Sequence record: NC_048186.1 | From: Escherichia phage vB_EcoM_KWBSE43-6 | DNA length: 64,000 nt | Strand: one strand, 5' to 3' | Shown here: one piece after another, positions 1 to 64,000 of the stretch | How the letters are laid out: each line of letters opens with the position of its first letter | Position numbering within the stretch: position 1 is the stretch's first letter | Notes under the pieces: generated by a model | What the model saw: only the letters and a program-made list of their open reading frames with translations | What the model was told of the DNA's origin: nothing | Databases searched by the model: none | Made by a program: the position numbers and the translations under genes

Positions 1-2
1 TG

Positions 3-854
3 AAGATTTCGTTGCTTTCCAATGGTTACAACAAATTGGAAGTCGATCTCTCTAATCTTGTCGTGAGGACAGACACAGCGCTCCCTCAATCGCTGGCTGT
101 GTATTCACCCACAGGTGGGTCACAAATATGGTCTATGACAAGCCTGTTCAACAGTTTTTTCGCTGACACTCGTTTCAACGACTACGTGAAGGTCGTGGAA
201 TATGATTCAGATATGCTGAACATTGAAACGCAATTCACTAGCGTCAACAACCGCATAAATCTGAAACTGGATACTGCGACATATACGACGAAAATGACCA
301 GTCTGGATTCTCAGATAGCGAATTTACAATCTGGGAAAGTGGATAATACGACGTATACGGCGAAAATGACAAGCCTTGACAGTCAAATCAGCGGCCTGTC
401 TACGAATAAAGTTGACAAATCGACGTATGACACCAAAATGGCTAGTTTAGACGGTCAAATCAGTGATCTGACTACAAACAAAGTCGATGTGTCGACGTAC
501 ACTACTGATATGAACGCCTTGAATTTGGCGCTGGCGGGTTCGGTGAAATTGGCTAAAACCAACACCACCAGTGTTTCTGTCCCGGCTTCTGGTAGTGCTG
601 CGTTACCTGATTTCACTTTGGTGAATCTGTGTCAAATTTTGATTACAGCCAAATGGGGTACATTGGTTGATACGTTCTTGGTCACAATGACGTATGACGG
701 TACTCTTCAGGCAACGTCATTGACACAAAAAAGTACGGCGGGGACTTTGTCGTTCGCAGGTTCTGTTGTTTCAGGTAAACTACGCCTGACAATGACCAAT
801 GCTAATACAACAACCGCAGCATCTGTCGATTATTCACTTCGTGCTTCTTTCTAA
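3..854 (+). CDS. tail fiber-like structural protein, C-terminal fragment (5' end outside window)
   Basis: Frame is open to the window start; four in-frame 24-aa repeats (KVDxxTYTxKMxSLDxQIxxL); Thr/Ser/Ala-rich C-terminus; sits at head of tail-spike cluster. Confidence 0.5.
   Translation, partial: KISLLSNGYNKLEVDLSNLVVRTDTALPQSLAVYSPTGGSQIWSMTSLFNSFFADTRFNDYVKVVEYDSDMLNIETQFTSVNNRINLKLDTATYTTKMTSLDSQIANLQSGKVDNTTYTAKMTSLDSQISGLSTNKVDKSTYDTKMASLDGQISDLTTNKVDVSTYTTDMNALNLALAGSVKLAKTNTTSVSVPASGSAALPDFTLVNLCQILITAKWGTLVDTFLVTMTYDGTLQATSLTQKSTAGTLSFAGSVVSGKLRLTMTNANTTTAASVDYSLRASF
264..542. repeat. four tandem in-frame 72-nt degenerate repeats inside fiber-like gene
   Basis: Peptide repeats KLDTATYTTKMTSLDSQIANLQSG / KVDNTTYTAKMTSLDSQISGLSTN / KVDKSTYDTKMASLDGQISDLTTN / KVDVSTYTTDMNAL read from translation. 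Confidence 0.7.
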
Positions 855-862
855 ATCTTAAA

Positions 863-901
863 CTAAATACCCCTAGACGATTACATGTGCTAGGGGTATT
901 T
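863..901 (+). promoter_or_regulatory. late-promoter-like CTAAATA box inside a 12-bp perfect palindrome abutting the start codon
   Basis: CTAAATA 863-869; arms AAATACCCCTAG 865-876 and CTAGGGGTATTT 890-901, 13-nt loop; ATG at 906. Confidence 0.5.
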
Positions 902-905
902 TCAA

Positions 906-3900
906 ATGGCTAATAAACCCACGAAACCAAATTTTCCGCTTGGGCTTGAATCACAAGATCAATCCGTATTTCAAGAAGGTATTCTGAATAATGGTGTTGT
1001 AGAACATGGCCCAGATGCGGTAATGACTGTGCCAGAAACTCCTGACGCATCTGGGGTTCCTTCTGCTGTCCGTTATAACGAAGATGACGACCAGTTTGAA
1101 GGCTATTACAACGAAGGCGGTTGGTTGCCGCTTGGGGGTGGTAACGGTGGGCGCTGGGAACTCCTTCCGCATGCCCCCTCTTCCTTGTTACAGCTCGGTC
1201 GTGCATATCTGGTGGATAACACTGACGGTGCCTCTACGGTGGTTTTCCCTCCCCCTAAACGGGTTGGTGATAGCATCACTGTGTGTGACCTTTTTGGTAA
1301 ATTCTCAACTTATCCTCTGACTGTTGACGGTAACGGTAAATCGATCTATGGCTCTGCGGATAGCATGACGATTTCTACCGATAACGTCAGCGCGACGTTT
1401 ACGTGGACTGGTGAATCCCGTGGCTGGGTTATTACATCAGGCGTCGGTCTGGGACAAGGCCGGGTTTATAGTCGCGAAATTTACAGCCAAATTCTGTCAG
1501 CGACAACACCATCTATTACCCTGAGCACTCAACCATCTATTGTAGATGTGTATGTTGACGGAAAACGTTTGAAAGAATCCCTGTATACTCTCGACGGGTA
1601 TGAAGTTAAATTCGATCCGGCGCTGGCCTCTGGTTCTGATGTGCAGATTATTCAGTACATCCCAATTCAGCTCGGCGCGGGCGGTGGGGGTTCTGGTGGA
1701 ACTGTAATCACCTGGGAATACAACGGCGGCTCAGCTATCGGCGGAGAAACCCAAATCGTGTTGGATGTGGTCGTGGACTCAGTATCTGAGATCTACATCC
1801 GTGGTTCCCGTCAACAGATAGGGCGCGGGTTCACATTTGATCCTGCCACCAGTACGATTACCTTGGCGGATGAACTGGATGCCGGGGATGACGTTGTCGT
1901 CGTTATCAACGGTGACCCAACGGTCTACAACCAAATAGATCGCACTCCTTGGGAAGTTGCTCGGGCGTTTAACGTCTCAAATAACAGCGTCATTATGAGC
2001 AATGACAGGAATACTACCCTTGACGGGAAAACGATAGTATACGATATTAACAGTCAAAACTCTTGGGAAATTCCTGCTGGTATTCCTGTTGGCGCTAAAA
2101 TATCAAGTGTTTCTTCAGGGATTCTTGTGTACACCCCTGGTAACGTCAGTGTCACATTGACATTGTTGACGACGGGTACTACTGTTCTGAAACGCCTCGC
2201 CAATAGCAATTCTGGTAACGGCGGTGATATGGTTCTTTACAAAGCATCTTCAAATGCTGTGGAAAGAGCTATTTCTATGGCGTTGAAAGATTTTGTAAAC
2301 CTCCATGATTATTATCTGTCTTCTGATAACGGAGATTGGTATCCTGCATTTAACAGGGCTTTCCAAGATTCCCAAAATATTTTAGTTCCTTATGGTTCTC
2401 ATGTTGTCAAAACCACGGTTGTTCCACCATCCAATTCAAAAATAATTGGTCTTGGGGAAGCCAGTATCGTTAAATCACCAGATGCGATTGACGCCGCCGC
2501 CACAAACCTCGTTACCGTGTTTCGGGCTACTGGTTCAGATAATATATTGATTTCTGATATTACAATAGATGGTGGTGTTAACGAAGTCAACACCGCCAAA
2601 TCCTTTACACGAACTGTAAGGTTCATTAATTGTACCAACGTGTCGTTGCTGAGGGTTCGAGTATTAAACAACGCGGATTGGTCGACATCGTTCGAAGGCG
2701 GTCATGACTTTACGGTGAAGAATTATTACCAAAGATCGTATCGTTATCAGAACACTGCTATCAATTTGAATGGTGGACGTGATGGCCTACATTTCATGGA
2801 TTGTTATAATGTGAATGCAGACGGCCTTGACATAGAATCTGGTGATGATTGCGTGGGTATCACCACTACTGGTACAGATCTTGAAAATATCACGATTCGT
2901 AACCTGTGGGGTTCATCCAATATTGCTTCTCTCGTTATTTTTAACGAAGAAAAAGATTCTAACGATGTGTACTATTCAGCTAATGTCACTGGATTGAATA
3001 TTAGTGGTATCAGGATCAAGAAAGGCGGCAACGCTCGAAATATCGTCAGGGTTATAGGATACGGTGCCAACACCCAAATCAAAGATGTTTCAATCTTGGA
3101 TGTAAGGGGAAAAGCCTTTAACTCTTATGGTATTTGGGTGCAAGGTAGCGTTGACCATCCAGTAGACACAGTACACATAAGCAATTCAGACGTTGGTTCA
3201 CAACAGGCCCACGGCGTTCTGTTGCAGAATATAAAACGTTTGTCCGGTAACGTCTATGGTTATTATGAGGGTGTGAATTCTTCCGCTTCATTTGTTGGTG
3301 TGAACATGGTTTCGATCACTGGTGCGATGTTCACTCCAGGTTCTAGAAGTTCTTACGGGTATGGTGTACAAGTTCTGACCAGTAAAGATATCGTGCTGAC
3401 ACCTGATATCGAAAGTTGCGGCGCTGGGTTGTTCAGCTCTGCTTCTGGGGGTAATTTACGAATAGTAAACTGTGATGGTGTAACCATACCTTATGGCCGT
3501 GCCGTCGGGGACGTGGCTGTCAGCTATTGGGGTATCAACTTCGGTGGAAATACAAATTTAGACGTGGGTCTGGAATTCGTGTTTGGTGGGTTTACCAACT
3601 CGTCTCTCCCGAACTCTTATTATTTAAAAGCCCCAGCAGTTGATATCAAATGGAAAGAAGCGTCTGACGGGACTGTGACTATGAGTATCGCTCGTGGCGC
3701 CAGTATAGTCAGAAACAGCCAAGGCAATTTTACAATAACGTTCAACAATGATATGCGCAGTACATTGTTTTCTTGGCAGGCGACCGCCTATCACAATGGC
3801 GCGTTACGTTTAGTTCGTCTTGCTTCTGCTGTGGGGACTAAAACGATGACGATACAAGTAACGGATACGGCAAATGCCGCGACGTTCGCTGATTTTATAG

Positions 3901-3935
3901 AATTGAAAGCGTTTAACACTGCTACAGGATCTTAA
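906..3935 (+). CDS. tail spike protein, 1009 aa (TSP4-like), pectate-lyase-type beta-helix
   Basis: ATG 906; beta-helix signatures (NNADWSTSFEGGHDF, GRDGLHFMDCYNVNADGLDIESGDDCVGITTTG); N-terminal Ig-like modules as in gp10-like attachment domains; late-promoter hairpin upstream. Confidence 0.75.
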   Translation: MANKPTKPNFPLGLESQDQSVFQEGILNNGVVEHGPDAVMTVPETPDASGVPSAVRYNEDDDQFEGYYNEGGWLPLGGGNGGRWELLPHAPSSLLQLGRAYLVDNTDGASTVVFPPPKRVGDSITVCDLFGKFSTYPLTVDGNGKSIYGSADSMTISTDNVSATFTWTGESRGWVITSGVGLGQGRVYSREIYSQILSATTPSITLSTQPSIVDVYVDGKRLKESLYTLDGYEVKFDPALASGSDVQIIQYIPIQLGAGGGGSGGTVITWEYNGGSAIGGETQIVLDVVVDSVSEIYIRGSRQQIGRGFTFDPATSTITLADELDAGDDVVVVINGDPTVYNQIDRTPWEVARAFNVSNNSVIMSNDRNTTLDGKTIVYDINSQNSWEIPAGIPVGAKISSVSSGILVYTPGNVSVTLTLLTTGTTVLKRLANSNSGNGGDMVLYKASSNAVERAISMALKDFVNLHDYYLSSDNGDWYPAFNRAFQDSQNILVPYGSHVVKTTVVPPSNSKIIGLGEASIVKSPDAIDAAATNLVTVFRATGSDNILISDITIDGGVNEVNTAKSFTRTVRFINCTNVSLLRVRVLNNADWSTSFEGGHDFTVKNYYQRSYRYQNTAINLNGGRDGLHFMDCYNVNADGLDIESGDDCVGITTTGTDLENITIRNLWGSSNIASLVIFNEEKDSNDVYYSANVTGLNISGIRIKKGGNARNIVRVIGYGANTQIKDVSILDVRGKAFNSYGIWVQGSVDHPVDTVHISNSDVGSQQAHGVLLQNIKRLSGNVYGYYEGVNSSASFVGVNMVSITGAMFTPGSRSSYGYGVQVLTSKDIVLTPDIESCGAGLFSSASGGNLRIVNCDGVTIPYGRAVGDVAVSYWGINFGGNTNLDVGLEFVFGGFTNSSLPNSYYLKAPAVDIKWKEASDGTVTMSIARGASIVRNSQGNFTITFNNDMRSTLFSWQATAYHNGALRLVRLASAVGTKTMTIQVTDTANAATFADFIELKAFNTATGS

Positions 3936-3936
3936 C

Positions 3937-4173
3937 ATGAATATAAATTGTGTTTTTGTGAAAGACGAAATTCCCCTTGAGAAACAAGATGACTTTTTGA
4001 AATTATTTTTGGAAAGAATATCATTGGAATTCTCTGATGTCGTGATAACGGCAGAATGGGGAGACGATGAAACTGCTGTCGTTTCAGAGGATTGTTCTGA
4101 TTACGTCAAAGCAAATTATCAAAGATTTGTAGACGGTCTTAAACAAGACCTCATTATTTTCGATTATTTCTAA
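3937..4173 (+). CDS. hypothetical protein, 78 aa, acidic
   Basis: ATG 3937 two nt after upstream stop; AT-rich small ORF between tail-spike genes. Confidence 0.5.
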   Translation: MNINCVFVKDEIPLEKQDDFLKLFLERISLEFSDVVITAEWGDDETAVVSEDCSDYVKANYQRFVDGLKQDLIIFDYF

Positions 4174-4174
4174 A

Positions 4175-4212
4175 CTAAATACCCCATATTGGTAACGCCT
4201 TATGGGGTATTT
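4175..4212 (+). promoter_or_regulatory. late-promoter-like CTAAATA box inside a 12-bp perfect palindrome abutting the start codon
   Basis: CTAAATA 4175-4181; arms AAATACCCCATA 4177-4188 and TATGGGGTATTT 4201-4212; ATG at 4216. Confidence 0.5.
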
Positions 4213-4215
4213 CAA

Positions 4216-6795
4216 ATGGCCAGAAACATAGAAGAAATTTTCGGTGGGGTAGTCGTAGCACCACACCAGATCCCGTTCACGTACACTTCAACAAACGGTG
4301 GGGAAACTTTTATATCTCTGCCATTTTATCCCATCACCGGGTTCGTTACTATCAACGGTGGTGTACAGGTCCCTCTTGACAATTTCGAAATAGACGGAAA
4401 CACATTAAATCTTGGTCGAGAACTGGATCCAAGTGATGTTGTGTTCTGTTTGTTCGATAAAATCATGTCACCTCAAGATGCCAGTAACAACGCAGTTCGA
4501 GTTTATAAATTCATCTCTGTTGGAGGAGAAACGGAATTCACTCCAGATTTTACGGCGTATGGTGTCCAATCTCTTTATATCAATGGGAAATACCAAATAG
4601 CTGGTGAGGATTACACATATTCTAAGACAGATGGGAAAGTTTCTTTTACTACCCCATTAGTTACTGGAGTATGGGTTGCAGCTGAGATGAACATAAAGCA
4701 AAATATCCCCGCTTTAGCTGGCAATAATGGCGCATCACAAATCGGAACAGAATCAGGGCAAAATGTTCAATTAGAACTCGATTCATTCCGTAATTTGTTC
4801 GGGGAATATGGGTTTAGCATGATAGGGCAAACCACATATCAAGGATTGAGGAATTATAACGGCAATTCCAATTATATGATGATATATGGTAGATCCTATC
4901 TTCTAGATGGTGGTCATGGTATATTTGATTTAGTTCCTGGCGGTAATGCCATGACAACCCCTGACGATGATTGTGTGCATATTCGAGATACGTTGGGGCG
5001 GTTATGGCGTCGTAGATTTGAAGACAATGTCATAAGAATGAGCTGGGCGGGTGCTAAAAACCAATTAGAAACATCATCACCACAAGATGATGCTTTCAGG
5101 AACTGCCTGCTTGCGGCCAAATCGTTGTCTCCTACTGGTTATCCACAATCAATCATTAAAGGATTAGACCGTGGTGTAGTTTATCTTGCAGAGCGGCATT
5201 ATATCCGTTGTGGTAATTTCCCTGAATATATGGCGTGGAAATTGCCACCTACTGGTGGTGGTGACCGTTTTGGGCTGGATCTGCTGTGTGCATTGGGAGA
5301 AGGGGCGGGGTTCTTTATCGTCCAAGCTAATAACCCATTGTTGCGCGTCCGGGTAGACAACACTGGTATCCCATTCAATGTTTCGAATTATACTGATGCC
5401 CAACTTGTGAGTATAGTTGAGAACAATTATATCTTACGTTTGGAATCAATGGTGAACGCTCCGGAATTCGACGTTCATCCAGGTAATTATCCCGGTACTG
5501 TTCTTTACAGCACGGGTAAAAAGGATTATTCTGCAGTAACTGCACAATGGCCTGATTTGGTCCAAGTCTTACCGTCTATACAGAACGTCGGTAACGCGGT
5601 GTTTAACATAAAAAACTGTGGTCGAGATTTTATGTTAACCAATACTGGGGCTGGGTTGGGTCATTTTCATTCCGTTTGGTCACAAAATAACCGACTCCCT
5701 GGTTATATATCGAACTGCTATGATTTAACGATGACATATGAAGATTATGTCCCACACAACGAAACATCTGGTGGATTGATATTTAGTGAATGTGGCACTC
5801 TTTCTTTAGAAAATATTTTGATTGGCGCAGGTGGGGTAGGACATTTGTGTATATGGGATTGCCGTAACGTCCATATGAACCGTCATATCTCTATATGTGG
5901 TAATACCACTTGGGCTGCATCTAACCAAGTAGATGATCTTTATGCTTTAGAAATTTGTAACTCCGAAGTTCATATGAGCGGCGTGCATGCTCAAAACTCT
6001 GGTAAATTCGCACGTGTAGGATTCAATTCACAATTAACGGTTGATCACCTTACTGCATGGGATGTTTCAAAATTATTCTTGATGACGAATGATTTGACTA
6101 AATTGAAATATCGTGGGCAGCGGCAGGCTGTTACAGGGGACCCGAGCCGGATTTATGTGACATCAGGATTCGCTCAAAACCTTAACGCATCTCAGTTCGG
6201 TTGGGCTTGTGCTCCTGTAATAGAAATCGACAGCACAGTTAACGGTGATTTCAAATTTTATTGGAATTGCTGGACCAATAACGTTCATGCAGGGTATGGA
6301 TCTGAATCTGAAGCAAATCTTGCTATTATTAGCGTGGCTTCTACAAGTTCTACAGGATCTGTGTCATTCGGCGAAGACGCTAAATTGGAAGGTAATACGA
6401 CGAACTACGTCCTTCGTCTTGCAAACAAAAACCAATTGGGGAAAGTGCGCACTCGTCAAACATCTTTCTGTCGTGTACGTTATACCAATGACAACTCACA
6501 GTCATCTTTTGCAATGCGCGAAGCTGCTCATGACAATGGAACTACTGTGATCCCTATTGACGGAACAACATACAGCTATCCGTACCGCAGACCTGCTAAA
6601 TATTTCGTATCTTTAAACGTCCCTGCTGGTGGTGGTTCATGCTCAGTGACATTAAACGGTATGACGATTTTCCAAACTACGGTAGTCGGGACACATGGTA
6701 TAGTTATTGAAATGAAATACCAAGAAACCGTCGTGTTTACGTCATCCAACGTTACTGTATCGAATGCGCAGTGGCGTTATATTTTGGAGGAATAA
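4216..6795 (+). CDS. tail spike protein, 859 aa (TSP2-like), beta-helix
   Basis: ATG 4216 (track start 4189 is TTG inside the hairpin); same upstream architecture and tttcaaATGGC start context as 906 gene; beta-helix-like repeats in C-terminal half. Confidence 0.7.
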   Translation: MARNIEEIFGGVVVAPHQIPFTYTSTNGGETFISLPFYPITGFVTINGGVQVPLDNFEIDGNTLNLGRELDPSDVVFCLFDKIMSPQDASNNAVRVYKFISVGGETEFTPDFTAYGVQSLYINGKYQIAGEDYTYSKTDGKVSFTTPLVTGVWVAAEMNIKQNIPALAGNNGASQIGTESGQNVQLELDSFRNLFGEYGFSMIGQTTYQGLRNYNGNSNYMMIYGRSYLLDGGHGIFDLVPGGNAMTTPDDDCVHIRDTLGRLWRRRFEDNVIRMSWAGAKNQLETSSPQDDAFRNCLLAAKSLSPTGYPQSIIKGLDRGVVYLAERHYIRCGNFPEYMAWKLPPTGGGDRFGLDLLCALGEGAGFFIVQANNPLLRVRVDNTGIPFNVSNYTDAQLVSIVENNYILRLESMVNAPEFDVHPGNYPGTVLYSTGKKDYSAVTAQWPDLVQVLPSIQNVGNAVFNIKNCGRDFMLTNTGAGLGHFHSVWSQNNRLPGYISNCYDLTMTYEDYVPHNETSGGLIFSECGTLSLENILIGAGGVGHLCIWDCRNVHMNRHISICGNTTWAASNQVDDLYALEICNSEVHMSGVHAQNSGKFARVGFNSQLTVDHLTAWDVSKLFLMTNDLTKLKYRGQRQAVTGDPSRIYVTSGFAQNLNASQFGWACAPVIEIDSTVNGDFKFYWNCWTNNVHAGYGSESEANLAIISVASTSSTGSVSFGEDAKLEGNTTNYVLRLANKNQLGKVRTRQTSFCRVRYTNDNSQSSFAMREAAHDNGTTVIPIDGTTYSYPYRRPAKYFVSLNVPAGGGSCSVTLNGMTIFQTTVVGTHGIVIEMKYQETVVFTSSNVTVSNAQWRYILEE

Positions 6796-6797
6796 TA

Positions 6798-7097
6798 ATG
6801 ATTAAAGCAATCAAAGGGGATTTCACTGCTGTAACTTCAGTAGGAGAAATTTCATATCAATACGCTACTGTCCAGACTTTTCGGGGAGATGCAACGAGCG
6901 TGACCGTAGATGTATTTCTTTCCGATCGCTGGATTATCCAACGGGACGGGATCAATGTGGTAGATGATACTGCGCCTGGATTTTTCAAATCTGTACAGTT
7001 TGCTCCTGATTGGCAGAGCAGTTTGAATATCATAGATCAGGCTTATGAATATTTGAAAAGTCTTCCAGAGTTTTCAAATTCTACTGATGTTGTATAA
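6798..7097 (+). CDS. hypothetical protein, 99 aa
   Basis: ATG 6798 with GGAGG 8 nt upstream; overlaps end of preceding tail-spike gene. Confidence 0.5.
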   Translation: MIKAIKGDFTAVTSVGEISYQYATVQTFRGDATSVTVDVFLSDRWIIQRDGINVVDDTAPGFFKSVQFAPDWQSSLNIIDQAYEYLKSLPEFSNSTDVV

Positions 7098-7130
7098 AGT
7101 TAAGGGGGCTAGACCCCCTTAACTTATTTT
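7097..7130. terminator. bidirectional rho-independent terminator
   Basis: 12-bp perfect stem AAGTTAAGGGGG / CCCCCTTAACTT, loop ctaga, T-tract after; A-tract before serves the minus strand. Confidence 0.6.
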
Positions 7131-7372
7131 TCTATTTGTACAACAATCCCGTTTTCTTTTAAAACAGCTTCCAATTGCTCAATATGTAGCCTTAAATTTG
7201 AGTAGACGGTCGCTGCGATCAAAATTTCTTCACTTAATTTAACAGGTGAGTGAAGTGCGTCTATGTTAAAATTTCCTCCTGACGCAATAACTTTTCCATC
7301 TTCGTTAAATGTGTAGATGCAAGGATCTGGTTTATTTTTCTTAATCTTTATCAGTATTTCTTGTTTCCCCAT
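7124..7372 (-). CDS. hypothetical protein, 82 aa, opposite orientation inside tail-spike cluster
   Basis: ATG (minus) at 7370-7372 with GGAGA 9 nt upstream; stop lies in bidirectional terminator. Confidence 0.45.
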   Translation of the reverse strand: MGKQEILIKIKKNKPDPCIYTFNEDGKVIASGGNFNIDALHSPVKLSEEILIAATVYSNLRLHIEQLEAVLKENGIVVQIEK

Positions 7373-7442
7373 GATACATATCTCCAGCTGACTATGATTT
7401 GTACAAACATTGTACCCGAAACCGTTCGTTTGGAATAATACA

Positions 7443-7449
7443 CTAAATA
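7443..7449 (+). promoter_or_regulatory. late-promoter-like box CTAAATA
   Basis: CACTAAATACAAG 39 nt upstream of ATG 7488; same 13-mer context upstream of 9822 gene. Confidence 0.4.
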
Positions 7450-7487
7450 CAAGAATCAAGCCACAGAAAAACAACAGGAGATTCATC

Positions 7488-9491
7488 ATGAATCCGCAAT
7501 TTAGTCAGCCCGGTGGTTCCGTCTCTAAAGACGTGAACAAACAATCTATCGCACGTGTATTCTCTAAGAAAAAGAGTGATATATCATATTTGAAAGTTGG
7601 TTCTAGCGTTAATGGTTATGCTGTGCTATTCGAGCCGACAACCCAAACGTGTTGGTTTAGAGGGACTGCAACAGGTAATACAGTTTCTTGGACTATCAAC
7701 AATGATATCATGACTTTAGTGACTTCGGGTGGTTCCTTCACTCTGAACAAAGCCCAAGTTTGGGATTCTGTTACACTTTCCGGTGGAAATGCGACGAGTT
7801 TGATCGGAACACCTTCTGGTGGAACGTTAGCTAATCTGTTATTACGGACTGTGTCTCCTGCTGAATTCGGATTAGAAAACGATCCAACAGGAGTCAAAGC
7901 AGATAAAAATACCATGGCTGTTCAAAAGGCTATTCGTTACCTGAATTCTTTGGGTGGTGGACGTCTCTTGTTCCCTACTGGGCAATACACATTTTGCTAT
8001 GGAATTTGGTTGTTTGACAACATTCTGATCGATCTGAACGGTAGCATCTGTACTTTCAAAAACGCAACTTTTCCATTACGCAGTCGGGCATGTTTTGTTA
8101 TGGGTTCTTCTTATGAAGTCAACCGTGACAAGGCTATGAGTTTTTATGATGACGGCACCTACATCAACAACCCAAACCCGACCAATACAGCATATGTGAA
8201 TTTGCCGTTGGGAACGTTTTTGCGTGACAATGTCAATAAAGCGGAAATCAAAAACGCGCATATAATGAATGGGCATATCAAAGCCACGTTTGATTCCCCT
8301 ACTGCAAACGGTGCTTATGCAATAAATATGGCAAATGCGATGTATTGCACAGCACATGATTTATTCTTTACTGGATTCACAGAAGCCATAAACATGGGTT
8401 CGGATACTGGTTCTGAAACTCCGTCTTGCCATGGTTGTCTGGCTCATGATCTTTATATCGTTCAGCCTGACCAAAATAAAACTTATTATTCAATTGGTTT
8501 TATTTCAAACTCCACCAACTGTTCCATTCAACGGGCGATACAATATCTGCCTTGCGCCGCCGGGACAGAGAACGGGTCGGGTGTGGCTACTAACGTCGTT
8601 GAAGATTGTATTATAGAGGACATATTCATACCTTCTTTGGGTATTACGCAATCTTCTGAAGGGGTTCTTTTAAACAACGCAAAAGGATGTGTTGTGAGGA
8701 ACATTTGTGTCCGAAACTGTAAAGTGGTGGTGGCTGTTTATTATGTCAGCACCAGCTATATCAGTGCTGACAAATGGAATCATATTTCTGGCATAACTGG
8801 CCAAGGCACAGTTGCATTGATCGCAGTGCGCGGAAAATATACCACATTTACCGGATTCGCTGCGGATTCAACGACGCCGTATGAAATATATTTCGGGACT
8901 ACAAACGGATCTAACAACCGTATTGAACAAGAACCGGCTAGTATGTATTTCACAGAGACATCAACGGTCAAACAATATTGGTATTGCAATAACAACTACA
9001 TCAAAGGATGGGTCGTCAAATATCTGTATTTGCGGCCAATGAATACACTGGTGAATGACAAATCTGTTGCATTCAACTGGAACATGAACAAATCCGTGTC
9101 AGCCAACGATGACACCACGTTGTATTTCTTATGGGAAGTTCCTCCGTCCGTGAAGGCTATAAAGGCGGTCAAACTTTTCGCATATTACAATACCAACGCA
9201 GTGGCTAAAGGAAGTAATATCAAAATAGAAGTTCGTAGGATGATAGCGTTTGATGGTAACGCTAACACGTTGCCGTACATAGAACCTGCCATTGGTGCAA
9301 CTTCTACAGCAACGGTGGATCAACAGAATATAGCCATGAGCGCGGTTCATTCCGATACGGTTAGTCCCGGCATGGTAGTAACTGGCGATACTACGAATGG
9401 CCTGTCGAATAGTGTTGACATTTTGGTTACGTTTGCCAACACGTCCAAAAACTCTTTAATGAAAGAAATGGAAATTACATACCTGGGGTGA
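7488..9491 (+). CDS. tail spike protein, 667 aa, conserved N-terminal anchor module
   Basis: ATG 7488; N-terminus MNPQFSQPGGSVSKDVNKQSIARVF... shared with 9822 gene and resembling Ackermannviridae tail-spike N-termini; beta-helix-like C-terminal region. Confidence 0.75.
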   Translation: MNPQFSQPGGSVSKDVNKQSIARVFSKKKSDISYLKVGSSVNGYAVLFEPTTQTCWFRGTATGNTVSWTINNDIMTLVTSGGSFTLNKAQVWDSVTLSGGNATSLIGTPSGGTLANLLLRTVSPAEFGLENDPTGVKADKNTMAVQKAIRYLNSLGGGRLLFPTGQYTFCYGIWLFDNILIDLNGSICTFKNATFPLRSRACFVMGSSYEVNRDKAMSFYDDGTYINNPNPTNTAYVNLPLGTFLRDNVNKAEIKNAHIMNGHIKATFDSPTANGAYAINMANAMYCTAHDLFFTGFTEAINMGSDTGSETPSCHGCLAHDLYIVQPDQNKTYYSIGFISNSTNCSIQRAIQYLPCAAGTENGSGVATNVVEDCIIEDIFIPSLGITQSSEGVLLNNAKGCVVRNICVRNCKVVVAVYYVSTSYISADKWNHISGITGQGTVALIAVRGKYTTFTGFAADSTTPYEIYFGTTNGSNNRIEQEPASMYFTETSTVKQYWYCNNNYIKGWVVKYLYLRPMNTLVNDKSVAFNWNMNKSVSANDDTTLYFLWEVPPSVKAIKAVKLFAYYNTNAVAKGSNIKIEVRRMIAFDGNANTLPYIEPAIGATSTATVDQQNIAMSAVHSDTVSPGMVVTGDTTNGLSNSVDILVTFANTSKNSLMKEMEITYLG

Positions 9492-9494
9492 TTT

Positions 9495-9740
9495 ATGCAA
9501 AATTCGGCTATGCGTGATGCGTTATCTCTATTTTATGCTTTATACGACTATTTGGTAAACAAAGTGGAATTGACAGAAACAGAAGAATCTGTCAAATCTA
9601 AAATAGAACAAGATATGGGGATACGTTGTGATGATTCATTGGATGAGCAAATCCTACAACTGCAATCAGAACTAAACCAAGCAGTTGAAGAGGGAGAACG
9701 TCACCAAATCTTAGATAATGTGGTTGAACTTTTGAAATAA
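9495..9740 (+). CDS. hypothetical protein, 81 aa, acidic
   Basis: ATG 9495 four nt after upstream stop; terminator follows. Confidence 0.5.
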   Translation: MQNSAMRDALSLFYALYDYLVNKVELTETEESVKSKIEQDMGIRCDDSLDEQILQLQSELNQAVEEGERHQILDNVVELLK

Positions 9741-9742
9741 CA

Positions 9743-9767
9743 AAGCCCCTTCGGGGGCTTTTCTTTT
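9743..9767 (+). terminator. rho-independent terminator
   Basis: AAGCCCC ttcg GGGGCTT followed by TTCTTTT. Confidence 0.6.
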
Positions 9768-9774
9768 GAACAAA

Positions 9775-9781
9775 CTAAATA
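9775..9781 (+). promoter_or_regulatory. late-promoter-like box CTAAATA
   Basis: AACTAAATACAAGGAG 41 nt upstream of ATG 9822. Confidence 0.4.
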
Positions 9782-9821
9782 CAAGGAGACATTGTTAGAA
9801 AAACAACATGAGGAACCACCC

Positions 9822-12098
9822 ATGAAAACGCAATTTAACCAATCACAAGGCTCAACTTCACGTGAGACGAATAAAGAAGCGATTGCTCGCATCTTTGGTC
9901 TCAAGAAGTCTCAAGTCGGATATCTGTCAACAACCACTCCAATTGATTCGTATGTCATATTGTTTGACAAAGAAACTCAGACGTGTTGGTATCGAGGTAC
10001 AGCAACAGGTACTCCAATTTCTTGGAATGTCAATGGTGAATCATTATCTTTGACAACTAATTCTGGAACTTCTATATTAACTAAATCTAAACCATGGGAT
10101 GAATTGAATCAAAAACTATCATCACCACAAGGATTTGGTGCGATAGGCAAATTTTCTTCTTTGATTAATTTAAGAAATCATGAACCCACATACCCTGGCG
10201 AATCTGTGATTTTAGAAAGAATAGCGTCTGGGAAACCGACAGTTAACGTAGTGCTAAGGCATGATCCTACTGATACCACGTCTGTGGATGACGACATAAG
10301 CATATTTGTTACACCTGGTGGTGCTCGTTGGAAATTGGATATTAGTGATGGTTATGATATGAGACTGGCAGGGGTTAATGTTGATGGTACAAACTTTTCC
10401 TCTGCTTTAAATAAAATAGTCAGTGTCATTATTTCAAAAATAGTAGCTAATGGGCGGGTAAATAATGTTGCTCGTCGCATAAAAGTTGTCCCGACAAATT
10501 TTTTATGTCAATTCTTTTTAACTGATCCTGTTGATTTACCATCAATCGTGTCATGTTCTTTTTATGGGTCACCATTCATAGAATCACAAAACATGACGGG
10601 ACTCTATTCTTTCAGAATAGCCAACCAACCGTTCAGCACGTTGACCAAGGCTATGATGCAAGCAGAAACTTCGTGGCCTAATGGCCCGTTAAACCAAGTT
10701 ATCGGGAATAAAGTTATAAATTCAGGGGATGGCGGGAGAATAACTTTAAGGGGACCCGGATTTTCAGATGGTGTCCCAAGGATAGGTGTTATATTAGGTA
10801 ATGATGTGACCACAGATAAAGACGTGAGGGATTGTAGCGTAGAAGATATGAATATCTTCGGCTTCGACGCTTCTCATACGTTGGGTGGCTATTTTACCTT
10901 TATGGCAGGCTTCCGGAATTGTAACTTCTCGCGTTGTAATGTTGGTATGCGATTACCAAATATCACTGGAAACGCTGGGGAAAGAATGTGGTATGATTCT
11001 TGCACTTTTGGTAACATGACAAGCCATGCATTACACGTATTTGGGGCTGGTACGTATAGCTTGGTCAACACTTCCATAGACTTCATAGGCGGGGATATGT
11101 TCCATTATGGATCTGATTCTTCTGTGTCTATAGAATTTATTTCAGGCCATATAGAAGGTATACAAGGGTATGATGCCGCGAAAGATACTCCGACGAACTA
11201 TTCTCAGGCCAGGGTTCATATCCATTCTGCCGTTCTGAGAGATCCGAGACAAGGAAGCGGCCAATACAGGGGTATAAGGCAACGTTGGTCTTGCCCTTCT
11301 TCTTCATTTGGGCAAGGACTTTCCGTAATAGACGAATCTATTTCCCCCGGAATGGAGAATACAAAACCGAACACTGCATATCCGTGCTTTATGGGTAGTC
11401 CAAGTAATACTGGTGTTTACATAGAAACCCCGCGAACTGCTAACCGGGGAACGCCGTGGTTGAACAGCTATAGTGATTCTTGTTCCAAGAGAATAAATCC
11501 GACATATTTCTTTATAACTTCGGCGGGTACTGGGGAGTTAGGTCAGAGTCAATTAGTGTTGGATTATAACTTTTCATACACCAAAACTGGGGATGGAATA
11601 GTAGAATATGGTGTAGTCGGTGACGCGGATGCAGATGGATTTATACCGTTCAAGATTACTTGTAATGATGTCAATACAGTCATTAATTTGTTCTGTAATA
11701 ACCGATCTAAAGCCACCAACGGAAACAAGCCTTTATGGGGAGCTTGCTCAGTTAAATTGGCGAATTCCGTGGGTGATGTCATGATCGCTCCACTTAGGGC
11801 AACATATTTAGGTTCTACTATCACGTCGATATATAATGACACCACGAAGACGGTAACAAGTACGTTAAATCCTGTTCTTCGTTCAACAAACGTGGGAGTT
11901 GCTCTTAACCTTAGAGATCTGTTGAACGGAAGCGGACTAACAACTAATGACTATCAGGCGACTTATCCTCGATATGTTACTGGTTACTACCAGGGCAATG
12001 ATTTCTTTGTCCCCGGTTTCCGCCTTTGGAATTTCACAGGAACCATATATTTGAAATTGCCTATTTGGTGGTTCGAAGGTGATAACTTTGGAGCATAA
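9822..12098 (+). CDS. tail spike protein, 758 aa, conserved N-terminal anchor module
   Basis: ATG 9822 (GAGGA 8 nt upstream); N-terminus MKTQFNQSQGSTSRETNKEAIARIFG... homologous to 7488 gene; divergent C-terminal receptor-binding/depolymerase region. Confidence 0.75.
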   Translation: MKTQFNQSQGSTSRETNKEAIARIFGLKKSQVGYLSTTTPIDSYVILFDKETQTCWYRGTATGTPISWNVNGESLSLTTNSGTSILTKSKPWDELNQKLSSPQGFGAIGKFSSLINLRNHEPTYPGESVILERIASGKPTVNVVLRHDPTDTTSVDDDISIFVTPGGARWKLDISDGYDMRLAGVNVDGTNFSSALNKIVSVIISKIVANGRVNNVARRIKVVPTNFLCQFFLTDPVDLPSIVSCSFYGSPFIESQNMTGLYSFRIANQPFSTLTKAMMQAETSWPNGPLNQVIGNKVINSGDGGRITLRGPGFSDGVPRIGVILGNDVTTDKDVRDCSVEDMNIFGFDASHTLGGYFTFMAGFRNCNFSRCNVGMRLPNITGNAGERMWYDSCTFGNMTSHALHVFGAGTYSLVNTSIDFIGGDMFHYGSDSSVSIEFISGHIEGIQGYDAAKDTPTNYSQARVHIHSAVLRDPRQGSGQYRGIRQRWSCPSSSFGQGLSVIDESISPGMENTKPNTAYPCFMGSPSNTGVYIETPRTANRGTPWLNSYSDSCSKRINPTYFFITSAGTGELGQSQLVLDYNFSYTKTGDGIVEYGVVGDADADGFIPFKITCNDVNTVINLFCNNRSKATNGNKPLWGACSVKLANSVGDVMIAPLRATYLGSTITSIYNDTTKTVTSTLNPVLRSTNVGVALNLRDLLNGSGLTTNDYQATYPRYVTGYYQGNDFFVPGFRLWNFTGTIYLKLPIWWFEGDNFGA

Positions 12099-12099
12099 T

Positions 12100-12354
12100 A
12101 TGTATACCATACATAAAATTCCTTGTGACATAGTCTACAATTCTTTGTTAGAGCATCATAAGTTTTTCATATCTTTAAAGAAAGATTTGGCAAAGCGTAT
12201 TAAGAATTCTACGTCAGGATTCAAATATGAAAATTTCAAATTTTGTTATGACAAAGATGATGTAAATCAATATTATCTAAAATTAGATTCAAAATGTCGT
12301 GACTTTGAAACCCAATTAAACGAAATTTGGTTTCATTCAGTACACCAACAATGA
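12100..12354 (+). CDS. hypothetical protein, 84 aa
   Basis: ATG 12100 immediately after tail-spike stop; AT-rich. Confidence 0.45.
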   Translation: MYTIHKIPCDIVYNSLLEHHKFFISLKKDLAKRIKNSTSGFKYENFKFCYDKDDVNQYYLKLDSKCRDFETQLNEIWFHSVHQQ

Positions 12355-12364
12355 GGATTATGGT

Positions 12365-12625
12365 ATGAAATTTAGTATAATTGAAACAGAAGTTAACCCA
12401 GGTTCTGAACTAAGGAATTTCTTAGTCGTTCCTGCAGGAAGTGAAAAAGAAACCGAAGACAATTGGATTCTTTCTTTCAAACATGATTCTGTCGATACTT
12501 TGCAAGAAACCGCTTCTCGTTATCTCATCGCATTCGGTGTCTTGTCCTCGTTGTCACTCAGTTTAGACAACACTGCTATTGTTGAATTGGTGAAAACTTT
12601 AGATAACACTTCAGTTTCAAGTTGA
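12365..12625 (+). CDS. hypothetical protein, 86 aa
   Basis: ATG 12365 with GAGGA 7 nt upstream; terminator follows. Confidence 0.5.
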   Translation: MKFSIIETEVNPGSELRNFLVVPAGSEKETEDNWILSFKHDSVDTLQETASRYLIAFGVLSSLSLSLDNTAIVELVKTLDNTSVSS

Positions 12626-12632
12626 TGCAATT

Positions 12633-12656
12633 AGCCCCCTCGGGGGCTTTATTCTT
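12633..12656 (+). terminator. rho-independent terminator
   Basis: AGCCCCC tc GGGGGCT followed by TTATTCTT. Confidence 0.6.
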
Positions 12657-12679
12657 CATACGATGGGTTGTGTGGTATA

Positions 12680-12686
12680 CTAAATA
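12680..12686 (+). promoter_or_regulatory. late-promoter-like box CTAAATA
   Basis: TACTAAATAATTCC about 35 nt upstream of ATG 12721. Confidence 0.4.
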
Positions 12687-12720
12687 ATTCCAAGACAAAA
12701 CTCTATAGATGGAGTACAAA

Positions 12721-15700
12721 ATGCAACAATTGAATCTTAACCGCCGCCCTTATTGGGACGACTGGAATCCAGAGAAGCGTTTCAGCCGCATCCTGTTCCG
12801 CCCAAATCCAATCAAAGTACAGACTCGTGAGCTGAACCAGCTGCAGACTATCCTACAGGATCAAATTGAGAAGATCGGTAATCATCTTTTCAAAGACGGT
12901 TCCATGGTAATCCCAGGCGGTTTGACTATTACCAATTCGGCTGTATCCATGAAGTTCCAGCTGGCGGGTGGGAGCGAATTCACCGACCTGGAAGGCATTC
13001 AAGAACTGTACGTGATTGGCAAAGACAACAACGCCAAGGCCCGTGTATTGTCTCTGGAACGCTACACCAGCGAACCGGATATGATGTTCTGTATCCTGGA
13101 AATGACCGAGTCCGGCACTGCCGATGGATTCAGCCCGAACGATAATCTATACTTCAACACTTATGATGTGAATGATAACTTCATCCGTATCGGTTATGGT
13201 GTTGCACAGACTGTCGGTGGCTCTATTGTTGCTCGGATGACCAAAGGCGTCTATTTCGTTCGTGGGTTCTTCCTCGACGTTGACGATGATATGTTGGTTG
13301 TCAACAAATATGCAAATAACACCAGCCATCGCGTCGGGTTCAAAGTTACTGAAGAAATCGTGACTGAAGAGCAAGATAGTAGTCTGTTCTCCAATGCCCA
13401 GGGTACACCGAACACCAAAGCGCCGGGCGCTCATCGCCTTCGTTTGGATCTGAGTCTTCAGGCGTTTGATTATGACGCAGAAGTCGAAGATTTCGTTGAG
13501 CTGGCGAAGATCAAAGACGGTAAAATCCAGTCTATGGTCACCCAATCGACGTACAATATCCTCGAAGACACTATGGCCCAGCGCACCTATGAGCAAGCTG
13601 GTGACTACAACGTGTCTACTCACCAGATCGACCTTCGCGAACACCTGAAAGAAAACAACAATGGTGGGGTATATACTCCGGCCGAAGGTGGCGATGAAAG
13701 CAAACTGGTTGCGGTAATGAAGCCGGGCATTTCTTATGTCCGTGGTCGTCGTATTGAGAACGTCGGGGAAGAACTCGTCGTCATTGATAAGGCGCGTGAT
13801 ACAGACCTCCTGAACAACACGCCAGTTGCTGTAGCGACAGGTAATTTCCTGACGACCAAGAACTCTAAAGGTGTTCCTGTTATCAGCCGTAGTATTCGCT
13901 ACAAATTGCTGAATGCTTCTGGTGTTACCCAAGCGACTGCCCTGTGTATCTCCGCCGACCGTACCGGGACGGAATTCCGTCTGTATATGCGTGACCTGGT
14001 CGTCACTGGTGATATGAGCACGGTCACCAAAGTCGCTTACGAAGAAAGCGGGACCACGATGTTCTCGGCAGCGTTGGAAACTAATCAGTTCTCACAAAGT
14101 TCATCTATGGATCTCATATTTGAACTGCCTGTCTTTGGCGTGAAAACTTTGGCTCCGACCGGAACGATTGATATCAACTACACCGTCTTGCGTTCTTACA
14201 AAATTACGCTGGATGCGTCAGGTAACGGTTCTATATCTGCACCGCTGGGATACAGTTTTTCTCCGGAATTCTCACTCTACTCCGGAGCGAAATCTGACGG
14301 AACCGCCGCCCAGATCGATATCTCCAGCAGCCTGTCTCTGACCGGGACACCAGTTGGGTCGGCTCTGCAGATTTCCCTCGGTTCCGGTAATGCTCTGCAA
14401 TCTATCAACCTGTTGGCGCTGATGGTACGCACCACTGCTATCATCAAAACCAAAACTGTTACGACTGCTACTGAGACTGTGATCTTCACCAACCAGGCCA
14501 GCATCCAGCTTGCGAACCATGACGGCTACAAATTGACTTCCGTCAAAAATGCCAATGGTGCTGACGTGACCTCTAACTTCACTCTGGATGGCGGGCAGCG
14601 TGATGCGGCGTACTACAAGTCCAGTCTGATATCGGCCACTGGAGCCATTTCAGGCGCGTATACCGTGGAATACACGTATTTCGCTCACAGTACTGGTGAC
14701 TTCTTTACCGCTGATTCGTATACTTCTATTGATTACAAATCAATCCCGAATTATACGTCGAGCACGTCGGGTACAGTGTATGGTCTGGCCGACAGTATAG
14801 ACTTCCGCCCTAAAATCACCAATGGTGCGTCTGATACTGATATGGTGCGGCCTAACACGGCGATCATCATGGACGTTGAATATTATCTGCCTCGCATTGA
14901 TGCTGTGTACCTGGCAGACAACGGCGTTTTCAACGTTGCTCGTGGTATCAGTTCGAACAACCTGGCGGCTCCGGCTATTCCAGCAAACGCCATGCGTTTG
15001 TACGAACTGTTGATTCCCCCATATACTCCGGATATTGACGATATTCAGATCCGTACTATCGACAACCGCCGCTACACAATGCGGGATATCGGTAAGCTGG
15101 ACACCCGTATATCGAACGTCGAGTATTACACAACACTGTCTCAGCTGGAATCTTCGGCTATGACTCAGCAAGTATTCGACCCGGTAACAGGCAACCCACG
15201 TTACAAAAATGGTATCGCTGCTGATCCGTTCAAAGACTTTCGTCTGATTGATGATCTGTCTTCCGACTGGATGGGTTCCGTAGACACCGACAATGGTCGC
15301 CTGCGTCCGTTTGTACAACAAAACGCGATTGACCTGGTTCCGGATGGGTGGGACAAGGTTATGGACGGTATGGTCGTGTGCAAATACACACCGGAAATTT
15401 CTGTTAATCAGGAATATGCGACGACGACGATCAACGTCAACCCATATGCTGTGTTTAACTGGACGGGGTTCCTCAAACTCAATCCGACAACAGATTACTG
15501 GTTTGAAAACTACTACGTTGCCCCTCGTGTTATCAACGAGACGATCAATACCCGTGGTGCTGTCCAAGAAGGTACGGTTTATGGTACATGGCGGACTGTG
15601 TCTGTATCTGAGCGGGTATGGGAACCGCACGGCGCGGGCGGCGTATGGTGGGGATATCGTTATAGAACCACTGTGTCTACACGTGATGTTTCGACTTACA

Positions 15701-17559
15701 CGTACACGGATACAACCACCACTTCACTTTCTGGCGAACAGATTGTTGAAACTCAGGTTATTCCGTACATGCGTTCAATCGAAATCAACTTTGACGCCAG
15801 CGGCCTGCGCCCGTTCACCAGAATGTATGCATTCTTCTCTGGTCGGGATGTGAATCTGTACTGCAAACCGAACGGCGGGGCATATGGTGCACCGTTGACG
15901 ACGGACGCCAACGGTAATCTGAAAGGTGTATTCAAAGTTCCGCAGAATAACACCATTAAATTCAATACTGGTGACAACGTCTTCCGGTTAACTGACAGCC
16001 CGACTGATAGCAAGTCTGCTGATGATACTCTGACGAATGCCGAGATTGTTCATAAGTCCTTTGGTAAGAAACAAGGTATCCAGAAGACCTATGTTAACAC
16101 ACGTGTCCTGGGTTATACTGTATCGACTAAATCTGAAACAACTTCGTCTGAAGCCGTTGTTGGTCAGTGGCGTGATCCTATCGCACAATCTTTCATGGTG
16201 GCGACCAGCATCGGTGGTGAATACATTGAAGGTGTGGAAGTGTTCTTCTCAAGCAAATCACGTGATGTTCCAGTAACTCTGGAAATCCGTGAGATGAGCA
16301 ATGGCCTTCCGGCAAGTACTGTTATCACCCGGAAAACTTTGAACCCGTCTGACGTCAAAGTATCGAATGACTCTTCCCTCGGGACGAAATTCACTTTCGA
16401 TTATCCAGTATATCTGCAGGCTGGCACAGAGTTTGCTATCGTTCTTCTGGCTAACACCCAGGATTACAATGCTTACATTGCAGAAATGGGTAAAAAGAAT
16501 TTGCTGTCGAACGAATATATCGCCAAACAACCGTATACTGGCGTGTTCTTCACCTCGTCAAACGGTTCAACCTGGTCTCCAAACCAAATGGCGGATATGA
16601 AATTCCGTGTGTATCGCTGTAATTTTGCTGCTGCCGACAACGTGGTGACATTTACTCCGAACGCCGGGCCTAAAATCCGTCCTCTTGGTCTGAACGTGTT
16701 GAACTGCGTCAACGGTTCTACTGTGGTCACAGTTTACGCACCGGGCCATGGTCTTGTTGCGGGCAACTCTGTGACGTTGTCAGAACTGACGGGCGGCTGC
16801 GGCTTTACCGCAGAGCAACTGAATAAAGTTCACACTGTCACGGATGCGAGCTATACTTCATTCAAGATTGATGTTGGCGCAGCTGCGGACAGCGATGGAC
16901 AGATTGGTGGTGAAGACGGTTCTTTCTTGGGCAATTACCTGGTAGATATGTTCTATGCCAGCGTGACCAATTCAGCCCTGGAAGGTTCTATATTGAAACT
17001 GGAATACCGTTATCGTGATTCTACTTCCAATTCTATGTCTGATTGGGCTGAGTTTGAATCTGATACTGATGTTCCTTTGCCAACAGAAGGTATTTATCGT
17101 CAGGCTGGGGATTTCCAGGTAAGAGCCACCATGACTCGCAGCGCGAGCAATGCGTACACGGCACCAATGATTGATGGTGATGACTTAACCGTGGTTCTCA
17201 ACTCGCATGGCGTAGATCCTTTCGAGGACGTTTTCCGCTATGTGACCAAGGACGTAAGTTTTGACAACCCGTGTACAACTTTGAAAATGTACTTCGGCGC
17301 GATGTTGCCTTCTCAGTCCACCATGACTGTACAGGTCAAACTTCTGCGCCCAGGGCAAGAAATGGATTCGATCGAATGGGAAACGGTTACGCCGAATTCT
17401 CCTCTGGTCAACGATGGTTCCGCATTCTTTGAATATGAATACGATAAGACCGTCGACAGCAGCAGTCCATTTTCAGCCCTGAAAGTCAGAGCATTAATTC
17501 GCGGAAGCCGGATAGCCCCACCTTCCTGCAAAGATTTCCGCTTGATTGCTCTGGCATAA
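12721..17559 (+). CDS. large virion structural protein, 1612 aa (baseplate or fiber component, function unassigned)
   Basis: 4.8 kb uninterrupted ORF; ATG 12721 preferred over 12709 because GGAG lies 6 nt upstream; between tail-spike cluster and neck genes. Confidence 0.6.
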   Translation: MQQLNLNRRPYWDDWNPEKRFSRILFRPNPIKVQTRELNQLQTILQDQIEKIGNHLFKDGSMVIPGGLTITNSAVSMKFQLAGGSEFTDLEGIQELYVIGKDNNAKARVLSLERYTSEPDMMFCILEMTESGTADGFSPNDNLYFNTYDVNDNFIRIGYGVAQTVGGSIVARMTKGVYFVRGFFLDVDDDMLVVNKYANNTSHRVGFKVTEEIVTEEQDSSLFSNAQGTPNTKAPGAHRLRLDLSLQAFDYDAEVEDFVELAKIKDGKIQSMVTQSTYNILEDTMAQRTYEQAGDYNVSTHQIDLREHLKENNNGGVYTPAEGGDESKLVAVMKPGISYVRGRRIENVGEELVVIDKARDTDLLNNTPVAVATGNFLTTKNSKGVPVISRSIRYKLLNASGVTQATALCISADRTGTEFRLYMRDLVVTGDMSTVTKVAYEESGTTMFSAALETNQFSQSSSMDLIFELPVFGVKTLAPTGTIDINYTVLRSYKITLDASGNGSISAPLGYSFSPEFSLYSGAKSDGTAAQIDISSSLSLTGTPVGSALQISLGSGNALQSINLLALMVRTTAIIKTKTVTTATETVIFTNQASIQLANHDGYKLTSVKNANGADVTSNFTLDGGQRDAAYYKSSLISATGAISGAYTVEYTYFAHSTGDFFTADSYTSIDYKSIPNYTSSTSGTVYGLADSIDFRPKITNGASDTDMVRPNTAIIMDVEYYLPRIDAVYLADNGVFNVARGISSNNLAAPAIPANAMRLYELLIPPYTPDIDDIQIRTIDNRRYTMRDIGKLDTRISNVEYYTTLSQLESSAMTQQVFDPVTGNPRYKNGIAADPFKDFRLIDDLSSDWMGSVDTDNGRLRPFVQQNAIDLVPDGWDKVMDGMVVCKYTPEISVNQEYATTTINVNPYAVFNWTGFLKLNPTTDYWFENYYVAPRVINETINTRGAVQEGTVYGTWRTVSVSERVWEPHGAGGVWWGYRYRTTVSTRDVSTYTYTDTTTTSLSGEQIVETQVIPYMRSIEINFDASGLRPFTRMYAFFSGRDVNLYCKPNGGAYGAPLTTDANGNLKGVFKVPQNNTIKFNTGDNVFRLTDSPTDSKSADDTLTNAEIVHKSFGKKQGIQKTYVNTRVLGYTVSTKSETTSSEAVVGQWRDPIAQSFMVATSIGGEYIEGVEVFFSSKSRDVPVTLEIREMSNGLPASTVITRKTLNPSDVKVSNDSSLGTKFTFDYPVYLQAGTEFAIVLLANTQDYNAYIAEMGKKNLLSNEYIAKQPYTGVFFTSSNGSTWSPNQMADMKFRVYRCNFAAADNVVTFTPNAGPKIRPLGLNVLNCVNGSTVVTVYAPGHGLVAGNSVTLSELTGGCGFTAEQLNKVHTVTDASYTSFKIDVGAAADSDGQIGGEDGSFLGNYLVDMFYASVTNSALEGSILKLEYRYRDSTSNSMSDWAEFESDTDVPLPTEGIYRQAGDFQVRATMTRSASNAYTAPMIDGDDLTVVLNSHGVDPFEDVFRYVTKDVSFDNPCTTLKMYFGAMLPSQSTMTVQVKLLRPGQEMDSIEWETVTPNSPLVNDGSAFFEYEYDKTVDSSSPFSALKVRALIRGSRIAPPSCKDFRLIALA

Positions 17560-17572
17560 ATAAAATTGAAAT

Positions 17573-17591
17573 GGCGGGGGATTCCCCCGCC
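17573..17591 (+). other. GC-rich hairpin after large structural gene
   Basis: GGCGGGGG att CCCCCGCC; no clear T-tract so terminator function uncertain. Confidence 0.35.
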
Positions 17592-17604
17592 CTCTTGAGA
17601 GGAT

Positions 17605-17859
17605 ATGTGTATGCGTGGAATGAAAGTACAGGGGCACGCATCAATGGTACGCAGTAGCTCTTGCCCCGGAGCAATCATCTGCACTGACCATGTTGCTGGA
17701 ATGGCGGCGCTTCGGTCTCGCCAAGATACTGAACAAAGAGAGGCTAAGATTGCTGCGCAATCGGCCCAAATTGATCAGCTTGAAGCAACCGTTAAAATGT
17801 TGGCAGAAAAACTCGGGATTACAATCCCGGACGGGGGCGAAAATGACAACGCAGAATAA
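17605..17859 (+). CDS. hypothetical protein, 84 aa, coiled-coil C-terminus
   Basis: ATG 17605 after GAGAGG; overlaps next gene in another frame; start uncertain. Confidence 0.3.
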   Translation: MCMRGMKVQGHASMVRSSSCPGAIICTDHVAGMAALRSRQDTEQREAKIAAQSAQIDQLEATVKMLAEKLGITIPDGGENDNAE

Positions 17860-18181
17860 CAGCTTGTTTAATGTTAAGGAAATCTTGACTGCTGCCGTTG
17901 CATCTCTATTGGTCTCTTCTGCGACATTCGTATGGTTTATGGGTGGATTAGAAAACCGTGTGAATGTTCTGGAAAAAGACTCTGGGAAAGTTGACCAGAT
18001 TTTGATAAAGGTTAATGATCTCAGCGAAAGAATGGCTGTCATGAACAACGATATATCCTACGTTAAACAAAACATGACTGAATTGAAATTAAACAGCAGC
18101 AGCCTTTCTGACGACGTTAGAACATTGCGCCTGACTGTTTCAGATCTACAGCGCAAGGAGGGTGATAATGGCCGTCAATAA
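17843..18181 (+). CDS. membrane-anchored coiled-coil protein, 112 aa
   Basis: ATG 17843; N-terminal hydrophobic helix ILTAAVASLLVSSATFVWFMGG followed by coiled-coil-like region. Confidence 0.45.
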   Translation: MTTQNNSLFNVKEILTAAVASLLVSSATFVWFMGGLENRVNVLEKDSGKVDQILIKVNDLSERMAVMNNDISYVKQNMTELKLNSSSLSDDVRTLRLTVSDLQRKEGDNGRQ

Positions 18182-18920
18182 GATTCGGGACAAAGATTCA
18201 TTTATGAATTATGTCCTTCGTAAATTGGGTGCGCCTGTCATCCAAATCAACCTCGACAAAACACAAGTTGAAGACGCGGTTGATGATGCTTTACAGAAGT
18301 TTTGGGAGTACCATCGCGACGGTAGCCAAGATGCATTCTTCCTTTACCAGGTGAAGCAGGAAGACATCGATAAAGGATATATCACCTTTCCAGAAGATAT
18401 CGATGACGTTGTCGAAGTTATCCAAGGGCCACCAATTGAATCTATCGGTAACTGGGCAACCCCCCAGTGGCAGATGGCTCAGGCGATGTTAGTGCCCAAA
18501 GCTGCTTTGGTATCTATCCGTCTTATCGATTATGTCTCTATGCAGCAGCGCCTTTCCGATATCACCAGCGTCCTCAATGTCCGCAGGGCATTCGTCTACA
18601 AGAAATTCCAGCGCCGTCTGTACCCTCAATTCTCAGCTGTTATCGACGAAGTCCTGGCGTTCAAGTGCTACCAGAACATCGACCCCACAGCGGAAGAGAA
18701 CACAGAAGCATGGAATGACATGTGGCTGAAGGCTTATGCGACCGCATTGGTAAAACGCCGCTGGGCGGAAGTGCTCAAAAAGGCCCGAGGCATCCGTCTC
18801 CCTGGCGGGATAGAACTGGATGGCGATAGTATGTTCAGCGAGGCCGAGGCCGAGATCGAGCGCCTGGAAGAAGAACTGCGTACTGGTCAGCAGTATCCCA
18901 TCGACTTCTTTATGGGATAA
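18168..18920 (+). CDS. gp13: neck protein gp13
   Basis: ATG 18168 with AAGGAGG upstream; VLRKLGAPVIQINLDK...EYHRDG and C-terminal LPGGIELDG match T4 gp13 as remembered. Confidence 0.85.
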   Translation: MAVNKIRDKDSFMNYVLRKLGAPVIQINLDKTQVEDAVDDALQKFWEYHRDGSQDAFFLYQVKQEDIDKGYITFPEDIDDVVEVIQGPPIESIGNWATPQWQMAQAMLVPKAALVSIRLIDYVSMQQRLSDITSVLNVRRAFVYKKFQRRLYPQFSAVIDEVLAFKCYQNIDPTAEENTEAWNDMWLKAYATALVKRRWAEVLKKARGIRLPGGIELDGDSMFSEAEAEIERLEEELRTGQQYPIDFFMG

Positions 18921-18924
18921 CAAA

Positions 18925-18950
18925 AAGCCGGGGTTTCCCGGCTTTCTTTT
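18925..18950. terminator. rho-independent terminator (bidirectional)
   Basis: AAGCCGGG gttt CCCGGCTT then TCTTTT; stop of minus ORF lies at its 3' edge. Confidence 0.6.
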
Positions 18951-19161
18951 AGAGTTTGATATCCCGAGGGCCGGGTAGCGCAGTCGCCTGAATATACCCA
19001 TCATGGACGTTATTACTGTCCCACCATTCAATGAAGTCATTCCCGTCAGATTGTTTTACCAAACCGACGATATCATAATCACCACCTGCAATTTTAGCAT
19101 CCACACAGATGATTCTTACTCGACTTCCATCACGAGTTTCTTTGATATCTTCTACTTGCAT
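18949..19161 (-). CDS. hypothetical protein, 70 aa, opposite orientation between neck genes
   Basis: ATG (minus) 19159-19161 with GAGGA 8 nt upstream. Confidence 0.4.
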   Translation of the reverse strand: MQVEDIKETRDGSRVRIICVDAKIAGGDYDIVGLVKQSDGNDFIEWWDSNNVHDGYIQATALPGPRDIKL

Positions 19162-19192
19162 TCATCAATTCCTCAATAGAATTAAACATCGA

Positions 19193-19199
19193 CTAAATA
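19193..19199 (+). promoter_or_regulatory. late-promoter-like box CTAAATA
   Basis: CGACTAAATACC 30 nt upstream of ATG 19223. Confidence 0.4.
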
Positions 19200-19222
19200 C
19201 CTTCAAAATTGAGGGTATAGTC

Positions 19223-19864
19223 ATGGCCACTTCAAAATATTTCAACTACACGAACCACCAAGGCACGCAGAAGTTAATTGATGACCTCGTGGTGGAGATG
19301 ATACAATTACGTGGGATCGACGTCAAGTATATTCCACGCGCCATTTATGAAAAATACCCAATTTTAAACGAAGCCGAACATCGTTTCGACCAGGCGTTTG
19401 ATATTGAGGTCTATATGCAGGATTATCAGGGCTTCAACACCCAAATGTGGGAGAAGTTCGGTGGTATCCAGCTACAAGATGAGGTGACATTTACTATCGC
19501 CCGTCGCCGCTTTGCGGAAGTTATTGGTAACGGACCAGGACTGGATCAACAACCTCAGGAAGGGGATCTCATTTATCTTCCGATGGCGAATAAAATATTC
19601 AAGGTCAATAACCCGAATAATGACGAAGACTTCATGCAATTCGGTAAATGGTACACGTATTCATTACCATGTACCTTGTTCCAGTATGGCAACGAAGACT
19701 TCGATACTGGTGTCCCTGAAATTGATGATATTGATAAACGTCTTCAAGATCTTGAAGGTGATGGGGTTTACCAGGATGCTACTCTCCAAACAGACAACCA
19801 GTTTGCTGATGAGATCGAAGAAGATCTGGCCCCCAATAATGTCAAAATAGATTTTGGAGAATAA
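19223..19864 (+). CDS. gp14: neck protein gp14-like
   Basis: ATG 19223 after GAGGG; position between gp13 and gp15 homologs; size and acidic C-terminus consistent. Confidence 0.65.
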   Translation: MATSKYFNYTNHQGTQKLIDDLVVEMIQLRGIDVKYIPRAIYEKYPILNEAEHRFDQAFDIEVYMQDYQGFNTQMWEKFGGIQLQDEVTFTIARRRFAEVIGNGPGLDQQPQEGDLIYLPMANKIFKVNNPNNDEDFMQFGKWYTYSLPCTLFQYGNEDFDTGVPEIDDIDKRLQDLEGDGVYQDATLQTDNQFADEIEEDLAPNNVKIDFGE

Positions 19865-19866
19865 CC

Positions 19867-20565
19867 ATGAGACCTTTTCAGAATTATTTTTACCATGGTT
19901 CACTCCTGAAATATATCCATGTGTTCAACGCTATTATGTCTGACGTTCAGGTGAAAACTGAGCGCGGTCTTATGAAAGTCCCGTTACACATGGCTATTGG
20001 TCGTCGTAATGACCTGAACCGAAATGTCCCAGCGAATGCATTACCATTTGCGACGATGTCTTTCGGTCAATTTGAAATCAATAAACAGGTAACGAATTCG
20101 TATCACAACAAATTGGCGACTAATACTGCGACGTCTAAGCAACGAATTCCAATCATCATCGACTTTGAATACAATGTGCGTACAAAGAAGATGAATGAAA
20201 TGCTTCAGATCCTCGAACAGATTTATTCTGTTTACACTCCTTCAATAGATTGCCAGATAAAGGACAACGAAACGCTCAAGCAGGATCAGGTTGTGAAGAT
20301 CCAATTGATGAGCCATACGATGTCAGATAACTGGGAAGGGGATGCTGCTGAATCTCCTCATGTCGATTGTAATTTCATGTTTCAGCTTCATGGTGCTATC
20401 TATGGCTGGGATTATTGGGTTGATGACGGTTCCGGTACTGGTGATCCAAACGTTATCAAGGAAATAATTATCGAAATGTCTACTGATTTGAATACACCGT
20501 GGACGGAATTGCCTCTTTGGTTTACTGTTGACAAAGACGGCGTCCACCATCCAGAGGATGATTGA
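19867..20565 (+). CDS. gp15: tail sheath stabilizer / tail completion protein gp15
   Basis: N-terminus FYHGSLLKYIHVFNAIMSDVQVKTERG...KVPL matches T4 gp15 pattern as remembered; synteny. Confidence 0.8.
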   Translation: MRPFQNYFYHGSLLKYIHVFNAIMSDVQVKTERGLMKVPLHMAIGRRNDLNRNVPANALPFATMSFGQFEINKQVTNSYHNKLATNTATSKQRIPIIIDFEYNVRTKKMNEMLQILEQIYSVYTPSIDCQIKDNETLKQDQVVKIQLMSHTMSDNWEGDAAESPHVDCNFMFQLHGAIYGWDYWVDDGSGTGDPNVIKEIIIEMSTDLNTPWTELPLWFTVDKDGVHHPEDD

Positions 20566-20567
20566 TT

Positions 20568-21254
20568 ATGTCTAATATGTCGGAACGTTTGTTACAGACC
20601 TTAGATGCTGTCTCAGCACGAGATGAGGTTGCTCAAGATGCGATGAAGAAAACCGCATTGAAGCCCGGTGTTGATTATGATGAAGAAACGGGGGAGTGGT
20701 TAGGTGATCCCCCGGAAGGGTATCAAGGATTCGAGATGCCACCATCATTGTCTGAAGTCGCATCAAAAGAATCAAAAGTTCCTGAATACGAGGACACTGA
20801 CGCCACGACTGACTACAAACGTATTCGTGACACCACATATGCTATGCAAGAAGCCACGATGTTCATGATGGGCAAGGCCGCTGAACTCGCCGCTTCTACA
20901 GAGGCTCCTCGTGCATTCAGCGTCTTCCGCGAGCTGGGTGAACTCATGCGTGGTCTCAATAAAGACTTGATGGAAAACCAGAAAACCATCAAGGATGTTA
21001 CTCGCGACAAAGAACCGCCGGGACAGACCACCGTTGAGGTTTCTGAAGATGAAAATGGAACGACTACAGTCAAAGTCGGTAAGACTGCTCGTTCGTCCAG
21101 AGATCTTCTCCAGATGATTGAGAAAGTTCGACGTGATGCCGAAGCCAATCGAAATTCTCGCGTCAACCCCGATGAAGAAGTAATTGACGTCGCGGAAGAA
21201 CCAAAACAGGAAGATAAGTCAGAGGGCGAGGACAATGGCGTATCCGAAGCGTGA
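20568..21254 (+). CDS. gp16: terminase small subunit gp16
   Basis: ATG 20568; central region MFMMGKAAELAASTEAPRAFSVFRELGELMRGLNKDLMENQKTIKDVT resembles T4 gp16; directly upstream of large terminase. Confidence 0.75.
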   Translation: MSNMSERLLQTLDAVSARDEVAQDAMKKTALKPGVDYDEETGEWLGDPPEGYQGFEMPPSLSEVASKESKVPEYEDTDATTDYKRIRDTTYAMQEATMFMMGKAAELAASTEAPRAFSVFRELGELMRGLNKDLMENQKTIKDVTRDKEPPGQTTVEVSEDENGTTTVKVGKTARSSRDLLQMIEKVRRDAEANRNSRVNPDEEVIDVAEEPKQEDKSEGEDNGVSEA

Positions 21255-23445
21255 AGTCGAATATGCCCCGGTCAAGACGGGGTTTAAAATTGAAGACGTC
21301 AAATTGCGTATGGACCAAACGTTCATGCGCAAGCCGACTGTGCGTGCTCCTCGTGTTGAATTAGTCCTTACTGATGAGCAAGAAGATGAATATGTCAAGT
21401 GTGCCATGGACGCACACTATTTCGCTGCGAACTATTACAAGATCACCACTATCGACCACGGCTTCATCTTGTTCGATATGCATGATTATCAGAAGCAATT
21501 GTTCCATGATTTCCAGGATCATCGATTCAATGCTGTCGTACAGGCTCGTCAGTCTGGTAAATGTGTTCGGGGCGACTCTGAAGTTTATGTTTACGATACT
21601 CTCAGCCAGGAAGAGTTCTCTATCACCATAGAGGAGCTTCACAGCCGCTTCGAGGACGTTAACCATGCAGAGCCGTTGAATACCATTGGCAAACACAATA
21701 AGTTCGTAGATAGCCGCTTCGGCAAACGATACTTTGTGAAGTCTGATAGTGGTTGGGTTCCTGTAATAGCAGCACACAAGACAAAAGAATATGCAGAATA
21801 TGTGGTAAAAACTGAAAGTGGTCGGACGATTCATGTCGCGGACGAACATCTATTCTTTAATGAATATAATAGTGAGGTTTTCGCCAAAGATCTGGAAGCC
21901 GGGGATGCCATCATGACGCAAGATGGCCTTGAATGTATTTCTGAAATTTGGGAAACCGGCGAATCTCACCACATGTTTGACCTCCAGGTGAAATCATCTG
22001 AGCAGCGTTATTACACCAATGGGTTCCTGAGCCATAATACGACAGTGGTGGCGGCATTTCTCCTCTGGTACGCGATGTTCAACTCTGACAAAGAGATCGC
22101 GGTTCTTGCGAACAAAGAGAAACAGGCTATTGAAATCCTGGATCGTATTCGTAAAGCATATCAGGACATGCCATTCTTCGTCCAGCAAGGTTGTGAGAAA
22201 TTTGGTTCAACCCTGATTGAATTCGAGAACGGTTCGAAGATCTTTGCATACGCGACTTCCTCGGACTCCATCCGTGGTCGTTCTGTATCTCTCCTGTATG
22301 TGGACGAAGTCGCATTCATCGAAAACGACTTTGAATTCTGGGAATCAACTTTCCCGGCGATCGCCCAGGCAGAGACTTCGAAGTGTATCCTCACCAGTAC
22401 ACCAAAAGGTCAGCGCGGGCTGTTTTACGACATCGTCACGAAGGCGAACCCAGAACATCCTCAATACAACGACTTCAATCTTACGGAAGTTCCTTGGTAC
22501 AGGGTTCCGGCGTACACCAAAGACCCGAATTGGGAATCCAAACAACGTGCCAAACTTGGCGACGCTCGTTTCGATCAGGAATTCGGTATCAAGTTCCGTG
22601 GTTCTGTCGGTTCATTAATACCGTCGAAATGTCTGGACAAGATGACATCCAAGTTGTATCAGGAGCCGAATGAGTTCACCAAAATCTACAAACCCTTTGA
22701 CAAAACCAGAACATATTTTGGTATTGCGGATACAGGCAAAGGGGTTGAGGGGGACTACTCTGTGCTGACCATATTGGACATCACGGAATATCCTCATACG
22801 ATTGCAGCCAAATACCGGAACAACACGATACCGCCGATGATGTATGCATACACGATTGCCGATATGTGTACTCAATACGGTGAATGCCCTGTGCTTGTAG
22901 AGACCAACAATGATGTTGGTGGCCAGGTGATCACAATCCTGTATCAAGAAATTGAATATCCGGAAATCGTGTTTACATCAACGGACAATAAGGGTACTGG
23001 TAAGAAGATCGGCGGTCGTCGTCCTGAACCAGGGATCAACACCAACAAGAAAGTTCGCTCTATCGGTTGTGCTAACCTGAAAGCACTTATCGAAAGAGAG
23101 ATGTTGGTAATCGAAGACCAGGATACGATTGATGAACTGAGTACGTTCGTGTTTACTGGGACCCGCTATGAGGCCGATCAGGGTTGTCATGACGACTGCG
23201 TTATGCCACTTGTTTTATATTCATGGGCTGTAAAACAGGAATGGTTCAGTGATTTAACTGATACCAGCATTTCTCGAGATATGCGCGGTCGTATGAATGC
23301 GATGGAGCAACACCAAGTCCTCCCGTTTGGGGGCAAATTTACTGGTGATACCCCTCATGAAGTACAGCATATGCCGGGCTTTGGGGGTGTGAATGTATTT
23401 GATGAACGTTCTGGGATGTCAATGGAAGAGTGGTTCAAGAACTGA
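21235..23445 (+). CDS. gp17: terminase large subunit gp17, intein-containing precursor
   Basis: ATG 21235; extein sequence reconstitutes Walker A QARQSGK-TTVVAAFLL (T4: SRQLGKTTVVAIF); downstream ATPase and nuclease regions match T4 gp17. Confidence 0.9.
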   Translation: MAYPKREVEYAPVKTGFKIEDVKLRMDQTFMRKPTVRAPRVELVLTDEQEDEYVKCAMDAHYFAANYYKITTIDHGFILFDMHDYQKQLFHDFQDHRFNAVVQARQSGKCVRGDSEVYVYDTLSQEEFSITIEELHSRFEDVNHAEPLNTIGKHNKFVDSRFGKRYFVKSDSGWVPVIAAHKTKEYAEYVVKTESGRTIHVADEHLFFNEYNSEVFAKDLEAGDAIMTQDGLECISEIWETGESHHMFDLQVKSSEQRYYTNGFLSHNTTVVAAFLLWYAMFNSDKEIAVLANKEKQAIEILDRIRKAYQDMPFFVQQGCEKFGSTLIEFENGSKIFAYATSSDSIRGRSVSLLYVDEVAFIENDFEFWESTFPAIAQAETSKCILTSTPKGQRGLFYDIVTKANPEHPQYNDFNLTEVPWYRVPAYTKDPNWESKQRAKLGDARFDQEFGIKFRGSVGSLIPSKCLDKMTSKLYQEPNEFTKIYKPFDKTRTYFGIADTGKGVEGDYSVLTILDITEYPHTIAAKYRNNTIPPMMYAYTIADMCTQYGECPVLVETNNDVGGQVITILYQEIEYPEIVFTSTDNKGTGKKIGGRRPEPGINTNKKVRSIGCANLKALIEREMLVIEDQDTIDELSTFVFTGTRYEADQGCHDDCVMPLVLYSWAVKQEWFSDLTDTSISRDMRGRMNAMEQHQVLPFGGKFTGDTPHEVQHMPGFGGVNVFDERSGMSMEEWFKN
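21562..22038 (+). mobile_element. mini-intein (159 aa) inserted in terminase Walker A P-loop
   Basis: Begins Cys (TGT 21562), ends His-Asn (AAT 22036-22038), +1 residue Thr; block A CVRGDSEVYV and block F/G FDLQV...NGFLSHN recognisable; no homing endonuclease domain. Confidence 0.8.
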
Positions 23446-23448
23446 TCA

Positions 23449-23455
23449 CTAAATA
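23449..23455 (+). promoter_or_regulatory. late-promoter-like box CTAAATA
   Basis: CACTAAATATC 43 nt upstream of ATG 23498. Confidence 0.4.
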
Positions 23456-23497
23456 TCTTTCAAATTGAGCGAAACTCTACCGAGAAGGAATAATATT

Positions 23498-25393
23498 ATG
23501 GCAACTACAAGCTTCAGCGTTGCGCCGTCTGTACAGTGGACCGAGCGCGATGCCACGCTTCAGACATCTCCGTCCGTTGTTGTTCAGGGCGCGTCTGCTG
23601 GTAAATTCCAATGGGGTGAAGTAGAATTGCCCGTGTTGGTTACTAGCGGTGAGACTGGTCTGGTGAAGAAATTCTTCAAACCGAATGATGATACTGCAAT
23701 CGACTTTCTGGTCATCGCTGACTTTTTGTCGTACAGTTCTGCTGCATGGGTGACCCGTATCGTCGGCCCTACTGCCAAGAACGCCGTGACTAAAGGTCAG
23801 AGCGCTATCCTCATCAAAAACAAACTGGACTTTGAGACCGCAAGTCCTTCGGCTTCTATCACGTGGACTGGTCGTTATCCCGGTTCCCTGGGCAACGATA
23901 TTGCCGTTAACATCTGTGATGCAGCGTCATTCCCAACCTGGGAATTCCGTAACAACTTCGCCTATGCTCCTCAGGCTGGTGAATTCCACGTTGTTGTTGT
24001 GGATAAAGTTGGCCGTATCACCGATTCTTCCGGCGCTGTCGGTCAGGTTGATCGTATTTCTATTTCTGGTACTGCTACCGCCGCTGGCGCCATCACAGTA
24101 GCAGGTGAATCTGTTGCGTACCTGCAGACGGATACCCCAGCAACTCTGGCGGCTAAAATCGGCCTGGAGATGGAAGCACTGACTGATGTTTATTCGAGCG
24201 TTGTTGTGAAATCGAATACCGTCATTCTGACCCACAAAGCTATCGGCCCGCAGCCTGTTACCACCGTGGTTCCTGATGCCAATGGTCTGACTGGGACTGC
24301 GATCATCACCACTGTTGGCGCATCCGGTACGATCATTGAGAAATATGAACTGATGCAGAATACCCAGGGTTCTAAAAAATCCGACGGCGCGAACGCATAT
24401 TTCAAAGATGTTATCAACAATACTTCGAATTGGGTTTACACCTTCACTAATGCCCTGGCGGCAGGTGTAGTTGAACTCGAAGGTGGTGTTGATGATTACG
24501 ACGTCAACCGTGTCGCTGCTATCGAAGCCCTGAACAACGCCGAAGCATACGATGCCAAACCTGTGTTTGCATACTGCGAAGAGCTGATTGAACAGCAGGC
24601 GATCATCGATCTGTCGACTAACCGTAAAGACACAGTGTCCTTCGTGTCGCCGCTGCGTGATGTTGTAGTCGGCAACCGTGGTCGTGAAATGGATGATGTT
24701 GTGGCTTGGCGTGAAAGCCTGGTGCGCGATTCTTCCTATTTCTTTATGGATGACAACTGGGCATACGTTTACGACAAGTACAACGACAAAATGCGCTGGA
24801 TCCCGGCGTGTGGTGGTACTGCAGGTCTGTGGGCGCGTACTATTGAGATTGCTGGTATCTATAAGTCCCCGGCGTTCCATAACCGTGGCAAATACAACAA
24901 CTACAATCGTATGGCATGGTCCGCGTCTTCTGATGAACGTGCTGTGCTGTATCGCAACCAGATCAACAGCATCGTCACCTTCTCCACAGAAGGCATCGTG
25001 CTGTACGGTGATAAGACTGGCCTGACCCGCCCGTCAGCGTTCGATCGCATTAACGTGCGCGGCCTGTTCATCATGGCTGAACAAAACATCGCTGCCATCG
25101 CCAAATACTATCTTGGTGAAAACAACGATGCGTTCACTCGCAGCCTGTTTAGCAACGCCGTTCGTCCTTATATTCGCCAGCTGGCCAACATGGGCGCGAT
25201 TTATGACGGTAAAGTGAAGTGCGACGAAGACAATAACCCGGCTGAAGTTATTGCTGCCAACCAGATGGTTGCTGGTATCTGGCTGAAACCAGAATACAGC
25301 ATTAACTGGATTTATTTGGATTTTGCTGCCGTTCGTCCGGACATGGAATTCTCGGAAATCGAATCCGGCGGCGGTATTGTCGCAGCGTCATAA
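23498..25393 (+). CDS. gp18: tail sheath protein gp18
   Basis: ATG 23498; GKFQWG motif and overall similarity to T4 gp18. Confidence 0.9.
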   Translation: MATTSFSVAPSVQWTERDATLQTSPSVVVQGASAGKFQWGEVELPVLVTSGETGLVKKFFKPNDDTAIDFLVIADFLSYSSAAWVTRIVGPTAKNAVTKGQSAILIKNKLDFETASPSASITWTGRYPGSLGNDIAVNICDAASFPTWEFRNNFAYAPQAGEFHVVVVDKVGRITDSSGAVGQVDRISISGTATAAGAITVAGESVAYLQTDTPATLAAKIGLEMEALTDVYSSVVVKSNTVILTHKAIGPQPVTTVVPDANGLTGTAIITTVGASGTIIEKYELMQNTQGSKKSDGANAYFKDVINNTSNWVYTFTNALAAGVVELEGGVDDYDVNRVAAIEALNNAEAYDAKPVFAYCEELIEQQAIIDLSTNRKDTVSFVSPLRDVVVGNRGREMDDVVAWRESLVRDSSYFFMDDNWAYVYDKYNDKMRWIPACGGTAGLWARTIEIAGIYKSPAFHNRGKYNNYNRMAWSASSDERAVLYRNQINSIVTFSTEGIVLYGDKTGLTRPSAFDRINVRGLFIMAEQNIAAIAKYYLGENNDAFTRSLFSNAVRPYIRQLANMGAIYDGKVKCDEDNNPAEVIAANQMVAGIWLKPEYSINWIYLDFAAVRPDMEFSEIESGGGIVAAS

Positions 25394-25399
25394 GACACC

Positions 25400-25423
25400 A
25401 AACCCCGCTTCGGCGGGGTTTTA
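25400..25423 (+). terminator. rho-independent terminator
   Basis: AAACCCCGC ttcg GCGGGGTTT. Confidence 0.6.
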
Positions 25424-25461
25424 CTTCGGGGTAAATAATATCGGCAACCCGGAGATTTGAA

Positions 25462-25917
25462 ATGATATTTGCATACAAAATTGAAATGATATCTAACAAC
25501 AAGGTCTACATCGGTGTGACCAATGATCCGCAAAGGCGATATGAGCAACATTTGGCCAATGCATTTCAATATAATGTTGAAAGTGAATTGTATGATGCCA
25601 TGCGCAAATATGGGGCTTCCGCTTTTACTTTCGTGATTATTGCTCAAACCGATGAAGTCCACAAATGGGAATTGGAAAAGCAATTAATTGCTCAATACGA
25701 TTCTTATGAATTGGGCTACAACATGAATAAAGGCGGTAACGATGGAAGTCATCTGGTTGGTAAAGCTGCTGCTAAATTGACCTCCACTGGAGAACATATT
25801 GGTATGGTCTCATTAATTGATCCACGTTGGGATCTCTGTGAGATTGAACCAGTACGGAACAATGTTGATCATGGCTTTGATCTCAGTAAATTGACGATCA
25901 AAAGATTAACAGACTAA
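25462..25917 (+). CDS. GIY-YIG endonuclease (free-standing homing endonuclease-like), 151 aa
   Basis: YKIEMISNNKVYIGVTNDPQRRYEQH aligns with I-TevI GIY-YIG catalytic core; conserved R, E and N (GYNMNKGG) present; inserted between sheath and tube genes. Confidence 0.8.
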   Translation: MIFAYKIEMISNNKVYIGVTNDPQRRYEQHLANAFQYNVESELYDAMRKYGASAFTFVIIAQTDEVHKWELEKQLIAQYDSYELGYNMNKGGNDGSHLVGKAAAKLTSTGEHIGMVSLIDPRWDLCEIEPVRNNVDHGFDLSKLTIKRLTD

Positions 25918-25951
25918 TTAGAATTGTGTAACTCTTTTTGGAGAATGTATA

Positions 25952-26485
25952 ATGGCTACAGTAAATGAATTTCGCGCGGCCATGTCACGTGGGGGCGGCG
26001 TTCAACGTCAGCACCGCTGGCGTGTGACTGTAAACTTCCCGGCATTCGTAGCGGGTTCTGACACCATTCGTGACGTATCTCTGTTGGCTGTAACAACCAA
26101 CACCCCGACAGGCCAGCTGGGTGAGATTCTCGTTCCGTGGGGTGGCCGTGAACTGCCGTTCCCTGGCGACCGTCGTTTTGAGGCTCTGCCTGTAACGTTT
26201 ATCAACGTTGTGGACAACGCCCCGTACAACGCATTTGAAATCTGGCAGCAGTATATCAACGGCAGCAACAACAACCGTGCGTCTGCTAACGCAGATGATT
26301 ATTTCCGTGACATCATCATGGAACTGCTGGATGCTAACGACAACGTCACCAAGACCTGGACGCTGCAGGGCGGCTGGCCTCAGAACCTCGGTCAGCTGGA
26401 ACTGGATATGTCTGCTATGGACTCCTATACTCAGTTCACTGTTGACCTGCGTTACTTCCAGGCCATTTCGGACAAGTCTCTCTAA
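25952..26485 (+). CDS. gp19: tail tube protein gp19
   Basis: C-terminus WTLQGGWPQNLGQLELDMSAMDSYTQFTVDLRYF matches T4 gp19 as remembered. Confidence 0.85.
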   Translation: MATVNEFRAAMSRGGGVQRQHRWRVTVNFPAFVAGSDTIRDVSLLAVTTNTPTGQLGEILVPWGGRELPFPGDRRFEALPVTFINVVDNAPYNAFEIWQQYINGSNNNRASANADDYFRDIIMELLDANDNVTKTWTLQGGWPQNLGQLELDMSAMDSYTQFTVDLRYFQAISDKSL

Positions 26486-26553
26486 CGTTACACGTGGTGG
26501 GGGAATTTATTTCCCCCTCACTAATTACAAGAAAACGTTGAGGACATATAATC

Positions 26554-28236
26554 ATGGCATACGGCAAAGGTTTCTTTGGTCTGTTCAGCGGCGGCGGTTT
26601 AGTTGACGCCAAAGTTGACACGGACAAATATGTCCAGAGTCAAGAAGAGAAGCTGCTTTCAAAAGCGACTGTTGTAGCTCTGGACGACGCTCAGGATGGT
26701 TCAGTCATCCTCCAGGGCGGGGCCAACACTTACAATTATGTTGGTGTTGAGAGCGAGCTGCTTAATGTCAAACAGCTTGTTGAAGAATATCAGTCCATGG
26801 CTCAGCAGCCTGAAATCCGCAAAGCGGTGGACATCATTATTAACGACGTTGTCACCTGCGAAGAAGATGAAACGCCGGTTACTATCAATCTCGATAAAGT
26901 TGAAGGCATCAGTGAAGATTTGAAAGAACAAATCACAGAATGCTTCAAAGAGATTATGAATTTGCTGGACTTTGACGACACTGCGTATCAGAAGATGCGT
27001 AAATGGTATGTTGAAGGCCGTCAGGCATATCATGTTGTAACTGACCCGACCAAGCCAGGTAACGGCATTCAGAAGCTGGTCATGCTTGATTCTCGTTGCA
27101 TCCGTCCAGTATACGTCGTTGAGAAAACGATGCGAGAAGGCGGCATCGAGGCAATCGAAAAGGTCACTCTCAAGTATTACTACAATCCGAACTACAACCG
27201 CAACCAATTCACTGGTCAATCTGGGACATCTCAGAACTTCCAGCCGTCTCAACAGGAACTGGTATTTGACGAAGAAAGTATCGTCTATGTTGATAGCGGT
27301 GAAGATCCTTTGGCAAATGGTGTTGTTCCCGGTCTGCTGAACCCTGCTATCCGCCCGCTCAACAACCTGGTTACGGTTGAGGATGCGACGGTAATTTACG
27401 CCATCACCCGTGCTCCAGAAAAACGTGCATTCTATCTGGACGTCGGTACTCTCGGTAAGAAATCTGCCGAAGAATACATGACTATGATGATGGGTAAATT
27501 CAAAAACCGTCTGGCGTTTGACCGCAGTACTGGTAAGATTACGGGCAACAGCCATCTGATGGGGATAGCTGAGGACTATTGGTTGCCTCGTCGTGAAGGT
27601 CAGAACGCCACTGAGATTTCAACAGTCGGTGGTGGCGACCAATTAGGACAGATGGACCACGTCAATTACTTCCTTGAAAAACTGTATAGCTCTCTGTTTA
27701 TTCCAAAGAGTCGTATCCAGGAAGAAGGGAGCATCAATATTGGCGGTTCTAATTTGGCTGAGATCACCCAGGAAGAACTGCGGTTCAACAAATTCTGCGC
27801 AGGTTTGCGCCGTCGTTATTCTAAATTCTTCTCTGAATTTTTACGTCGTCAGTTAATTTTGAAAAAGATTACTGACGAACAAGATTGGGTTGAAAAAATT
27901 CAACCGTTCGTTACGTTTGAATTCACCTCAGACAGTTTTATCCGTGAACAGCAAGAAAATGAAATGCTTGCTGGTCGTCTGAGCGCCCTGACCGGGATTG
28001 AGCCTTATATCGGAACATTCTTCTCAATTGATTACGCGATGCGGAACATTATGCGTATGTCTGATGAAGAAATTAAGGCCCAGCAAGAGAAGATCAAAGA
28101 AGAAAAAGATAAAGGAATGTATCCGAAGGTTCAGGCTGATGAGAGTGGTGGATTTAGTGGACAAGATGTTAGCCCGCTGAAATGGCGACCTGAAGTTATC
28201 CCTTTCCAGGGTACACCCGGCGGAGTAGAAGAGTAA
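26554..28236 (+). CDS. gp20: portal vertex protein gp20
   Basis: AVVIYAITRAPEKRAFYLDVG...EDYWLPRREGQ matches T4 gp20. Confidence 0.9.
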   Translation: MAYGKGFFGLFSGGGLVDAKVDTDKYVQSQEEKLLSKATVVALDDAQDGSVILQGGANTYNYVGVESELLNVKQLVEEYQSMAQQPEIRKAVDIIINDVVTCEEDETPVTINLDKVEGISEDLKEQITECFKEIMNLLDFDDTAYQKMRKWYVEGRQAYHVVTDPTKPGNGIQKLVMLDSRCIRPVYVVEKTMREGGIEAIEKVTLKYYYNPNYNRNQFTGQSGTSQNFQPSQQELVFDEESIVYVDSGEDPLANGVVPGLLNPAIRPLNNLVTVEDATVIYAITRAPEKRAFYLDVGTLGKKSAEEYMTMMMGKFKNRLAFDRSTGKITGNSHLMGIAEDYWLPRREGQNATEISTVGGGDQLGQMDHVNYFLEKLYSSLFIPKSRIQEEGSINIGGSNLAEITQEELRFNKFCAGLRRRYSKFFSEFLRRQLILKKITDEQDWVEKIQPFVTFEFTSDSFIREQQENEMLAGRLSALTGIEPYIGTFFSIDYAMRNIMRMSDEEIKAQQEKIKEEKDKGMYPKVQADESGGFSGQDVSPLKWRPEVIPFQGTPGGVEE

Positions 28237-28248
28237 AAATTTTATCAA

Positions 28249-28255
28249 CTAAATA
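28249..28255 (+). promoter_or_regulatory. late-promoter-like box CTAAATA
   Basis: CAACTAAATATAG 28 nt upstream of ATG 28283. Confidence 0.4.
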
Positions 28256-28282
28256 TAGAAAATTAACTTCGGAGATACAATC

Positions 28283-28447
28283 ATGAGCGCGATCGATATT
28301 GTTCGAGCCGTACTGGATGGTGACATCGAAAATGCCACGGCAGAATGTGGTATGGAACTTGATGCCCGCCGTGAAGAACTGATTGCTCAGGGTACAGAAT
28401 ACGTTCTGAATTCCCTGGGTGACGATCTCAGCACTGGCGCGGAATAG
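28283..28447 (+). CDS. small protein, 54 aa (possible gp67-like prohead core protein)
   Basis: ATG 28283 with GGAGA upstream; not in ORF track (<60 aa); position between portal and protease as T4 gene 67. Confidence 0.4.
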   Translation: MSAIDIVRAVLDGDIENATAECGMELDARREELIAQGTEYVLNSLGDDLSTGAE

Positions 28448-28456
28448 GTGATTAAT

Positions 28457-28765
28457 ATGGAAATCAAAGAAATTGCCACGTTCGCTGATTTCCTGGCTTC
28501 CCGCATGGACGAACAGAAAGTCATCGATAAAGTGAACGCAAAAGGTAAACGCCGTCGTCGTTTAAAATGCGCTCCTGGATTCAAACTTTCCGCTGATGGT
28601 TCTCGTTGTGAAGTCATGAACGCCAGCGAGCGTCGTACCCGTAAACTGGGCAACCGGAAAGCCATACGCGCTAAAAAACGTATGGGCCTGGGGTATGAAC
28701 GCAAAGTGGAGCGGCGTAAAAAGAAAGCCATGAAGTTCCGTAAAATGATGGGACTGAGCAAGTAA
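28457..28765 (+). CDS. basic protein, 102 aa (possible gp68-like prohead core / internal protein)
   Basis: ATG 28457; Arg/Lys-rich; synteny with T4 gene 68. Confidence 0.5.
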   Translation: MEIKEIATFADFLASRMDEQKVIDKVNAKGKRRRRLKCAPGFKLSADGSRCEVMNASERRTRKLGNRKAIRAKKRMGLGYERKVERRKKKAMKFRKMMGLSK

Positions 28766-28772
28766 GGAGCAA

Positions 28773-29441
28773 ATGATGAAACTGTTGCGTGAGATCACGG
28801 CGATAGGAAAGGAACTTCAGATCGGGGAAGCGCAAACTTCCACTGGTGGGAAGGCCATGTTCATCGAAGGTCCGTTTGTGATGTGTAACCAGGTTAACCG
28901 CAACGGGCGCAACTACGACCTTGAAAAAGTCGGTCGCCCTGCTGTGGAAGCATATGACCGGGAATACATTCAAGATCGTCGCGCAATCGGTGAACTCAAG
29001 CATCCTGACTATCCATTTCCTGATATCGAACATGCCGCCCTCAAAACCGAGTCACTCGTGTGGCAAGGCAACAATGCAATCGGGCGGGCGCGTATTTTAA
29101 ACACCCCCAAAGGTCAGATCATCCGTGCTCTGGCTGATGCGGACTTCAACCTGGCTGTCTCTACACGTGGCCTGGGTGAGACAGTAGAAGTTAACGGCTA
29201 TGATGACGTCAAGCCGGGCTTCATGCTTACCGCTGTTGATGCTGTCGACCGTCCTTCTGGACAAGTTTGTTATGTAAAAGCGGTTCACGAATCTGTAGAC
29301 TGGCAACTTGATGAATCCTCTGGTATCTGGATGCCTCGGGACATCAAAGGTCAGGTTGTAGACAATCTGGTTAAACACAATAGCCAGCTTGAAGACGACT
29401 TCCTGCGCCGTCTTGATTTAGCTCTTAAAAAATTGGGTTGA
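28773..29441 (+). CDS. gp21: prohead core protease gp21
   Basis: GELKHP, GRARI, STRGLG and TAVDAV motifs parallel T4 gp21. Confidence 0.85.
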   Translation: MMKLLREITAIGKELQIGEAQTSTGGKAMFIEGPFVMCNQVNRNGRNYDLEKVGRPAVEAYDREYIQDRRAIGELKHPDYPFPDIEHAALKTESLVWQGNNAIGRARILNTPKGQIIRALADADFNLAVSTRGLGETVEVNGYDDVKPGFMLTAVDAVDRPSGQVCYVKAVHESVDWQLDESSGIWMPRDIKGQVVDNLVKHNSQLEDDFLRRLDLALKKLG

Positions 29442-29451
29442 TTTCAGCTCA

Positions 29452-29458
29452 CTAAATA
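29452..29458 (+). promoter_or_regulatory. late-promoter-like box CTAAATA
   Basis: CACTAAATACTG 29 nt upstream of ATG 29487. Confidence 0.4.
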
Positions 29459-29486
29459 CTGAAAAATCGTTCAGAAGGAAATTATC

Positions 29487-30347
29487 ATGAAACCTGAATT
29501 ACAAAAACTGTTTGAGGGCGTTAATGGCCTCAGCACCGAGTTCCTGGACAAAGTGAGCGGTCTGATGGAGGCTAAAGTCGGCGAAGCCCGTCTTCAGGCT
29601 ATCCAAGAGACTGAACATGTTGCCCACCAGGAACGTCTGAAACTGGTGGAAGCGCATCAGCAAGAAATCGCTAACCTGAAAGAAACTCATATTCAGGAAG
29701 TGGCGACCAAAGTTGATGCATTCCTGAATGCCGTGGTTGAAGAATGGGCGAACAAAAATGCTCCGGCTATTGACGCTACCATCAAAACCGAAGCGGCTGA
29801 AAAATTCCTGTCTGGTATGGTCAACGTGCTGAAAGAAGCCAACGTTGAATTTACTGTAGACACCGACGGCCAGATCGCGGCCCTGACTCATCGTCTGGCG
29901 GAAGCAGAAAAACGTGCAAACGTTTCTGAATCCGAGCTGAAACAGATCCGTGAACAAGAAAGTGTCCGCCAGCGCAATAACGTCATTGACGAAATTTGCG
30001 AAGGCATGGTCAGTACCAAAAAAGAAGTCGTTGTTGGCCTTCTGGAAGGTATTCAATTTTCTGACGCCTCTTCCTTCGGCGCTCGCGTTCGCACCTTCCG
30101 CAACCTGGTAGAAGGTAACAAAGACGACTTTACTGACAAAGTCGGTAAAGACAACGAAGGCGGTAAATCTTCTGATGATCAGGAAAAAGACATCAAAGAA
30201 GGCAAAAAACAGAAAAAAGAAGGCGACGATGACGATGATGACGACAACGACAACGACGATGACCCTGATGAAACCGACAAAGAACTGAAAGAGTCGGTCA
30301 GCCGTCAGCTGGAAGAATACCGTCGTATGCGTGGTCTGAAAGGCTAA
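29487..30347 (+). CDS. gp22: prohead scaffold protein gp22
   Basis: Coiled-coil, highly acidic C-terminal tract DDDDDDDNDNDDDPDE; between protease and capsid genes. Confidence 0.8.
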   Translation: MKPELQKLFEGVNGLSTEFLDKVSGLMEAKVGEARLQAIQETEHVAHQERLKLVEAHQQEIANLKETHIQEVATKVDAFLNAVVEEWANKNAPAIDATIKTEAAEKFLSGMVNVLKEANVEFTVDTDGQIAALTHRLAEAEKRANVSESELKQIREQESVRQRNNVIDEICEGMVSTKKEVVVGLLEGIQFSDASSFGARVRTFRNLVEGNKDDFTDKVGKDNEGGKSSDDQEKDIKEGKKQKKEGDDDDDDDNDNDDDPDETDKELKESVSRQLEEYRRMRGLKG

Positions 30348-30361
30348 ATTTTGCAGCCACA

Positions 30362-30389
30362 GCCCTCTATAAAAGGGGGCTTGATTTTG
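30362..30389 (+). terminator. terminator-like hairpin
   Basis: GCCCTCT ataaaa GGGGGC (one G-U pair) followed by TTGATTTTG. Confidence 0.45.
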
Positions 30390-30394
30390 AACGA

Positions 30395-30401
30395 CTAAGT
30401 A
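30395..30401 (+). promoter_or_regulatory. late-promoter-like box variant CTAAGTA
   Basis: One mismatch to CTAAATA, 41 nt upstream of ATG 30442. Confidence 0.3.
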
Positions 30402-30441
30402 ATTTCAACTTAACTGAATATCAATGTAAGGAATGAGCATC

Positions 30442-31764
30442 ATGGCTAAGAAACTTGTTACTGAACAAATGCGCGAAACGTGGCTGCCGGTTCTGAATGA
30501 AGAATCCAAATCTATTCAGCCGCTGTCTGCCGAAAACGTCGCGGTTCGCCTGCTGCAGAACCAGGCCGAATGGAACGCCAAAAACCTGGGCGAATCCGAA
30601 GCGCCGGGTTCTCTGAACACCACTGTCGGTAAATGGCAACCGGTTCTGATCGATATGGCAAAACGTCTGGCGCCGATCAACATCGCGATGGACTTCTTCG
30701 GCGTTCAGCCGCTGTCTGGTCCGGACGGTCAGATCTTCGCACTGCGTGCTCGCCAGGGCGTTGCTGACGGTTCTAACACCCAGCAGTCCCGTAAAGAACT
30801 GTTCATGCAGGAAGCCGATTCCGGTTATTCTGGTGACGGTACTGTACAGGCTGGCGACCCGTCTGGCTTCACCCAGGCTGAGATCGAAGGTTCCGGCGCT
30901 GGCACCACCACCATCGGTAAAGGTATGCCGTCGACCGACGCTGAACTGCTGGGCTCTCCGTCCAATCCGTGGGCGCGTGTTGGTATCACCGTTCAAAAAG
31001 CGACCGTTACTGCGAAATCTCGCGGCCTGTACGCTGATTACAGCCACGAACTGCGCCAGGATATGATGGCGATCCACGGCGAAGACGTGGACAACATTCT
31101 GTCCGACGTGATGGTAACTGAAATTCAGGCGGAAATGAACCGCGAATTCATCCGCACCATGAACTTCAGCGCAGTGCGTTTCAAAAAATTCGGCACCAAC
31201 GGTATCGTAGACATCGCTCAAGACATCTCCGGTCGTTGGGCGCTGGAAAAATGGAAATTCCTGACCTTCATCCTGGAAGTTGAAGCGAACGGTATCGGCG
31301 TCGACACCCGTCGTGGTAAAGGCAACCGTGTTCTGTGTTCCCCGAACGTAGCGTCCGCGCTGGCAATGTCCGGCATGCTGGATTACGCTCCAGTTCTGCA
31401 GGAAAACACCAAGCTGGCGGTTGACCCGACTGGTCAGACCTTTGCGGGCGTTCTGTCCAACGGTATGCGCGTCTATATCGACCCGTATGCAGTAGCAGAA
31501 TATATCACCCTGGCGTACAAAGGCGCAACTGCGCTGGATGCTGGTATCTTCTTCGCACCTTACGTGCCGCTGGAAATGTACCGTACCCAGGGTGAAAGCA
31601 CCTTCGCACCGCGTATGGCGTTCAAAACCCGTTACGGTATCTGCGCGAACCCGTTCGTACAGATCCCGGCGAACCAAGACCCGCAGGTATACGTTACTGC
31701 CGATGGCATCGCCCAAGACAGCAACCCGTACTTCCGTAAAGGTCTCATCAAATCTCTGTTCTAA
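30442..31764 (+). CDS. gp23: major capsid protein gp23
   Basis: ATG 30442 preferred (ATG 30433 abuts the SD); FFGVQPLSGPDGQIFALRA and KSRGLYADYSHELRQDMMAIHG match T4 gp23. Confidence 0.9.
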   Translation: MAKKLVTEQMRETWLPVLNEESKSIQPLSAENVAVRLLQNQAEWNAKNLGESEAPGSLNTTVGKWQPVLIDMAKRLAPINIAMDFFGVQPLSGPDGQIFALRARQGVADGSNTQQSRKELFMQEADSGYSGDGTVQAGDPSGFTQAEIEGSGAGTTTIGKGMPSTDAELLGSPSNPWARVGITVQKATVTAKSRGLYADYSHELRQDMMAIHGEDVDNILSDVMVTEIQAEMNREFIRTMNFSAVRFKKFGTNGIVDIAQDISGRWALEKWKFLTFILEVEANGIGVDTRRGKGNRVLCSPNVASALAMSGMLDYAPVLQENTKLAVDPTGQTFAGVLSNGMRVYIDPYAVAEYITLAYKGATALDAGIFFAPYVPLEMYRTQGESTFAPRMAFKTRYGICANPFVQIPANQDPQVYVTADGIAQDSNPYFRKGLIKSLF

Positions 31765-31784
31765 TCGGACAGCTGATCTGAATC

Positions 31785-31812
31785 AAACCCCGCCATGTGC
31801 GGGGTTTTTCTT
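31785..31812 (+). terminator. rho-independent terminator (sequence repeated at 49594)
   Basis: AAACCCCGC catgt GCGGGGTTT TTCTTT. Confidence 0.65.
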
Positions 31813-31863
31813 TATACACCCTCAGTGTTATTATATTATGGTCTATCACTGAGGAAACAAAAC

Positions 31864-32109
31864 ATGAATCTGTCAGGAGCAGCAATTGATGTTCTATACC
31901 AACTTTTCTGGTTTGGGCCAAGAGAAGCTGGTGAAATTCCGTCTAAATCTGGTGAGTTGGAATTGTTGTCTAAAGGGTTGTGCGAAAGATTAGATCTGGT
32001 TTCTACACCCAAAGGCAAAGATACTCATCTCTGCGTTTTGACTCCAAATGGTTACATCCAATCCCGCGCTCTTTTCTTCCATTCCAACAAACAGGAAATC
32101 AAATCATGA
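31864..32109 (+). CDS. hypothetical protein, 81 aa
   Basis: ATG 31864 after GAGGA; SD lies in right arm of inverted repeat CCTCAGTG/CACTGAGG. Confidence 0.5.
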   Translation: MNLSGAAIDVLYQLFWFGPREAGEIPSKSGELELLSKGLCERLDLVSTPKGKDTHLCVLTPNGYIQSRALFFHSNKQEIKS

Positions 32110-32426
32110 GTATTCAATTAACCATTTCTTCCCTGATCCCAGCGTTCGGCAGCAATCTGGAACAAATCACTTACATCCGTAATCGGCTGGAAGATGTGGC
32201 GTTCCAATTGGGGTATGTGGAACCTCCTCGGGAAGTAAAAGAAGCGGAGGATGCTGCGGCACCTTCCAACCTCATCGATGCGTATGATGAAATCGGGCGT
32301 AAAACGAACGTTGTCATACAGCAAATTTTTGAATATATCGGGTTTATAGAAAACGCGCTGGGGAATTCTTACCACCCCCAGTCTGATTCGGTTAAGGAAA
32401 TTGTTCCAACATCTAATGGTATTTAA
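32106..32426 (+). CDS. hypothetical protein, 106 aa
   Basis: ATGA overlap with upstream stop. Confidence 0.55.
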   Translation: MSIQLTISSLIPAFGSNLEQITYIRNRLEDVAFQLGYVEPPREVKEAEDAAAPSNLIDAYDEIGRKTNVVIQQIFEYIGFIENALGNSYHPQSDSVKEIVPTSNGI

Positions 32427-32464
32427 AGAGAGGGCGCAGTCGCGCCCTTTTATTTGGGGGTTTT

Positions 32465-32713
32465 ATGTACTCAAATATTTCAAACTCTGAAGCCCTGTCT
32501 TTGGCTAAACGATACCATTGCTTCAAGTCCCGCGCCGGGCATTCCTGGGATAAAAAGGCGTGGATCAAGCAATTACAGATACAAATAGAGATAATGGAAT
32601 CTCTATCCACTCAGTGCGGAAATAACCCATTCGCTGCCCGTTGTCTTGAACAAGAGTATGCAACTCTTAAAATGCAACTGAACACTGCGATGTCACACGT
32701 TTTGCACTCTTAA
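32465..32713 (+). CDS. hypothetical protein, 82 aa
   Basis: ATG 32465 after hairpin GGGCGC agtc GCGCCC. Confidence 0.5.
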   Translation: MYSNISNSEALSLAKRYHCFKSRAGHSWDKKAWIKQLQIQIEIMESLSTQCGNNPFAARCLEQEYATLKMQLNTAMSHVLHS

Positions 32714-32742
32714 CTTTTCAATAAACAGATTTCAATTATTAT
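32714..32742 (+). promoter_or_regulatory. early-promoter-like element (-35 CTTTTC, 17 bp, -10 TATTAT)
   Basis: -35 immediately followed by AATAAAC; 30 nt upstream of ATG 32772. Confidence 0.35.
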
Positions 32743-32771
32743 TCACCCACAATCTAAACGAGGAACAACTG

Positions 32772-32978
32772 ATGGCCCGCGAAGACAATTCACAGATTTC
32801 TACCAACGCCAACTCAACCTTCAATGAGTGGCACAACACCCTTGAGCGCGTAGCACGTTCTCAAGGTGGTTCAGCTGCTGACGCCGATGCCTGGCGTGAA
32901 GATTATGACAATGGCAAGACTCCGCGCCAGGCATGGGAAGACGAATGGGGATGGGAAGATGCAGACACTAATTCGTAA
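32772..32978 (+). CDS. hypothetical protein, 68 aa
   Basis: ATG 32772 with GAGGAA upstream. Confidence 0.45.
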   Translation: MAREDNSQISTNANSTFNEWHNTLERVARSQGGSAADADAWREDYDNGKTPRQAWEDEWGWEDADTNS

Positions 32979-33189
32979 AATCTTTCTGGATAAAAAGGGG
33001 ATGGAATCAAAGGTCGAAATCATCACGACTCAAAAATTGTTTGAGAAAGGTGAAACTCGATACTATCTTAATGTGTTCCTTTACCTTCCAGAATGCAGCC
33101 TGAACCGCGATATTACCCAACCGGATGGAACTGTGGTCCGTTGGGAAATAGCCAAACAGGAAGATGTTGAAAAAGACATATCACTTTGA
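32959..33189 (+). CDS. hypothetical protein, 76 aa
   Basis: First in-frame ATG giving minimal overlap with upstream gene. Confidence 0.4.
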   Translation: MQTLIRKIFLDKKGMESKVEIITTQKLFEKGETRYYLNVFLYLPECSLNRDITQPDGTVVRWEIAKQEDVEKDISL

Positions 33190-33204
33190 AGCGAGATCTA
33201 TATC

Positions 33205-33642
33205 ATGACAAATAAATTCATTTTTCTGGACGTTCGCGGTAAACGATTCTTCAAAACCGATCTGGACGAAAAGACAGAAGGGTTCCAGGGGCGATTATCA
33301 TATTTGTTGCCGACAGGCGATATCGACACCCAAAGATATGTGGCGGATGTACGGGATCTCCTGGATTGTGGTTGGGTTGAAATTCCTAACCCCCAGGTGT
33401 TGACCGTCAACCTGTATTACATGAAGGAAAGTGGGAAGTATTATTCCAATGGAGAACTCCACCTCCTTCGTTCTGAAGTCACTGCCGATCCAGCCAAGAG
33501 TTGGTACAATGCTAGAGAAACCGTCCGGAAGATGGTTGATGAAGGCAATTTGCCTGGCCTGGTATCCGGTTCTCGTTACGATGTGTTCATGTCCTGTGAA
33601 GAGCACCCGTGTTATGTGCCCACTTTGGTGAAGGTGAAATGA
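33205..33642 (+). CDS. hypothetical protein, 145 aa
   Basis: ATG 33205. Confidence 0.55.
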   Translation: MTNKFIFLDVRGKRFFKTDLDEKTEGFQGRLSYLLPTGDIDTQRYVADVRDLLDCGWVEIPNPQVLTVNLYYMKESGKYYSNGELHLLRSEVTADPAKSWYNARETVRKMVDEGNLPGLVSGSRYDVFMSCEEHPCYVPTLVKVK

Positions 33643-34022
33643 TGGAACTCTTAACTGTTGGTGACGTTTTCGAATTGACGCCGGATATGAAAATCGGCAC
33701 AAATGTCCCTAATCATTTCCTGTATTCAAATCGAGTAGGTGATTGGACGCTTTCTCATGGGAGCGTATATCCAGAAGGCGTGTTTGATTATATGCTTGGG
33801 AATTATGTGGTCACCAAAACTGCCAAAGACGGCGGTGGTACTGGTCATGGCCCAGGCGACGTCTATCCCGACGGGCATCACGTTTGGGCGCAGAATGTGG
33901 ACAACGAGAATATCGTAATTGATTTCTATCAGACTGGTTGTTTCACTAATATGCATCGTAATGTGTCCGTCATCGGAAAAGCAAAGGCTCAGAAATGGTC
34001 TTGGGAACGTTTAGATGGGTAG
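33639..34022 (+). CDS. hypothetical protein, 127 aa
   Basis: ATGA overlap with upstream stop. Confidence 0.55.
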   Translation: MMELLTVGDVFELTPDMKIGTNVPNHFLYSNRVGDWTLSHGSVYPEGVFDYMLGNYVVTKTAKDGGGTGHGPGDVYPDGHHVWAQNVDNENIVIDFYQTGCFTNMHRNVSVIGKAKAQKWSWERLDG

Positions 34023-34179
34023 ATCCCTCGTTTCTCATCATTACCGTGACCTCATAAAGCGTCTGGAGCGCAAAGGTATCTTTGAGGGAATGGATAAAGA
34101 AAAGGTGAAGGTCTTGAAAGAAGAAATTCATGAAGCCATTAAAGACACTTCTCGTTCCACATATTTCAAAACTTTATAG
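34015..34179 (+). CDS. small protein, 54 aa
   Basis: ATG 34015 overlapping upstream stop; not in ORF track; weak SD. Confidence 0.3.
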   Translation: MGRSLVSHHYRDLIKRLERKGIFEGMDKEKVKVLKEEIHEAIKDTSRSTYFKTL

Positions 34180-34189
34180 GCTATAACAA

Positions 34190-34630
34190 ATGAAAACTCT
34201 CGAACAAATTTTAGAAGGTCATAAAACAGGAACTTTGTCAGCGGCTTTAGACGGTCGTGACCTGGTTCGCCTGTCTCAGTTTTTGACAGTTGAGCAAATT
34301 GAAAGTCTGGGATTGTCTTTCGAATCTTCTGAAAAACGTGAATCCCATGTCCCGGTTGAATTCACCAAAGAAAATATCCTGAAACAACTGGAAAAGGACG
34401 TCGCCTTTGGGTTTGAAAAGGCTCTGAATCGTCGTGGGATTAGTTCTAGCCTTATGTACGAAGTCGTACAAATGTGGAACTGTATCCTTGAAGAAGGTCT
34501 CGAAGATTTTGATTCGTATGCGATGTACGGCCTTCCTCTGTTTAAAGCAACTGCTGTCAAATACGGGTTTGACAACCCAATCGGTGATGACACAGGTGCC
34601 GAAGATCATTATGAAGAGCAGGGCTATTAA
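34190..34630 (+). CDS. hypothetical protein, 146 aa
   Basis: ATG 34190. Confidence 0.55.
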   Translation: MKTLEQILEGHKTGTLSAALDGRDLVRLSQFLTVEQIESLGLSFESSEKRESHVPVEFTKENILKQLEKDVAFGFEKALNRRGISSSLMYEVVQMWNCILEEGLEDFDSYAMYGLPLFKATAVKYGFDNPIGDDTGAEDHYEEQGY

Positions 34631-34631
34631 T

Positions 34632-34868
34632 ATGCGTATCAAAAAGATCGGATCCAGCCCGCTGACTGGTACTATCTTCTACGGCACCCTGGAAACCAAA
34701 ACCAGCATGTGGGTAGGGGATAAAATTGATGTCACCGAAGAGTGTGTCGCAGCGACGGCTGAGCATATGCGTCATATCAAGAAAGACTACTGCTACAAAA
34801 CGCCTGATGGAAAATATCTGGTGTTGTCTGCTGAAGTCCACGATACTCTTCCGGACAGATTCAAATAA
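34632..34868 (+). CDS. hypothetical protein, 78 aa
   Basis: ATG 34632 two nt after upstream stop. Confidence 0.5.
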   Translation: MRIKKIGSSPLTGTIFYGTLETKTSMWVGDKIDVTEECVAATAEHMRHIKKDYCYKTPDGKYLVLSAEVHDTLPDRFK

Positions 34869-34891
34869 TTTAAAAATATTCAATAAACGGG

Positions 34892-34920
34892 GTTTACTTC
34901 TTCAATAAACCCCGTATACT
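34892..34920 (+). promoter_or_regulatory. early-promoter-like element (-35 GTTTAC, 17 bp, -10 TATACT)
   Basis: Matches T4 early promoter pattern as remembered; contains 17-mer TTTACTTCTTCAATAAA also found at 52830. Confidence 0.4.
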
Positions 34921-34969
34921 TCATTTCATAAGCAGTACGACACCAACTCTGAAATGAAGGAACTATATC

Positions 34970-35392
34970 ATGATCACTCCCAACATCACCGCCTATGCGT
35001 TTGACGACTTCGCCAATTTTGATTCATTCATCAAGAAATTTGGTGTGAATTCCGTCGAAGCCAAGCAATTGTATGGTTCCGATCGTCTGAGCAAAACCGC
35101 CCAGATCAAAGCTACGTTGGAAGAACTGATTGAGTCCTTGGGTGAATCCTTCCGCGCCAAAATCTATAAGAAGGACGGTGGCCTGCGCCAACTGAAAGGC
35201 AAGACTGTCATTCATGAGGCTGATCAATTTACCGTATCTATGCATTTCACGTTCAAGCCTGAATATGAACTTTTTTCCAACGGCGAGGATTCCACCCATT
35301 ACGTCATAGCCAAAGGTAGCAATCGCCCAGTATTTGAATCCGGTGATATCATGGCAGCAATCAATGAAATGGAACGCCTGAATAAAGCATAA
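34970..35392 (+). CDS. hypothetical protein, 140 aa
   Basis: ATG 34970 with GAAGGA upstream. Confidence 0.55.
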   Translation: MITPNITAYAFDDFANFDSFIKKFGVNSVEAKQLYGSDRLSKTAQIKATLEELIESLGESFRAKIYKKDGGLRQLKGKTVIHEADQFTVSMHFTFKPEYELFSNGEDSTHYVIAKGSNRPVFESGDIMAAINEMERLNKA

Positions 35393-35421
35393 CTATTCAA
35401 TAGTCACTATCGGGGTATGAT
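35393..35421 (+). promoter_or_regulatory. early-promoter-like element (-35 CTATTC, 17 bp, -10 TATGAT)
   Basis: TTCAATA-N9-GGGGTATGAT shared with 47033 and 53390. Confidence 0.35.
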
Positions 35422-35461
35422 AAACTTCGTACCCTACACAAATTGATGAGGTCTATATATC

Positions 35462-35722
35462 ATGGCTTGTGCGTCATCTATTCCGAAAATGCTTATCCTG
35501 AAATGGTATGAGCACAGTATTTATGCTCGCATCAAATCAGCTGCGAAAGAGGGTCGAAAAACGATCGAATTATTCCGTCCTTGCGCATCCTCCAAAGCGC
35601 ATCGCGATACATTCGTCTTACTGCGTGAATTGGAACGACTCGGCATCAAAATCGAACCTATGCCATGCAGTAACCCGATGGTCAATCTCTTCGTTCTGAG
35701 CAATTTTGAGAATTTGGAATGA
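35462..35722 (+). CDS. hypothetical protein, 86 aa
   Basis: ATG 35462. Confidence 0.5.
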   Translation: MACASSIPKMLILKWYEHSIYARIKSAAKEGRKTIELFRPCASSKAHRDTFVLLRELERLGIKIEPMPCSNPMVNLFVLSNFENLE

Positions 35723-36162
35723 ATACGATTATCCTCATAACTGGTTCGCGTTCTATTACGGAGCGCGACAAAATCTTTGAAAAGTTAGACGAACTTTCTC
35801 ATACAGATTCCGTTTGTAATCTGTATCATCCGTGCGATACCCTATTGATCGCTGGGGAGGCTGTCGGCGTCGATACGATCTGCAAAGATTGGGCTGAATC
35901 CAGAGGGGTGACTTATCTCGGGATGCCTATCCCCGATGAATACTTCGCTACATATGGGAAAGGGGCTGGAAACAAACGCAACCAGGACATGTTAGACAAG
36001 GCGTTGGAGTTATCACAGAAATACAAGGCGGAGATACTGCCTCTGGCTTTCTGGGACGGTTCATCGACTGGTACGCAGGATATGATCAAACGAATCAACA
36101 AAGCAGGGTTGCATTGTAAGGTCATGCTCTTGGGTAAGCCAAAAACCAAACGCCTTCTGTAA
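35719..36162 (+). CDS. SLOG-like (YpsA/DUF2493-type) Rossmann-fold protein, 147 aa
   Basis: N-terminal ILITGSRS strand-loop, central IAGEAVGVD glycine loop, C-terminal WDGSSTGT; pattern recalled from SLOG family. Confidence 0.45.
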   Translation: MNTIILITGSRSITERDKIFEKLDELSHTDSVCNLYHPCDTLLIAGEAVGVDTICKDWAESRGVTYLGMPIPDEYFATYGKGAGNKRNQDMLDKALELSQKYKAEILPLAFWDGSSTGTQDMIKRINKAGLHCKVMLLGKPKTKRLL

Positions 36163-36185
36163 TTTGTTAACACTGGAGACGTCCC

Positions 36186-36353
36186 ATGATCATTTTTCAA
36201 CTGTTTTGCTATTTGTTCACTCTGTACTTTCTGGTTGCTGTCGGTTATGAAACCTTCCGTGACCTGGCATCGAGCCAGTATGCGTCCAAACTGGTTTATG
36301 CTAAGAAATTTGCTGTCCGCTTCTGGAGCAATTTTCTGTATCGCCTCCCCTGA
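36186..36353 (+). CDS. small membrane protein, 55 aa
   Basis: ATG 36186 with GGAGA upstream; N-terminal hydrophobic helix; not in ORF track. Confidence 0.35.
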   Translation: MIIFQLFCYLFTLYFLVAVGYETFRDLASSQYASKLVYAKKFAVRFWSNFLYRLP

Positions 36354-36354
36354 T

Positions 36355-36383
36355 TTAAATACCCCCATCAATTGGGGGTATTT
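36355..36383 (+). promoter_or_regulatory. late-promoter-like box TTAAATA inside an 11-bp palindrome abutting the start codon
   Basis: Arms AAATACCCCCA 36357-36367 and TGGGGGTATTT 36373-36383, 5-nt loop; ATG 36388. Confidence 0.5.
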
Positions 36384-36387
36384 TCTT

Positions 36388-37116
36388 ATGAACGCACAAA
36401 TTTATGACGCCCTTGAACAAGGCAATGCATTTAACAATCCTCTCCCGGGATTCTCTGCTACTTCTCAGACGTTAATCACCAGTGGCCAACAAAGTATAGC
36501 TGGTATTACAAGCATCCCGGATACGTCCGTTCAGGCGGCGATAACCGCTGGTGGTTTGACTCCTGCTAAACTCAATACAATGAACACCATGTACGGGACT
36601 GCCAACACCGGGATCGGGACTCTGAATTCTTATGGTGACCAGACCGTTAATGAGGCATACAATAGGATCGGAACTTCAGTATCCTATAAATCCGGCCTCA
36701 AAAGTATTGAACGAGAACCCACCAACTGTGATTTGATTAACAACGCATTCGGTGTTGTACAGACACTTGGTCGTCAATGGTTGACTGCAATGGAGGATGC
36801 CTTATCTCCAATAACAGACAAAGTTCAAGAACTGTATGATCTGGCCAAACAAGGCGCGGCGGCGGGGCTGGCCAAAATACAGGCATTAGCCTCACAGGTC
36901 AACGGATTAATCAATGACGCTGTAGCAAAGGTGAATGGTGTTATTCAGAACATCACTGATGGGATAGCTGCTGAGTTAGCTCATATTGAAGATATGGTGA
37001 AGAAGTGTCTTAATTTCTCCTTTGCTAATGTTCTTGGCGAATGGGCAAAAGATCTTTGCGCAGGCGGTGTCATCAACAATATCGGTTCTAATGATCTGAA
37101 AAATGCCCTGAAATAA
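36388..37116 (+). CDS. hypothetical late protein, 242 aa, coiled-coil-rich (possible virion component)
   Basis: ATG 36388; same palindromic late element as two tail-spike genes. Confidence 0.6.
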   Translation: MNAQIYDALEQGNAFNNPLPGFSATSQTLITSGQQSIAGITSIPDTSVQAAITAGGLTPAKLNTMNTMYGTANTGIGTLNSYGDQTVNEAYNRIGTSVSYKSGLKSIEREPTNCDLINNAFGVVQTLGRQWLTAMEDALSPITDKVQELYDLAKQGAAAGLAKIQALASQVNGLINDAVAKVNGVIQNITDGIAAELAHIEDMVKKCLNFSFANVLGEWAKDLCAGGVINNIGSNDLKNALK

Positions 37117-37767
37117 TCAGGGCACAGTCCTTGCTGGCAGAACTCCCACTGGCTCAATACCTTCCACCAGGAGGGAGTTCACGCCTACATCGCTCAACCT
37201 AATCCATATCTTCCCACCAGGCTTAATTTCAAAAACGTTCATTTCATTTCCAACCGCTTCATTATTCACAAATACACCTTGTGTTGCGATCCTGATAGGC
37301 TTCTTCGTGTTGTTTGTGATTTGAAATGTAACAGTTATATCCGTGGTCAGATTAACTCCCTGTTTCATGGTGTAGCGTTTTATTTTGTCGTAGAATGATG
37401 GATTGAATGTGATGATGATGCTGTTGTTCTGTGAGTAATAAATACTTGCTGACAAGTAAGGAATTTTGCCTTCTTCCCCTTTGCGTAAAAGAGGGATGGT
37501 GGTTTTCCAGTATGGTCGCAAAGTGTCTTTATTGTCATCAAAACAACCGACAGGCTGGAGATTTTGGAAACTTTGAAACAAAATAGTGGCCTCATCCAGC
37601 ATGGATTTTTCACATTTGTTGCTGTCTGTTGAAATGGTTACTGGTACAACACGGACATCAGTATCCCAGAGGTCACTAACGGAAATGATGGGCGTGACGA
37701 AAATACGGCAACTTGTCAATACAAGTACCATAAAAATCATCACAATCCATCTTCTGATTCCGCGCAT
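37117..37767 (-). CDS. predicted lipoprotein, 216 aa
   Basis: Minus ATG at 37765-37767; signal peptide MRGIRRWIVMIFMVLVLTSC with lipobox LTSC; stop abuts stop of converging plus gene. Confidence 0.6.
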   Translation of the reverse strand: MRGIRRWIVMIFMVLVLTSCRIFVTPIISVSDLWDTDVRVVPVTISTDSNKCEKSMLDEATILFQSFQNLQPVGCFDDNKDTLRPYWKTTIPLLRKGEEGKIPYLSASIYYSQNNSIIITFNPSFYDKIKRYTMKQGVNLTTDITVTFQITNNTKKPIRIATQGVFVNNEAVGNEMNVFEIKPGGKIWIRLSDVGVNSLLVEGIEPVGVLPARTVP

Positions 37768-37805
37768 CAGGGACACAATTAATCTCCACAGCAAAGGTGC
37801 TAACA

Positions 37806-38306
37806 ATGTCTACTTCAGTCCAATTCAAACATGACAACCCAAATTATGCAGCATCCGATAAGTGGCGCTTAACTATCGGTGATCTGATATTGTTATCCCG
37901 CTCTGTACACGATTTTAGCATACCAGGCGTGTATTCCGAGGGCATCGATGGGCCTTCGCCCGGTTCAGTGCTCAACACGATCCCTTCTGAACGTTTAACA
38001 TATGATCCCATCGTATTTACGTTCGTTATCGATGAGGATTGGGTAAACTGGGAAACCATCTACAACTGGATAGCCAGCAACGCCGCCGCTGATATGGCTG
38101 TTAGTAAAGACATCACCATAGAATTACTCAACAACATGAACCGCCCGGTTGGCCTGCAACTTCTGTTGGAAGAAGCACGTCCAACTGCACTGGACAACGT
38201 TCTTGTTGATGTGGACGCTTCTGTTCCCCAATTAGTTACAACGGTGACTTTCAAGTATCTGAAACTGACACCGACCCGTGTCGTACGTGAAATTGATAAA
38301 GAATGA
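37806..38306 (+). CDS. hypothetical protein, 166 aa
   Basis: ATG 37806; diverges from lipoprotein gene across a 38-bp spacer. Confidence 0.55.
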   Translation: MSTSVQFKHDNPNYAASDKWRLTIGDLILLSRSVHDFSIPGVYSEGIDGPSPGSVLNTIPSERLTYDPIVFTFVIDEDWVNWETIYNWIASNAAADMAVSKDITIELLNNMNRPVGLQLLLEEARPTALDNVLVDVDASVPQLVTTVTFKYLKLTPTRVVREIDKE

Positions 38307-38343
38307 GTTATAATAGAGAGAGTTGAAAAGGTGGGAATATTTT

Positions 38344-38805
38344 ATGGAAGTTAACAACACTCAATATCAAACGATGTCTATAGAGGACATCATGGCTGAA
38401 CTGGATCCACTGATTACGGTTGATCCAGCTGATCGTAATTTAGATCAGATTTCGTTGAAGATCGGACGTTCCTTTATGACAGTGCAGCGGCATTACATTC
38501 GTGAAGGGCGTTATCTGGAATATCTGACTGGGCGGTTTAAACAGATTGATGTTTATCTGCGGAGATATTATGCCGGGGAATTACCTGCGCAATCGTACCG
38601 AGATCGTCCTCTCAACAACAAACCACTGAAAACTGATCTGCCTCTATGGGTCCAGGCTGATGACATGTATGTTGAGATGTCCGGGCTGCTCCAAGAGCAG
38701 AGAGCAAAAGTGAAATTCATCGAAAGTTGTTTGGATCGTTTGAACAAGCTGGGTTATGAAGTCAAAAACGCCATAGATTGGCGAAAATACATGGACGGTA
38801 TGTAG
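38344..38805 (+). CDS. possible recombination mediator UvsY-like protein, 153 aa
   Basis: C-terminal half aligns loosely with remembered T4 UvsY; adjacent to nuclease and UvsW. Confidence 0.4.
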   Translation: MEVNNTQYQTMSIEDIMAELDPLITVDPADRNLDQISLKIGRSFMTVQRHYIREGRYLEYLTGRFKQIDVYLRRYYAGELPAQSYRDRPLNNKPLKTDLPLWVQADDMYVEMSGLLQEQRAKVKFIESCLDRLNKLGYEVKNAIDWRKYMDGM

Positions 38806-38807
38806 CG

Positions 38808-39554
38808 ATGAGTCGACTCCAGGCACTCAAGAAGATCAACAATATTGAGGAACGTCAATATACATTTCAGCAGTACGAATTACCGTACAAGGAGCTGACT
38901 TGTGTAACGAACGAGAATGGACGCCATTACGTTTCCCCAACAGGAGTAAAGTTGACCTCTGTGACAACCATGTTGGGGCGTACCAGTGATCATACATGGT
39001 TGGATGCCTGGGTCGAAAGGCTTGGAGTTGAAGAAGCAGCAATTGAAACACAAAGGTGCGCTGATAGGGGAGAGGCAGTGCATCTTGCTTGTGAGTTATA
39101 TCTGAAGAATGCCCCAATGAAAGATGTTGTGGCCGCCGCCGGACAATATCTGTTCATGTTCATGCAGTTGTTTCCCTATCTGAACCGCATGACAAAGATA
39201 TATGCTCAGGAAATACCTCTATATAGCGAAGTATTGGGCTTGGCCGGGCGTGTGGATTTAATTGGGGTGTACAACGGAACCCCAGCAATTATCGACTTCA
39301 AGACTTCGAACACCCTGAAAACCAGAGACATGATCGAGGATTACAGCATCCAATTGTGTCTGTATTCAGTTATGTTTCAACAGATGTTTAATGTCAAAAT
39401 CGAGCGTCTCATCAACATCATATCCAATGAGAATGGTTTACTGCCGACAGTAATAGAATTCGACAGAAAGGATATTCTCCCAAAAATGTTCGAGCGCGTC
39501 CGTTTATATCACCGTATGGACAAGGAACAGAATGGAATCTGGGCAGACCGCTAA
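38808..39554 (+). CDS. PD-(D/E)xK family nuclease (RecB/Cas4-like exonuclease fold), 248 aa
   Basis: Motifs GEAVH, GRVDL, IIDFKTS, QLCLY in canonical order. Confidence 0.65.
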   Translation: MSRLQALKKINNIEERQYTFQQYELPYKELTCVTNENGRHYVSPTGVKLTSVTTMLGRTSDHTWLDAWVERLGVEEAAIETQRCADRGEAVHLACELYLKNAPMKDVVAAAGQYLFMFMQLFPYLNRMTKIYAQEIPLYSEVLGLAGRVDLIGVYNGTPAIIDFKTSNTLKTRDMIEDYSIQLCLYSVMFQQMFNVKIERLINIISNENGLLPTVIEFDRKDILPKMFERVRLYHRMDKEQNGIWADR

Positions 39555-39557
39555 ATA
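39551..39557 (+). promoter_or_regulatory. late-promoter-like box CTAAATA
   Basis: GCTAAATACTCC 25 nt upstream of ATG 39582. Confidence 0.35.
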
Positions 39558-39581
39558 CTCCATATAATTGGGAGGATTGGT

Positions 39582-41099
39582 ATGGCCGACATTTCTGTGA
39601 CCAAAGTGAACGAAGTCCGTATGCGTGTGCATGCTGACGCAGGGATCTATGAAGAACTAAATGATTATTTCAAATTTGAAGATCCCAACTTTCAGCCTAA
39701 TCCTTTCAGCAAATGGGATGGCGTCGTCCGTTTATTCACCAAATCTTCCGGGTTGATCGACATCGGTCTTCTGTTTGAACTCTTCAAATTTTGTAAGACC
39801 AACGGTTATTCACTTGACGTAGATCCTGCATTGAAATATATCCAGGACATCCCTGATAATGAAATTCATGATTTCTGTAATAATTTGAAAACACAAATTC
39901 GCACAGAATCTGGGGAATACATTGATGCTGAAGTTCGACAGTATCAATTCGATTCCATCGCCACTGCCATGAGGCAATCTCGCTGCGTCCTCGAGCTGGC
40001 TACAAGTGCCGGTAAATCCTTTATTCTTTATGTGATGGCCCGTTACTACAGGGAAAGACGAGAAGCGCTCGAAAGTAATCTGAGGACGCTTATCGTTGTT
40101 CCTTCTGTGCATCTTGTCAGACAATTGTACGAGAACTTCGAAGAATACAGTCATGGACAATCCTGGAACCCGTTCTACCAGGTACAGACCATATGCGAAG
40201 GTGCAACCCGCAATATTGATAAACCCATCACAATTTCCACATGGCAAGGCATACAAGACCAGCCAAAGGATTGGTTTCATCAGTTTGGTGATATCATTGT
40301 TGACGAAGTTCATACCTCAAAGTCGGATAAACTTTCATATATCCTCAACAACTGCATAAATGCTGACCAGCGCCTTGGGGTGACTGGTACTTTGGCGAAC
40401 ACTAAAGTTGCTGGTCTGCAGGTGGTATCCCACTTTGGTGCCTATCACAAGATCATCACGGCTCGAGAACTGATCAGTATGGGATATGCAGCTGACATTA
40501 AAATCCGGATGATAGAATTGAAACACAGATTGGCCGACGCTATTGATATGCATGGCGCCGATTACCAGAAAGAAATGGAATATTTGATATCGAACGAAGT
40601 TAGAAACCGGCTTATCGCCAAGATGGCTTTAACATTGAAGGGTAACGTCGCCATCATGTTCGAACGTATTGATGCCCATATGATGATCGTGTATGATATC
40701 CTCAAAGAAATAAAGCCCAACGTATTTGTCATCAACGGGGAAGTCAAATCAGCAGACCGCATGCAAATCCAAAGGGCGATAGAAGAAGGTGAGGATATTA
40801 CTCTGTTGGCATCTTATGGAACGATGCAACAAGGGGTTTCTATAAAGAAACTTCACCATCTGGTATTGGCACACCCAAGCAAATCATATATTCGTGTTAT
40901 CCAGACTCTGGGAAGATTGATGCGTCAGCACTCAACAAAAGACGTGGCACTCATATGGGATTTGGTAGACAATTTGAGTTATAATGGGAGTTACAATCAT
41001 GCGTTGCGTCACTCTCACGAGCGATACAAATTTTATTTGACAGAACGCCACCCTGTCGAATTGAAAAGAGTGGCGCTGGAAGATTATTTGGGGTCTTGA
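39582..41099 (+). CDS. uvsW: UvsW-like SF2 DNA helicase
   Basis: ATSAGKSFILYVMARYY (Walker A), DEVH box, TWQGIQDQPKDWFHQFG match T4 UvsW. Confidence 0.85.
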   Translation: MADISVTKVNEVRMRVHADAGIYEELNDYFKFEDPNFQPNPFSKWDGVVRLFTKSSGLIDIGLLFELFKFCKTNGYSLDVDPALKYIQDIPDNEIHDFCNNLKTQIRTESGEYIDAEVRQYQFDSIATAMRQSRCVLELATSAGKSFILYVMARYYRERREALESNLRTLIVVPSVHLVRQLYENFEEYSHGQSWNPFYQVQTICEGATRNIDKPITISTWQGIQDQPKDWFHQFGDIIVDEVHTSKSDKLSYILNNCINADQRLGVTGTLANTKVAGLQVVSHFGAYHKIITARELISMGYAADIKIRMIELKHRLADAIDMHGADYQKEMEYLISNEVRNRLIAKMALTLKGNVAIMFERIDAHMMIVYDILKEIKPNVFVINGEVKSADRMQIQRAIEEGEDITLLASYGTMQQGVSIKKLHHLVLAHPSKSYIRVIQTLGRLMRQHSTKDVALIWDLVDNLSYNGSYNHALRHSHERYKFYLTERHPVELKRVALEDYLGS

Positions 41100-41476
41100 T
41101 CCACATAGGCGGGCGTTGGCTCGCCTTCTTCACTGTCGTCAACCAAACCCAGGAATGCGTCAATACTATCACAACAACGTTGTAACAGTTCCGGTTTGAT
41201 GGTTTTGTTGATGATCGCCTGATTTTTGTTGACCAGAGGGAACACTCTTAATTCGCCGAAGTTGCTCATATTGACGATCGCAACATAAAGCCCTGGCTTG
41301 GTATTACCAGACAGAAATGAGAATGGGACTTCTTTGGCAGAGTCGGATTTTGTTTCATCAACTAAAACCTTCAAAAGAGTAGTTGTTGATGTCTCACTAC
41401 CCAATTTCCGGCTTGCCATATCTCCGTGGCTGTACCCTACGGCATAGATTGCTACTAATTGTTTCATTCTATTCAT
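41084..41476 (-). CDS. hypothetical protein, 130 aa, opposite orientation
   Basis: Minus ATG 41474-41476; 3' end overlaps uvsW by 16 nt. Confidence 0.45.
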   Translation of the reverse strand: MNRMKQLVAIYAVGYSHGDMASRKLGSETSTTTLLKVLVDETKSDSAKEVPFSFLSGNTKPGLYVAIVNMSNFGELRVFPLVNKNQAIINKTIKPELLQRCCDSIDAFLGLVDDSEEGEPTPAYVDQDPK

Positions 41477-41790
41477 CTCGTGTTGTTTACATCCTTATAT
41501 AATAGTCTCATGTTATGTTTAGACCAATTTAAAATAATTTGCCTTTCGGATTAAAAAGTCCTTTCTTGTTGAACAACTCCGTCGTACTATACGAGTTGTG
41601 AGCTTTGCGAGCAACGAGTATTAGGGGTTTACGAGCGAAGCGAGTTGATTAATATAAATTAATAGATTAATCTATTTCGTTAATAATTTGCGCGCGAAGA
41701 GATTTAACACTTGTTCTATATCCCCAAATGGGCGATACTAAATTGCGTCAACAACATGACTTGACTTCACTATATCTTGAGGATACATAA
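41477..41790. promoter_or_regulatory. 314-bp AT-rich divergent intergenic region with direct repeats upstream of clamp gene
   Basis: Repeated ACGAG/GCGAG (ACGAGTTG 41591, GCGAGTTG 41636), clustered ATTAAT/TTAATA 41648-41690; TTGACT and MotA-box-like TTGCGTCA near gene 45 start. Confidence 0.4.
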
Positions 41791-42459
41791 ATGCAAGAAA
41801 TTACTCTGTCGGAACGCACTCTGCAACTTCTGGCTAACTTTGAAACCATCTGCCCGTCTATCGTCCTGACTCCTGGCAAAAAGCTGCGTACCGTAAATGA
41901 CGCATCGACGGTTATCGCCATCGCCGATATCGACGAAGACTTCCCGTTCGAATTCCCGATCCTCGATCTAACCAAGCTGCTGGCCATCCAGCGCCTGCCG
42001 AGTTTCAAGAGCGGTAAGATCGAAATGTACGAAGATCACGTGCTGCTCAAAGGCGAAAACTCTCAACTGCAATTCTGGCGCTCGGCCAAAGAACTGACGA
42101 CTGTTCCGGCTGATACCATTGATCTGCCGTCGGTTGATTTCGAAGCAACTGTGTCGCCGGAAAAAATGAAAGAGCTGATCCGCGCGTGTTCTACCCTGGG
42201 CCACAAAACTGTCCGTATGGTCGCCAGCGGCGGCAAAACCCGTCTGGTGGGTACTACTCCGGCAATCGACAATTCCAACGATTACACCGTTGAATTGGGC
42301 GAAACTGCGCTGGGTGATTTCTCCATGCCGATCGACGTTGTCAACCTGAAAATGATCGAAGGCAACTATACTATCCGCGCCTGCACTGAAATGCAGCTGG
42401 TCAATTTCCAATCGGTCGACGGCACCATCAACTATTACGTCGGCATGCAGCTGGAATAA
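41791..42459 (+). CDS. gp45: sliding clamp gp45
   Basis: N-terminus TLQLLANFETICPSIVLTPGK parallels T4 gp45; followed by clamp loader genes. Confidence 0.8.
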   Translation: MQEITLSERTLQLLANFETICPSIVLTPGKKLRTVNDASTVIAIADIDEDFPFEFPILDLTKLLAIQRLPSFKSGKIEMYEDHVLLKGENSQLQFWRSAKELTTVPADTIDLPSVDFEATVSPEKMKELIRACSTLGHKTVRMVASGGKTRLVGTTPAIDNSNDYTVELGETALGDFSMPIDVVNLKMIEGNYTIRACTEMQLVNFQSVDGTINYYVGMQLE

Positions 42460-42492
42460 TCTTCAATATCTGCCTGTTGCTTTAATATCGTT

Positions 42493-42518
42493 GCAGGGGC
42501 TTTGTGCCCCTGTATTTT
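42493..42518 (+). terminator. terminator-like hairpin
   Basis: GCAGGGGC tttgt GCCCCTGT then ATTTTG. Confidence 0.45.
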
Positions 42519-42544
42519 GAAACGCATCATCTAAAGAGGCTGTA

Positions 42545-43534
42545 ATGTCTAATATCACAATCGTTGGTGACCAATACGCATGGGAAAACAAATATCGCCC
42601 GGACAATCTGGACGAAATCGTTCTCCCCCAGGACGTCCGTGCCAAGATCCATGGCTATATCACTGGTGGCAATGGCAACATCCCGTCAATGCTGTTCTAC
42701 TCACCGAAACCGGGTACTGGTAAGACCACGACTGCTCTGGCGGTTTGTAATGAAATCGGCTGCGTCAAGCCGCTGATGATCAACGCATCCCTGGACAACA
42801 ACATCGACACCATCCGCGACAAAGTTATCCAGTATTCGACTGGCGTCAGCGTATATGGCGGACGGAAAGTCGTTATCCTGGATGAAGCCGAGCGCCTGTC
42901 TATGGCCGCTCAGGAATCGTTGAAAGGTATTATCGAGAAGGTGAGCAAAAACTGCTCGTTTATCCTCACCACCAACTCGAAATCCCGTCTGAACGAACCG
43001 CTGGTTTCCCGCTGCCGTGAAATCGACTTCATCTGGACCGACAAAGAAGCACATGAAGTGCAGCTACAGTTCATGCGGCGCTGTGCTGAAATCCTTGCTG
43101 CTGAAAACGTCGAAGTCGATCTGAAAGTCCTCGGCCGGATCATTCCTCAGTTCTTCCCGGACAACCGTAAGATCATGGGCATCTTGCAAGACAATGCCTC
43201 CACCTACGGAAAAATTGATGAACGCGCTTTGGCCGTCGTCAACGCAGGCGGTATGCGCCAGCTGGTTGAAGAGATGAAGAAAAACAACTGGGACGGCGTT
43301 CGCCAATGGGTGACTGATAATCAGAACTACATCGGCGATGATTTCTATTCCCGTTTCTTCCATTTCTGTGTGCCGCAGGATAAGGACAAGCCACGGGCTA
43401 TCGAAACGACTAGCATCGTCGATATGGTCGCTCTCTGCGGTCAGGCGCAGATTGAACACAGACAGGCTGGTGACGTTTGGCTGCATGCGGTTTATTTCCT
43501 GACCAACGTCATGCTCAACATTAAGTGGAGCTGA
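42545..43534 (+). CDS. gp44: clamp loader large subunit gp44 (AAA+)
   Basis: WENKYRP, Walker A SPKPGTGKTT, Walker B ILDEAER, sensor SRCREIDF; matches T4 gp44. Confidence 0.9.
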   Translation: MSNITIVGDQYAWENKYRPDNLDEIVLPQDVRAKIHGYITGGNGNIPSMLFYSPKPGTGKTTTALAVCNEIGCVKPLMINASLDNNIDTIRDKVIQYSTGVSVYGGRKVVILDEAERLSMAAQESLKGIIEKVSKNCSFILTTNSKSRLNEPLVSRCREIDFIWTDKEAHEVQLQFMRRCAEILAAENVEVDLKVLGRIIPQFFPDNRKIMGILQDNASTYGKIDERALAVVNAGGMRQLVEEMKKNNWDGVRQWVTDNQNYIGDDFYSRFFHFCVPQDKDKPRAIETTSIVDMVALCGQAQIEHRQAGDVWLHAVYFLTNVMLNIKWS

Positions 43535-43536
43535 TT

Positions 43537-43959
43537 ATGGCCGCTCCGTCTTTGTTCGATTTCCTGGGTGCGTTGAACAACACCAAAGAGAACCTCTTGC
43601 AAACGGACGACCCTGATGTTCGTAAGGCTTTTGATCCGTTTATGACCCGGCGCGGGCTGGCACAGAACAAAGATACTCTTGTCATCGCCCAGCGAATGAA
43701 TTTGCTTCACAAGGTCACGCCGTGGATGCAATGGAATATGGCATTCCATTCTATCCCGGCGCGTAAGCGGTATGGGAAGTGGGCCAAAAAAGGTCCGCTC
43801 GACCCTGATATTCAGATGTTGTCTGAGTATTATTACATCAGCCATGAAAAGGCATCAGAGTATCTCAAATTTCTTCCAAAAGAAGCACTGGCCGAGATCA
43901 GGAAGAAAGTTGAGTTGTCTAACAGCAACGAGAAAGCGAAGCCGCGCAAGGCTAAGTAG
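43537..43959 (+). CDS. gp62: clamp loader small subunit gp62-like
   Basis: RYGKWAK motif and position directly after gp44. Confidence 0.7.
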   Translation: MAAPSLFDFLGALNNTKENLLQTDDPDVRKAFDPFMTRRGLAQNKDTLVIAQRMNLLHKVTPWMQWNMAFHSIPARKRYGKWAKKGPLDPDIQMLSEYYYISHEKASEYLKFLPKEALAEIRKKVELSNSNEKAKPRKAK

Positions 43960-43987
43960 TTAAAATCATTAATGAAGGAGTTTGGTC

Positions 43988-44452
43988 ATGGCGCGCAATA
44001 CGCTCGACATCTTAAAACTGACTGCGGTCGACGATGAGGCCAGCATCGTCGATTGTATGGTCGAAGTTGAACTGAACCAAGATAAACCGGGAATTTTCCT
44101 GGGTATCAAGGAAACACTGAGCCGAATCGGGGTTAATACTCGCCAAGAGCCTGAAACCCTGTATCAGACCTGCCATATCCTCCACAAATCTGGCAAGTAT
44201 TTTATCGTCCATTTCAAGCATCTGTTTATGCTGGATGGGCATTACAACGGCTTTCAGCGTGAAGATGTCCTGCGTATGAATCGCATCATTCGTCTTCTGG
44301 AGCAGTGGAAGATGATTAAGGTTCTGCATCCGGAACAAGTAACCGAATGCGCCGACATGTCCCGTATCAAAGTTGTGAAACACGATCAGATCGCTGATTG
44401 GAAACTGGTTCCCAAATATATCATTCGCCCATCTCGGGCCAAAAGCGAATAA
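43988..44452 (+). CDS. regA: translational repressor RegA
   Basis: LYQTCHILHKSGKYFIVHFKHLFMLDG and DWKLVPKYIIR match T4 RegA; AAGGAG SD. Confidence 0.75.
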   Translation: MARNTLDILKLTAVDDEASIVDCMVEVELNQDKPGIFLGIKETLSRIGVNTRQEPETLYQTCHILHKSGKYFIVHFKHLFMLDGHYNGFQREDVLRMNRIIRLLEQWKMIKVLHPEQVTECADMSRIKVVKHDQIADWKLVPKYIIRPSRAKSE

Positions 44453-44468
44453 CTGGAGTCGCTATATT

Positions 44469-45335
44469 ATGACAACTACATTTAGTAAGAACGTGAGACT
44501 GAATCTGGCTTTTGGTAATGCTAAAGGGGACGTAACCGCCCCCGACTTTAGCAAAATTCGCAATCAGGCGAAACTCGTTCTGGAAGAAACCCGCGAACTC
44601 CTGGAAGCGGCGTATTTCGATCATCAAGTAGTTCTGACATTGGAACTTAATCCTCGGGAAAGTGAAACGCCGACCACTACCGAAGATCTGATGAAAGCCA
44701 TCATGGATGCGCAGGGTGATATCACCACAGTCAACGACGGCGTAGCTCATATTGCCGGTTTCGACGGTGATGAATGCCTGCAACGTGTCTTTGCTTCCAA
44801 CATGAGCAAGTTCATCCGTTCTGAAGATGAAGTCGGCCCGGCGCTGGACTACTACTATTCCCGTGGTTTCCCGGAAGGCCAGCTGCGCGTTGAAGGCGAA
44901 TTCCCCCAGGCATGCATCAAGGTTAATGAAACCGTGATGTGGAAAGGTAAAGAATATCCGGCTGGCAAATTCCTGAAGAACATGGCGGTCTTCCAGGAAC
45001 CGGATTTCAGTGACATGTTGACGGATAGCCCCAAACAACAGATCAAAACCATCATCGCTACCCAAGCGGTTGAAGAAGGTAAATTACATGTTGATCATAC
45101 AAACGGCGTCGCGTATTTCCATTTGAAAGATTTTCAGGCATTCCTTTTAGCCCAATCTGAAACTTTTTCGCACAGCGTTGTTGCAAACAAAGGCCATATC
45201 GAAAGTTATGTCCCTGTCTTTCAAGTCGTGGACGAAGAACATCCGCCACTGAAAGGCGTTTGGGCAGCGAATGTCCGTATGTTTGTGTACTCCCCGTACA
45301 ATCCGGAAATTACACAGCTGACCCGAATCGATTAA
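44469..45335 (+). CDS. MazG-like all-alpha NTP pyrophosphohydrolase domain protein, 288 aa
   Basis: EExxELxEA (LVLEETRELLEAA) and downstream EDL...DAQGD acidic motif in N-terminal 110 aa; C-terminal 170 aa unassigned. Confidence 0.55.
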   Translation: MTTTFSKNVRLNLAFGNAKGDVTAPDFSKIRNQAKLVLEETRELLEAAYFDHQVVLTLELNPRESETPTTTEDLMKAIMDAQGDITTVNDGVAHIAGFDGDECLQRVFASNMSKFIRSEDEVGPALDYYYSRGFPEGQLRVEGEFPQACIKVNETVMWKGKEYPAGKFLKNMAVFQEPDFSDMLTDSPKQQIKTIIATQAVEEGKLHVDHTNGVAYFHLKDFQAFLLAQSETFSHSVVANKGHIESYVPVFQVVDEEHPPLKGVWAANVRMFVYSPYNPEITQLTRID

Positions 45336-45359
45336 GGCTATCAGGGTTTCAATATACAG

Positions 45360-45386
45360 CAGAGGCTATAATGGCCTCTGTTTTTG
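45360..45386 (+). terminator. rho-independent terminator
   Basis: CAGAGGC tataatg GCCTCTG TTTTT. Confidence 0.6.
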
Positions 45387-45406
45387 TATTCTAAGAAGAG
45401 GATACC

Positions 45407-46624
45407 ATGAAAGATAAACAGTCAGACATCCAATATTGCGGTGTCCGTGAAGATAAAATCAAATCAGCTGAACCAATTCTCAGTCCTTTCCATCGTAAGC
45501 TGTCCTATGATTGGATGGATGAACGTTACAAAATCCACGTGAGAAAGGACGTCCAGCGCCTTCCTTCTCCCTGGACAGAAAACGAGATACTACGGCAGGT
45601 CAAGTTCTGTAACGTCCGGAGAGAGCACGACAGGCAGTCTCAGCATCTTATCCGCAATATTGTCGAGAACAACAACCTGTCTCTGGCCGACAAGATGTTC
45701 AACTGCCTTCTGTTTCGTATGTTCAACATGTGGGATCCTATCGAACATGTTCTAGAAGGCCCGGTCTCCATCAATGATTTCCGTAATATCAATTTGGATC
45801 GAACTCGTGAACGGTTTGCGGACTTTGATAAAAAAGGCGGCGTGACATTCACCAATGCTTTCAACACAGGCGGTCTAAAGCAATGTTTGGCCTTCCCTGA
45901 ACTGGCAGTGACTGGAAAGCCCGCCAGCCCCAGCAAAATGATGGTGAAAGTCTTCGAGAACGAAGGACCGATGAAGTTTTATGTCGGTGAAATGAAATAC
46001 AAAGATGCCAAGTCTTTGGCGGAAGATAATCCAGGGTCAGTAACAATCGAAGGGTGGGAACCGCATATGGGGATGCGTGTTGTCCGGTTCCTGAAATCGT
46101 TTGTTACCCATAACCCTCATTTCTTCCATTCATTGTTGGGGTTCAATTCACCGCTATCTGTTTATGAAGAACTCCTTAACAAAGTTGAAGGCCTCGGACC
46201 ATTCTTGGCATATCAGGTTTGGGTTGACTTCACGTACAACCCGGATTATCCGTTTAGTGAAAACCATTTCACTATCGCCGGGCCGGGGTGCCGCGCCGGG
46301 ATTGATCTGTTGTTCCTGGATAAAGACGGGATGACACATGAAGAATGTATCTTCTGGCTGCGTGACAATCAGGATGATGTGTATCGGCAATATGGTTATG
46401 AACGTGATGCGTTTTGGTCAGCAGAAGAGCCGTATGACCGTTGTATGAACGTCATGCAGCTGGAAAACATGTTCTGCGAGCTGAGCAAATACACCCGTTG
46501 TGTTGAGGCTGTCATGCGCGGCGAGAAACCTCGAGGCAAGGTTGGATACAATGGCGGGGAAGTGTATACCGCTCCTAAGACCCAAGTCCGCTCTATCAAC
46601 CTCCTAGAAAGGATGAAGAAATGA
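45407..46624 (+). CDS. hypothetical protein, 405 aa
   Basis: ATG 45407 with GAGGA upstream; no motif recognised by eye. Confidence 0.6.
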   Translation: MKDKQSDIQYCGVREDKIKSAEPILSPFHRKLSYDWMDERYKIHVRKDVQRLPSPWTENEILRQVKFCNVRREHDRQSQHLIRNIVENNNLSLADKMFNCLLFRMFNMWDPIEHVLEGPVSINDFRNINLDRTRERFADFDKKGGVTFTNAFNTGGLKQCLAFPELAVTGKPASPSKMMVKVFENEGPMKFYVGEMKYKDAKSLAEDNPGSVTIEGWEPHMGMRVVRFLKSFVTHNPHFFHSLLGFNSPLSVYEELLNKVEGLGPFLAYQVWVDFTYNPDYPFSENHFTIAGPGCRAGIDLLFLDKDGMTHEECIFWLRDNQDDVYRQYGYERDAFWSAEEPYDRCMNVMQLENMFCELSKYTRCVEAVMRGEKPRGKVGYNGGEVYTAPKTQVRSINLLERMKK

Positions 46625-47028
46625 AACCTGTGAAGTGCCACCGTTCTTGGAAAGTATGCCCGGCATGTTCAAGCCGGGCCACAAAGATGATTGAATTTGA
46701 GACTGGCTTGTATCGTTGTCAGATCTGCTTTCATCGTTATTCGGATCCAGCTGGTCGTTCTTTGGTTGATAAGAAGTACAAATTCAAAATATTGTTGGGG
46801 ACTTCTGAACAATATGAATACACTGTGGTGGGCGACTCTCTTTCTCAGATTAATCTTCATGTCCTGGAAAAGATTTCCCATTATGATAAAAATTGTGAAC
46901 GTCCTGTGCGAGTTGTCAAAACTCCAAAGGGATACCCGGAAGGCACTCGCAGTGTTGTCGTGGCTGGATACACAAGATTTGACGGTAAGAGATTCAGAAG
47001 TATCCGAATTAATATGATCCCGGTTTAA
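46621..47028 (+). CDS. zinc-ribbon protein, 135 aa
   Basis: ATGA overlap with upstream gene; CPAC-x17-CQIC cysteine pairs near N-terminus. Confidence 0.55.
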   Translation: MKPVKCHRSWKVCPACSSRATKMIEFETGLYRCQICFHRYSDPAGRSLVDKKYKFKILLGTSEQYEYTVVGDSLSQINLHVLEKISHYDKNCERPVRVVKTPKGYPEGTRSVVVAGYTRFDGKRFRSIRINMIPV

Positions 47029-47029
47029 A

Positions 47030-47058
47030 GTTTTCAATAACTGTAATCGGGGTATATT
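47030..47058 (+). promoter_or_regulatory. early-promoter-like element (-35 GTTTTC, 17 bp, -10 TATATT)
   Basis: TTCAATA-N9-GGGGTATATT; 66 nt upstream of ATG 47124. Confidence 0.35.
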
Positions 47059-47123
47059 GACCTCACTTTAACGAAGCGCCTCAACCGGGGCGCACATTTG
47101 AACTGAAACAGGAAGACTATATC

Positions 47124-49160
47124 ATGTCAGATTTTAAACCCTTCGCAGTTGCTGTAAAGAATCAAATCACCGCGATGTCCAGCAATGGCCTGTACATGAC
47201 TTCGGTTGACAAAGACGCCCTGTGGGATCTGTACCTGTCATCTTTCCCGGAAGGCACGAACAACATCTACCGCGAGCGCACTGAGCACGATTGCACCTGC
47301 TGCAAGCAATTCATCCGTAACATCGGCGGCGTCGTATCGATTGACGCTGATCTGAACCTGGTTACTGTGTGGGACAGCGTCAATCTGGGTAACGAATACG
47401 AAGTGGTGGCGGCAGCGCTGGCCAAATATGTCAAGCAGCACAACATCGTCGGCGTTTACTTCAACGATTCAGCTAAGGTGAGCGTAGAAAGCAACCACGA
47501 AATGGGTGAAAACGGTAAAGTCCGCACCTACGACCATTTCCACGCCGTTCTGAACAATAAATTCGTCCTGCGCGGCGAAGATATCGCCTCCACCAAAGGC
47601 GAAATTTCCCAATCCATTGAAGTATTTGAGCGCAGCATGCGTGAGCTGACTATGGAATCGGCTGAAATCGTCCTGGAACTGATCGATCAGAATTCTCTGT
47701 ATCGCGGCGAAGAGCATCGTTCGGCTGTACAAAGTTTTGTGCAGAGCAAAACCGAATACATGAAAATTCGCTCCGATCTGAAACAACTTTGGGCCTGGCG
47801 AACTGGTTGGTTGTCTAAAAACCATAAGCCGTTCGGCATCCGCAATACTGTCATCGGCACCCTGCTGACCGATCTTTCTGACGGCGTTGAAATGGAAAAG
47901 GCGGTGAAATCCTTTGAAACCAAAGTCGCTCCGACCAACTACCGCCGCCCGACTGCCCTGGTCACCAAAGGTATGATCGAAAAGGCGCAGAAAACGGTTG
48001 CCGAACTCGGCCTGACTGAATCTTTGGGTCGCCGCTATGCGAAGTATGAAGACCTGACGATCAACAACGTGCTGTTCGCCGATATCGATGCGCGGAAAGC
48101 TATGGATCCGTTCGATCAATTGGCGCAGGAAGTCAAAGTGACTGAAAAGTCGCTGGGTAAAATTGAAGAGATCAGCGTCGATGATTTCATCAAAAACGTT
48201 ATCCCGAAAGCGCGTTCCATGGAAGTGATGTTTGAAGGACGTCATACCGCCAACCTGATGTCTCTGGTCGCACCGGAAACTCAAGGCGCTCCGAACCTGT
48301 TCAAATGGGGTAATAATTTCTCCTGGTCCTACAACGGTGAAGTTGCTGATTCCATCAAAGAGCGCGTGAAAGCCGCTGGTGGTAACGTTGATTCATTCCT
48401 GCGCATTTCGCTGGCCTGGTTCAACAATGACGACCTGGACCTGCACATGTACACTCCGACGAACGAACACATTTATTTCTCTCGCGGTTGCCGCCGTTCT
48501 TACCATACTGGTGGTGAGTTGGATATTGACATGAACGGTATGGATGGGATCAACAAAGAGCGTAAACCGGTTGAGAACATCTTCTTCAAAGACAAGAACA
48601 TGCTGCGTGATGGCGTGTACCGTTTCATCGTCGACAACTATGCCCAGCGTGAAACCATCGACACCGGGTTCATCGTTGAGGTGGAATATGAAGGCGACCT
48701 GAAACGTTTCTCCTGTGAAAAAGGTCTGAAGAATAAACAGCAGATGACCGTCATTGAACTGCGCGTCAAAGACAAAAAGGTTGTTGAAATTCAGTCTTCC
48801 CTGGTGCCGACAACTGGCGTGGAAACTGAAATTTGGGGTATCCGTACCCAGAATTTCCAGAAGGTGCAACTGGTCCTGAATTCTCCTAACCACTGGGACG
48901 GTGAACAGACCGGAAACCGACATCTGTTCTTTATCCTGGAAGGTTGTATCAACCCGGCCAGCACTCGCGGCTTCTACAATGAATATCTGAAGCCGGAATT
49001 GGCACCGCATGGCAAGGTTTTTGAAATGTTGGGCGCTAAAATGAGAGCAGAACCGAGTGATAAGCAACTCAGCGGCCTGGGCTTCTCTTCCACTCAGCGC
49101 AATTATGTCCTGGTGAAGGTAAGCGGTTCATTTAATCGTGTAGTCAAAGTCGTTTTTTAA
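47124..49160 (+). CDS. hypothetical protein, 678 aa
   Basis: Long ORF with good start context; HDCTCCKQF cysteine cluster near N-terminus; no Walker motifs. Confidence 0.6.
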   Translation: MSDFKPFAVAVKNQITAMSSNGLYMTSVDKDALWDLYLSSFPEGTNNIYRERTEHDCTCCKQFIRNIGGVVSIDADLNLVTVWDSVNLGNEYEVVAAALAKYVKQHNIVGVYFNDSAKVSVESNHEMGENGKVRTYDHFHAVLNNKFVLRGEDIASTKGEISQSIEVFERSMRELTMESAEIVLELIDQNSLYRGEEHRSAVQSFVQSKTEYMKIRSDLKQLWAWRTGWLSKNHKPFGIRNTVIGTLLTDLSDGVEMEKAVKSFETKVAPTNYRRPTALVTKGMIEKAQKTVAELGLTESLGRRYAKYEDLTINNVLFADIDARKAMDPFDQLAQEVKVTEKSLGKIEEISVDDFIKNVIPKARSMEVMFEGRHTANLMSLVAPETQGAPNLFKWGNNFSWSYNGEVADSIKERVKAAGGNVDSFLRISLAWFNNDDLDLHMYTPTNEHIYFSRGCRRSYHTGGELDIDMNGMDGINKERKPVENIFFKDKNMLRDGVYRFIVDNYAQRETIDTGFIVEVEYEGDLKRFSCEKGLKNKQQMTVIELRVKDKKVVEIQSSLVPTTGVETEIWGIRTQNFQKVQLVLNSPNHWDGEQTGNRHLFFILEGCINPASTRGFYNEYLKPELAPHGKVFEMLGAKMRAEPSDKQLSGLGFSSTQRNYVLVKVSGSFNRVVKVVF

Positions 49161-49196
49161 GTTAAAATATAACCGAATTCAATTGAGGATACAAAA

Positions 49197-49568
49197 ATGT
49201 TTGATAAAGCAACCCGTCTGAAACTGCGTTTCAACTCCAACAAAGGACAGCTGTCCGTTGAGCAGGTGTGGGATCTGAGCCTGACTGCTCTGAACGAAAT
49301 GGCGAAAGGTCTGAGCCGCGAACTGAAAGCTGCTGCGGTCGACGATGAAGATTTCATCGGCAACAATACATCCGTCGACTCTCAGCTGCAACTGCGCTTT
49401 GACATCGTCAAAAGCATCATCAGCACCAAGCTGAAAGAGCGCGATGACAGCCTGTCCGCTGCAGAAAAACGTGAGCACAACCAGGCCATCCTGGAACTCA
49501 TCAAGAAGAAACAGCAGGAAGAGCTGGCGGGTAAATCTGTTGAAGAACTGCAAGCCCTGCTGAAATAA
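49197..49568 (+). CDS. hypothetical protein, 123 aa
   Basis: ATG 49197 after GAGGA. Confidence 0.5.
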   Translation: MFDKATRLKLRFNSNKGQLSVEQVWDLSLTALNEMAKGLSRELKAAAVDDEDFIGNNTSVDSQLQLRFDIVKSIISTKLKERDDSLSAAEKREHNQAILELIKKKQQEELAGKSVEELQALLK

Positions 49569-49593
49569 ATCCGCTGCCTTTGGCGCGATAATG

Positions 49594-49620
49594 AACCCCG
49601 CCATGTGCGGGGTTTGTTGT
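49594..49620 (+). terminator. rho-independent terminator (same hairpin as 31785)
   Basis: ACCCCGCCATGTGCGGGGTTT identical to 31786-31806. Confidence 0.6.
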
Positions 49621-49694
49621 ATCCATCAGCAATAAAGCCTCATTCAATATACGTGGGCATATAATATCCTAGTGTTAAACAGTGGAGAAGATTT

Positions 49695-50051
49695 ATGTCG
49701 GTCAAAATGAAAGGTGCCGAGTTTAAAGCATACTACGATGACTCAGAGTATTGGGTTCAGGATGCTTGGCATGATTATCACAACATAAAGGTTAATGGCG
49801 AATATATCGACGATATTGAAACTGAGAATATTCCCGACGAGGCTGATGTGGTTATTGAGTCGGGGATAGTTTATATTCCCATCAGAAGTGAATCCGGTTA
49901 TGAAGAAAAAGAAGTCCAACTGGTCACTCACATCAAGAACTGGCGCAAACAGCAGAAATTTTCTACTATTGTCGTGGTAGTTGAAAAAGACAAAGCTGAA
50001 GAAATTATAGCCTCAATTAAAACGATACCTGGCGTCAATACCGTCAAGTGA
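49695..50051 (+). CDS. hypothetical protein, 118 aa
   Basis: ATG 49695 after GGAGAAG; perfect TATAAT at 49660. Confidence 0.5.
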   Translation: MSVKMKGAEFKAYYDDSEYWVQDAWHDYHNIKVNGEYIDDIETENIPDEADVVIESGIVYIPIRSESGYEEKEVQLVTHIKNWRKQQKFSTIVVVVEKDKAEEIIASIKTIPGVNTVK

Positions 50052-50058
50052 GGCGATA

Positions 50059-50202
50059 ATGGATTCCTGTCTATTAGATCCCGAGAACGTTCTTGTGGTT
50101 GAAATTGAAAACAACAAGCCGTTCATTTTGAAAATGTTGGAGAAGGATAATAATCCTGAAACCAATCCTAAACTATCCCAAAAGGGGAATAACGATGATT
50201 GA
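50059..50202 (+). CDS. small protein, 47 aa
   Basis: ATG 50059 after GAGG; not in ORF track; overlaps next gene start. Confidence 0.3.
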   Translation: MDSCLLDPENVLVVEIENNKPFILKMLEKDNNPETNPKLSQKGNNDD

Positions 50203-52448
50203 ATCATTAGAATTTAAGAATGCCACACAGACGGTCGCTCCTTCCAATCACGTCATCGTCGTTGACATTTCTTATTCCATGTGTTATGCGCTGCCGAAAC
50301 TGCGCCAGCACCTGAAAGAAAACCTGCCCTCCCTGGTTAAGCCGGAAGACACCGTCAGTATTCTGTACTTCTCTTCTCGTGGCGACTTCGGTACTGTGTT
50401 CGCTGGGCGCCAGGTCACCAACGCATCTGACCTGAGTGAGCTGGGTAAACTGATCGATCGCTTCCTGCAACCAACTGGCTGCACCGGATTTGTTGAGCCG
50501 CTCAAGCTGGCTATCGAAACCGCCAACGATCTGAAAAAGTCCGGCGTCATCAATTCCCTGGTGTTCATGACCGACGGTTATGACAACTGCTGGCGTTCCA
50601 GTGAAATTCTCGCGGTCGCAGAGCAGCTGCCAAAGGCGTACGACAACATCACGCTGATCGAATACGGCTGGAACTGCAACCGGGAACTGCTGCAGAAAAT
50701 GGCAGAGTGCTCTGGTGCCACCCATGTATTCGCCGAAGGCCAGGAAGAATATCAGATCGAACTGGAAACAGCGATGGTTTCTGTCGCTCCGCGCGTTCGC
50801 GTTGATTTCAGTATCATCTATTCCTATGCCGTTTATATCGAAAACGGGATTCCGACCATCCTGGCCGCCCAGTCTGATGAAGACCATCCTATCAATTACG
50901 TCAACATCCCTGAGAGCGTCTCTAAGCTGTGGGTTGTTGATCCTGATATGATCGACCAACTGGATAACCTGGCGGACGTTGAAGCGGCATATGTGCTGGC
51001 TCTCTTTGGCGTGCATACTATGGATGCCGACCTGGTGTGGGCCGCGCTGAAAAAGACTGGCGATGTGCGCTTCATTAAACAGTACACCAACTGCTTCACC
51101 AAGCAGGATTATTCCAACATCAAAACTGACATCACAGCAGCGATTGTAGACCCGGCGCTGCGCGGTGTGGACGGTATCGATTACAATCTGGTGCCGCCGG
51201 AAGACGCAACTACTGTTGTTGATGTTCTGACTTACCTGGCGGGAGCAGATGCACAACTGGTTGTTGACCATCCCCTGTTCTCTTACAAGCGGATCGGTCG
51301 CGGTACGGTACAAAAAGCCGACGATACCGAAGACAAGCTGGCGGCAGAAATTGCCGAAGCCAAATCTAAAGAAGAGCGTAAAGCGCTGGCCCTGAAACTG
51401 GCTGAGCACGAAGACTGGACTCCTGTGTTTGAGCCGGTGAAAGGCGCGGGCGTTCCCATCAGCAATCTGGTTTACAACTCGGCCCGCCCGAACATCAGTC
51501 TGCAGACTGTGCAAAACGGGACCGTCATCATCCCGAAGTTCGCACAAAAGAAATACGATCTGCCTGAATCTATTGATACGTGGCAGTGGAAGAACTACAC
51601 CAAAGAAATACGATCTGCCTGAATCTATTGATACGTGGCAGTGGAAGAACTACACCATCGTCAAAGACGGTATCATCCATATGAAGACCCTTCCTGTGGT
51701 CTGCTCGGTGGAAACCGTATCTGAACTGGTTAGCAAAGGCGTTGAAGTTTACGGCGGGCCGGAAGTGTTCATCGTAAATCTGGGCAGCGTTCCTCTGGTT
51801 AACCGCGCGATGGTTAAGAACATCAGCGCCGCGCAGTTCTTTGCTGACCACGTCCGTCTGGAATCCCTGAAAGCCAAGCAGAAGGTTCTCAAATATTTCC
51901 GTGACGAACTGGTTGGGAAAGGTAATGCCGTGGGCCTGGCAGGCAAATACGGCTTTGAAGCGGCTGAGTTTTTGTCTGCGAATGGCATCCGCGATTACGG
52001 CTTCTCTCCGAAGACCGCTTCGGTTGAGTCTACTGATTTCTACATGAGCCGCGAACTCAATGTGAAGATCAAAGGCGCTTCCTCGCTGCCGTCAATTGCC
52101 GCCGTTCTGAAGAAACAGGCCGACAACAAAAAACTGAACGCAGCTGATCAGCTGATCGCTAATGCGCTGGCAGAATACAACGCCTTTGTCAAATCTCCGG
52201 CGGTGACTGCAGTTCCGGAAGCAACGCAGGCCAAGATCATTGAATCTTGGATCAGTGATGCTGCCAAGGCTGCTATCACCCAAGTCCGTGAGCTGAACAA
52301 GACCCTGTCCAAATCTCTGTATGCCATCGTTGCAGGCCATGGCTGGTTCACCGACCTGGATCTGGAAGAGTCCACCATGGAAGTGGAAGTTGATGGCGTC
52401 AAATACACCGTCAGTGCAGTCCTGGAAGAGAAAGAGATCAAAATCTAA
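50195..52448 (+). pseudogene. vWA-domain protein gene split into two ORFs (50195-51622, 51573-52448) by a 55-bp tandem duplication
   Basis: N-terminal vWA/MIDAS motifs (VVVDISYSM, FMTDG); removing one repeat copy restores a single ORF of about 732 aa with KKYDLPESIDTWQWKNYT read once. Confidence 0.6.
51547..51656. repeat. perfect 55-bp direct tandem duplication (2 copies)
   Basis: AAAGAAATACGATCTGCCTGAATCTATTGATACGTGGCAGTGGAAGAACTACACC at 51547-51601 and 51602-51656; 55 is not a multiple of 3. Confidence 0.9.
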
Positions 52449-52456
52449 TCAACTGT

Positions 52457-52478
52457 GCCGGGGAAACCCGGCCTTTTC
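52457..52478 (+). terminator. rho-independent terminator
   Basis: GCCGGG gaaa CCCGGC CTTTTC. Confidence 0.55.
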
Positions 52479-52492
52479 ATAAGGTATCCCAA

Positions 52493-52816
52493 ATGTCTAA
52501 GAATGTGTCTTATATCGATGTCATGCGCTTCCTTGTCCAGTATGCAAGTGACAATCTGAATATGGAACTGTGGCGTGAGAAGAAACACTCCGTAACAATA
52601 CAATCCGCGATTGACAAAATCGAAGATCAGCTGGAATCCCTGGCTCCTCTGCGCGTCAAAGAACATCTGGGTGGCGATGAACTTGACGCGATAGAGATCA
52701 TCATGGACCTGGAAGAAGAATATGATGTAGAGATCACGGATTATTGGGTCGGTTCTCATAAAGACGACCCAACCCTGGGTGAATTGGCAGAGCATGTGGT
52801 GCATCTTTTAAAATAA
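52493..52816 (+). CDS. acyl carrier protein-like protein lacking the phosphopantetheine-attachment serine, 107 aa
   Basis: EHLGGDELDAIEIIMDLEEEYDVEITD aligns with ACP [26 protein letters not shown]; canonical DSL is DEL. Confidence 0.65.
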   Translation: MSKNVSYIDVMRFLVQYASDNLNMELWREKKHSVTIQSAIDKIEDQLESLAPLRVKEHLGGDELDAIEIIMDLEEEYDVEITDYWVGSHKDDPTLGELAEHVVHLLK

Positions 52817-52828
52817 TTTTGAAGTTGG

Positions 52829-52857
52829 CTTTACTTCTTCAATAAATGATTTAATAT
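52829..52857 (+). promoter_or_regulatory. early-promoter-like element (-35 CTTTAC, 17 bp, -10 TAATAT)
   Basis: Contains 17-mer TTTACTTCTTCAATAAA identical to 34893-34909. Confidence 0.35.
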
Positions 52858-52909
52858 TAATTTTGTAGGGCGGGAACGGCTCCCGCCTGATTGAAGAAGG
52901 CACTATATT

Positions 52910-53155
52910 ATGGAACAACTACTCCCCGAATCCGTATGCACATACGTGCGCCTCGCAGGTGAAGGCCACGATGTAGCAACTCAACTTACCGACCTCATTC
53001 TGAGCTACGGTATCAAGAAAGTTAATTCCGTTGACAACTCTGGTGTGAAAGGCGACTATATCGTTCTGAACCACCGCGGTCTGAAGACCAATCCGGTATT
53101 TTTCGTCGGCGTTCATAAGAAAGATGGCCAGGAAGTCGTGGAGATCGTATCGTGA
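52910..53155 (+). CDS. hypothetical protein, 81 aa
   Basis: ATG 52910 after GAAGAAGG and hairpin GGGCGGG...CCCGCC. Confidence 0.5.
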   Translation: MEQLLPESVCTYVRLAGEGHDVATQLTDLILSYGIKKVNSVDNSGVKGDYIVLNHRGLKTNPVFFVGVHKKDGQEVVEIVS

Positions 53156-53388
53156 GTAATAAGAAAGTCGAAACCACGGTTGAAATTGAAAAGAATTGGG
53201 GTTTCCTGCGTGCTAAAGGTTTCCGCCGTGTGTATGCTGCGAAGGAAGTCTATGTCCAGCGTAAGGACGTTATCATTAGCAAGAAAGGTAAGTCCTGGGT
53301 GGCAGAAGAAGTAGACGAAGACGGCATCGTAGGCAAGATTAAGGCCAAGGCCGAAATCCTCTTCGCTCTTCTGAAGCAAATTAACTAA
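53152..53388 (+). CDS. hypothetical protein, 78 aa, basic
   Basis: GTG start overlapping upstream stop, GGAGA 7 nt upstream. Confidence 0.45.
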   Translation: MSNKKVETTVEIEKNWGFLRAKGFRRVYAAKEVYVQRKDVIISKKGKSWVAEEVDEDGIVGKIKAKAEILFALLKQIN

Positions 53389-53414
53389 AATCAATAACAC
53401 GGACGGGGTATGAT
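53386..53414 (+). promoter_or_regulatory. early-promoter-like element (-10 TATGAT in GGGGTATGAT context)
   Basis: ATCAATA-N8-GGGGTATGAT; overlaps hairpin GACGGGG...CCCCGTC so the two roles conflict. Confidence 0.3.
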
Positions 53415-53447
53415 TGCCCCGTCTATTTGAAATGCAGGAACTATACC

Positions 53448-53918
53448 ATGACCCGTATTAATGTCATTCCCGTTGAATCTCTGTGTGATCAGCATTTGCT
53501 CGCTGAATATACCGAACTGGCGCCTGTTGTCCTTAATGTTGTGAATGGAAAACGTCGCAATCTCAAAGGCGCTCCAAAACATTACAAACTCAACGAAGGT
53601 CATGTGTTATTTTTCCGGGACAAACTGATTTATCTGATTGAGCGCTATGACCAACTTGTCACTGAACTGATATCTCGCGGGTATACCGTGAATTATCCTT
53701 CTCTTCGAAATCAGATAACTCATGAGAACAAACAGGAACTCCGGATTTATCTAAATGATTATCAACCGACTCAAGCTGCAGTCCAAGAAAATGTGGAACG
53801 CATAGTCGAAAGGTTGAAGGGTATGGGCAAAATAACGTATAACAGAAAGCCCGTAGATCCTTCTTATATGGTTGGCGTCATGAAACAGAATTTCGAATTT
53901 GGTGAGGTGGCATTATGA
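53448..53918 (+). CDS. denV: endonuclease V (pyrimidine dimer DNA glycosylase) DenV
   Basis: MTRINVIPVESLCDQHLLAEYTELAPV...GHVLFFRDKL matches T4 DenV N-terminus. Confidence 0.8.
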   Translation: MTRINVIPVESLCDQHLLAEYTELAPVVLNVVNGKRRNLKGAPKHYKLNEGHVLFFRDKLIYLIERYDQLVTELISRGYTVNYPSLRNQITHENKQELRIYLNDYQPTQAAVQENVERIVERLKGMGKITYNRKPVDPSYMVGVMKQNFEFGEVAL

Positions 53919-54223
53919 CAGATTTTATAGTCCCTCCAGCCTCATTCCTTCGCGTGAAAAATGAAGTGAAGGAAATCACGGGCTGTACTCACAAAGAATC
54001 TACGACTATCACCATGATGCTGGAAGCAAAAATGTTGGTAGATTCAGAGGATACAAAAGCGGCACTGAATTCTCTGTTGGCTCTTATTATCCGAGCGTAC
54101 CGAATCCCTGCTATTTCAGATGCGGACGATTTGGTTAAACTCCTCAACACTGGAGGGAAAGAATATGATTCCCTCCGCATCTTTATGACCGGTATACAAG
54201 AAGGTGGTTGGTATGAATCTTAA
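53915..54223 (+). CDS. hypothetical protein, 102 aa
   Basis: ATGA overlap with denV stop. Confidence 0.5.
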   Translation: MTDFIVPPASFLRVKNEVKEITGCTHKESTTITMMLEAKMLVDSEDTKAALNSLLALIIRAYRIPAISDADDLVKLLNTGGKEYDSLRIFMTGIQEGGWYES

Positions 54224-54389
54224 TTGGGAATTAATGGGTTGGATCCTTTGCTCCATTTTTGGCGTATTGGGTATTCTGTGGATTATTGTTGGTATCTGGT
54301 TCTATCGGGTTATTACACAATATGAAGCGCGTAAAGCGGAGCGCCAGGTACGCCAGGAAGAAATTCGCAATCGCCGGGAGAACTGGTGA
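54213..54389 (+). CDS. small membrane protein, 58 aa
   Basis: ATG 54213; hydrophobic helix WILCSIFGVLGILWIIVGIWFY then basic tail. Confidence 0.4.
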   Translation: MNLNWELMGWILCSIFGVLGILWIIVGIWFYRVITQYEARKAERQVRQEEIRNRRENW

Positions 54390-54502
54390 TGGAAGAAAAT
54401 ATCTGGCATGTCATCGGCGGCAATCTGTTGGGTATTCTGATCGTCTGGTTCTGTTATTGGTTCGGTGGCAAGCTGGCTAAATTTTTCCACGGACGTGACT
54501 AA
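54389..54502 (+). CDS. small membrane protein, 37 aa
   Basis: ATG overlapping upstream stop; single hydrophobic helix; not in ORF track. Confidence 0.25.
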   Translation: MEENIWHVIGGNLLGILIVWFCYWFGGKLAKFFHGRD

Positions 54503-54534
54503 CTAAGGGATAACTCCATATCCCGAGGTGTGCC

Positions 54535-54984
54535 ATGTTCTTGACTTCCTTTATCGACTGGTTGAATATCATCAACGGCCTGAGGATTCCTGTGGGAAAC
54601 CTCGGGCTTTCTCGTTCTTCTATGCCACAAATTGACGCTGATAAACAGCAAGACTTCCATGATTATCTGGAGGCGAATGGCGTGACCATAGATGCATCTC
54701 AAGTCCCGATCCGAACATTGCGGCTGACTCAGAACGAGATCAACAAAATGAAGGTCTGGAAGATCATGAAGCAGATCAGGAACAAGAAGCCGATGGGCCG
54801 GGTTTGGGTATCTTCAGACAATTACGTCGTGGATGGTTCCCATCGGTTTGTGGCCGCTCTGAATATGGACGGCAAGCAACGAATGAAGGTTTACAAAGTA
54901 GATTTGCCTGCCATGGAATTTGTCAAATTAGCTCGAAAATTCAATGGGGTGCGTTATCGTACTGTTTCTGATGCACGTTTCTGA
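54535..54984 (+). CDS. ParB/sulfiredoxin-like nuclease domain protein, 149 aa
   Basis: IRTLRLTQNEI and VVDGSHRFVAA resemble ParB N-terminal domain motifs (DGHHR-type). Confidence 0.5.
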   Translation: MFLTSFIDWLNIINGLRIPVGNLGLSRSSMPQIDADKQQDFHDYLEANGVTIDASQVPIRTLRLTQNEINKMKVWKIMKQIRNKKPMGRVWVSSDNYVVDGSHRFVAALNMDGKQRMKVYKVDLPAMEFVKLARKFNGVRYRTVSDARF

Positions 54985-55005
54985 ATAAAGAATATTATTG
55001 AAATC

Positions 55006-55035
55006 CTTTACTCAATAAACCTTCCGAACTACTAT
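55006..55035 (+). promoter_or_regulatory. early-promoter-like element (-35 CTTTAC, 18 bp, -10 TACTAT)
   Basis: CTTTAC followed by TCAATAAAC; 28 nt upstream of ATG 55063. Confidence 0.35.
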
Positions 55036-55062
55036 TTCCTCAATGAACAAGAGGGAATCACC

Positions 55063-55749
55063 ATGAAACGTTTAATCCTTGGGGTGCTGCTGGCTGGGCT
55101 GGCGCTCCCCGCCGCTGCCAAACTGAACTCTACAGGTGAGAAACTGTGGGGAGATCTTTCTTACTGTGCTGGATGGTCTCAGGCTGTCGCCATAGACAAG
55201 ACTGGTTCTATCGAGAACTTTTCTGAATTGTGGAACACAGGCAACGTATCTGACGCTGTTGTCAACGCCGGAATTGAATTTAATCGATACAAACAAGGAG
55301 CCTATAATCTCAAAGGCTATCTGAATGACGATAAATTCAACAAAGGTGGGATGGATGCCTCAGATTTGATCATGACCGGGCGTATGGGGACGGCAGGGAG
55401 GATTCAGGTTAGACAATGCCGTTCGCTTCCCATCCCGGCGCTTCAGAAAGGTGTCAACATCGGGCGTCGCCATCTTGATCTCATTAATGATGGGAACCAG
55501 TGCGTCAAAGTATTTGAATACAGTGCCGATCAGATCAATGATCCTAAATTAAAGAAAGAATGGCGGACTCGTGCTCTTGGGCTTCGGGCCTGGTTGGTAG
55601 AGAATGACCATTATTACCAGGACAGGGTTGATTCAGGCCTCAAAGATTTATCGACCAACTTGTCTGTAAATCTGGATGACCCAAGACTTTCCCGGGAACT
55701 TCAACAGACACGTATTGATTGTGACAACATGATGAAGGAGAACGAATGA
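55063..55749 (+). CDS. secreted / periplasmic protein, 228 aa
   Basis: Signal peptide MKRLILGVLLAGLALPAAA. Confidence 0.6.
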   Translation: MKRLILGVLLAGLALPAAAKLNSTGEKLWGDLSYCAGWSQAVAIDKTGSIENFSELWNTGNVSDAVVNAGIEFNRYKQGAYNLKGYLNDDKFNKGGMDASDLIMTGRMGTAGRIQVRQCRSLPIPALQKGVNIGRRHLDLINDGNQCVKVFEYSADQINDPKLKKEWRTRALGLRAWLVENDHYYQDRVDSGLKDLSTNLSVNLDDPRLSRELQQTRIDCDNMMKENE

Positions 55750-56093
55750 TGCGTGCGAAAAAGTCGACTATCATTATCGTCTACCTGATTTTGGTCTCTG
55801 TCTTTGGTTTATGGGCAAACCATGCATTGGCGGTCCCGGCCAACAATCTGAACAAATGTGCTGCATGGTTGTCTACTTATCAACAATTTCATCCTGACGA
55901 TAAAGATACTTCCATTTTGCTTTCCGATTTTGAAGGTGAAATGAAACGTTTGGACCAGTACAGTACTGACCAGATTGAGAATGCTCTGGATTTACCGATG
56001 ATGGATTCCGCAGCAGATAACAGTCACCAAACTGCCGTAGACCTGTCATATTGCCGTGAGATTGCGATTAACTTTACCCGTAATCAAAAATAA
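55746..56093 (+). CDS. secreted or membrane-anchored protein, 115 aa
   Basis: ATGA overlap; N-terminal KKSTIIIVYLILVSVFGLWANHALA signal/anchor. Confidence 0.55.
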   Translation: MMRAKKSTIIIVYLILVSVFGLWANHALAVPANNLNKCAAWLSTYQQFHPDDKDTSILLSDFEGEMKRLDQYSTDQIENALDLPMMDSAADNSHQTAVDLSYCREIAINFTRNQK

Positions 56094-56142
56094 AATCGGG
56101 TTAAAATTTAGGCTCTAATTGAAAATGACCGGAGTACTTTAA

Positions 56143-56883
56143 ATGACCGATAACGAAATTGCCCAGATCATTAAGCAGCATTCCCGTTTTGCTCCGAATG
56201 CTGCTAATGTCATCATAGTACACAAAGACGGACGTGTATTCTTTGCTGAAAAGTTTGAGCAAGGGAGCCAGTTCTGGGATGCGAGCACGATGCTTCCACG
56301 TACCTTACAAGGTATCATCTACTCCTGTTCTCTGGTGGCGAAGCGGAGCGATGCCGGTCATTGGGTTGGCGTTAATGATCTCGGTGGCATTATGGGTGGG
56401 AAAGAATATCCGACCAAACGCTCCCCGCCGCCTTATGTCAAAGAACAGATGTCCAAGATTACCAATCGTCCAAGGCCGACCCCGAAAGAACCGAAAGTCG
56501 AAGTCGTTCCTGCAACGGCGGTAGAAACAAAACCAGCCAAAAAGGATACTGATTGGCGTTCTGGATTTATCGGGGTTAAAGAATTGGATCGCGAACGTAA
56601 TCCTCGCAATCATCCATTGTTCGTGTCAATACGGACTGATGGTAAAATCATCCTGAGCAAAGGTCTTCTGGATAAAATCGATGGTAATTTTGATTTTCTG
56701 GTGTCTAAGGATCGGAAGGTCATTGCCCTGGTGAAAAACGGTTCTATGTATAATATGAACAAATCGGGGAATTACTCTCACAAAGGTCTGCCCAAGTATC
56801 TCAAGTTCCCAGAAGATTCCGGCACAGTTCGAATCTATATGGATTGGGACCAAGAAAAGAACGCATTTATCGGCAGTCTATAA
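56143..56883 (+). CDS. hypothetical protein, 246 aa, two domains joined by Pro/Lys-rich linker
   Basis: ATG 56143 after CCGGAG; internal linker PPPYVKEQMSKITNRPRPTPKEPKVEVVP. Confidence 0.55.
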   Translation: MTDNEIAQIIKQHSRFAPNAANVIIVHKDGRVFFAEKFEQGSQFWDASTMLPRTLQGIIYSCSLVAKRSDAGHWVGVNDLGGIMGGKEYPTKRSPPPYVKEQMSKITNRPRPTPKEPKVEVVPATAVETKPAKKDTDWRSGFIGVKELDRERNPRNHPLFVSIRTDGKIILSKGLLDKIDGNFDFLVSKDRKVIALVKNGSMYNMNKSGNYSHKGLPKYLKFPEDSGTVRIYMDWDQEKNAFIGSL

Positions 56884-56930
56884 TATCGGGGCGGTTATAA
56901 TGACCGCCTCTTTGATTTGAAGGAATTATT

Positions 56931-57641
56931 ATGCACAATGTAACAAAACTCTATCCGATCATTATCGGGGCCGATCAAGGGCACCTGCATTTATCTGAAC
57001 CCTCATATATCGCCTACGCCCGCGCCGGGGGATCTCGGTATGTATATTGTGAACATGACCATGGGCGTGGTACAGGCATCCTTCACTATACGGTGAACGA
57101 CACTACAATGGTCCCTCTGGCCCCAGAAGACGTTGTGTTGGCCCGGCGCATTTACATTGAATTTAATGCCATGCACAACAACGAAATAGACGCTCGTTAT
57201 CATGCCATGCGTTCTATGGAGGGGCGAGACTGTATTTATCGTATTGATCATTTTTCTGAATTTAGCCAGTCTATAGATTGGTTCATTTCTGACAAGATCT
57301 TGGGTGAAAGGATCATCACAACTCCTTGGGCGCATGCCGAACAACTTCGTGTCTCCACAGACGCATACAAAGAAGTTGATACCCTGTGCAACAAATTCCG
57401 CATTTCTGTAACCTGCAACCAGGACCTGGGTGAAGAGATACAATGGAAAGCGCAGTCCCCACATTTTAGTGATATGGAAATGTGGGCTGAAACCCGTTCC
57501 CGTGCTGTTGTTCAATTAGTTCTGTGGGCATTCTACCAGCGCACCCCATTCTCTTACATGGGACAGAAAACGATTGGTGAAATTCTGAAATCTCATAAAG
57601 TAGAGATTGTTGAAGATTTAATGGGTTGGAGCACATTATGA
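56931..57641 (+). CDS. hypothetical protein, 236 aa
   Basis: ATG 56931 after GAAGGA. Confidence 0.55.
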   Translation: MHNVTKLYPIIIGADQGHLHLSEPSYIAYARAGGSRYVYCEHDHGRGTGILHYTVNDTTMVPLAPEDVVLARRIYIEFNAMHNNEIDARYHAMRSMEGRDCIYRIDHFSEFSQSIDWFISDKILGERIITTPWAHAEQLRVSTDAYKEVDTLCNKFRISVTCNQDLGEEIQWKAQSPHFSDMEMWAETRSRAVVQLVLWAFYQRTPFSYMGQKTIGEILKSHKVEIVEDLMGWSTL

Positions 57642-57871
57642 GCATGCTATTTGATGTCTATTTGGTCCATTTCGTTGCCAGTCAATCCCAAACAACTTTC
57701 CTAGTTTTGTTGCCTTCTGGCAAAGGTATGAGCCTTGATGACATATCCACTTTAGAAAATCAATTCTACGAACGTTGTCATGATCTTGGGTATTTGGTTA
57801 ATTTCAATAAATTGACGGACGAGATCACTGCCGAAGAACATGACCAACTCCATCTTTTTTTCCAATTTTGA
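57638..57871 (+). CDS. hypothetical protein, 77 aa
   Basis: ATGA overlap with upstream stop. Confidence 0.45.
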   Translation: MSMLFDVYLVHFVASQSQTTFLVLLPSGKGMSLDDISTLENQFYERCHDLGYLVNFNKLTDEITAEEHDQLHLFFQF

Positions 57872-57894
57872 ATTACAACAGATTAGAGGCAAAC

Positions 57895-58221
57895 ATGAGC
57901 AGCCGTATTTTTGATCTAAAATTCCGCGTTTGGCACGTTCCTCAGGTGCCGGGGAAAATGTTTACAGTTGAAGTCCCGACGTATGCTGAAGCTGAACGTT
58001 TGAAATCGTCGCTGGCTGATTATGATCTGTTCCAGTATGAGAACAACATCAAACCCGATTATTGCAATGCCAGCGGTATTCAGATTTATCAACACGACCT
58101 ATGTGACGCCGAGTTGATCGAAATGGGCCTTGAAGATCGTTGGGTGGATATCGAGGATGACCAAGATCTACAGGATTATCTGGATCATATTCGTTCTACT
58201 GGTTGGGAAATAAAATCATGA
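57895..58221 (+). CDS. hypothetical protein, 108 aa, acidic
   Basis: ATG 57895 after AGAGG. Confidence 0.5.
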   Translation: MSSRIFDLKFRVWHVPQVPGKMFTVEVPTYAEAERLKSSLADYDLFQYENNIKPDYCNASGIQIYQHDLCDAELIEMGLEDRWVDIEDDQDLQDYLDHIRSTGWEIKS

Positions 58222-58532
58222 CCATGATCAGTTCTTATATCGTTCAAAAAGGTGATACCCTTATGGGGATCTGTATGAAATTTTATTCAGATCCCTATAT
58301 GTATTCAGATATAGCGAAGTACAACAATATCATTGATCCGAACAAAATTTGCGTCGGCCAGCTGATTAAATTCCCCCGGCCTGTCAATGACCCACAAACA
58401 GTCGTTATCCCGGTAGAACCCACTCAGAAATGTTTGGATGCTATTGCAGGCTTATTCCAGGAAGGATTTTGTGATGGTCGTATAGAAAGAGATATTTATG
58501 CCGTCATAGTGAGTTCGGCTCTGAACCAATAA
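58218..58532 (+). CDS. LysM domain protein, 104 aa
   Basis: YIVQKGDTLMGICMKFYSDPYMYSDIAKYNNIIDPNKICVGQLIKFP fits LysM consensus. Confidence 0.6.
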   Translation: MTMISSYIVQKGDTLMGICMKFYSDPYMYSDIAKYNNIIDPNKICVGQLIKFPRPVNDPQTVVIPVEPTQKCLDAIAGLFQEGFCDGRIERDIYAVIVSSALNQ

Positions 58533-58648
58533 TTTATTGGGAATCGGCAAATAAGTGCTTTATTCAATAATTTTTGTTAGGTAAGCTGTAATCCTCTTGT
58601 AGTGAACACAGAAGTAAACATTAACATAAACCAACTGGAGTAATCCGA

Positions 58649-58927
58649 ATGAATCGTCAAGATTTTATCGCACATATCGCCCAAACTCAGGGTGTGACCA
58701 AAACCGAAGCTGAAAAAACTGTCGCGTCCTTTATCGCTGGTATCAACTCTGCCGTCGCTGCTGGCCAATCCGTTCAACTCGTCGGATTCGGCACCTTCGA
58801 AGTGAAACATCAGGAAGCCCGCGCTGGCCGCAACCCGCTGACCGGGGCTGCGCTGACCATCGAAGCGAAAAATGTCGTCAAATTCAAGGTCGGCGAAACT
58901 CTGAAAAACGTCGCCAACGGCAAATAA
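58649..58927 (+). CDS. HU/IHF-family DNA-binding protein
   Basis: GFGTFEVKHQEARAGRNPLTGAALTIEAKNVVKFKVGETLK matches HU beta-arm signature. Confidence 0.8.
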   Translation: MNRQDFIAHIAQTQGVTKTEAEKTVASFIAGINSAVAAGQSVQLVGFGTFEVKHQEARAGRNPLTGAALTIEAKNVVKFKVGETLKNVANGK

Positions 58928-58976
58928 AACAAATTCGGCCAGTACCAGGCGCACTGCGCAGGCAGGTACAAAGAGG

Positions 58977-59003
58977 AAGCCGGGGATTACCCCGGCTTTT
59001 TCG
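58977..59003 (+). terminator. rho-independent terminator
   Basis: AAGCCGGGG atta CCCCGGCTT TTTCGTTCTT. Confidence 0.65.
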
Positions 59004-59052
59004 TTCTTGGGATTCGGGTAAACTATACTGACACCCCCAAAGGAGAAATCAA

Positions 59053-60774
59053 GTGACAGCATTTAACCAGCATGCCAAAGCGCTGGATACTCTTCGCAGA
59101 GAAATACCTATAGAAGAAATCCAGAAATTGGCCGAACAATATTTTCCATATGACCACGCCAACCCCGGCCAAATGGAATGTATTGTTGAAGCCATAGATG
59201 CGTTGGCCAATAAGAAATTCAAACACGTGATTATCGAAGCTCCTACCGGAGTCGGTAAATCCCTCATCGGCACAACTATCCATCAGGTGTTGCGCCATCT
59301 TGTGCTTGAAGCAAACCCTTATGGCCAATTCCGTACATCCATTTCCACGCCGACCAAAGGTCTACAAGATCAATATGCGGCTGAAAAAGCTGTTGCTATC
59401 GATATCCTGAAAGGCAAGAAGAATTATCGCTGCCATATGCATCCGGATATCTATTACAACGCAGTGCAATGCCGTATCGCTTGCCGGGATGGGCATTGTA
59501 GTAAGAGGCGTTGCCCCTATGTCCAGGCCCGTAATCTCTGGACCAACATCTCTTCATTACGCTGCACAAACGCAGCCATGATGATAGAAATGTGCACCAC
59601 CATTTGTATGAAGCCAGAAAACCGGGCCGACATGCTTATTTTGGATGAGTGCCATAAAATGCCCTCTACACTCCTAGACCATACGATCATGGAATACAAT
59701 ACGAAGGTATTGGAAGGACTGAGATCGTTGCCTCAGGGGAAGGATATCGTCCAGGCAGTGGTTGAGATCGTTTCCCATTGCAAAGACTATGAATTGGGCA
59801 AGCTGTATTCCCTTGATGGTTATCTGTTCGACCGTTTTGTAGACTTGTTAGGAAAGGTGGAAGCCATTTTAACAGAACTGCATGAACTCGTCGAAGATGA
59901 CCGCCTGACCGAAGCCCAGGTAATGAAGCTGGCCGATATTATCGACATCCTCCACAACCTATCTGACTATTGTGGTATCATGTCACAGACCCAGGCGAGT
60001 ACATTCATTGTACAGGAGAAAGGAGAAGAATTCATCCGCTTCAAACCTGTTATGGCATCGGATGTGTCTGAATTCGGGCTTTTCCGCAAAGCCGATTATC
60101 ACGTACATATGTCTGCAACCATCTGTGGAATTGATGCGTATGCTCGCTCCTTGGGTATTCGTCCTGGGCAGTACCATAAGATACAGATAGGAAACCCAAT
60201 CCCGATTGAGAATCGCAAAGTCAATTACATGCCGGTTATGAAAATGACCAACAATATGGGTGACTATGAGATGCGTCAGCTGGCCGGGTTTGTTGACGAG
60301 ATCATACAATTCCATCAAGGCCAGTCTGGCATCATTCATACGGTGAGTTATGACCGGGCGCTGGCGATACAGAAGTTCAGCAAATATCGGAACATCATCC
60401 ACGTACCCAGGACCCGTAAGGCTCTGATGGAACTGATGGATAATGCTTTCCGTACGAAGACGCCGTGCATCATCGCCAGCCCGGCTATGGAAGAAGGATA
60501 TGACTTCAAAGGGGATTATAGTCGTTTCCAGATTCTTATCAAGGTGCCATATGATTACCTTGGTGACCCATTAGTTGCGCATATCAACTCTGTGGATCCA
60601 TCGGCGTATTTCCGGAATGCCATACTGCGTATCATACAAATGTGTGGGCGTTCGGTCAGGGGCGTGAACGACTGGGCCGCGACATACATCCTGGATTCTT
60701 CCTTTGAATCCTTGATGATGCGCAACCCAGAGTTCTTTCCAACTTGGTTTACCGAGGCAGTATTTGAAGTTTAA
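59053..60774 (+). CDS. DinG/Rad3(XPD)-family helicase, 573 aa
   Basis: GTG start with AAAGGAGA SD; Walker A EAPTGVGKSL, DECH box, Cys cluster CRIACRDGHCSKRRCPY. Confidence 0.8.
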   Translation: MTAFNQHAKALDTLRREIPIEEIQKLAEQYFPYDHANPGQMECIVEAIDALANKKFKHVIIEAPTGVGKSLIGTTIHQVLRHLVLEANPYGQFRTSISTPTKGLQDQYAAEKAVAIDILKGKKNYRCHMHPDIYYNAVQCRIACRDGHCSKRRCPYVQARNLWTNISSLRCTNAAMMIEMCTTICMKPENRADMLILDECHKMPSTLLDHTIMEYNTKVLEGLRSLPQGKDIVQAVVEIVSHCKDYELGKLYSLDGYLFDRFVDLLGKVEAILTELHELVEDDRLTEAQVMKLADIIDILHNLSDYCGIMSQTQASTFIVQEKGEEFIRFKPVMASDVSEFGLFRKADYHVHMSATICGIDAYARSLGIRPGQYHKIQIGNPIPIENRKVNYMPVMKMTNNMGDYEMRQLAGFVDEIIQFHQGQSGIIHTVSYDRALAIQKFSKYRNIIHVPRTRKALMELMDNAFRTKTPCIIASPAMEEGYDFKGDYSRFQILIKVPYDYLGDPLVAHINSVDPSAYFRNAILRIIQMCGRSVRGVNDWAATYILDSSFESLMMRNPEFFPTWFTEAVFEV

Positions 60775-61538
60775 TAACCAGCAATAAATGACAGGCGACA
60801 TTTGAGATTCGGTGCCAGGGATGTCAGGGATATGATCATATCATCGCTGTCCATACTGTACTCAATTGTCGCCAGTTGCTGGGTTTGAACATTGTTGTAT
60901 TCACTGTAGATCAAGTCCTCACCACGGAAACCGATTTTTCCATCTGTATCTTGCCAATGACCTTGTGTTTTGTCATAAACATGGACACGGAATTCTACCA
61001 TATGGAAAAGCGCTTTCGGTATACTTTTCAATATACTGGTGCCGACGACTGGGATCTCAATATTGGCATCATTGGCCCCGCCTTCATAAACTGGCGCCCA
61101 ATTGAATATAGGATCACCACCAGCGACCGGAGTCCTTTTCCAATATTGGAATTCCGGGTTCCCTGAATCGTTTTTCTGCAACAATATGACTTCACCACCT
61201 GTAAAATTGGTGGTATCAATATCGTCTCGTGCCAAGATATCTGCCGGGGAACCGATAAATTTCCAGCCATCACGATCCAATAATGACTTATAATAGTCTG
61301 TGAAAACGTTGCTGTCGCCAGCATTGTTGATTGCGTCTTTGAGACCTTCTCCTGTGACCATCTCATTGACTTTCAACCACATGTTTTTGACCGCAGACGC
61401 TGCCGCAACCTGGCCTGGTGTACCGCCTGCAGCGTAGTCATAGATGATGTCTACATTCTGTATTGCGGTCTGTATGGACAGGAGAAGTCGTTCAATTTCA
61501 GCTGCGGTTAAACTGAAACGATAAGAACGTTCAGCCAT
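60771..61538 (-). CDS. hypothetical protein, 255 aa, opposite orientation
   Basis: Minus ATG 61536-61538 with GAGGA 8 nt upstream; stop overlaps helicase stop by 4 nt. Confidence 0.5.
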   Translation of the reverse strand: MAERSYRFSLTAAEIERLLLSIQTAIQNVDIIYDYAAGGTPGQVAAASAVKNMWLKVNEMVTGEGLKDAINNAGDSNVFTDYYKSLLDRDGWKFIGSPADILARDDIDTTNFTGGEVILLQKNDSGNPEFQYWKRTPVAGGDPIFNWAPVYEGGANDANIEIPVVGTSILKSIPKALFHMVEFRVHVYDKTQGHWQDTDGKIGFRGEDLIYSEYNNVQTQQLATIEYSMDSDDMIISLTSLAPNLKCRLSFIAGY

Positions 61539-61579
61539 AATAATGTCCTCATGATAAACAAGTTTGGAGTATTTATATC

Positions 61580-62119
61580 GTGATTGAAATTTACACTGAC
61601 GGCGCTTCATCGCCACAGACCACACAAGCGGCGGGATGGGCCTTTGCAGTCAGCCCGATTTCTGGCGGGGCACAATGGAACGTATTCTATGGTTATTTGC
61701 CACCGCCTTCCACAAATAATATAGCAGAACTCTTGGGCGTTATTAATGCTCTGAAACTCCTTTGGAAATTTTCGGGTTGTGGTGAGCGTAATATTCCCAA
61801 AGCGACGATTATATCCGACAGCCAGTATGTCATCAATAGTGCCACCAAATGGCGTTCGAAATGGGAATATGAGGGTATGCCTCCCAAAAATACTGAATTG
61901 CTTCTTGATTTGTTCAATATGTATGACAAAGTTTGTTCAATTTGTGAACTTGAACTAAAATGGGTCAAAGGTCATGCGGGTACAATCGGCAACGAAATTG
62001 CGGATCAGTGGAGTGTCCGGGCCAAAGAAAATAGCAGTATGGTCCTGGAAAACGAACGATTTCGCGTCAAGAAAGTAGTCGGTTCATTCAATCAATTTAT
62101 CGGTATCTCTGAGGGTTAG
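61580..62119 (+). CDS. ribonuclease HI (RNase H type 1)
   Basis: IEIYTDGAS, TNNIAELLG, ISDSQYV, WVKGHAGTIGNEIADQ reproduce the D-E-D-H-D catalytic pattern of E. coli RNase HI. Confidence 0.8.
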   Translation: MIEIYTDGASSPQTTQAAGWAFAVSPISGGAQWNVFYGYLPPPSTNNIAELLGVINALKLLWKFSGCGERNIPKATIISDSQYVINSATKWRSKWEYEGMPPKNTELLLDLFNMYDKVCSICELELKWVKGHAGTIGNEIADQWSVRAKENSSMVLENERFRVKKVVGSFNQFIGISEG

Positions 62120-62122
62120 ATC

Positions 62123-62893
62123 ATGGGCATGAATTTCGTAGACAGAGGGGAAAACGTCACCAAATATTTCACTGACGAAGACAATGAGCGTGTCATCGCA
62201 ATATTACGTGACTGGATACCCGGAAGGAAAAAGGCGATAGCCGAAGGGAAGCCCCTACCCAAGATTCCGAATTATGTGGCCGCCAAAGTTCATATGATCA
62301 TCCACAAAATGAGTACCCGCTACAACTACAGAGATTATCCTTTCCGTGAAGATATGGTGAGCGATGCCGTCGCCAATATCCTTCGATATTTGCATACCTT
62401 CGATGTCAGCCATGTTGGAAAGAAAGGGAAGATCAATTTCTTCTCTTGGGTGACCATGTGTGCTGACCGTTCATTCGCCCGCAAATTGACCATCGAAGAA
62501 GAACACACATATATCAAATTGCGTTCGTTCGAAGACGCGGGCGGATTTGCTGCGTTCAGTGATGATCCAGACTTCCAGCCTCAGACATTTGTTGACAACA
62601 CTGGGATCACAATGGATTTTCGTGAGCGGATAGGTCACTTCGAAAATAAGAAAGAATCCCAGCGTGAAAAGGAAAGACAAAAACAAGCCGACCTCAAAGA
62701 AGACGAAAAGAATAAAAAGATTCCAAAAGGTATACTTCAATGTCTCCGTGGACCGCAAAATAATGCTACCGCACAGGCCGAAGATGATTCAGAACAAGAC
62801 TTCGGCAAAACCCAATTCAGCCTTGAAGAAATAATGGATAGCCCTACACTGCTATCCGAATTATCAGGAGAAAAGAATAATGGCGATTGCTAA
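62123..62893 (+). CDS. gp55: late-transcription sigma factor gp55-like, with long acidic/basic C-terminal extension
   Basis: N-terminal 130 aa resemble remembered T4 gp55; immediately upstream of gp47 as in T4. Confidence 0.6.
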   Translation: MGMNFVDRGENVTKYFTDEDNERVIAILRDWIPGRKKAIAEGKPLPKIPNYVAAKVHMIIHKMSTRYNYRDYPFREDMVSDAVANILRYLHTFDVSHVGKKGKINFFSWVTMCADRSFARKLTIEEEHTYIKLRSFEDAGGFAAFSDDPDFQPQTFVDNTGITMDFRERIGHFENKKESQREKERQKQADLKEDEKNKKIPKGILQCLRGPQNNATAQAEDDSEQDFGKTQFSLEEIMDSPTLLSELSGEKNNGDC

Positions 62894-63998
62894 GATCGGC
62901 GATTTACACATCGGGAGCCGTAATGGATCTCGTTATGTTCGTGACTTCATTAAGAATTATCTCATCAACTATTTCATTCCTGAACTCGTTGATGCCGATA
63001 TCAAAGAAGTCTGGCAATTCGGCGACACATTTGACGTCCGTAAATTCATGTATGGGCGCGACAAAGATTGGCTAAAAGATGAGTTGGCCCCGGCTCTGCG
63101 TGCTGCTGGTATCAAGTGGAACGGTCTTGTCGGCAACCATGACATCACTCTGGAAGAATCTAACCGCATCAACTGGCCTTCTTACCTTGTCGATATGGCC
63201 CCGGATGTGTTCACCTATTACTCCGAACCGACGGAAGTTATGGTCGAGGGCAAAAAAGTCCTGGTGCTTCCGTGGATCAACAAAGAGAATTACAATGCAT
63301 CTATTAAAGCATTACAAGATACAGACGCCAAGTACTGTTTTGCGCATCTGGAGTTGGCAGGGTTCAAAATGTACCAATCATCTGTTTGTGATCACGGTCA
63401 GATCGACGTTGCATTGCTTTCCAAATTTAACCGGGTCGACACGGGGCATTTTCATACCCGTTCGATGGAAGGTAACATTCAGTATCTGGGAACGCCATAC
63501 CATCTGACATGGGAAGACCACAAAGACGGGGATAACCGTGGATTCTACGTGGACGACCTGACTGAAGGTGGTGAGCTGTTCATCCCCAACAACGCCAGCC
63601 AAACTCTATTCCGGTATGTGGAATATGATTACACCAAACTGTCATCTGATGACGAAGGTAATTGGATCGATCCGGAATGGCTAAACACCAAGTTGGGTAT
63701 TGAAGGACAGATCGTTAAGATTATCGTAACCAATCGTGATAATTCTAAGCATTACGAGAAGTTCTGTGATGCGATGAAGCGCTGTAAATGTATTGACTAC
63801 AACTTCATCGATAAGACCGTGACTGTTTCGGCTGAAAAGGTTGAAGTCACCGAAGAAATGATCGCGACCGATGCTGTGGAAGTTCTGAAGAATGATATCC
63901 GCGCTGCTGACAATATCCAGCGCCCAGAATCGGTCTGTAAACTGGCCGAAGCATTCTATACAGCCGCCCAACAACGTCTTAATACTCTGGATGCATAA
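62880..63998 (+). CDS. gp47: recombination endonuclease subunit gp47 (Mre11/SbcD-like metallophosphoesterase)
   Basis: GDLHIG, GDTFD, GNHD phosphoesterase motifs; overlaps gp55 end by 14 nt. Confidence 0.8.
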   Translation: MAIAKIGDLHIGSRNGSRYVRDFIKNYLINYFIPELVDADIKEVWQFGDTFDVRKFMYGRDKDWLKDELAPALRAAGIKWNGLVGNHDITLEESNRINWPSYLVDMAPDVFTYYSEPTEVMVEGKKVLVLPWINKENYNASIKALQDTDAKYCFAHLELAGFKMYQSSVCDHGQIDVALLSKFNRVDTGHFHTRSMEGNIQYLGTPYHLTWEDHKDGDNRGFYVDDLTEGGELFIPNNASQTLFRYVEYDYTKLSSDDEGNWIDPEWLNTKLGIEGQIVKIIVTNRDNSKHYEKFCDAMKRCKCIDYNFIDKTVTVSAEKVEVTEEMIATDAVEVLKNDIRAADNIQRPESVCKLAEAFYTAAQQRLNTLDA

Positions 63999-64000
63999 CG

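What the first reader, a model, noticed from the sequence alone, without database searches (positions are those of the whole stretch)
35719..36162. Stand-alone SLOG-like Rossmann-fold protein: candidate nucleotide-signal binder
The 147-aa protein has an N-terminal strand-loop ILITGSRS, a central glycine-rich loop IAGEAVGVD and a C-terminal WDGSSTGT, which matches my recollection of the SLOG (YpsA/DUF2493, DprA, LOG) superfamily. SLOG domains bind nucleotides or nucleotide-derived ligands and serve as sensor domains in some bacterial immune effectors. A single-domain phage copy could sequester a host signalling nucleotide. The family assignment is from memory and the function is speculative.
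Basis: inference. Interest (0 to 1): 0.6.

Follow-up and report, generated by a model that had tools for sequence, protein, structure and literature searches.

The report
Phage mini-DprA-like SLOG protein
This is a real, strongly conserved phage gene for a small nucleotide-binding (SLOG-fold) protein of a very large, already catalogued but functionally untested family; its closest characterised relatives bind single-stranded DNA, not immune signalling molecules, so the proposed "signal sponge" role remains unproven.

The parts
35719..36162 (+). Gene for the 147-aa stand-alone SLOG protein (YAcAr/DUF2493 family)
35743..35751 (+). G9-S10-R11 loop after strand 1 (matches DprA's ssDNA-binding motif G-S/T/A-R)
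   Evidence: G and R present in 130 of 132 family representatives; aligned to the H. pylori and S. pneumoniae DprA G-T/S-R by HMMER; the motif is defined in PMC3950713.
35854..35874 (+). G46-E-A48-V-G50-V-D52 loop after strand 2 (GxAxGxD, as in DprA SGxAxG[IV]D)
   Evidence: G46, G50 and D52 invariant in 132 of 132; A48 in 120 of 132; aligned to DprA 'SGGALGVD' and 'SGLAKGID' and to E. coli Smf 'SGLARGID'.
35956..35991 (+). G80-K-G-A83-G84-N-K-R87-N88-Q-D-M91 on the long helix after strand 3; R87-N88 invariant
   Evidence: R87 and N88 in 132 of 132; A83 and G84 in 128 of 132; M91 in 127 of 132; lies in helix 73-102 of the model. Resembles DprA's F/L/Y-x-x-R-N/D, but the residue at R-3 is Gly; the equivalence is not shown by alignment.
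36052..36075 (+). W112-D-G-S-S116-T-G118-T119 loop after strand 4 (SxGT); the position of the LOG catalytic Glu is M122
   Evidence: G118 in 132 of 132, T119 in 128, S116 in 117, W112 in 107; aligned to H. pylori DprA 'ESDGT'; position 122 is Met in 90 of 132 and is never a conserved acid.
36133..36159 (+). Clade-specific invariant basic C-terminal tail G139-K-P-K-T-K-R-L-L147
   Evidence: Invariant in 21 orthologs down to 47% identity and seen in P0001-P0035; absent in the wider family; low pLDDT; the peptide is kept through synonymous changes in LIMEstone1; unique in the genome.
35462..35722 (+). Upstream 86-aa gene, translationally coupled (ATGA overlap at 35719-35722); conserved neighbour in Ackermannviridae
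36186..36353 (+). Small 55-aa ORF with a hydrophobic N-terminus, last gene of the transcription unit
   Evidence: ORF; annotated equivalents of the same size and position in phage May (gp167) and LIMEstone1 (ORF130).
36357..36387 (+). Intrinsic-terminator-like hairpin (11-bp stem) with a U-rich tail, closing the unit before the DUF7217 structural gene
   Evidence: MFE -17.2 kcal/mol, z = -3.4; terminators are annotated at the same place in phage May and LIMEstone1. The consensus scan missed it, I infer because the stem absorbs part of the T-run.

Best explanation
The gene encodes a minimal, single-domain SLOG-fold protein of the YAcAr/DUF2493 family. It is not a virion component and probably sits in an early or middle transcription unit. 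It uses one conserved pocket to hold a nucleotide moiety. That pocket is built from the G-S-R loop after strand 1, the GxAxGxD loop after strand 2, the invariant R87-N88 on the helix after strand 3, and the SxGT loop after strand 4. Its closest characterised relatives by sequence are DprA proteins, in which the same motifs grip one flipped-out base of single-stranded DNA. I therefore propose that it works like a trimmed DprA: a non-catalytic binder of ssDNA, probably as a dimer, acting on replication or recombination intermediates of the phage. In the Ackermannviridae clade the domain core has become acidic, and an invariant, flexible, basic tail (GKPKTKRLL) has been added. I infer that this tail is an extra nucleic-acid or partner anchor. 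The protein is probably made together with the overlapping upstream 86-aa protein, whose predicted fold resembles small nucleic-acid-binding domains (Smr/R3H). Shown here: the gene is real and under purifying selection, the fold and family, the conserved motifs, the sequence affinity to DprA, the lack of a LOG-type catalytic Glu, non-virion status in a relative, and the coupling to the upstream gene. Inferred: ssDNA as the ligand, dimerisation, the role of the tail, and co-function with the partner.
For: Fold and family. Closest solved sequences are the DprA proteins (E about 0.009), aligned on G-[ST]-R and SGxAxG[VI]D. Of 101 family members, 55 also match Pfam DprA PF02481 (best 1.2e-8), against 4 for YpsA, 4 for cpYpsA and 2 for LOG. 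About a quarter of the listed top hits carry a precomputed PF02481 hit. The DprA ssDNA-binding motifs are defined in PMC3950713: G-S/T/A-R is met, and the R-N pair is invariant here. Position 122, where LOG has its catalytic Glu, is Met. Typical family members are basic (median pI 8.97, 66% above 8); here the core has pI 5.6 and the tail supplies 4 positive charges. Tandem-duplicated family members (P0037, P0038, P0171) suggest a dimeric unit, as DprA requires. Published fusions are to nucleic-acid enzymes: an SF1B helicase in ICP1 HelB and HNH, exonuclease, SF1 helicase and HTH domains (PMC9503650). Neighbours in other phages and plasmids are mostly DNA or RNA enzymes. The gene looks like a core gene across Ackermannviridae. 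The LIMEstone1 homolog is not among the proteomics-confirmed virion proteins and lies downstream of a putative early promoter. The partner has an Smr/R3H-like fold.
Confidence: 0.4

Rival explanations
1. Free-nucleotide signal binder or degrader. The pocket binds an ADP-ribose-derived or other nucleotide second messenger made by host immunity (Thoeris cADPR isomers and the like). It either sequesters the signal or cleaves its N-glycosidic bond, so the host effector is not triggered.
Against: ThsA's SLOG belongs to a different clade, STALD. Only 4 of 101 family members touch the YpsA model, against 55 for DprA. No Macro, NADAR or Nudix is among the 25 listed neighbour families for this stand-alone subfamily, and none is annotated in this genome. 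The LOG-type catalytic Glu is absent, which argues against LOG-like hydrolysis. Core-gene conservation across phages of Salmonella, Escherichia, Klebsiella, Dickeya, Serratia and Erwinia is unusual for counter-defence genes. No experimental report of a phage SLOG sponge was found. Known sponges (Tad1, Tad2, Acb2) do not appear among the 60 listed structural matches.
Confidence: 0.27
2. Nucleotide-modifying enzyme. A non-LOG N-glycosidase or transglycosylase that acts on free nucleotides, or on bases in DNA, to shape the nucleotide pool or assist the DNA modification typical of several host phages.
For: Catalytically active members of the TIR-DrHyd-SLOG class hydrolyse or exchange N-glycosidic bonds. 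There are invariant polar residues (D52, R87, N88, D113, S116, T119). Homologs occur in PhiW-14, Ackermannviridae and Seuratvirus, lineages I recall as having modified DNA (memory, not tested). Neighbours include MazG, a nucleoside hydrolase, ThyX, nucleoside deoxyribosyltransferase-like proteins and DNA methylases.
Against: The same invariant residues are shared with non-catalytic DprA. The LOG Glu is missing. In this genome the gene is not next to the nucleotide-metabolism or putative modification genes, which lie tens of kb away. The family is far more widespread than any one DNA modification.
Confidence: 0.12
3. GTP-binding protein, as labelled in many phage records ('GTP-binding domain', PHROG 289).
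For: The PHROG 289 match has E=9e-34, and the label is repeated in many GenBank records.
Against: There is no P-loop: the sequence contains no GxxxxGK[ST] (read directly). Pfam, NCBIfam and the structure search give no GTPase hit. The label can be traced to similarity with a phiEco32 'putative GTP-binding protein' and a 'putative guanylate...' entry, and SLOG-guanylate kinase fusions are known. phrog_289 is a 500-column profile that also covers the unrelated downstream DUF7217 gene, probably because a 475-aa fused gene call exists in Salmonella phage 38.
Confidence: 0.02
4. Virion-associated protein functionally linked to, or fused with, the downstream structural protein DUF7217, and delivered with the DNA.
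For: The gene lies between capsid and tail genes. It is in the same reading frame as DUF7217 (sequence). A fused 475-aa call exists in one phage. Gp23-type capsid genes neighbour family members in 4 of 49 loci. Iyer et al. suggest that some ADPr-processing proteins encoded among morphogenesis genes are packaged.
Against: In LIMEstone1, proteomics confirmed the capsid protein, DUF7217 and gp3 but not the SLOG homolog. Two in-frame stops (TAA at 36160, TGA at 36187), a separate small ORF and a strong terminator hairpin separate the two genes. DUF7217 occurs in FelixO1-like phages, which are not among the listed SLOG hits.
Confidence: 0.03

Closest known systems
YAcAr / DUF2493 family (Pfam PF10686), SLOG superfamily
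   Same: It is a member: the score is above the curated cut-off, and all family-wide invariant residues are present except W76, which is F here. Orthologs in Salmonella phages already carry the UniRef name 'YspA cpYpsA-related SLOG domain-containing protein'.
   Different: The Ackermannviridae clade adds an invariant basic C-terminal tail, a longer helix after strand 3 and an acidic core. Taipeivirus members add a low-confidence Cys/His-containing insertion (residues ~27-40). I found no tested function for the family.
DprA/Smf (PF02481), the ssDNA-binding recombination mediator of natural transformation; also ShosA, the DprA-like antitoxin of the ShosTA defence system
   Different: About 125-aa core against a ~205-aa DprA domain. 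No SAM or DML1/winged-helix flanking domains. The aromatic platform at R-3 is replaced by Gly. The query itself does not reach the DprA model. Equivalence of the C-terminal half is not demonstrable by alignment. No evidence of RecA or UvsX interaction.
ThsA SLOG domain (STALD clade), the sensor of 3'cADPR in type I Thoeris
   Different: A different SLOG clade that is fused to a SIR2 effector and showed no DNA binding. This protein is stand-alone, has no effector or TIR neighbour, and shows no sequence-level affinity to that clade in the Pfam scan.
LOG cytokinin-activating phosphoribohydrolases (PF03641)
   Different: The defining PGGxGTxxE motif is not kept: the Glu position is Met122 here and in most of the family. 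Only 2 of 101 members touch the LOG model.
YpsA (Bacillus subtilis), a stand-alone SLOG protein implicated in cell-division inhibition
   Different: Only 4 of 101 family members hit the YpsA model; 13% identity. YpsA is a chromosomal protein of Gram-positive bacteria, not a phage protein.
Phage second-messenger sponges Tad1, Tad2, Acb2
   Different: Unrelated folds: none appears among the 60 listed structural matches. Those proteins have demonstrated ligands; this one has none.

Membership tests
SLOG superfamily | Rossmann-like three-layer alpha/beta sandwich with a five-stranded parallel sheet | tested here: met
   [not shown]
SLOG superfamily | [quoted passage not shown] | tested here: met
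   G9-S10-R11 follows strand 1, and invariant R87-N88 lie on helix 73-102, which follows strand 3.
YAcAr / DUF2493 (PF10686) | Score at or above Pfam's gathering cut-off | tested here: met
   41.8 bits against a cut-off of 28.2, E=9.4e-11. The Pfam model covers only residues 4-67.
YAcAr / DUF2493 (PF10686) | Family-wide invariant residues across the whole domain | tested here: met
   G9, R11, G46, A48, G50, D52, A83, G84, R87, N88, M91, S116, G118 and T119 are all present; W76 is F here.
DprA/Smf (PF02481) | Match to the DprA domain model at the curated cut-off (29.6 bits) | tested here: not met
   The query has no PF02481 hit even at E<=10. Of 101 family members, 55 hit it at E<=1 (best E 1.2e-8); the members whose PF02481 scores were printed (16.8-27.6 bits) fall below the cut-off.
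DprA/Smf (PF02481) | Motif 1, G-S/T/A-R, in the loop after the first core strand (PMC3950713) | tested here: met
   G9-S10-R11, aligned to the H. pylori G-T-R and the S. pneumoniae and E. coli G-S-R.
DprA/Smf (PF02481) | Motif 2, F/L/Y-x-x-R-N/D, on the pocket helix (PMC3950713) | tested here: inconclusive
   R87-N88 are invariant, but the R-3 residue is an invariant Gly84, not an aromatic. A profile of the C-terminal half fails to align to E. coli Smf, so the equivalence rests on motif pattern and helix position only.
DprA/Smf (PF02481) | Domain of ~205 residues, usually flanked by SAM and/or DML1-like domains | tested here: not met
   147 aa, a single domain of about 125 core residues.
DprA/Smf (PF02481) | Dimer-dependent ssDNA binding and recombinase (RecA) loading | not testable with these tools
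   Needs EMSA or anisotropy and pull-downs. The only hint is that tandem-duplicated family members exist.
LOG phosphoribohydrolases (PF03641) | PGGxGTxxE motif with the catalytic Glu | tested here: not met
   The corresponding stretch is D113-G-S-S-T-G118-T119-Q-D-M122. The Glu position is Met (90 of 132 in the family), and position 121 varies between D, H and N. The register was set by the shared G-T, not by a structural superposition.
ThsA-type sensor SLOG (STALD clade) | Fusion to, or operon with, a SIR2 or TIR effector | tested here: not met
   The protein is stand-alone. No such domain occurs in the gene neighbourhood or among the 25 listed families of the 49-locus census.
ThsA-type sensor SLOG (STALD clade) | Binding of cADPR isomers | not testable with these tools
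   [not shown]
P-loop GTP-binding proteins (the database label 'GTP-binding domain') | Walker A motif GxxxxGK[ST] and a P-loop NTPase fold | tested here: not met
   No such motif is in the sequence. There is no GTPase family hit, and the listed structural neighbours are SLOG and other Rossmann-like domains, not P-loop NTPase domains.
Known phage nucleotide sponges (Tad1, Tad2, Acb2) | Homology or shared fold with a characterised sponge | tested here: not met
   [not shown]

The most novel reading that the evidence does not exclude
Stand-alone YAcAr proteins are a widespread phage 'mini-DprA'. They coat or cap ssDNA replication and recombination intermediates and so hide them from host defences that sense such intermediates (ShosTA, whose own sensor-antitoxin is DprA-like, and Hachiman-type systems), or they act as a decoy for the DprA-like antitoxin. 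In Ackermannviridae the invariant GKPKTKRLL tail would dock the protein onto a conserved host or phage partner. This would be counter-defence through ssDNA, not through a small-molecule signal.
Probability: 0.1. Interest if true: 0.7.

Novelty: new member of a known kind. Interest (0 to 1): 0.35.

Why it matters
This family is one of the commonest phage protein domains with no tested function that I could find: 18,884 clusters at 50% identity, present in giant viruses as well as phages. It appears to be a core gene in Ackermannviridae, a family that includes Klebsiella, Salmonella and E. coli phages of the kind used in phage therapy and biocontrol (my own knowledge, not tested here). Three incompatible names circulate for it in databases: 'GTP-binding domain', 'DprA-like' and 'SLOG/DUF2493'. 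Deciding between ssDNA handling and immune-signal interception would settle a published but untested prediction, correct a widespread mis-annotation, and tell us whether these phages carry a built-in counter to signalling defences.

Tried and rejected
- NCBIfam and PADLOC scans gave no hits.
- A single-sequence search of the PDB gave only noise.
- The 'GTP-binding' label is rejected: there is no P-loop, and the label traces to inherited annotation and a fused gene call.
- A functional link to the downstream DUF7217 gene is rejected: two in-frame stops, a terminator, structural status only for DUF7217, and its presence in FelixO1-like phages.
- I looked for a docking motif shared among phage proteins by scanning the window and the other ~96 kb of the closest genome for similar C-terminal tails. 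None was found.
- I tried to prove that R87-N88 equals DprA's R-N using hhalign and HMMER against E. coli Smf. Only the N-terminal half aligns. P0160 turned out to be a YAcAr domain fused to a second, more DprA-like domain, which does not settle the question.
- The search for related loci with the 101-sequence alignment failed because the alignment was too diverse. A tighter alignment worked.
- The plasmid search with the query found only 7 distant hits with mixed contexts.
- Burroughs et al. 2015, the original SLOG classification, is not held in the library.
- A search for Ackermannviridae transcriptomes gave nothing usable.
- No residue-level data on the ThsA ligand pocket were retrieved.

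Full report
**Observation.** The ORF at 35719-36162 (+) runs from ATG to TAA and encodes 147 aa. The complementary strand in the same register is full of stops. The last is not at the C-terminus: a helix, a strand and a 9-residue tail follow it. The window is phage DNA, 98% identical over this region to Klebsiella phage phi1_175010, a Taipeivirus in the Ackermannviridae. The gene is under strong purifying selection, with dN/dS 0.09 against the phage May ortholog.

**Size and shape of the family.** An exhaustive profile search finds 18,884 cluster representatives at E<=0.001 and 2,548 at E<=1e-10. Among those listed, most are stand-alone proteins of 113-145 aa. The word-indexed search with a family profile gives the same picture, and about a quarter of the listed hits also carry a precomputed DprA (PF02481) hit. 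In 132 diverse representatives the conserved positions are as follows.
- After strand 1: G9-S10-R11.
- After strand 2: G46-x-A48-x-G50-x-D52.
- Then W58.
- On the helix after strand 3: W76 (F here), G80-K81, A83-G84, R87-N88 and M91.
- After strand 4: A110, W112-D113-G114, S116, G118-T119.

**Which characterised branch is it like?** A profile of 101 family members searched against all PDB sequences finds the DprA proteins first: H. pylori 4LJK/4LJR/5MLL at E about 0.009 and S. pneumoniae 3UQZ at 0.02. The alignment covers G-[ST]-R and SGxAxG[VI]D, with a weaker piece on the SxGT loop. When each of the 101 members is scanned against Pfam at E<=1, all match YAcAr. Of them, 55 also match DprA (best 1.2e-8), 4 match YpsA, 4 match cpYpsA and 2 match LOG. 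Wang et al. (PMC3950713) showed that the H. pylori DprA dimer holds ssDNA by inserting one base into a pocket. They proposed two signature motifs for ssDNA-binding DprA domains, G-S/T/A-R and F/L/Y-x-x-R-N/D, and contrasted these with the LOG motif PGGxGTxxE.
- The first motif is present and aligned here.
- An invariant R-N pair lies on the helix after strand 3, but the residue three positions before the Arg is an invariant Gly, not an aromatic.
- I could not show by alignment that this R-N is DprA's R-N. hhalign and HMMER align only the N-terminal half to E. coli Smf, and a profile of the C-terminal half finds nothing.
- The LOG Glu position is Met122, so a LOG-type mechanism is unlikely.
- ThsA's sensor domain belongs to another clade (STALD), is fused to an effector, and did not bind DNA in EMSA.

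**Context in this phage.** The gene lies in a run of small genes between the major capsid gene and tail genes.
- Its ATG overlaps the stop codon of an upstream 86-aa gene (ATGA at 35719-35722), which suggests translational coupling.
- That upstream gene is found in 263 phage records, nearly all Ackermannviridae. It is adjacent to the SLOG gene wherever I compared coordinates.
- After the SLOG gene come a 55-aa ORF with a hydrophobic N-terminus and then a strong hairpin with a U-rich tail (-17.2 kcal/mol, z -3.4). Terminators are annotated at the same place in phages May and LIMEstone1.
- The DUF7217 gene really starts at 36388 and forms a separate unit.
- In LIMEstone1, proteomics confirmed the capsid protein, DUF7217 and gp3 as virion proteins, but not the SLOG homolog. 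A putative early promoter lies three genes upstream of that homolog.
- The rest of the genome carries a full T4-like replication and recombination set and no annotated Macro, NADAR or ADP-ribose enzymes.

**Origin of the database label.** PHROG 289 ('GTP-binding domain') is a 500-column profile. The SLOG protein matches columns 22-146 and DUF7217 matches columns 242-500. The best viral structural match is a 475-aa protein of Salmonella phage 38, whose length is about SLOG + linker + DUF7217. The PhiW-14 record traces the name to a phiEco32 'putative GTP-binding protein' and a 'putative guanylate...' entry. The sequence has no Walker A motif. The label is annotation creep.

**Context elsewhere.**
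- In PhiW-14 the homolog sits between clamp-loader/RegA genes and MazG/DexA.
- In a Vibrio phage it follows an SF3 helicase and a C5 methylase.
- In a Rhodobacter phage it sits among MazG, a nucleoside hydrolase, HTH proteins and ThyX.
- In a Seuratvirus it sits among small unknown genes.
- On plasmids it sits next to a toprim protein and a methylase-helicase, near recA, or near an NAMPT-domain gene.
- A census of 139 flanking proteins from 49 non-redundant viral loci found no dominant partner. The counts were Gp23 capsid x4, HAD_SAK_2 x3, four DNA methylases, DNA polymerase A x2, RNA ligase x2, Thg1 x2 and ParB x2. NAD-linked families were rare (one NMN transporter, one DUF4326), and Macro, NADAR and Nudix were not among the 25 families listed.
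- Longer relatives are mostly tandem duplications of the domain.
- Published fusions are to an SF1B helicase (ICP1 HelB) and to HNH, exonuclease, helicase, HTH and guanylate kinase domains.

**New features.**
1. The last nine residues, G-K-P-K-T-K-R-L-L, are invariant in orthologs down to 47% identity and absent from the wider family. They are predicted to be flexible. The peptide is preserved through synonymous changes. It is unique in the genome.
2. Typical family members are basic (median pI 9.0), but this protein's core has pI 5.6 and the tail carries four of the positive charges.

**Literature.** Iyer, Burroughs, Anantharaman and Aravind (PMC9503650) surveyed viral SLOG domains. They found them in 7%, 19% and 31% of small, medium and jumbo phages, and predicted that they sense or degrade ADPr-derived immune signals. 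They stated that the domains are experimentally uncharacterised. I found no later experimental paper on a phage SLOG protein.

**Verdict.** The observation and the family assignment are confirmed. The function is unresolved. I favour a DprA-like, non-catalytic ssDNA or nucleic-acid binding role (0.4). The grounds are the sequence affinity to DprA, the shared pocket motifs, the basic character of the family, the basic tail, the nucleic-acid-type partner and fusions, and the apparent core-gene status. Interception of free nucleotide signals remains a serious rival (0.27), followed by a non-LOG nucleotide enzyme (0.12). The GTP-binding and virion readings are effectively excluded. This is an ortholog of an already catalogued family, so novelty is modest. 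The invariant tail and the coupled partner are the only new leads.

Noticed in passing
[not shown]
   Followed up: partly
window 36133-36159 (+): An invariant basic C-terminal peptide, GKPKTKRLL, on the SLOG protein. It is specific to this clade, predicted to be flexible, and unique in the genome. Its partner or role is unknown. Untested ideas: a DNA-binding arm, a docking peptide, or a ClpX-type degron.
   Followed up: partly
window 36235-37116 (+); true start 36388: The mechanical ORF of 293 aa over-extends the DUF7217 (PF23854) gene, which starts at M52 (36388). It is a proteomics-confirmed virion protein in LIMEstone1, has 24-31% identical relatives in FelixO1-like phages, and is mislabelled 'GTP-binding domain' in pharokka-annotated records through phrog_289.
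   Followed up: partly
window 36160-36189 and BFVD entry A0A0N7CDB8: The SLOG and DUF7217 genes are in the same reading frame, separated by two stops (TAA at 36160, TGA at 36187). Salmonella phage 38 has a 475-aa protein call that appears to join them. Whether that is a sequencing or annotation artefact or a real fusion was not checked.
   Followed up: no
window 36186-36353 (+): A 55-aa ORF with a hydrophobic N-terminal segment (MIIFQLFCYLFTLYFLVAVGY...). ORFs of the same size are annotated at the same position in phages May and LIMEstone1. Function unknown.
   Followed up: no
window 36357-36387 (+): A strong terminator-like hairpin (11-bp stem, -17.2 kcal/mol) that the consensus terminator scan missed, I infer because the stem consumes part of the T-run. 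Relatives annotate a terminator at the same place.
   Followed up: yes
window 35797-35838 (+), residues 27-40: A Taipeivirus-specific insertion (SHTDSVCNLYHPCD) containing two Cys and two His. It has low model confidence, is shortened by four residues in some Taipeivirus relatives (P0003, P0004), and is absent from Kuttervirus and Limestonevirus orthologs.
   Followed up: no
window 37117-37806 (-): A gene on the opposite strand encoding a DUF7424 (PF24199) protein. The LIMEstone1 equivalent is annotated with a putative signal peptide. It lies between two virion genes.
   Followed up: no
proteins P0037, P0038, P0171, P0160 (metagenomic relatives): Tandem-duplicated YAcAr proteins, and one protein (P0160) that joins a YAcAr domain to a second, more DprA-like SLOG domain carrying Y-L-D-R-N and RSGT motifs.
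   Followed up: partly
loci L011-L090 (viral contigs): In 4 of 49 non-redundant loci the stand-alone SLOG gene neighbours a T4-type (Gp23) major capsid gene. In this window the capsid gene lies about 4 kb upstream. In 3 loci it neighbours a HAD_SAK_2 RNA-repair domain protein.
   Followed up: no

What the first reader, a model, noticed from the sequence alone, without database searches (positions are those of the whole stretch)
36186..37767. Small membrane protein, hairpin-gated late protein and a converging lipoprotein gene
A 55-aa single-pass membrane protein gene (36186) precedes the hairpin-gated late gene (36388). That gene's stop codon is directly abutted by the stop of a minus-strand gene encoding a 216-aa lipoprotein (signal peptide plus LTSC lipobox). 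There is no intergenic space or terminator between the converging genes. A phage lipoprotein of this size is a candidate superinfection-exclusion or envelope-modifying factor.
Basis: partly seen in the sequence, partly recalled or inferred. Interest (0 to 1): 0.5.

Follow-up and report, generated by a model that had tools for sequence, protein, structure and literature searches.

The report
Conserved phage outer-membrane lipoprotein gene block
This stretch of a Klebsiella phage genome holds three real but uncharacterised genes, one of which encodes a conserved outer-membrane lipoprotein whose relatives in temperate phages sit where genes that block rival phages are usually found, making it a testable candidate for that role.

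Summary
The window is a Klebsiella Taipeivirus (Ackermannviridae), 97-99% identical to published phages. There is a 55-aa single-pass membrane protein gene (36186-36353), a DUF7217 gene (36388-37116) and a converging DUF7424 lipoprotein gene whose stop abuts it (TAA|TCA).

Two corrections:
- The lipoprotein most likely starts at GTG 37776 (219 aa). This start and its GGAG box are conserved in all seven genomes compared.
- A terminator does exist. The two 3' ends form a hairpin (37103-37125) followed by U5 on the minus strand only.

All three ORFs are under strong purifying selection, and the block is syntenic across the genera compared. The hairpin before DUF7217 overlaps a TAAATA box that is strongly enriched upstream of genes. 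It sequesters the ribosome-binding site, as at two tailspike genes in the window. This fits T4-style late gating.

The lipoprotein has a confident model (pLDDT 91) but no informative fold match. Distant family members sit between the CI repressor and integrase of a P2-like prophage, in a lambdoid immunity region, next to a SieB-like gene, and inside a prophage tail module. This supports superinfection exclusion or envelope protection indirectly. Nothing has been shown experimentally. Ordinary-to-moderate interest.

The parts
36186..36353 (+). Gene for a 55-aa single-pass membrane protein (phrog_4845). Predicted N-out/C-in. Function unknown.
   Evidence: ORF. phrog_4845, E 8.5e-30. One KD19 peak at residues 1-21 and a tail with 6 K/R against 2 D/E. 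Conserved in five other genera, C-terminal motif N..Y.LP. dN/dS 0.19 with dS near saturation.
36356..36361 (+). TAAATA box, a T4-type late-promoter-like element overlapping the 5' arm of the hairpin
   Evidence: 13 of 18 plus-strand TAAATA copies lie 10-50 nt upstream of an SD-led ORF start, against about 1 expected. The box is conserved in seven genomes. The equivalent site is annotated as a putative late promoter in LIMEstone1.
36357..36383 (+). Hairpin (11 bp, 5-nt loop) followed by UUUCUU. Acts as an intrinsic terminator of the upstream genes and sequesters the GGGGG ribosome-binding site of DUF7217.
   Evidence: -17.2 kcal/mol, z -3.7. Annotated as a terminator overlapping the RBS in Magnus. 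Paralogous hairpins at 864-902 and 4176-4213 have different stem extensions (CTAG/CTAG, ATA/TAT).
36388..37116 (+). DUF7217 gene (242 aa, helical, no TM segment). Late, probably virion-associated protein.
   Evidence: PF23854, 340 bits. LIMEstone1 ORF129 'confirmed structural protein', 2 peptides, 18% coverage. 576 phage records, including Felix O1-like phages at 24-30% identity. No TM segment.
37099..37125 (-). Hairpin built from the 3' ends of both genes plus U5. A unidirectional intrinsic terminator for the lipoprotein gene.
   Evidence: Minus strand -17.3 kcal/mol, z -4.5, followed by UUUUU. The plus strand is followed by ACAGUCC. Annotated as a minus-strand terminator in Magnus. Equivalent hairpin plus T5 in Miltonvirus, and a compensatory C>A/G>T change in phage A221. 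Absent in CBA120 and LIMEstone1.
37117..37776 (-). DUF7424 lipoprotein gene (219 aa from GTG 37776; ATG 37767 gives 216 aa). Signal peptide residues 1-22, lipobox LTSC, lipid-modified Cys23, Arg at +2.
   Evidence: PF24199, 213.9 bits. Lipobox, C55, C78, N155 and S195 nearly invariant across 71 sequences. 95 of 109 members pass the lipobox rule. dN/dS about 0.09. AF2 pLDDT 91.3. Intact in 292 of 293 phage records.
37784..37787 (-). GGAG ribosome-binding site, 7 nt upstream of GTG 37776
   Evidence: TGGAGA-N5-7-GTG is invariant in seven genomes.
37806..38306 (+). gp3-like tail completion / sheath stabiliser gene, divergent from the lipoprotein gene with a 29-bp spacer
   Evidence: phrog_45 and a weak PF06841 hit. 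Annotated as gp3 in related phages. The divergent pairing with DUF7424 is conserved in distant T4-like phages L012, L014, L015 and Vibrio phage K474.

Best explanation
This is a conserved Ackermannviridae gene block with ordinary, T4-style regulation and one host-directed gene.

1. A small membrane-protein gene ends in a hairpin that terminates upstream transcription and pairs with the ribosome-binding site of the next gene. A TAAATA late-promoter box sits in the 5' arm. Transcripts started there by the phage late machinery should lack that arm and be translatable (inferred by analogy with T4 genes e, soc and I-TevI).

2. The gated gene encodes DUF7217, a late, probably virion-associated helical protein.

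3. The converging gene encodes a DUF7424 lipoprotein. It is predicted to be exported, lipidated at Cys23 and sent by the Lol pathway to the inner face of the outer membrane (Arg at +2), with a probable C55-C78 disulfide. It is a non-enzymatic binding protein acting on the host envelope. Its most likely role is to protect the infected cell, or the lysogen in temperate relatives, against incoming phages: superinfection exclusion or receptor/entry blocking, functionally like T5 Llp, Cor or T4 Sp/Imm. Its molecular target is unknown.

4. Its terminator is made from the abutting 3' ends and works only on the minus strand. It therefore shields DUF7217 from antisense read-through, while late plus-strand transcription is free to run antisense across the lipoprotein gene towards gp3.

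Shown: gene reality, family membership, lipoprotein signature, hairpins, motif enrichment and synteny. Inferred: promoter use, timing, localisation and the exclusion function.
For: Identity and conservation:
- 97-99% identity to Taipeivirus genomes.
- Synteny in Limestonevirus, Kuttervirus, Agtrevirus, Miltonvirus and phage A221 (Aglimvirinae, no genus assigned in the record).
- dN/dS 0.09-0.24 where dS could be estimated; dS is above 1.9 or undefined.

Late gating:
- TAAATA enrichment, 13 of 18 copies against about 1 expected.
- The same hairpin sits before two tailspike genes.
- The stem is conserved in seven genomes while the loop varies.
- Hairpin z -3.7.
- gp55, gp33 and gp45 homologues are reported for the family (PMC3121705, PMC3184105).

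DUF7217 in virions: LIMEstone1 mass spectrometry.

Lipoprotein:
- Lipobox and two further Cys nearly invariant.
- No C-terminal TM segment.
- Confident model.
- No conserved catalytic-looking residues beyond N155 and S195.

Exclusion-type contexts of distant members:
- CI repressor, then DUF7424, then integrase, abutting on one strand in a P2-like prophage.
- Downstream of the gene divergent from Cro/YdaS in a lambdoid immunity region.
- S24 peptidase fragment, then DUF7424, then a SieB-like gene, E 1.7e-4.
- Between the tape measure and Dit genes of a prophage.

Terminator polarity. No plus-strand terminator-like site lies between 37117 and 37806.
Against: - There is no experimental datum on expression, localisation or phenotype. 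No paper on DUF7424 or DUF7217 was found, and the terms searched for in the 2024 family review returned nothing.
- The prophage and bacterial members are only about 16-25% identical to this protein, so function may differ.
- There is no sequence match to any exclusion or defence family.
- The gene is a core gene next to gp3, not next to the receptor-binding tailspikes (about 30 kb away), unlike llp and cor.
- It is conserved across phages with different polysaccharide receptors, so it cannot mask the primary receptor.
- If the conserved minus-strand TAAATA at 38019 is its promoter, it would be late, which is atypical for exclusion genes.
- The junction terminator is absent in Kuttervirus and Limestonevirus.
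- The DUF7217 homologue was not among 22 virion proteins of the Felix-like phage VpaE1.
Confidence: 0.5

Rival explanations
1. The lipoprotein serves the phage's own release. It would be an unconventional outer-membrane lysis factor (spanin substitute), or a late factor that masks or alters envelope components so that progeny are not lost on cell debris.
For: - The Menlow (Taipeivirus) genome paper reports that no holin or spanin complex could be identified.
- The gene is a core gene of lytic phages of Enterobacterales and is also found in Vibrio and Aeromonas phages.
- A conserved TAAATA lies on its strand 243 nt upstream, within a patch of synonymous-site conservation. It could be a late promoter.
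Against: - 219 aa with a compact globular fold, pLDDT 91. Known o-spanins are short and largely unstructured (background knowledge).
- No C-terminal TM segment, so it is not a u-spanin.
- No adjacent i-spanin-like gene.
- Kuttervirus genomes are reported to carry an Rz-like spanin yet keep DUF7424.
- A lysis role does not explain family members inside prophage lysogeny operons.
Confidence: 0.15
2. The lipoprotein is a periplasmic inhibitor of a cell-wall or envelope enzyme, for example the tail lysozyme of incoming phages (like T4 Spackle) or host lysozyme-type hydrolases (like MliC or PliG). This is a specific sub-mechanism of exclusion.
For: - Exported, disulfide-containing beta-rich protein.
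- Ackermannviridae carry a gp5-like hub lysozyme (LIMEstone1 ORF61).
Against: - No sequence similarity to any inhibitor family.
Confidence: 0.1
3. The lipoprotein is functionally tied to tail completion or virion assembly, because its gene has stayed divergently paired with gp3 over very long evolutionary distances.
For: A divergent gp3/DUF7424 pair with a 24-76 bp spacer occurs in Ackermannviridae, in three distant T4-like metagenomic phages and in Vibrio phage K474.
Against: - A conserved Sec/Lsp signal and lipobox place it outside the cytoplasm, where tails assemble.
- It is not among the 39 LIMEstone1 virion proteins, whereas both neighbours are.
- The family also occurs in contexts without any gp3 gene.
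Confidence: 0.03
4. The arrangement is mainly regulatory. The two face-to-face and back-to-back gene pairs use antisense transcription as a timer. Late plus-strand transcription from 36356 (or from the embedded TAAATA at 37439) runs antisense through the lipoprotein gene to reach gp3 and switches the lipoprotein off late.
For: - No plus-strand terminator at the junction or inside 37117-37806.
- gp3 has no TAAATA box in its 29-bp upstream spacer.
- In L012 the only late-type box upstream of gp3 on that strand is the one before DUF7217.
- Clusters of synonymous-site conservation lie around the embedded TAAATA boxes.
Against: - Purely inferential, with no transcript data.
- The embedded boxes lack the usual C at -1.
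- They are absent upstream of the lipoprotein gene in L014 and L015.
- This idea is compatible with the main explanation rather than exclusive of it.
Confidence: 0.3

Closest known systems
T5 Llp and phi80/T1/N15 Cor outer-membrane lipoproteins (superinfection exclusion by receptor blocking)
   Same: [quoted passage not shown]
- Encoded as a lone gene on the opposite strand to its structural-gene neighbours.
- Relatives occupy moron or immunity positions in prophages.
   Different: - About three times larger (197-aa mature protein, against a 77-aa Llp precursor as cited in PMC9409062).
- No sequence or fold similarity detected.
- Not adjacent to the receptor-binding protein genes.
- Conserved regardless of tailspike type.
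- Target and phenotype unknown.
Prophage immunity-region exclusion genes (lambda rexAB, P22 sieA/sieB, HK97 gp15)
   Same: Distant DUF7424 members lie directly downstream of CI-type repressors, next to a SieB-like gene, or between tail genes. These positions are characteristic of those systems.
   Different: - Those proteins are inner-membrane or cytoplasmic, not lipoproteins.
- No homology.
- In this window the gene is in a strictly lytic phage and is a core gene.
T4 translational gating of late genes by an RBS-sequestering hairpin (genes e, soc, I-TevI)
   Same: - A late-promoter box lies inside the 5' arm.
- The ribosome-binding site lies in the 3' arm.
- The hairpin also ends the upstream transcription unit.
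- The design is repeated at other late genes (864, 4176).
   Different: - The box is (C)TAAATA rather than TATAAATA.
- Start sites are not mapped in any Ackermannviridae phage. PMC3184105 states that the late consensus was unidentified.
Pfam DUF7424 (PF24199) and DUF7217 (PF23854); PHROGs 3832, 2114 and 4845
   Same: Full-length, high-scoring members.
   Different: These families carry no functional annotation. The PHROG/Pharokka label 'GTP-binding domain' on DUF7217 comes from phrog_289, which lumps it with the upstream SLOG gene.

Membership tests
Bacterial lipoproteins (Lgt/LspA substrates, PROSITE PS51257-type signal) | Positively charged n-region, uncharged hydrophobic core, lipobox [LVI][ASTVI][GAS]C with Cys at positions 15-35 | tested here: met
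   MSLMRGIRRWIVMIFMVLVLTS|C23. 95 of 109 full-length family members pass a strict regular expression, and most of the rest look like truncated gene calls.
Bacterial lipoproteins (Lgt/LspA substrates, PROSITE PS51257-type signal) | Actual diacylglyceryl modification, LspA cleavage and Lol sorting to the outer membrane | not testable with these tools
   Only inferred from Arg at +2 (no Asp) and the '+2 rule' of Enterobacterales (background knowledge).
Pfam DUF7424 (PF24199) | Score above the gathering threshold over the full-length domain | tested here: met
   213.9 bits against a cut-off of 27, residues 23-213 of the 216-aa form.
Pfam DUF7217 (PF23854) | Score above the gathering threshold over the full-length domain | tested here: met
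   340.3 bits against a cut-off of 29, residues 1-242.
Llp/Cor-type exclusion lipoproteins | Sequence or fold homology to Llp or Cor | tested here: not met
Llp/Cor-type exclusion lipoproteins | Gene adjacent to the receptor-binding protein gene | tested here: not met
   The neighbours are DUF7217 and gp3. The tailspike genes lie at 906-6795, about 30 kb away.
Llp/Cor-type exclusion lipoproteins | Expression blocks infection by the same or related phages | not testable with these tools
   Needs plating, adsorption and DNA-entry assays.
Spanins (o-spanin / u-spanin) | Short outer-membrane lipoprotein paired with (embedded in, overlapping or next to) an i-spanin gene, or a lipoprotein with a C-terminal TM domain | tested here: not met
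   219 aa with a globular model. No C-terminal hydrophobic segment. No type-II membrane protein gene adjacent.
Intrinsic (rho-independent) terminators | GC-rich hairpin immediately followed by a U-tract on the transcribed strand | tested here: met
   Minus strand: 8-9 bp stem, -17.3 kcal/mol, z -4.5, then UUUUU. Plus strand: the same stem but no U-tract. The simple scanner missed it because of stem extension. Termination itself was not tested.
T4-type late promoter with RBS-sequestering hairpin | Late -10-type box upstream of the gene, and hairpin 3' arm containing the ribosome-binding site | tested here: met
   TAAATA at 36356-36361 with positional enrichment. GGGGG at 36374-36378 is paired in the hairpin.
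T4-type late promoter with RBS-sequestering hairpin | Late transcripts start inside the hairpin, so the 5' arm is missing | not testable with these tools
   Predicted start at about 36367-36369, from T4 spacing (background knowledge). No 5'-end data are available.

The most novel reading that the evidence does not exclude
DUF7424 is a new, structurally unprecedented family of phage-encoded outer-membrane lipoproteins. It is shared by lytic T4-like phages (as a core gene) and by temperate phages (in lysogeny operons and tail-module moron slots). In this reading it blocks infection by other phages by acting on a conserved envelope component rather than on a strain-specific receptor. In Ackermannviridae its expression would be timed by antisense late transcription from the neighbouring structural genes.
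Probability: 0.3. Interest if true: 0.6.

Novelty: new member of a known kind. Interest (0 to 1): 0.38.

Why it matters
Ackermannviridae are widely proposed for therapy and biocontrol against Klebsiella, Salmonella, E. coli O157 and Dickeya. A conserved exclusion lipoprotein would matter in three ways:
- It would affect how such phages behave in cocktails (mutual exclusion).
- It could point to a conserved envelope step that they use for entry, which is still unknown beyond the polysaccharide receptors.
- It would add a new protein family to the short list of phage outer-membrane exclusion factors.

The link made here between the lytic-phage core gene and prophage immunity-region genes gives a concrete, cheap experiment. 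The regulatory anatomy (the TAAATA box and gating hairpin) also offers a usable late-promoter definition for a family in which none has been established.

Tried and rejected

2. PDB sequence and profile searches gave nothing for the lipoprotein. For DUF7217 they gave only designed armadillo repeats and weak coiled-coil or tape-measure hits, judged to be compositional.

3. PADLOC and NCBIfam: no meaningful hits.

4. Literature. No paper mentions DUF7424 or DUF7217. No Ackermannviridae transcriptome was found. The terms searched for in the 2024 family review returned nothing.

5. The 'gp214-217 ferritin operon' of phage Sajous1 (PMC10892097) looked like this locus, being next to a tail completion protein. 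The record shows four unrelated plus-strand genes, so this lead was rejected.

6. Virion detection of the Felix-like DUF7217 homologue. VpaE1 gp047 is not annotated as structural.

7. An embedded late promoter for the lipoprotein gene in distant phages. TAAATA is present upstream in L012 but absent in L014 and L015, so this is inconclusive.

9. u-spanin and o-spanin readings were rejected on size, fold and the lack of a C-terminal TM segment or partner gene.
Full report
**Origin of the window.** The 1.8-kb region is 97-99% identical to Klebsiella phages of the genus Taipeivirus, family Ackermannviridae (phi1_175010, 0507-KN2-1, Magnus, Menlow and others). All further reasoning treats the window as such a phage.

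**Checking the observation.** The sequence and ORF list show the following.
- ORF 36186-36353 (+) encodes 55 aa. It has one strongly hydrophobic segment at residues 1-21 (KD19 2.27) and a basic tail (6 K/R against 2 D/E). It is a single-pass membrane protein, predicted N-out/C-in.
- ATG 36388 opens a 242-aa ORF ending in TAA at 37114-37116.
- A minus-strand ORF ends in TGA at 37119-37117. The two stops are therefore contiguous (TAA|TCA) with no intergenic base.
- That protein begins MRGIRRWIVMIFMVLVLTSC, a classical lipoprotein signal.

So the described objects are there.

**First correction: the start codon.** In seven Ackermannviridae genomes (five named genera and phage A221, which has no genus assigned) the minus strand reads TGGAGA-N5-7-GTG just upstream. 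The database homologues start MSLMRGI or MFLIRGF. The gene most likely starts at GTG 37776 (219 aa, lipid-modified Cys23), with GGAG 7 nt upstream. This leaves only 29 bp to the divergent gp3-like gene (ATG 37806).

**Second correction: the terminator.** The statement that there is no terminator is wrong for this phage.
- The last codons of the two genes are mutually complementary (GCCCTGA / TCAGGGC, extendable to 8-9 pairs, 37103-37125).
- As minus-strand RNA this folds at -17.3 kcal/mol (z -4.5 against shuffles) and is followed by UUUUU. On the plus strand the same stem is followed by ACAGUCC.
- The Magnus GenBank record annotates the same element as a minus-strand terminator. The simple scanner missed it, probably because a G-U extension of the stem shortens the T-run that it counts.
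- Miltonvirus has a 29-bp spacer carrying its own hairpin plus T5 in the same polarity (z -3.2).
- Phage A221 keeps the stem through a compensatory C>A/G>T change (z -2.6).
- CBA120 and LIMEstone1 have no significant hairpin.

The terminator is therefore real but lineage-specific.

**Are the genes real?** Yes.
- The order SLOG-domain gene, small membrane protein, DUF7217, convergent lipoprotein, gp3-like, UvsY, exonuclease, UvsW is conserved in Limestonevirus, Kuttervirus, Agtrevirus, Miltonvirus and phage A221.
- Synonymous sites between genera are at or near saturation: dS is above 1.9 or undefined. dN is 0.20-0.26 for the two larger genes (dN/dS 0.09-0.10 where it could be estimated). It is 0.35-0.57 for the small one (dN/dS 0.19).
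- The lipoprotein ORF is intact in 292 of 293 phage records that contain it. DUF7217 covers at least 80% of the query in all 576 records that match it.

**The hairpin and 'late' status.**
- The hairpin at 36357-36383 (11 bp, -17.2 kcal/mol, z -3.7) is followed by UUUCUU. It contains the GGGGG ribosome-binding site of DUF7217 in its 3' arm, and its 5' arm overlaps TAAATA (36356-36361).
- Two further copies of the same design (CTAAATACCCC...GGGGTATTT...ATG) occur at 864-902 and 4176-4213. Each precedes a tailspike gene.
- The stems of the three copies are extended by different complementary bases (CTAG/CTAG, ATA/TAT). This argues for selection on pairing rather than a coincidence of two motifs.
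- Of the 18 plus-strand TAAATA copies in the window, 13 lie 10-50 nt upstream of an SD-led ORF start. Random placement gives about 1 (maximum 6 in 2,000 trials).
- The family encodes gp55, gp33 and gp45 homologues (PMC3121705, PMC3184105). The LIMEstone1 record marks the equivalent site as a putative late promoter.
- By analogy with T4, late transcription should start about 6 nt after the box, that is in the loop. Late mRNAs would then lack the 5' arm and expose the ribosome-binding site. Read-through transcripts from upstream would be terminated or translationally silent. The start site is inferred, not shown.

'Hairpin-gated late gene' is thus a reasonable reading.

**DUF7217.**
- It is a full-length member of PF23854 and phrog_2114. 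It is helical, with no TM segment.
- Its LIMEstone1 orthologue ORF129 was found in CsCl-purified virions (2 peptides, 18% coverage).
- Homologues at 24-30% identity occur in Felix O1-like phages, between the tRNA cluster and the terminase gene. The VpaE1 copy is not annotated as a virion protein.
- The Pharokka label 'GTP-binding domain' stems from phrog_289, which merges it with the upstream SLOG gene.
- Its role in the particle is unknown.

**The lipoprotein: family and fold.**
- It is a full-length member of PF24199, DUF7424.
- Close homologues (at least 60% identity) all come from contigs of Ackermannviridae size.
- A profile search of 1.8 billion representatives found 66 clusters, almost all 190-235 aa and starting with a lipoprotein signal.
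- Across 71 aligned sequences the lipobox Cys, two further Cys (C55, C78; probably a disulfide), N155 (NDT motif) and S195 (LSDV motif) are invariant or nearly so.
- With this alignment AlphaFold2 gives a confident model (pLDDT 91.3, pTM 0.85), a compact alpha/beta fold ending in a beta-sandwich.
- The fold therefore gives no functional lead. The lack of conserved polar clusters suggests a binding protein rather than an enzyme.

**The lipoprotein: where family members sit.** This is the most informative result.
- Lytic T4-like phages. In distant phages (L012, L014, L015, Vibrio K474; 25-40% identity) the gene is always divergent from the gp3-like/UvsY/exonuclease/helicase cluster, with a 24-76 bp spacer. 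DUF7217 is the convergent neighbour only in L012, where the 3' ends overlap by 29 nt.
- P2-like prophage. The gene lies between the CI repressor and the integrase, with all three abutting on one strand. From background knowledge of P2/186-type phages, this is the transcript made in lysogens.
- Lambdoid prophage. It follows the gene that is divergent from a Cro/YdaS-like gene.
- Pseudomonadota metagenome-assembled contig (its cluster-mate protein is from Halomonas sp. G11). It is flanked by an S24 peptidase fragment and a protein with a sub-threshold SieB match (E 1.7e-4).
- Another prophage. It is inserted between the tape measure and Dit-like genes.
- One member lies among resolvases, SHOCT proteins and a RelB/YafQ pair.

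These positions are typical of lysogen-expressed exclusion genes and morons. They are guilt-by-association evidence for an exclusion or host-protection role, and they apply to relatives only about 16-25% identical to the protein in the window.

**Weighing the alternatives.**
- A lysis role deserves mention, because the Menlow paper could identify neither a holin nor a spanin complex. However, the protein is large and globular, lacks a C-terminal TM domain and has no partner gene. Kuttervirus is reported to have an Rz-type spanin in addition, and lysis does not explain the lysogeny-operon members.
- A Spackle/PliG-like inhibitor role is a possible sub-mechanism with only noise-level structural support.
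- A role in tail assembly is contradicted by the export signal and by its absence from the LIMEstone1 virion proteome, where both neighbours were detected.

**Regulatory side observations.**
- There is no plus-strand terminator at the junction or within 37117-37806, and gp3 has no TAAATA box in its 29-bp spacer. Late transcription from 36356 may therefore run antisense through the lipoprotein gene to reach gp3.
- Two embedded TAAATA boxes lie in clusters of synonymous-site conservation, although dS is otherwise saturated. One is on the minus strand at 38019, inside gp3, conserved in 7 of 7 genomes. The other is on the plus strand at 37439, inside the lipoprotein gene, conserved in 6 of 7.
- For gp3, 5 of the 11 fully conserved synonymous codons of the gene fall within residues 70-77.
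- These boxes may be promoters buried in each other's coding sequence. The evidence is suggestive only, and L014 and L015 lack such a box.

**Comparison with what is known, and verdict.**
- The sequences themselves are already in GenBank, some annotated 'putative lipoprotein', and in Pfam as DUFs.
- The regulatory devices are T4-type and ordinary.
- The lipoprotein works most like Llp/Cor-type or immunity-region exclusion factors. It fails the membership tests for those families: no homology, a different size, and not adjacent to the receptor-binding genes.
- I file the window as a further member of catalogued but uncharacterised families.
- What this analysis adds: the corrected start, the shared unidirectional terminator, a usable late-promoter and gating motif, a confident structure model, and the link to prophage immunity-region genes. 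The last of these turns the exclusion idea into a specific, cheap experiment.
- Interest is moderate to low unless that experiment is positive.

Noticed in passing
window 864-902 and 4176-4213: Two more copies of the CTAAATACCCC...GGGGTATTT hairpin lie immediately upstream of the tailspike genes at 906-3935 and at about 4217-6795. Each stem is extended by different complementary bases (CTAG/CTAG, ATA/TAT). Weaker versions occur at 19194 and 39552.
   Followed up: partly
window, whole (e.g. 7444, 9776, 12681, 19194, 23450, 28250, 29453, 39552): (C)TAAATA sits 22-48 nt upstream of 13 plus-strand and 2 minus-strand gene starts, against about 1 and 0.2 expected. It is a candidate late-promoter consensus for a family in which the literature says none had been defined.
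   Followed up: yes
window 38014-38019 (minus strand, inside gp3) and 37439-37444 (plus strand, inside the lipoprotein gene): Embedded TAAATA boxes coincide with clusters of synonymous codons that are identical across genera, although dS is otherwise saturated. They may be promoters buried in the neighbouring gene's coding sequence, which would give long overlapping divergent transcripts.
   Followed up: partly
window 35719-36162: The upstream gene encodes a YspA/SLOG-family protein (PF10686, E 9e-11). PHROG 289 lumps it with DUF7217 under the label 'GTP-binding domain', which then propagates into Pharokka-annotated genomes.
   Followed up: no
L009 6789-7583 (Pseudomonadota contig): The gene directly downstream of a bacterial DUF7424 member has a sub-threshold match to SieB, superinfection exclusion protein B (E 1.7e-4, 21.7 bits against a cut-off of 26). 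An S24 peptidase fragment lies upstream.
   Followed up: partly
L023 4425-6697 and L024: In a P2-like prophage the CI repressor, the DUF7424 lipoprotein and the integrase genes abut on one strand (5000/5001 and 5663/5666). This places the lipoprotein in the presumed lysogenic operon.
   Followed up: partly
L007 3447-4208, L008 3477-4211, L019 5413-6147: In Felix O1-like phages the DUF7217 homologue is the first protein gene after the large tRNA cluster and lies upstream of terL. Two Cys (C114, C224) and an N-terminal G.(A/G)F.NPL motif (consensus GNAF.NPL) are conserved across both phage groups.
   Followed up: partly
Public records of related phages: Annotated lengths of the lipoprotein gene are inconsistent: 203 aa in Magnus, 201 aa in A221, 174 aa in EspM4VN, and 102-aa fragments in Serratia phages phiMAM1 and 3M, against 221 aa in 2050H1. 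These look like wrong start choices or possible frameshifts.
   Followed up: no
window about 41081-41464 (from Magnus CPT_Magnus_090, L001 8982-9365): A second isolated minus-strand gene is embedded in the plus-strand replication cluster. It overlaps the 3' end of the UvsW-like helicase gene by 16 nt in the Magnus annotation. This is another convergent pair without a spacer.
   Followed up: no

Follow-up and report, generated by a model that had tools for sequence, protein, structure and literature searches.

How a gene can be translated when its Shine-Dalgarno (SD) sequence is paired within a hairpin that ends directly before the start codon is the question raised by positions 36355-36387 of the DNA of Escherichia phage vB_EcoM_KWBSE43-6 (NC_048186.1). 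The window is the whole stretch of 64,000 nucleotides that was analysed, and all coordinates are those of the window unless a record is named. The 2.2-kb stretch around the hairpin is 97-99% identical to DNA of the Taipeivirus (Ackermannviridae) Klebsiella phages phi1_175010, 0507-KN2-1, Magnus, Menlow and KpS110, and the gene layout of the window was read with the annotated relative Magnus as guide:

0-12 kb, tail-spike genes (by the Magnus annotation)
Up to about 31.8 kb, neck, terminase, sheath, tube, portal and capsid genes (by the Magnus annotation)
31785-31807, a strong terminator 3′ of the capsid gene
32-36.35 kb, small co-oriented genes of unknown function
35396-35421, + strand, the candidate early/middle promoter TTCAATAGTCACTATCGGGGTATGAT, one mismatch to TTCAAT[N14]TATAAT
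36186-36353, + strand, the gene of a 55-aa protein whose N terminus carries a transmembrane segment (full-length match to phrog_4845, E 8.5e-30)
36388-37116, + strand, the DUF7217 gene, encoding an all-alpha protein of 242 aa (Pfam PF23854, E 8.5e-102)
37117-37767, - strand, a converging gene for a predicted lipoprotein (DUF7424; Pfam PF24199, E 1.9e-63)
Beyond the converging gene, gp3, UvsY, exonuclease, helicase and replication genes (by the Magnus annotation)

Co-oriented ORFs thus run from about 32.1 kb to 36353, where the TGA of the 55-aa gene is separated by a 3-nt gap from the hairpin. The candidate promoter at 35396-35421, which resembles the Viunalikevirus promoter motif TTCAAT[N14]TATAAT (PMC7283392), would give rise to a co-oriented transcript running into this hairpin; a near-identical copy of it lies at 47033-47058. 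The 55-aa protein reaches a Kyte-Doolittle 19-residue maximum of 2.27 at residue 1, and the DUF7424 protein carries the lipobox MRGIRRWIVMIFMVLVLTS-C (LTSC) after a basic and hydrophobic leader. The hydrophobic segment, the lipobox and the PF24199 match agree with the earlier note, made from the sequence alone, which had placed the element between the gene of a 55-aa membrane protein and a converging lipoprotein gene. In the LIMEstone1 record the counterpart of the DUF7424 protein is labelled 'putative signal peptide'.

Through the hairpin the sequence reads CCC TGA T TTAAATA CCCCCA tcaat TGGGGG TATTT tctt ATG, and its parts overlap as follows:

36354-36361, + strand, the late-promoter-like box TTTAAATA, with the TAAATA core at 36356-36361; annotated 'putative late promoter' at the orthologous site of LIMEstone1
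36357-36367, + strand, the 5′ arm of the hairpin, AAATACCCCCA, in which CCCCC at 36362-36366 is the anti-SD
36367-36372, + strand, A36367 (the end of the 5′ arm) and the loop TCAAT (36368-36372), the late start zone predicted by analogy with T4
36373-36383, + strand, the 3′ arm, TGGGGGTATTT, which holds the SD sequence GGGGG (36374-36378)
36380-36387, + strand, the U-rich tract ATTTTCTT, which overlaps the stem base and is both terminator tail and SD-AUG spacer

The arms are 100% complementary and form a stem of 11 bp with a 5-nt loop, which ends 4 nt before ATG 36388 and leaves 9 nt between the GGGGG and the A of the ATG. In this stem CCCCC pairs with GGGGG, and AAAUA pairs with UAUUU at the start of the U-rich spacer. 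The RNA hairpin has a folding energy of -17 to -18 kcal/mol (z = -3.7), a value reached by 0 of 200 shuffles; 0.00 chance matches to the exact pattern are expected in shuffles of the window, and the partition function gives P ~1.0 for pairing of the SD bases with the promoter arm. The 11-bp stem, with TTAAATA in its left arm and 4 nt before ATG 36388, is hence as it had first been described. The ribosome binding site (RBS) is annotated at the GGGGG bases in the Magnus record, and because the C-run that follows the promoter box stands opposite this annotated RBS, it is an anti-SD. A scan of 35300-37300 against Rfam gave sub-threshold chance matches only (NsiR1, 23.9 bits against a gathering score of 39).

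The product of the gene behind the hairpin scores 340.3 bits against PF23854 (cut-off 29), covers positions 1-238 of the 238 of the model, and is a full-length member of phrog_2114 (PHROG 2114). Homologs are found throughout the Ackermannviridae, and at ~25% identity in Felixounavirus-type phages. In the AlphaFold2 model (19 homologs; pLDDT 77.8, pTM 0.76) the protein consists of helices throughout, the long ones spanning 59-95, 122-154 and 161-206. The length of the ORF is as proposed, and the "coiled-coil-rich" protein is predicted to be all-helical with long helices. A PDB search with the sequence returned nothing below E 0.07, Foldseek against the PDB returned no match at E <= 0.001 (generic helical bundles only, TM <= 0.36), and the search of BFVD returned DUF7217 members only. 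The label 'GTP-binding domain', given in some records, is spurious, since it comes from phrog_289, a chimeric profile of 500 columns that joins an upstream SLOG/YspA-type protein to DUF7217. Also rejected was a 293-aa ORF that starts at TTG 36235 and runs through the hairpin (so called in phi1_175010): the extension closes within 10 codons in five of eight relatives, and the indels in the hairpin loop are not multiples of three. As the upstream in-frame extension is not conserved, the start at ATG 36388 is supported.

The ortholog in LIMEstone1, ORF129 (68% identity), is recorded as 'confirmed structural protein', and it was detected in purified virions by mass spectrometry (25.03 kDa, 18.18% coverage, 2 unique peptides; PMC3296691 Table 2). 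The ortholog is not obviously among the hypothetical proteins of the Sajous1 virion, a comparison for which the mapping of gene numbers is unconfirmed. By homology, the DUF7217 product is probably a minor virion protein. Of the virion or lysis-timing role suggested in the earlier note, the virion part is supported by the LIMEstone1 ortholog, and for lysis timing there is a circumstantial link only, through the endolysin module of Magnus described below.

If the gene encodes a virion protein, is the left arm of the hairpin a late promoter? TTTAAATA agrees with the T4 late box TATAAATA at 7 of 8 positions, and 36355-36365 (TTAAATACCCC) agrees with the Viunalikevirus motif CTAAATAcCcc at 10 of 11, the mismatch being a T in place of C at the first position. 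The orthologous sites of Limestonevirus and Agtrevirus match this motif at 11 of 11 positions, and some orthologous sites of Kuttervirus are TATAAATA exactly. The motif has been published as a 'unique regulatory motif' of Viunalikevirus (cited in PMC7283392), and one of its five published sites in EspM4VN (98591-98601) lies 24 nt before the ATG of the ortholog at 98625. It was reported as a linear motif, and in the portions of the literature covered here no hairpin, anti-SD or gate is tied to it. In the window, 13 genes, almost all of them structural, have (C)TAAATA at a distance of 22-42 nt before their start codons, among them four tail spikes, a 1616-aa protein, gp14, the sheath and portal-region genes. 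The bases 3′ of the box vary among these 13 sites (cccc, caag, attc, tctt etc.), and a CTAAATA or TAAATA box stands without a hairpin 5′ of nine further genes of the window, again nearly all structural. Since the bases after the box vary and the same box occurs elsewhere without a hairpin, the C-run is not a requirement of the promoter and looks like an added anti-SD. On sequence grounds, (C)TAAATA corresponds in the Ackermannviridae to TATAAATA, the late box of T4.

Some features of the site count against a promoter. The box at 36355 is tTAAATA, against CTAAATA in most boxes of the window. Furthermore, T4 late promoters have an AT preponderance just downstream of the box (PMC2988020), whereas CCCCCA stands there instead, and the CCCCC after the box might hinder promoter opening. 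C-rich followers belong to the published family motif CTAAATAcCcc. Transcription from a T4 late box starts about one helical turn downstream of it (PMC2988020). As to the machinery, homologs of gp55, gp33 and gp45 are found in ViI-like phages (PMC3121705, PMC3184105), and the 97%-identical Magnus encodes a 'sigma factor for late transcription' (CPT_Magnus_126, a gp55 homolog) and a sliding clamp, both outside the present window. In the LIMEstone1 GenBank record the coordinates of the -10 signal and of the terminator miss the real features by 6 and 30 nt, respectively, and were taken as the intent of the annotators only. A promoter on the minus strand of the palindrome was rejected, since the reverse arm reads AAAATA and not TAAATA, and hence the box is one-directional. 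The proposal of a late promoter in the left arm is in keeping with the match to CTAAATAcCcc, with the box before structural genes and with the LIMEstone1 annotation; the late timing and the start point are those predicted from the box. For the Ackermannviridae, the searchable literature yielded neither mapped transcript ends (5′ or 3′) nor a time course of expression.

A box that can do without a hairpin leads to the question of how often the two are combined. TAAATACCC occurs exactly three times on the + strand of the window (864, 4176 and 36356), each time with a mirror half-site 20-30 nt downstream, and the three copies have the common layout [C/T]TAAATACCCC-stem-loop-stem-GGGGTATTT-3 or 4 nt-ATG. 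Beside the element at 36355-36387, the window holds the following modules:

863-908, + strand, sibling module 1 (CTAAATA; arms 865-876/890-901, ATG 906, -18.6 kcal/mol), before a gene for a 1009-aa tail spike
4175-4218, + strand, sibling module 2 (CTAAATA; arms 4177-4188/4201-4212, ATG 4216, -18.5 kcal/mol), before a gene for an 859-aa tail-spike/tail-fibre protein
19187-19225, + strand, a fourth, more diverged module (CTAAATACCTTCA/TGAGGGTATAG-TC-ATG; -16.2 kcal/mol, z -5.2), before the gp14-like head-closure (neck) gene (phrog_679)

The genes of modules 1 and 2 match tail-spike/tail-fibre PHROGs (E of 0 and 7e-89), so that 36355-36387 is indeed, as had been noticed, the third copy and the one on a non-tail-spike gene. 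The copy at 19187-19225, in which both the SD and the AUG lie inside the stem, is an addition to that account and brings the modules of the window to at least four. The inner stems of the siblings differ and yet pair (CCCCTAG/CTAGGGG, CCCCATA/TATGGGG and CCCCCA/TGGGGG). Altogether a hairpin is found at 4 of the 13 late-box sites (-16 to -18.6 kcal/mol, 3 to 5 sd below shuffles), two sites are intermediate and the rest have none, so the hairpin is an added feature of a subset of the boxes.

The module is also found before other genes. In Magnus the endolysin gene is preceded by cactTTAAATACCTCTGCAAacaTTGCGGAGGTATTTTCTTATG (-18.2 kcal/mol), annotated 'terminator' with an RBS inside, and the outer flanks of this module are the same as those of the 36355-36387 copy; the module count per genome is a lower bound, as 72% of the Magnus genome was covered. 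Other Ackermannviridae keep the module before their endolysins as well, and G-U pairs have there replaced G-C pairs in the stem. In unrelated T4-like contigs it stands before a T4-type lysozyme (PF00959, E 6e-50), a resolvase-like protein (phrog_244) and gp13-like neck adaptors (phrog_211). It also precedes, in such contigs, proteins whose sequences by eye suggest GIY-YIG homing endonucleases.

We then asked whether the fold itself is under selection. Both arms of the 36355-36387 element, TAAATA included, are invariant in Taipeivirus, Kuttervirus, Limestonevirus, Agtrevirus and Miltonvirus, and the loop differs among these five genera in sequence and in length, with 4 to 8 nt (TCAAT, AAAT, TCATCCA and CGAACCTG). 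As the arms are invariant among orthologs, there is no covariation at 36357-36383, and the structural support comes from paralogous and analogous modules. IMG/VR was scanned for TAAATACCCC-N3-33-GGGGTATTT with CCCC/GGGG and for a CCTC/GAGG variant; a palindrome was taken as start-associated when an ATG followed 0-8 nt downstream and opened an ORF of >=40 codons, and windows 40 nt further on served as control. Start-associated palindromes made up 41 of the 121 unique matches to the CCCC/GGGG version (3 in the control windows) and 65 of the 94 unique matches to the CCTC/GAGG version (8 in the control windows), and a spacing of 3-4 nt to the ATG is the most frequent one in the CCCC/GGGG set, for which it was tallied. 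Among 52 distinct modules of the start-associated kind, the helix goes on inside the fixed core for an average of 3.2 of the next four pairs, with all pair types used, against 1.02 +/- 0.15 pairs after shuffling of the partner arms (maximum 1.52 over 2000 shuffles). Inner pairing so far above the shuffles indicates that the folded strand is under selection, beyond the presence of two linear motifs.

We consider it likely that the 33-nt element is a T4-style composite that unites a late promoter, a terminator-like hairpin and an SD gate before a late virion gene, and that this composite module would mark the border between the run of small non-structural genes and that gene. At the DNA level, the left arm TTTAAATA would be the late promoter box of the gp55 type. 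In an RNA initiated upstream the whole palindrome would be transcribed and would fold into a hairpin of ~-17 kcal/mol that hides the SD; these upstream transcripts would be terminated at the UUUUCUU tail, or would be read through without ribosome loading on the DUF7217 start. In the late phase, RNA polymerase with the phage late sigma would start ~6-8 nt after the box, which falls on the last bases of the left arm or within the loop (36361 is the last base of the box and 36367 that of the left arm; the start is assumed by analogy with T4). We propose that with such a start the late mRNA would lack the 5′ arm, so that its 21-nt leader would be unstructured and the gene would be translated; the predicted late leader that starts 6 nt after the box folds with -2 kcal/mol only. 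The start point, the late timing, the efficiency of termination and the translational block are what we infer from the anatomy, fold, conservation and start-codon association that were observed. In LIMEstone1 the 55-aa gene has a TAAATA box of its own, and hence the incoming transcript may itself be late there.

The arrangement has a well documented precedent. In T4 e, soc, 49, I-TevI and segB and in Aeh1 mobE, a hairpin that hides the RBS carries a late promoter in its 5′ strand (PMC3014915, PMC2988022), and in T4 e the hairpin blocks ~100-fold. As in T4 e, soc, 49 and I-TevI, the 5′ arm of the element carries the late box and the 3′ arm the SD, the gene follows co-oriented genes, and late transcripts are predicted to lose the inhibitory strand. 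The Magnus endolysin with its module is the functional counterpart of T4 e, and the module-bearing genes closely mirror the T4 list of late genes that lie on longer early or middle transcripts. The two systems differ in that the box here is TTTAAATA or CTAAATA and not TATAAATA, with a C-run after it and GGGGG as the SD; the hairpin here also has a good terminator tail; and the gated gene, for the DUF7217 virion protein, has no T4 counterpart. The SD fully paired to the promoter arm, the -2 kcal/mol of the late leader and the T4 mechanism argue, by analogy, for the translational gate that the earlier note had proposed.

The element could also be read as a rho-independent terminator only, which ends the small-gene operon, so that TAAATA would be no more than an A-tract mirroring the U-tract and DUF7217 would be expressed from another promoter or by read-through. 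The anatomy is that of such a terminator: a GC-rich 8-bp stem, UACCCCCA/UGGGGGUA, with a 5-nt loop, is followed by UUUUCUUAU (a UUUUCUU tail in the RNA), 3 nt after the TGA stop codon, and between 32461 and 36357 there is no stronger terminator-like site on the + strand, where this hairpin is the first of like strength. Its terminator-like side and its start 3 nt after a stop codon are additions to the earlier note. Public records label it 'terminator' in Magnus and Mutine and list it likewise for Menlow. The TransTermHP terminators of these three phages comprise the same bases, hairpin and U-rich tail as 36357-36387, and in the Magnus and Mutine records this 'terminator' encloses, with no remark, the RBS of the gene that follows. 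In addition, many of the IMG/VR matches are symmetric palindromes without an ATG, like plain bidirectional terminators. The simple terminator scan of the window left the hairpin unlisted; the omission stems from the rule on the start of the T-run, as the stem extends into the U-tract, and is not evidence against a terminator. Given this anatomy, the annotations and the upstream candidate promoter, we take it that the element has a second function, and that incoming transcripts are probably terminated at it. A terminator that ends 4 nt before an ATG with the SD buried would, however, leave no way to express a virion-detected gene, except from a promoter within the hairpin. The TAAATA does not vary among five genera and the box occurs without the hairpin before nine other genes, start codons are strongly enriched 3-4 nt downstream of the palindromes, and in some Kuttervirus the U-tract is reduced to TATTTATG with the SD still paired. 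That the hairpin is a terminator and nothing else is thus improbable in our judgement; termination is compatible with the composite module as one of its functions, and it is not the whole story.

A bolder variant of the composite module, which we rate as somewhat more doubtful still, would make it a portable three-in-one cassette of terminator, late promoter and anti-SD gate, and the DUF7217 product an envelope-acting or toxic virion protein, e.g., one that is ejected or associated with lysis. DUF7217 has the endolysin-type version of the module (TTTAAATACC...GGTATTTTCTTATG) and its gene lies between those of a membrane protein and a lipoprotein, and it could therefore be envelope-acting or toxic and not inert. 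If this were true, the cassette may define a small set of genes whose early expression has to be avoided, namely those of endolysin, resolvase-like nucleases, homing endonucleases, neck proteins and tail-spike anchors. The module recurs near-verbatim from Ackermannviridae to uncultured T4-like phages.

The complementarity of the arms might instead be a by-product of a TAAATA box and a UAUUU spacer beside a G-rich SD, so that the RNA structure would have no function. AAATA is inherently complementary to TATTT, and both GAGGTATTTTTATG-like initiation regions and TATAAATA boxes are common in T4-type phages. Such a coincidence of parts is quite improbable as an explanation, because the hairpin is present at only 4 of the 13 late-box sites of the window and is thus not automatic, because the CCCC or CCTC anti-SD and up to four inner pairs are kept by way of different sequences, far above the shuffles, and because folds of -16 to -18.6 kcal/mol lie 3 to 5 sd below shuffled sequences. 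The weakest case, which we hold to be very improbable, is that of a palindrome acting as DNA. It would then be bound as an operator by a dimeric regulator, or it would form a cruciform or serve in recombination and so mark gene cassettes open to exchange, e.g., those of the tail spikes. Three sites of the window do share the outer half-sites AAATACCCC/GGGGTATTT without a difference, two of them at borders of tail-spike cassettes, and the tail-spike region is the least syntenic of the family (PMC10892097), but the arms are 5, 12 and 13 nt apart in the window and the fixed motifs 3-33 nt apart in IMG/VR, a variation unexpected for a fixed dimer, the inner stem covaries so as to keep its pairing, as would be expected of a single strand that folds, the elements keep a set position relative to start codons and not to cassette ends, and no candidate binding protein was identified.

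The preferred reading, a composite of late promoter, terminator-like hairpin and SD gate, does not bring in a new mechanism; it is a new instance of the arrangement established in T4, at a site that is already marked piecemeal in public records as late promoter or as terminator. In 2011 no late promoter had been defined in phages of the Ackermannviridae type, and the words promoter, terminator, transcriptome and regulatory are all absent from a 2024 review. For annotation, the reading suggests a correction, in that 'terminator' features which engulf the next RBS would be composite promoter-gate modules, and it singles out DUF7217 as a protein made late and probably carried in the virion. For engineering, the compact element of 33 nt could serve as a part that confines expression in Ackermannviridae phages to the late phase. 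Finally, it would provide a testable rule for late-gene control in the Ackermannviridae, a family with therapy-relevant phages of Klebsiella, Salmonella and E. coli.

A fourth hairpin of the same type, with a late-promoter-like box in its 5′ arm and a Shine-Dalgarno sequence in its 3′ arm, was found in the window. It was absent from the copies listed in the earlier note, and the same module lies before the endolysin gene of Magnus, the 97%-identical annotated Taipeivirus relative:

19187-19225: late-box/SD hairpin, CTAAATACCTTCAaaatTGAGGGTATAGTCATG, upstream of a gp14-like head-closure gene
MN045230 107420-107454 (L132:40417-40455), outside the window: Magnus endolysin module, TTTAAATACCTCTGCAA/TTGCGGAGGTATTTTCTTATG

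RNA folding of the former gave -16.2 kcal/mol (z -5.2), and the AUG of the gp14-like gene itself lies within the stem. The Magnus module, which is of the type seen in the window and parallels that of T4 gene e, is labelled merely 'terminator' in the record; it is kept upstream of endolysins in other Ackermannviridae (IMG/VR loci L182, L198 and L201). Near-identical modules, TA(T)AAATACC(C/T)C-stem-loop-G(G/A)GGTATTTTTATG, were observed in many uncultured T4-like contigs (IMG/VR L013-L251; e.g., L019, L013, L037, L143 and L194), where the genes downstream encode T4-type lysozyme, resolvase-like proteins and gp13-like neck adaptors, together with proteins that look like putative GIY-YIG endonucleases. 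Of the 94 IMG/VR elements, 65 were followed by a start codon; the control window gave 8 of 94.

Further GC-cored hairpins flanked by A/T, perfect or nearly so, differ from these modules in having no start-codon coupling, and look like ordinary terminators, partly bidirectional:

7051-7125: GC-cored hairpin region (e.g., AAGTTAAGGGGG/CCCCCTTAACTT at 7097-7125)
18918-18951: GC-cored hairpin
58970-59005: GC-cored hairpin

Also annotated in the Magnus record are an intein, within the large terminase gene, and, between the genes for sheath and tube, a GIY-YIG endonuclease (48683-53706, corresponding by homology to about 21-26 kb of the window).

Around the DUF7217 locus, PHROG 289 ('GTP-binding domain') proved to be a chimeric profile that spans two proteins, so that both genes carry this label in pharokka-annotated relatives:

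35719-36162: SLOG/YspA-like protein (PF10686)
36388-37116: DUF7217 protein

In these relatives the second gene was given a TTG start that lies inside the 55-aa gene, and its reading frame runs across the hairpin. In LIMEstone1 (HE600015; L003:1162-1227) the coordinates deposited for the '-10 signal' and 'terminator' do not coincide with the features themselves: the TAAATA box is at 1168-1173 (6 nt off) and the hairpin at 1170-1197 (30 nt off), apparently an error in the record. A gene on the - strand (37117-37767), for a predicted DUF7424 lipoprotein of 216 aa (leader MRGIRRWIVMIFMVLVLTS|C), converges on the DUF7217 gene; its product is much larger than an o-spanin and is a possible envelope or superinfection-exclusion factor.

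Finally, two near-identical sites, TTCAAT-N9-CGGGGTAT(G/A)(A/T)T, were detected:

35396-35421: candidate promoter
47033-47058: candidate promoter

Both agree with the published Viunalikevirus motif TTCAAT[N14]TATAAT (PMC7283392) and share a conserved CGGGG ahead of the -10 hexamer that the published motif lacks. They possibly represent the early or middle promoter type of the phage family.
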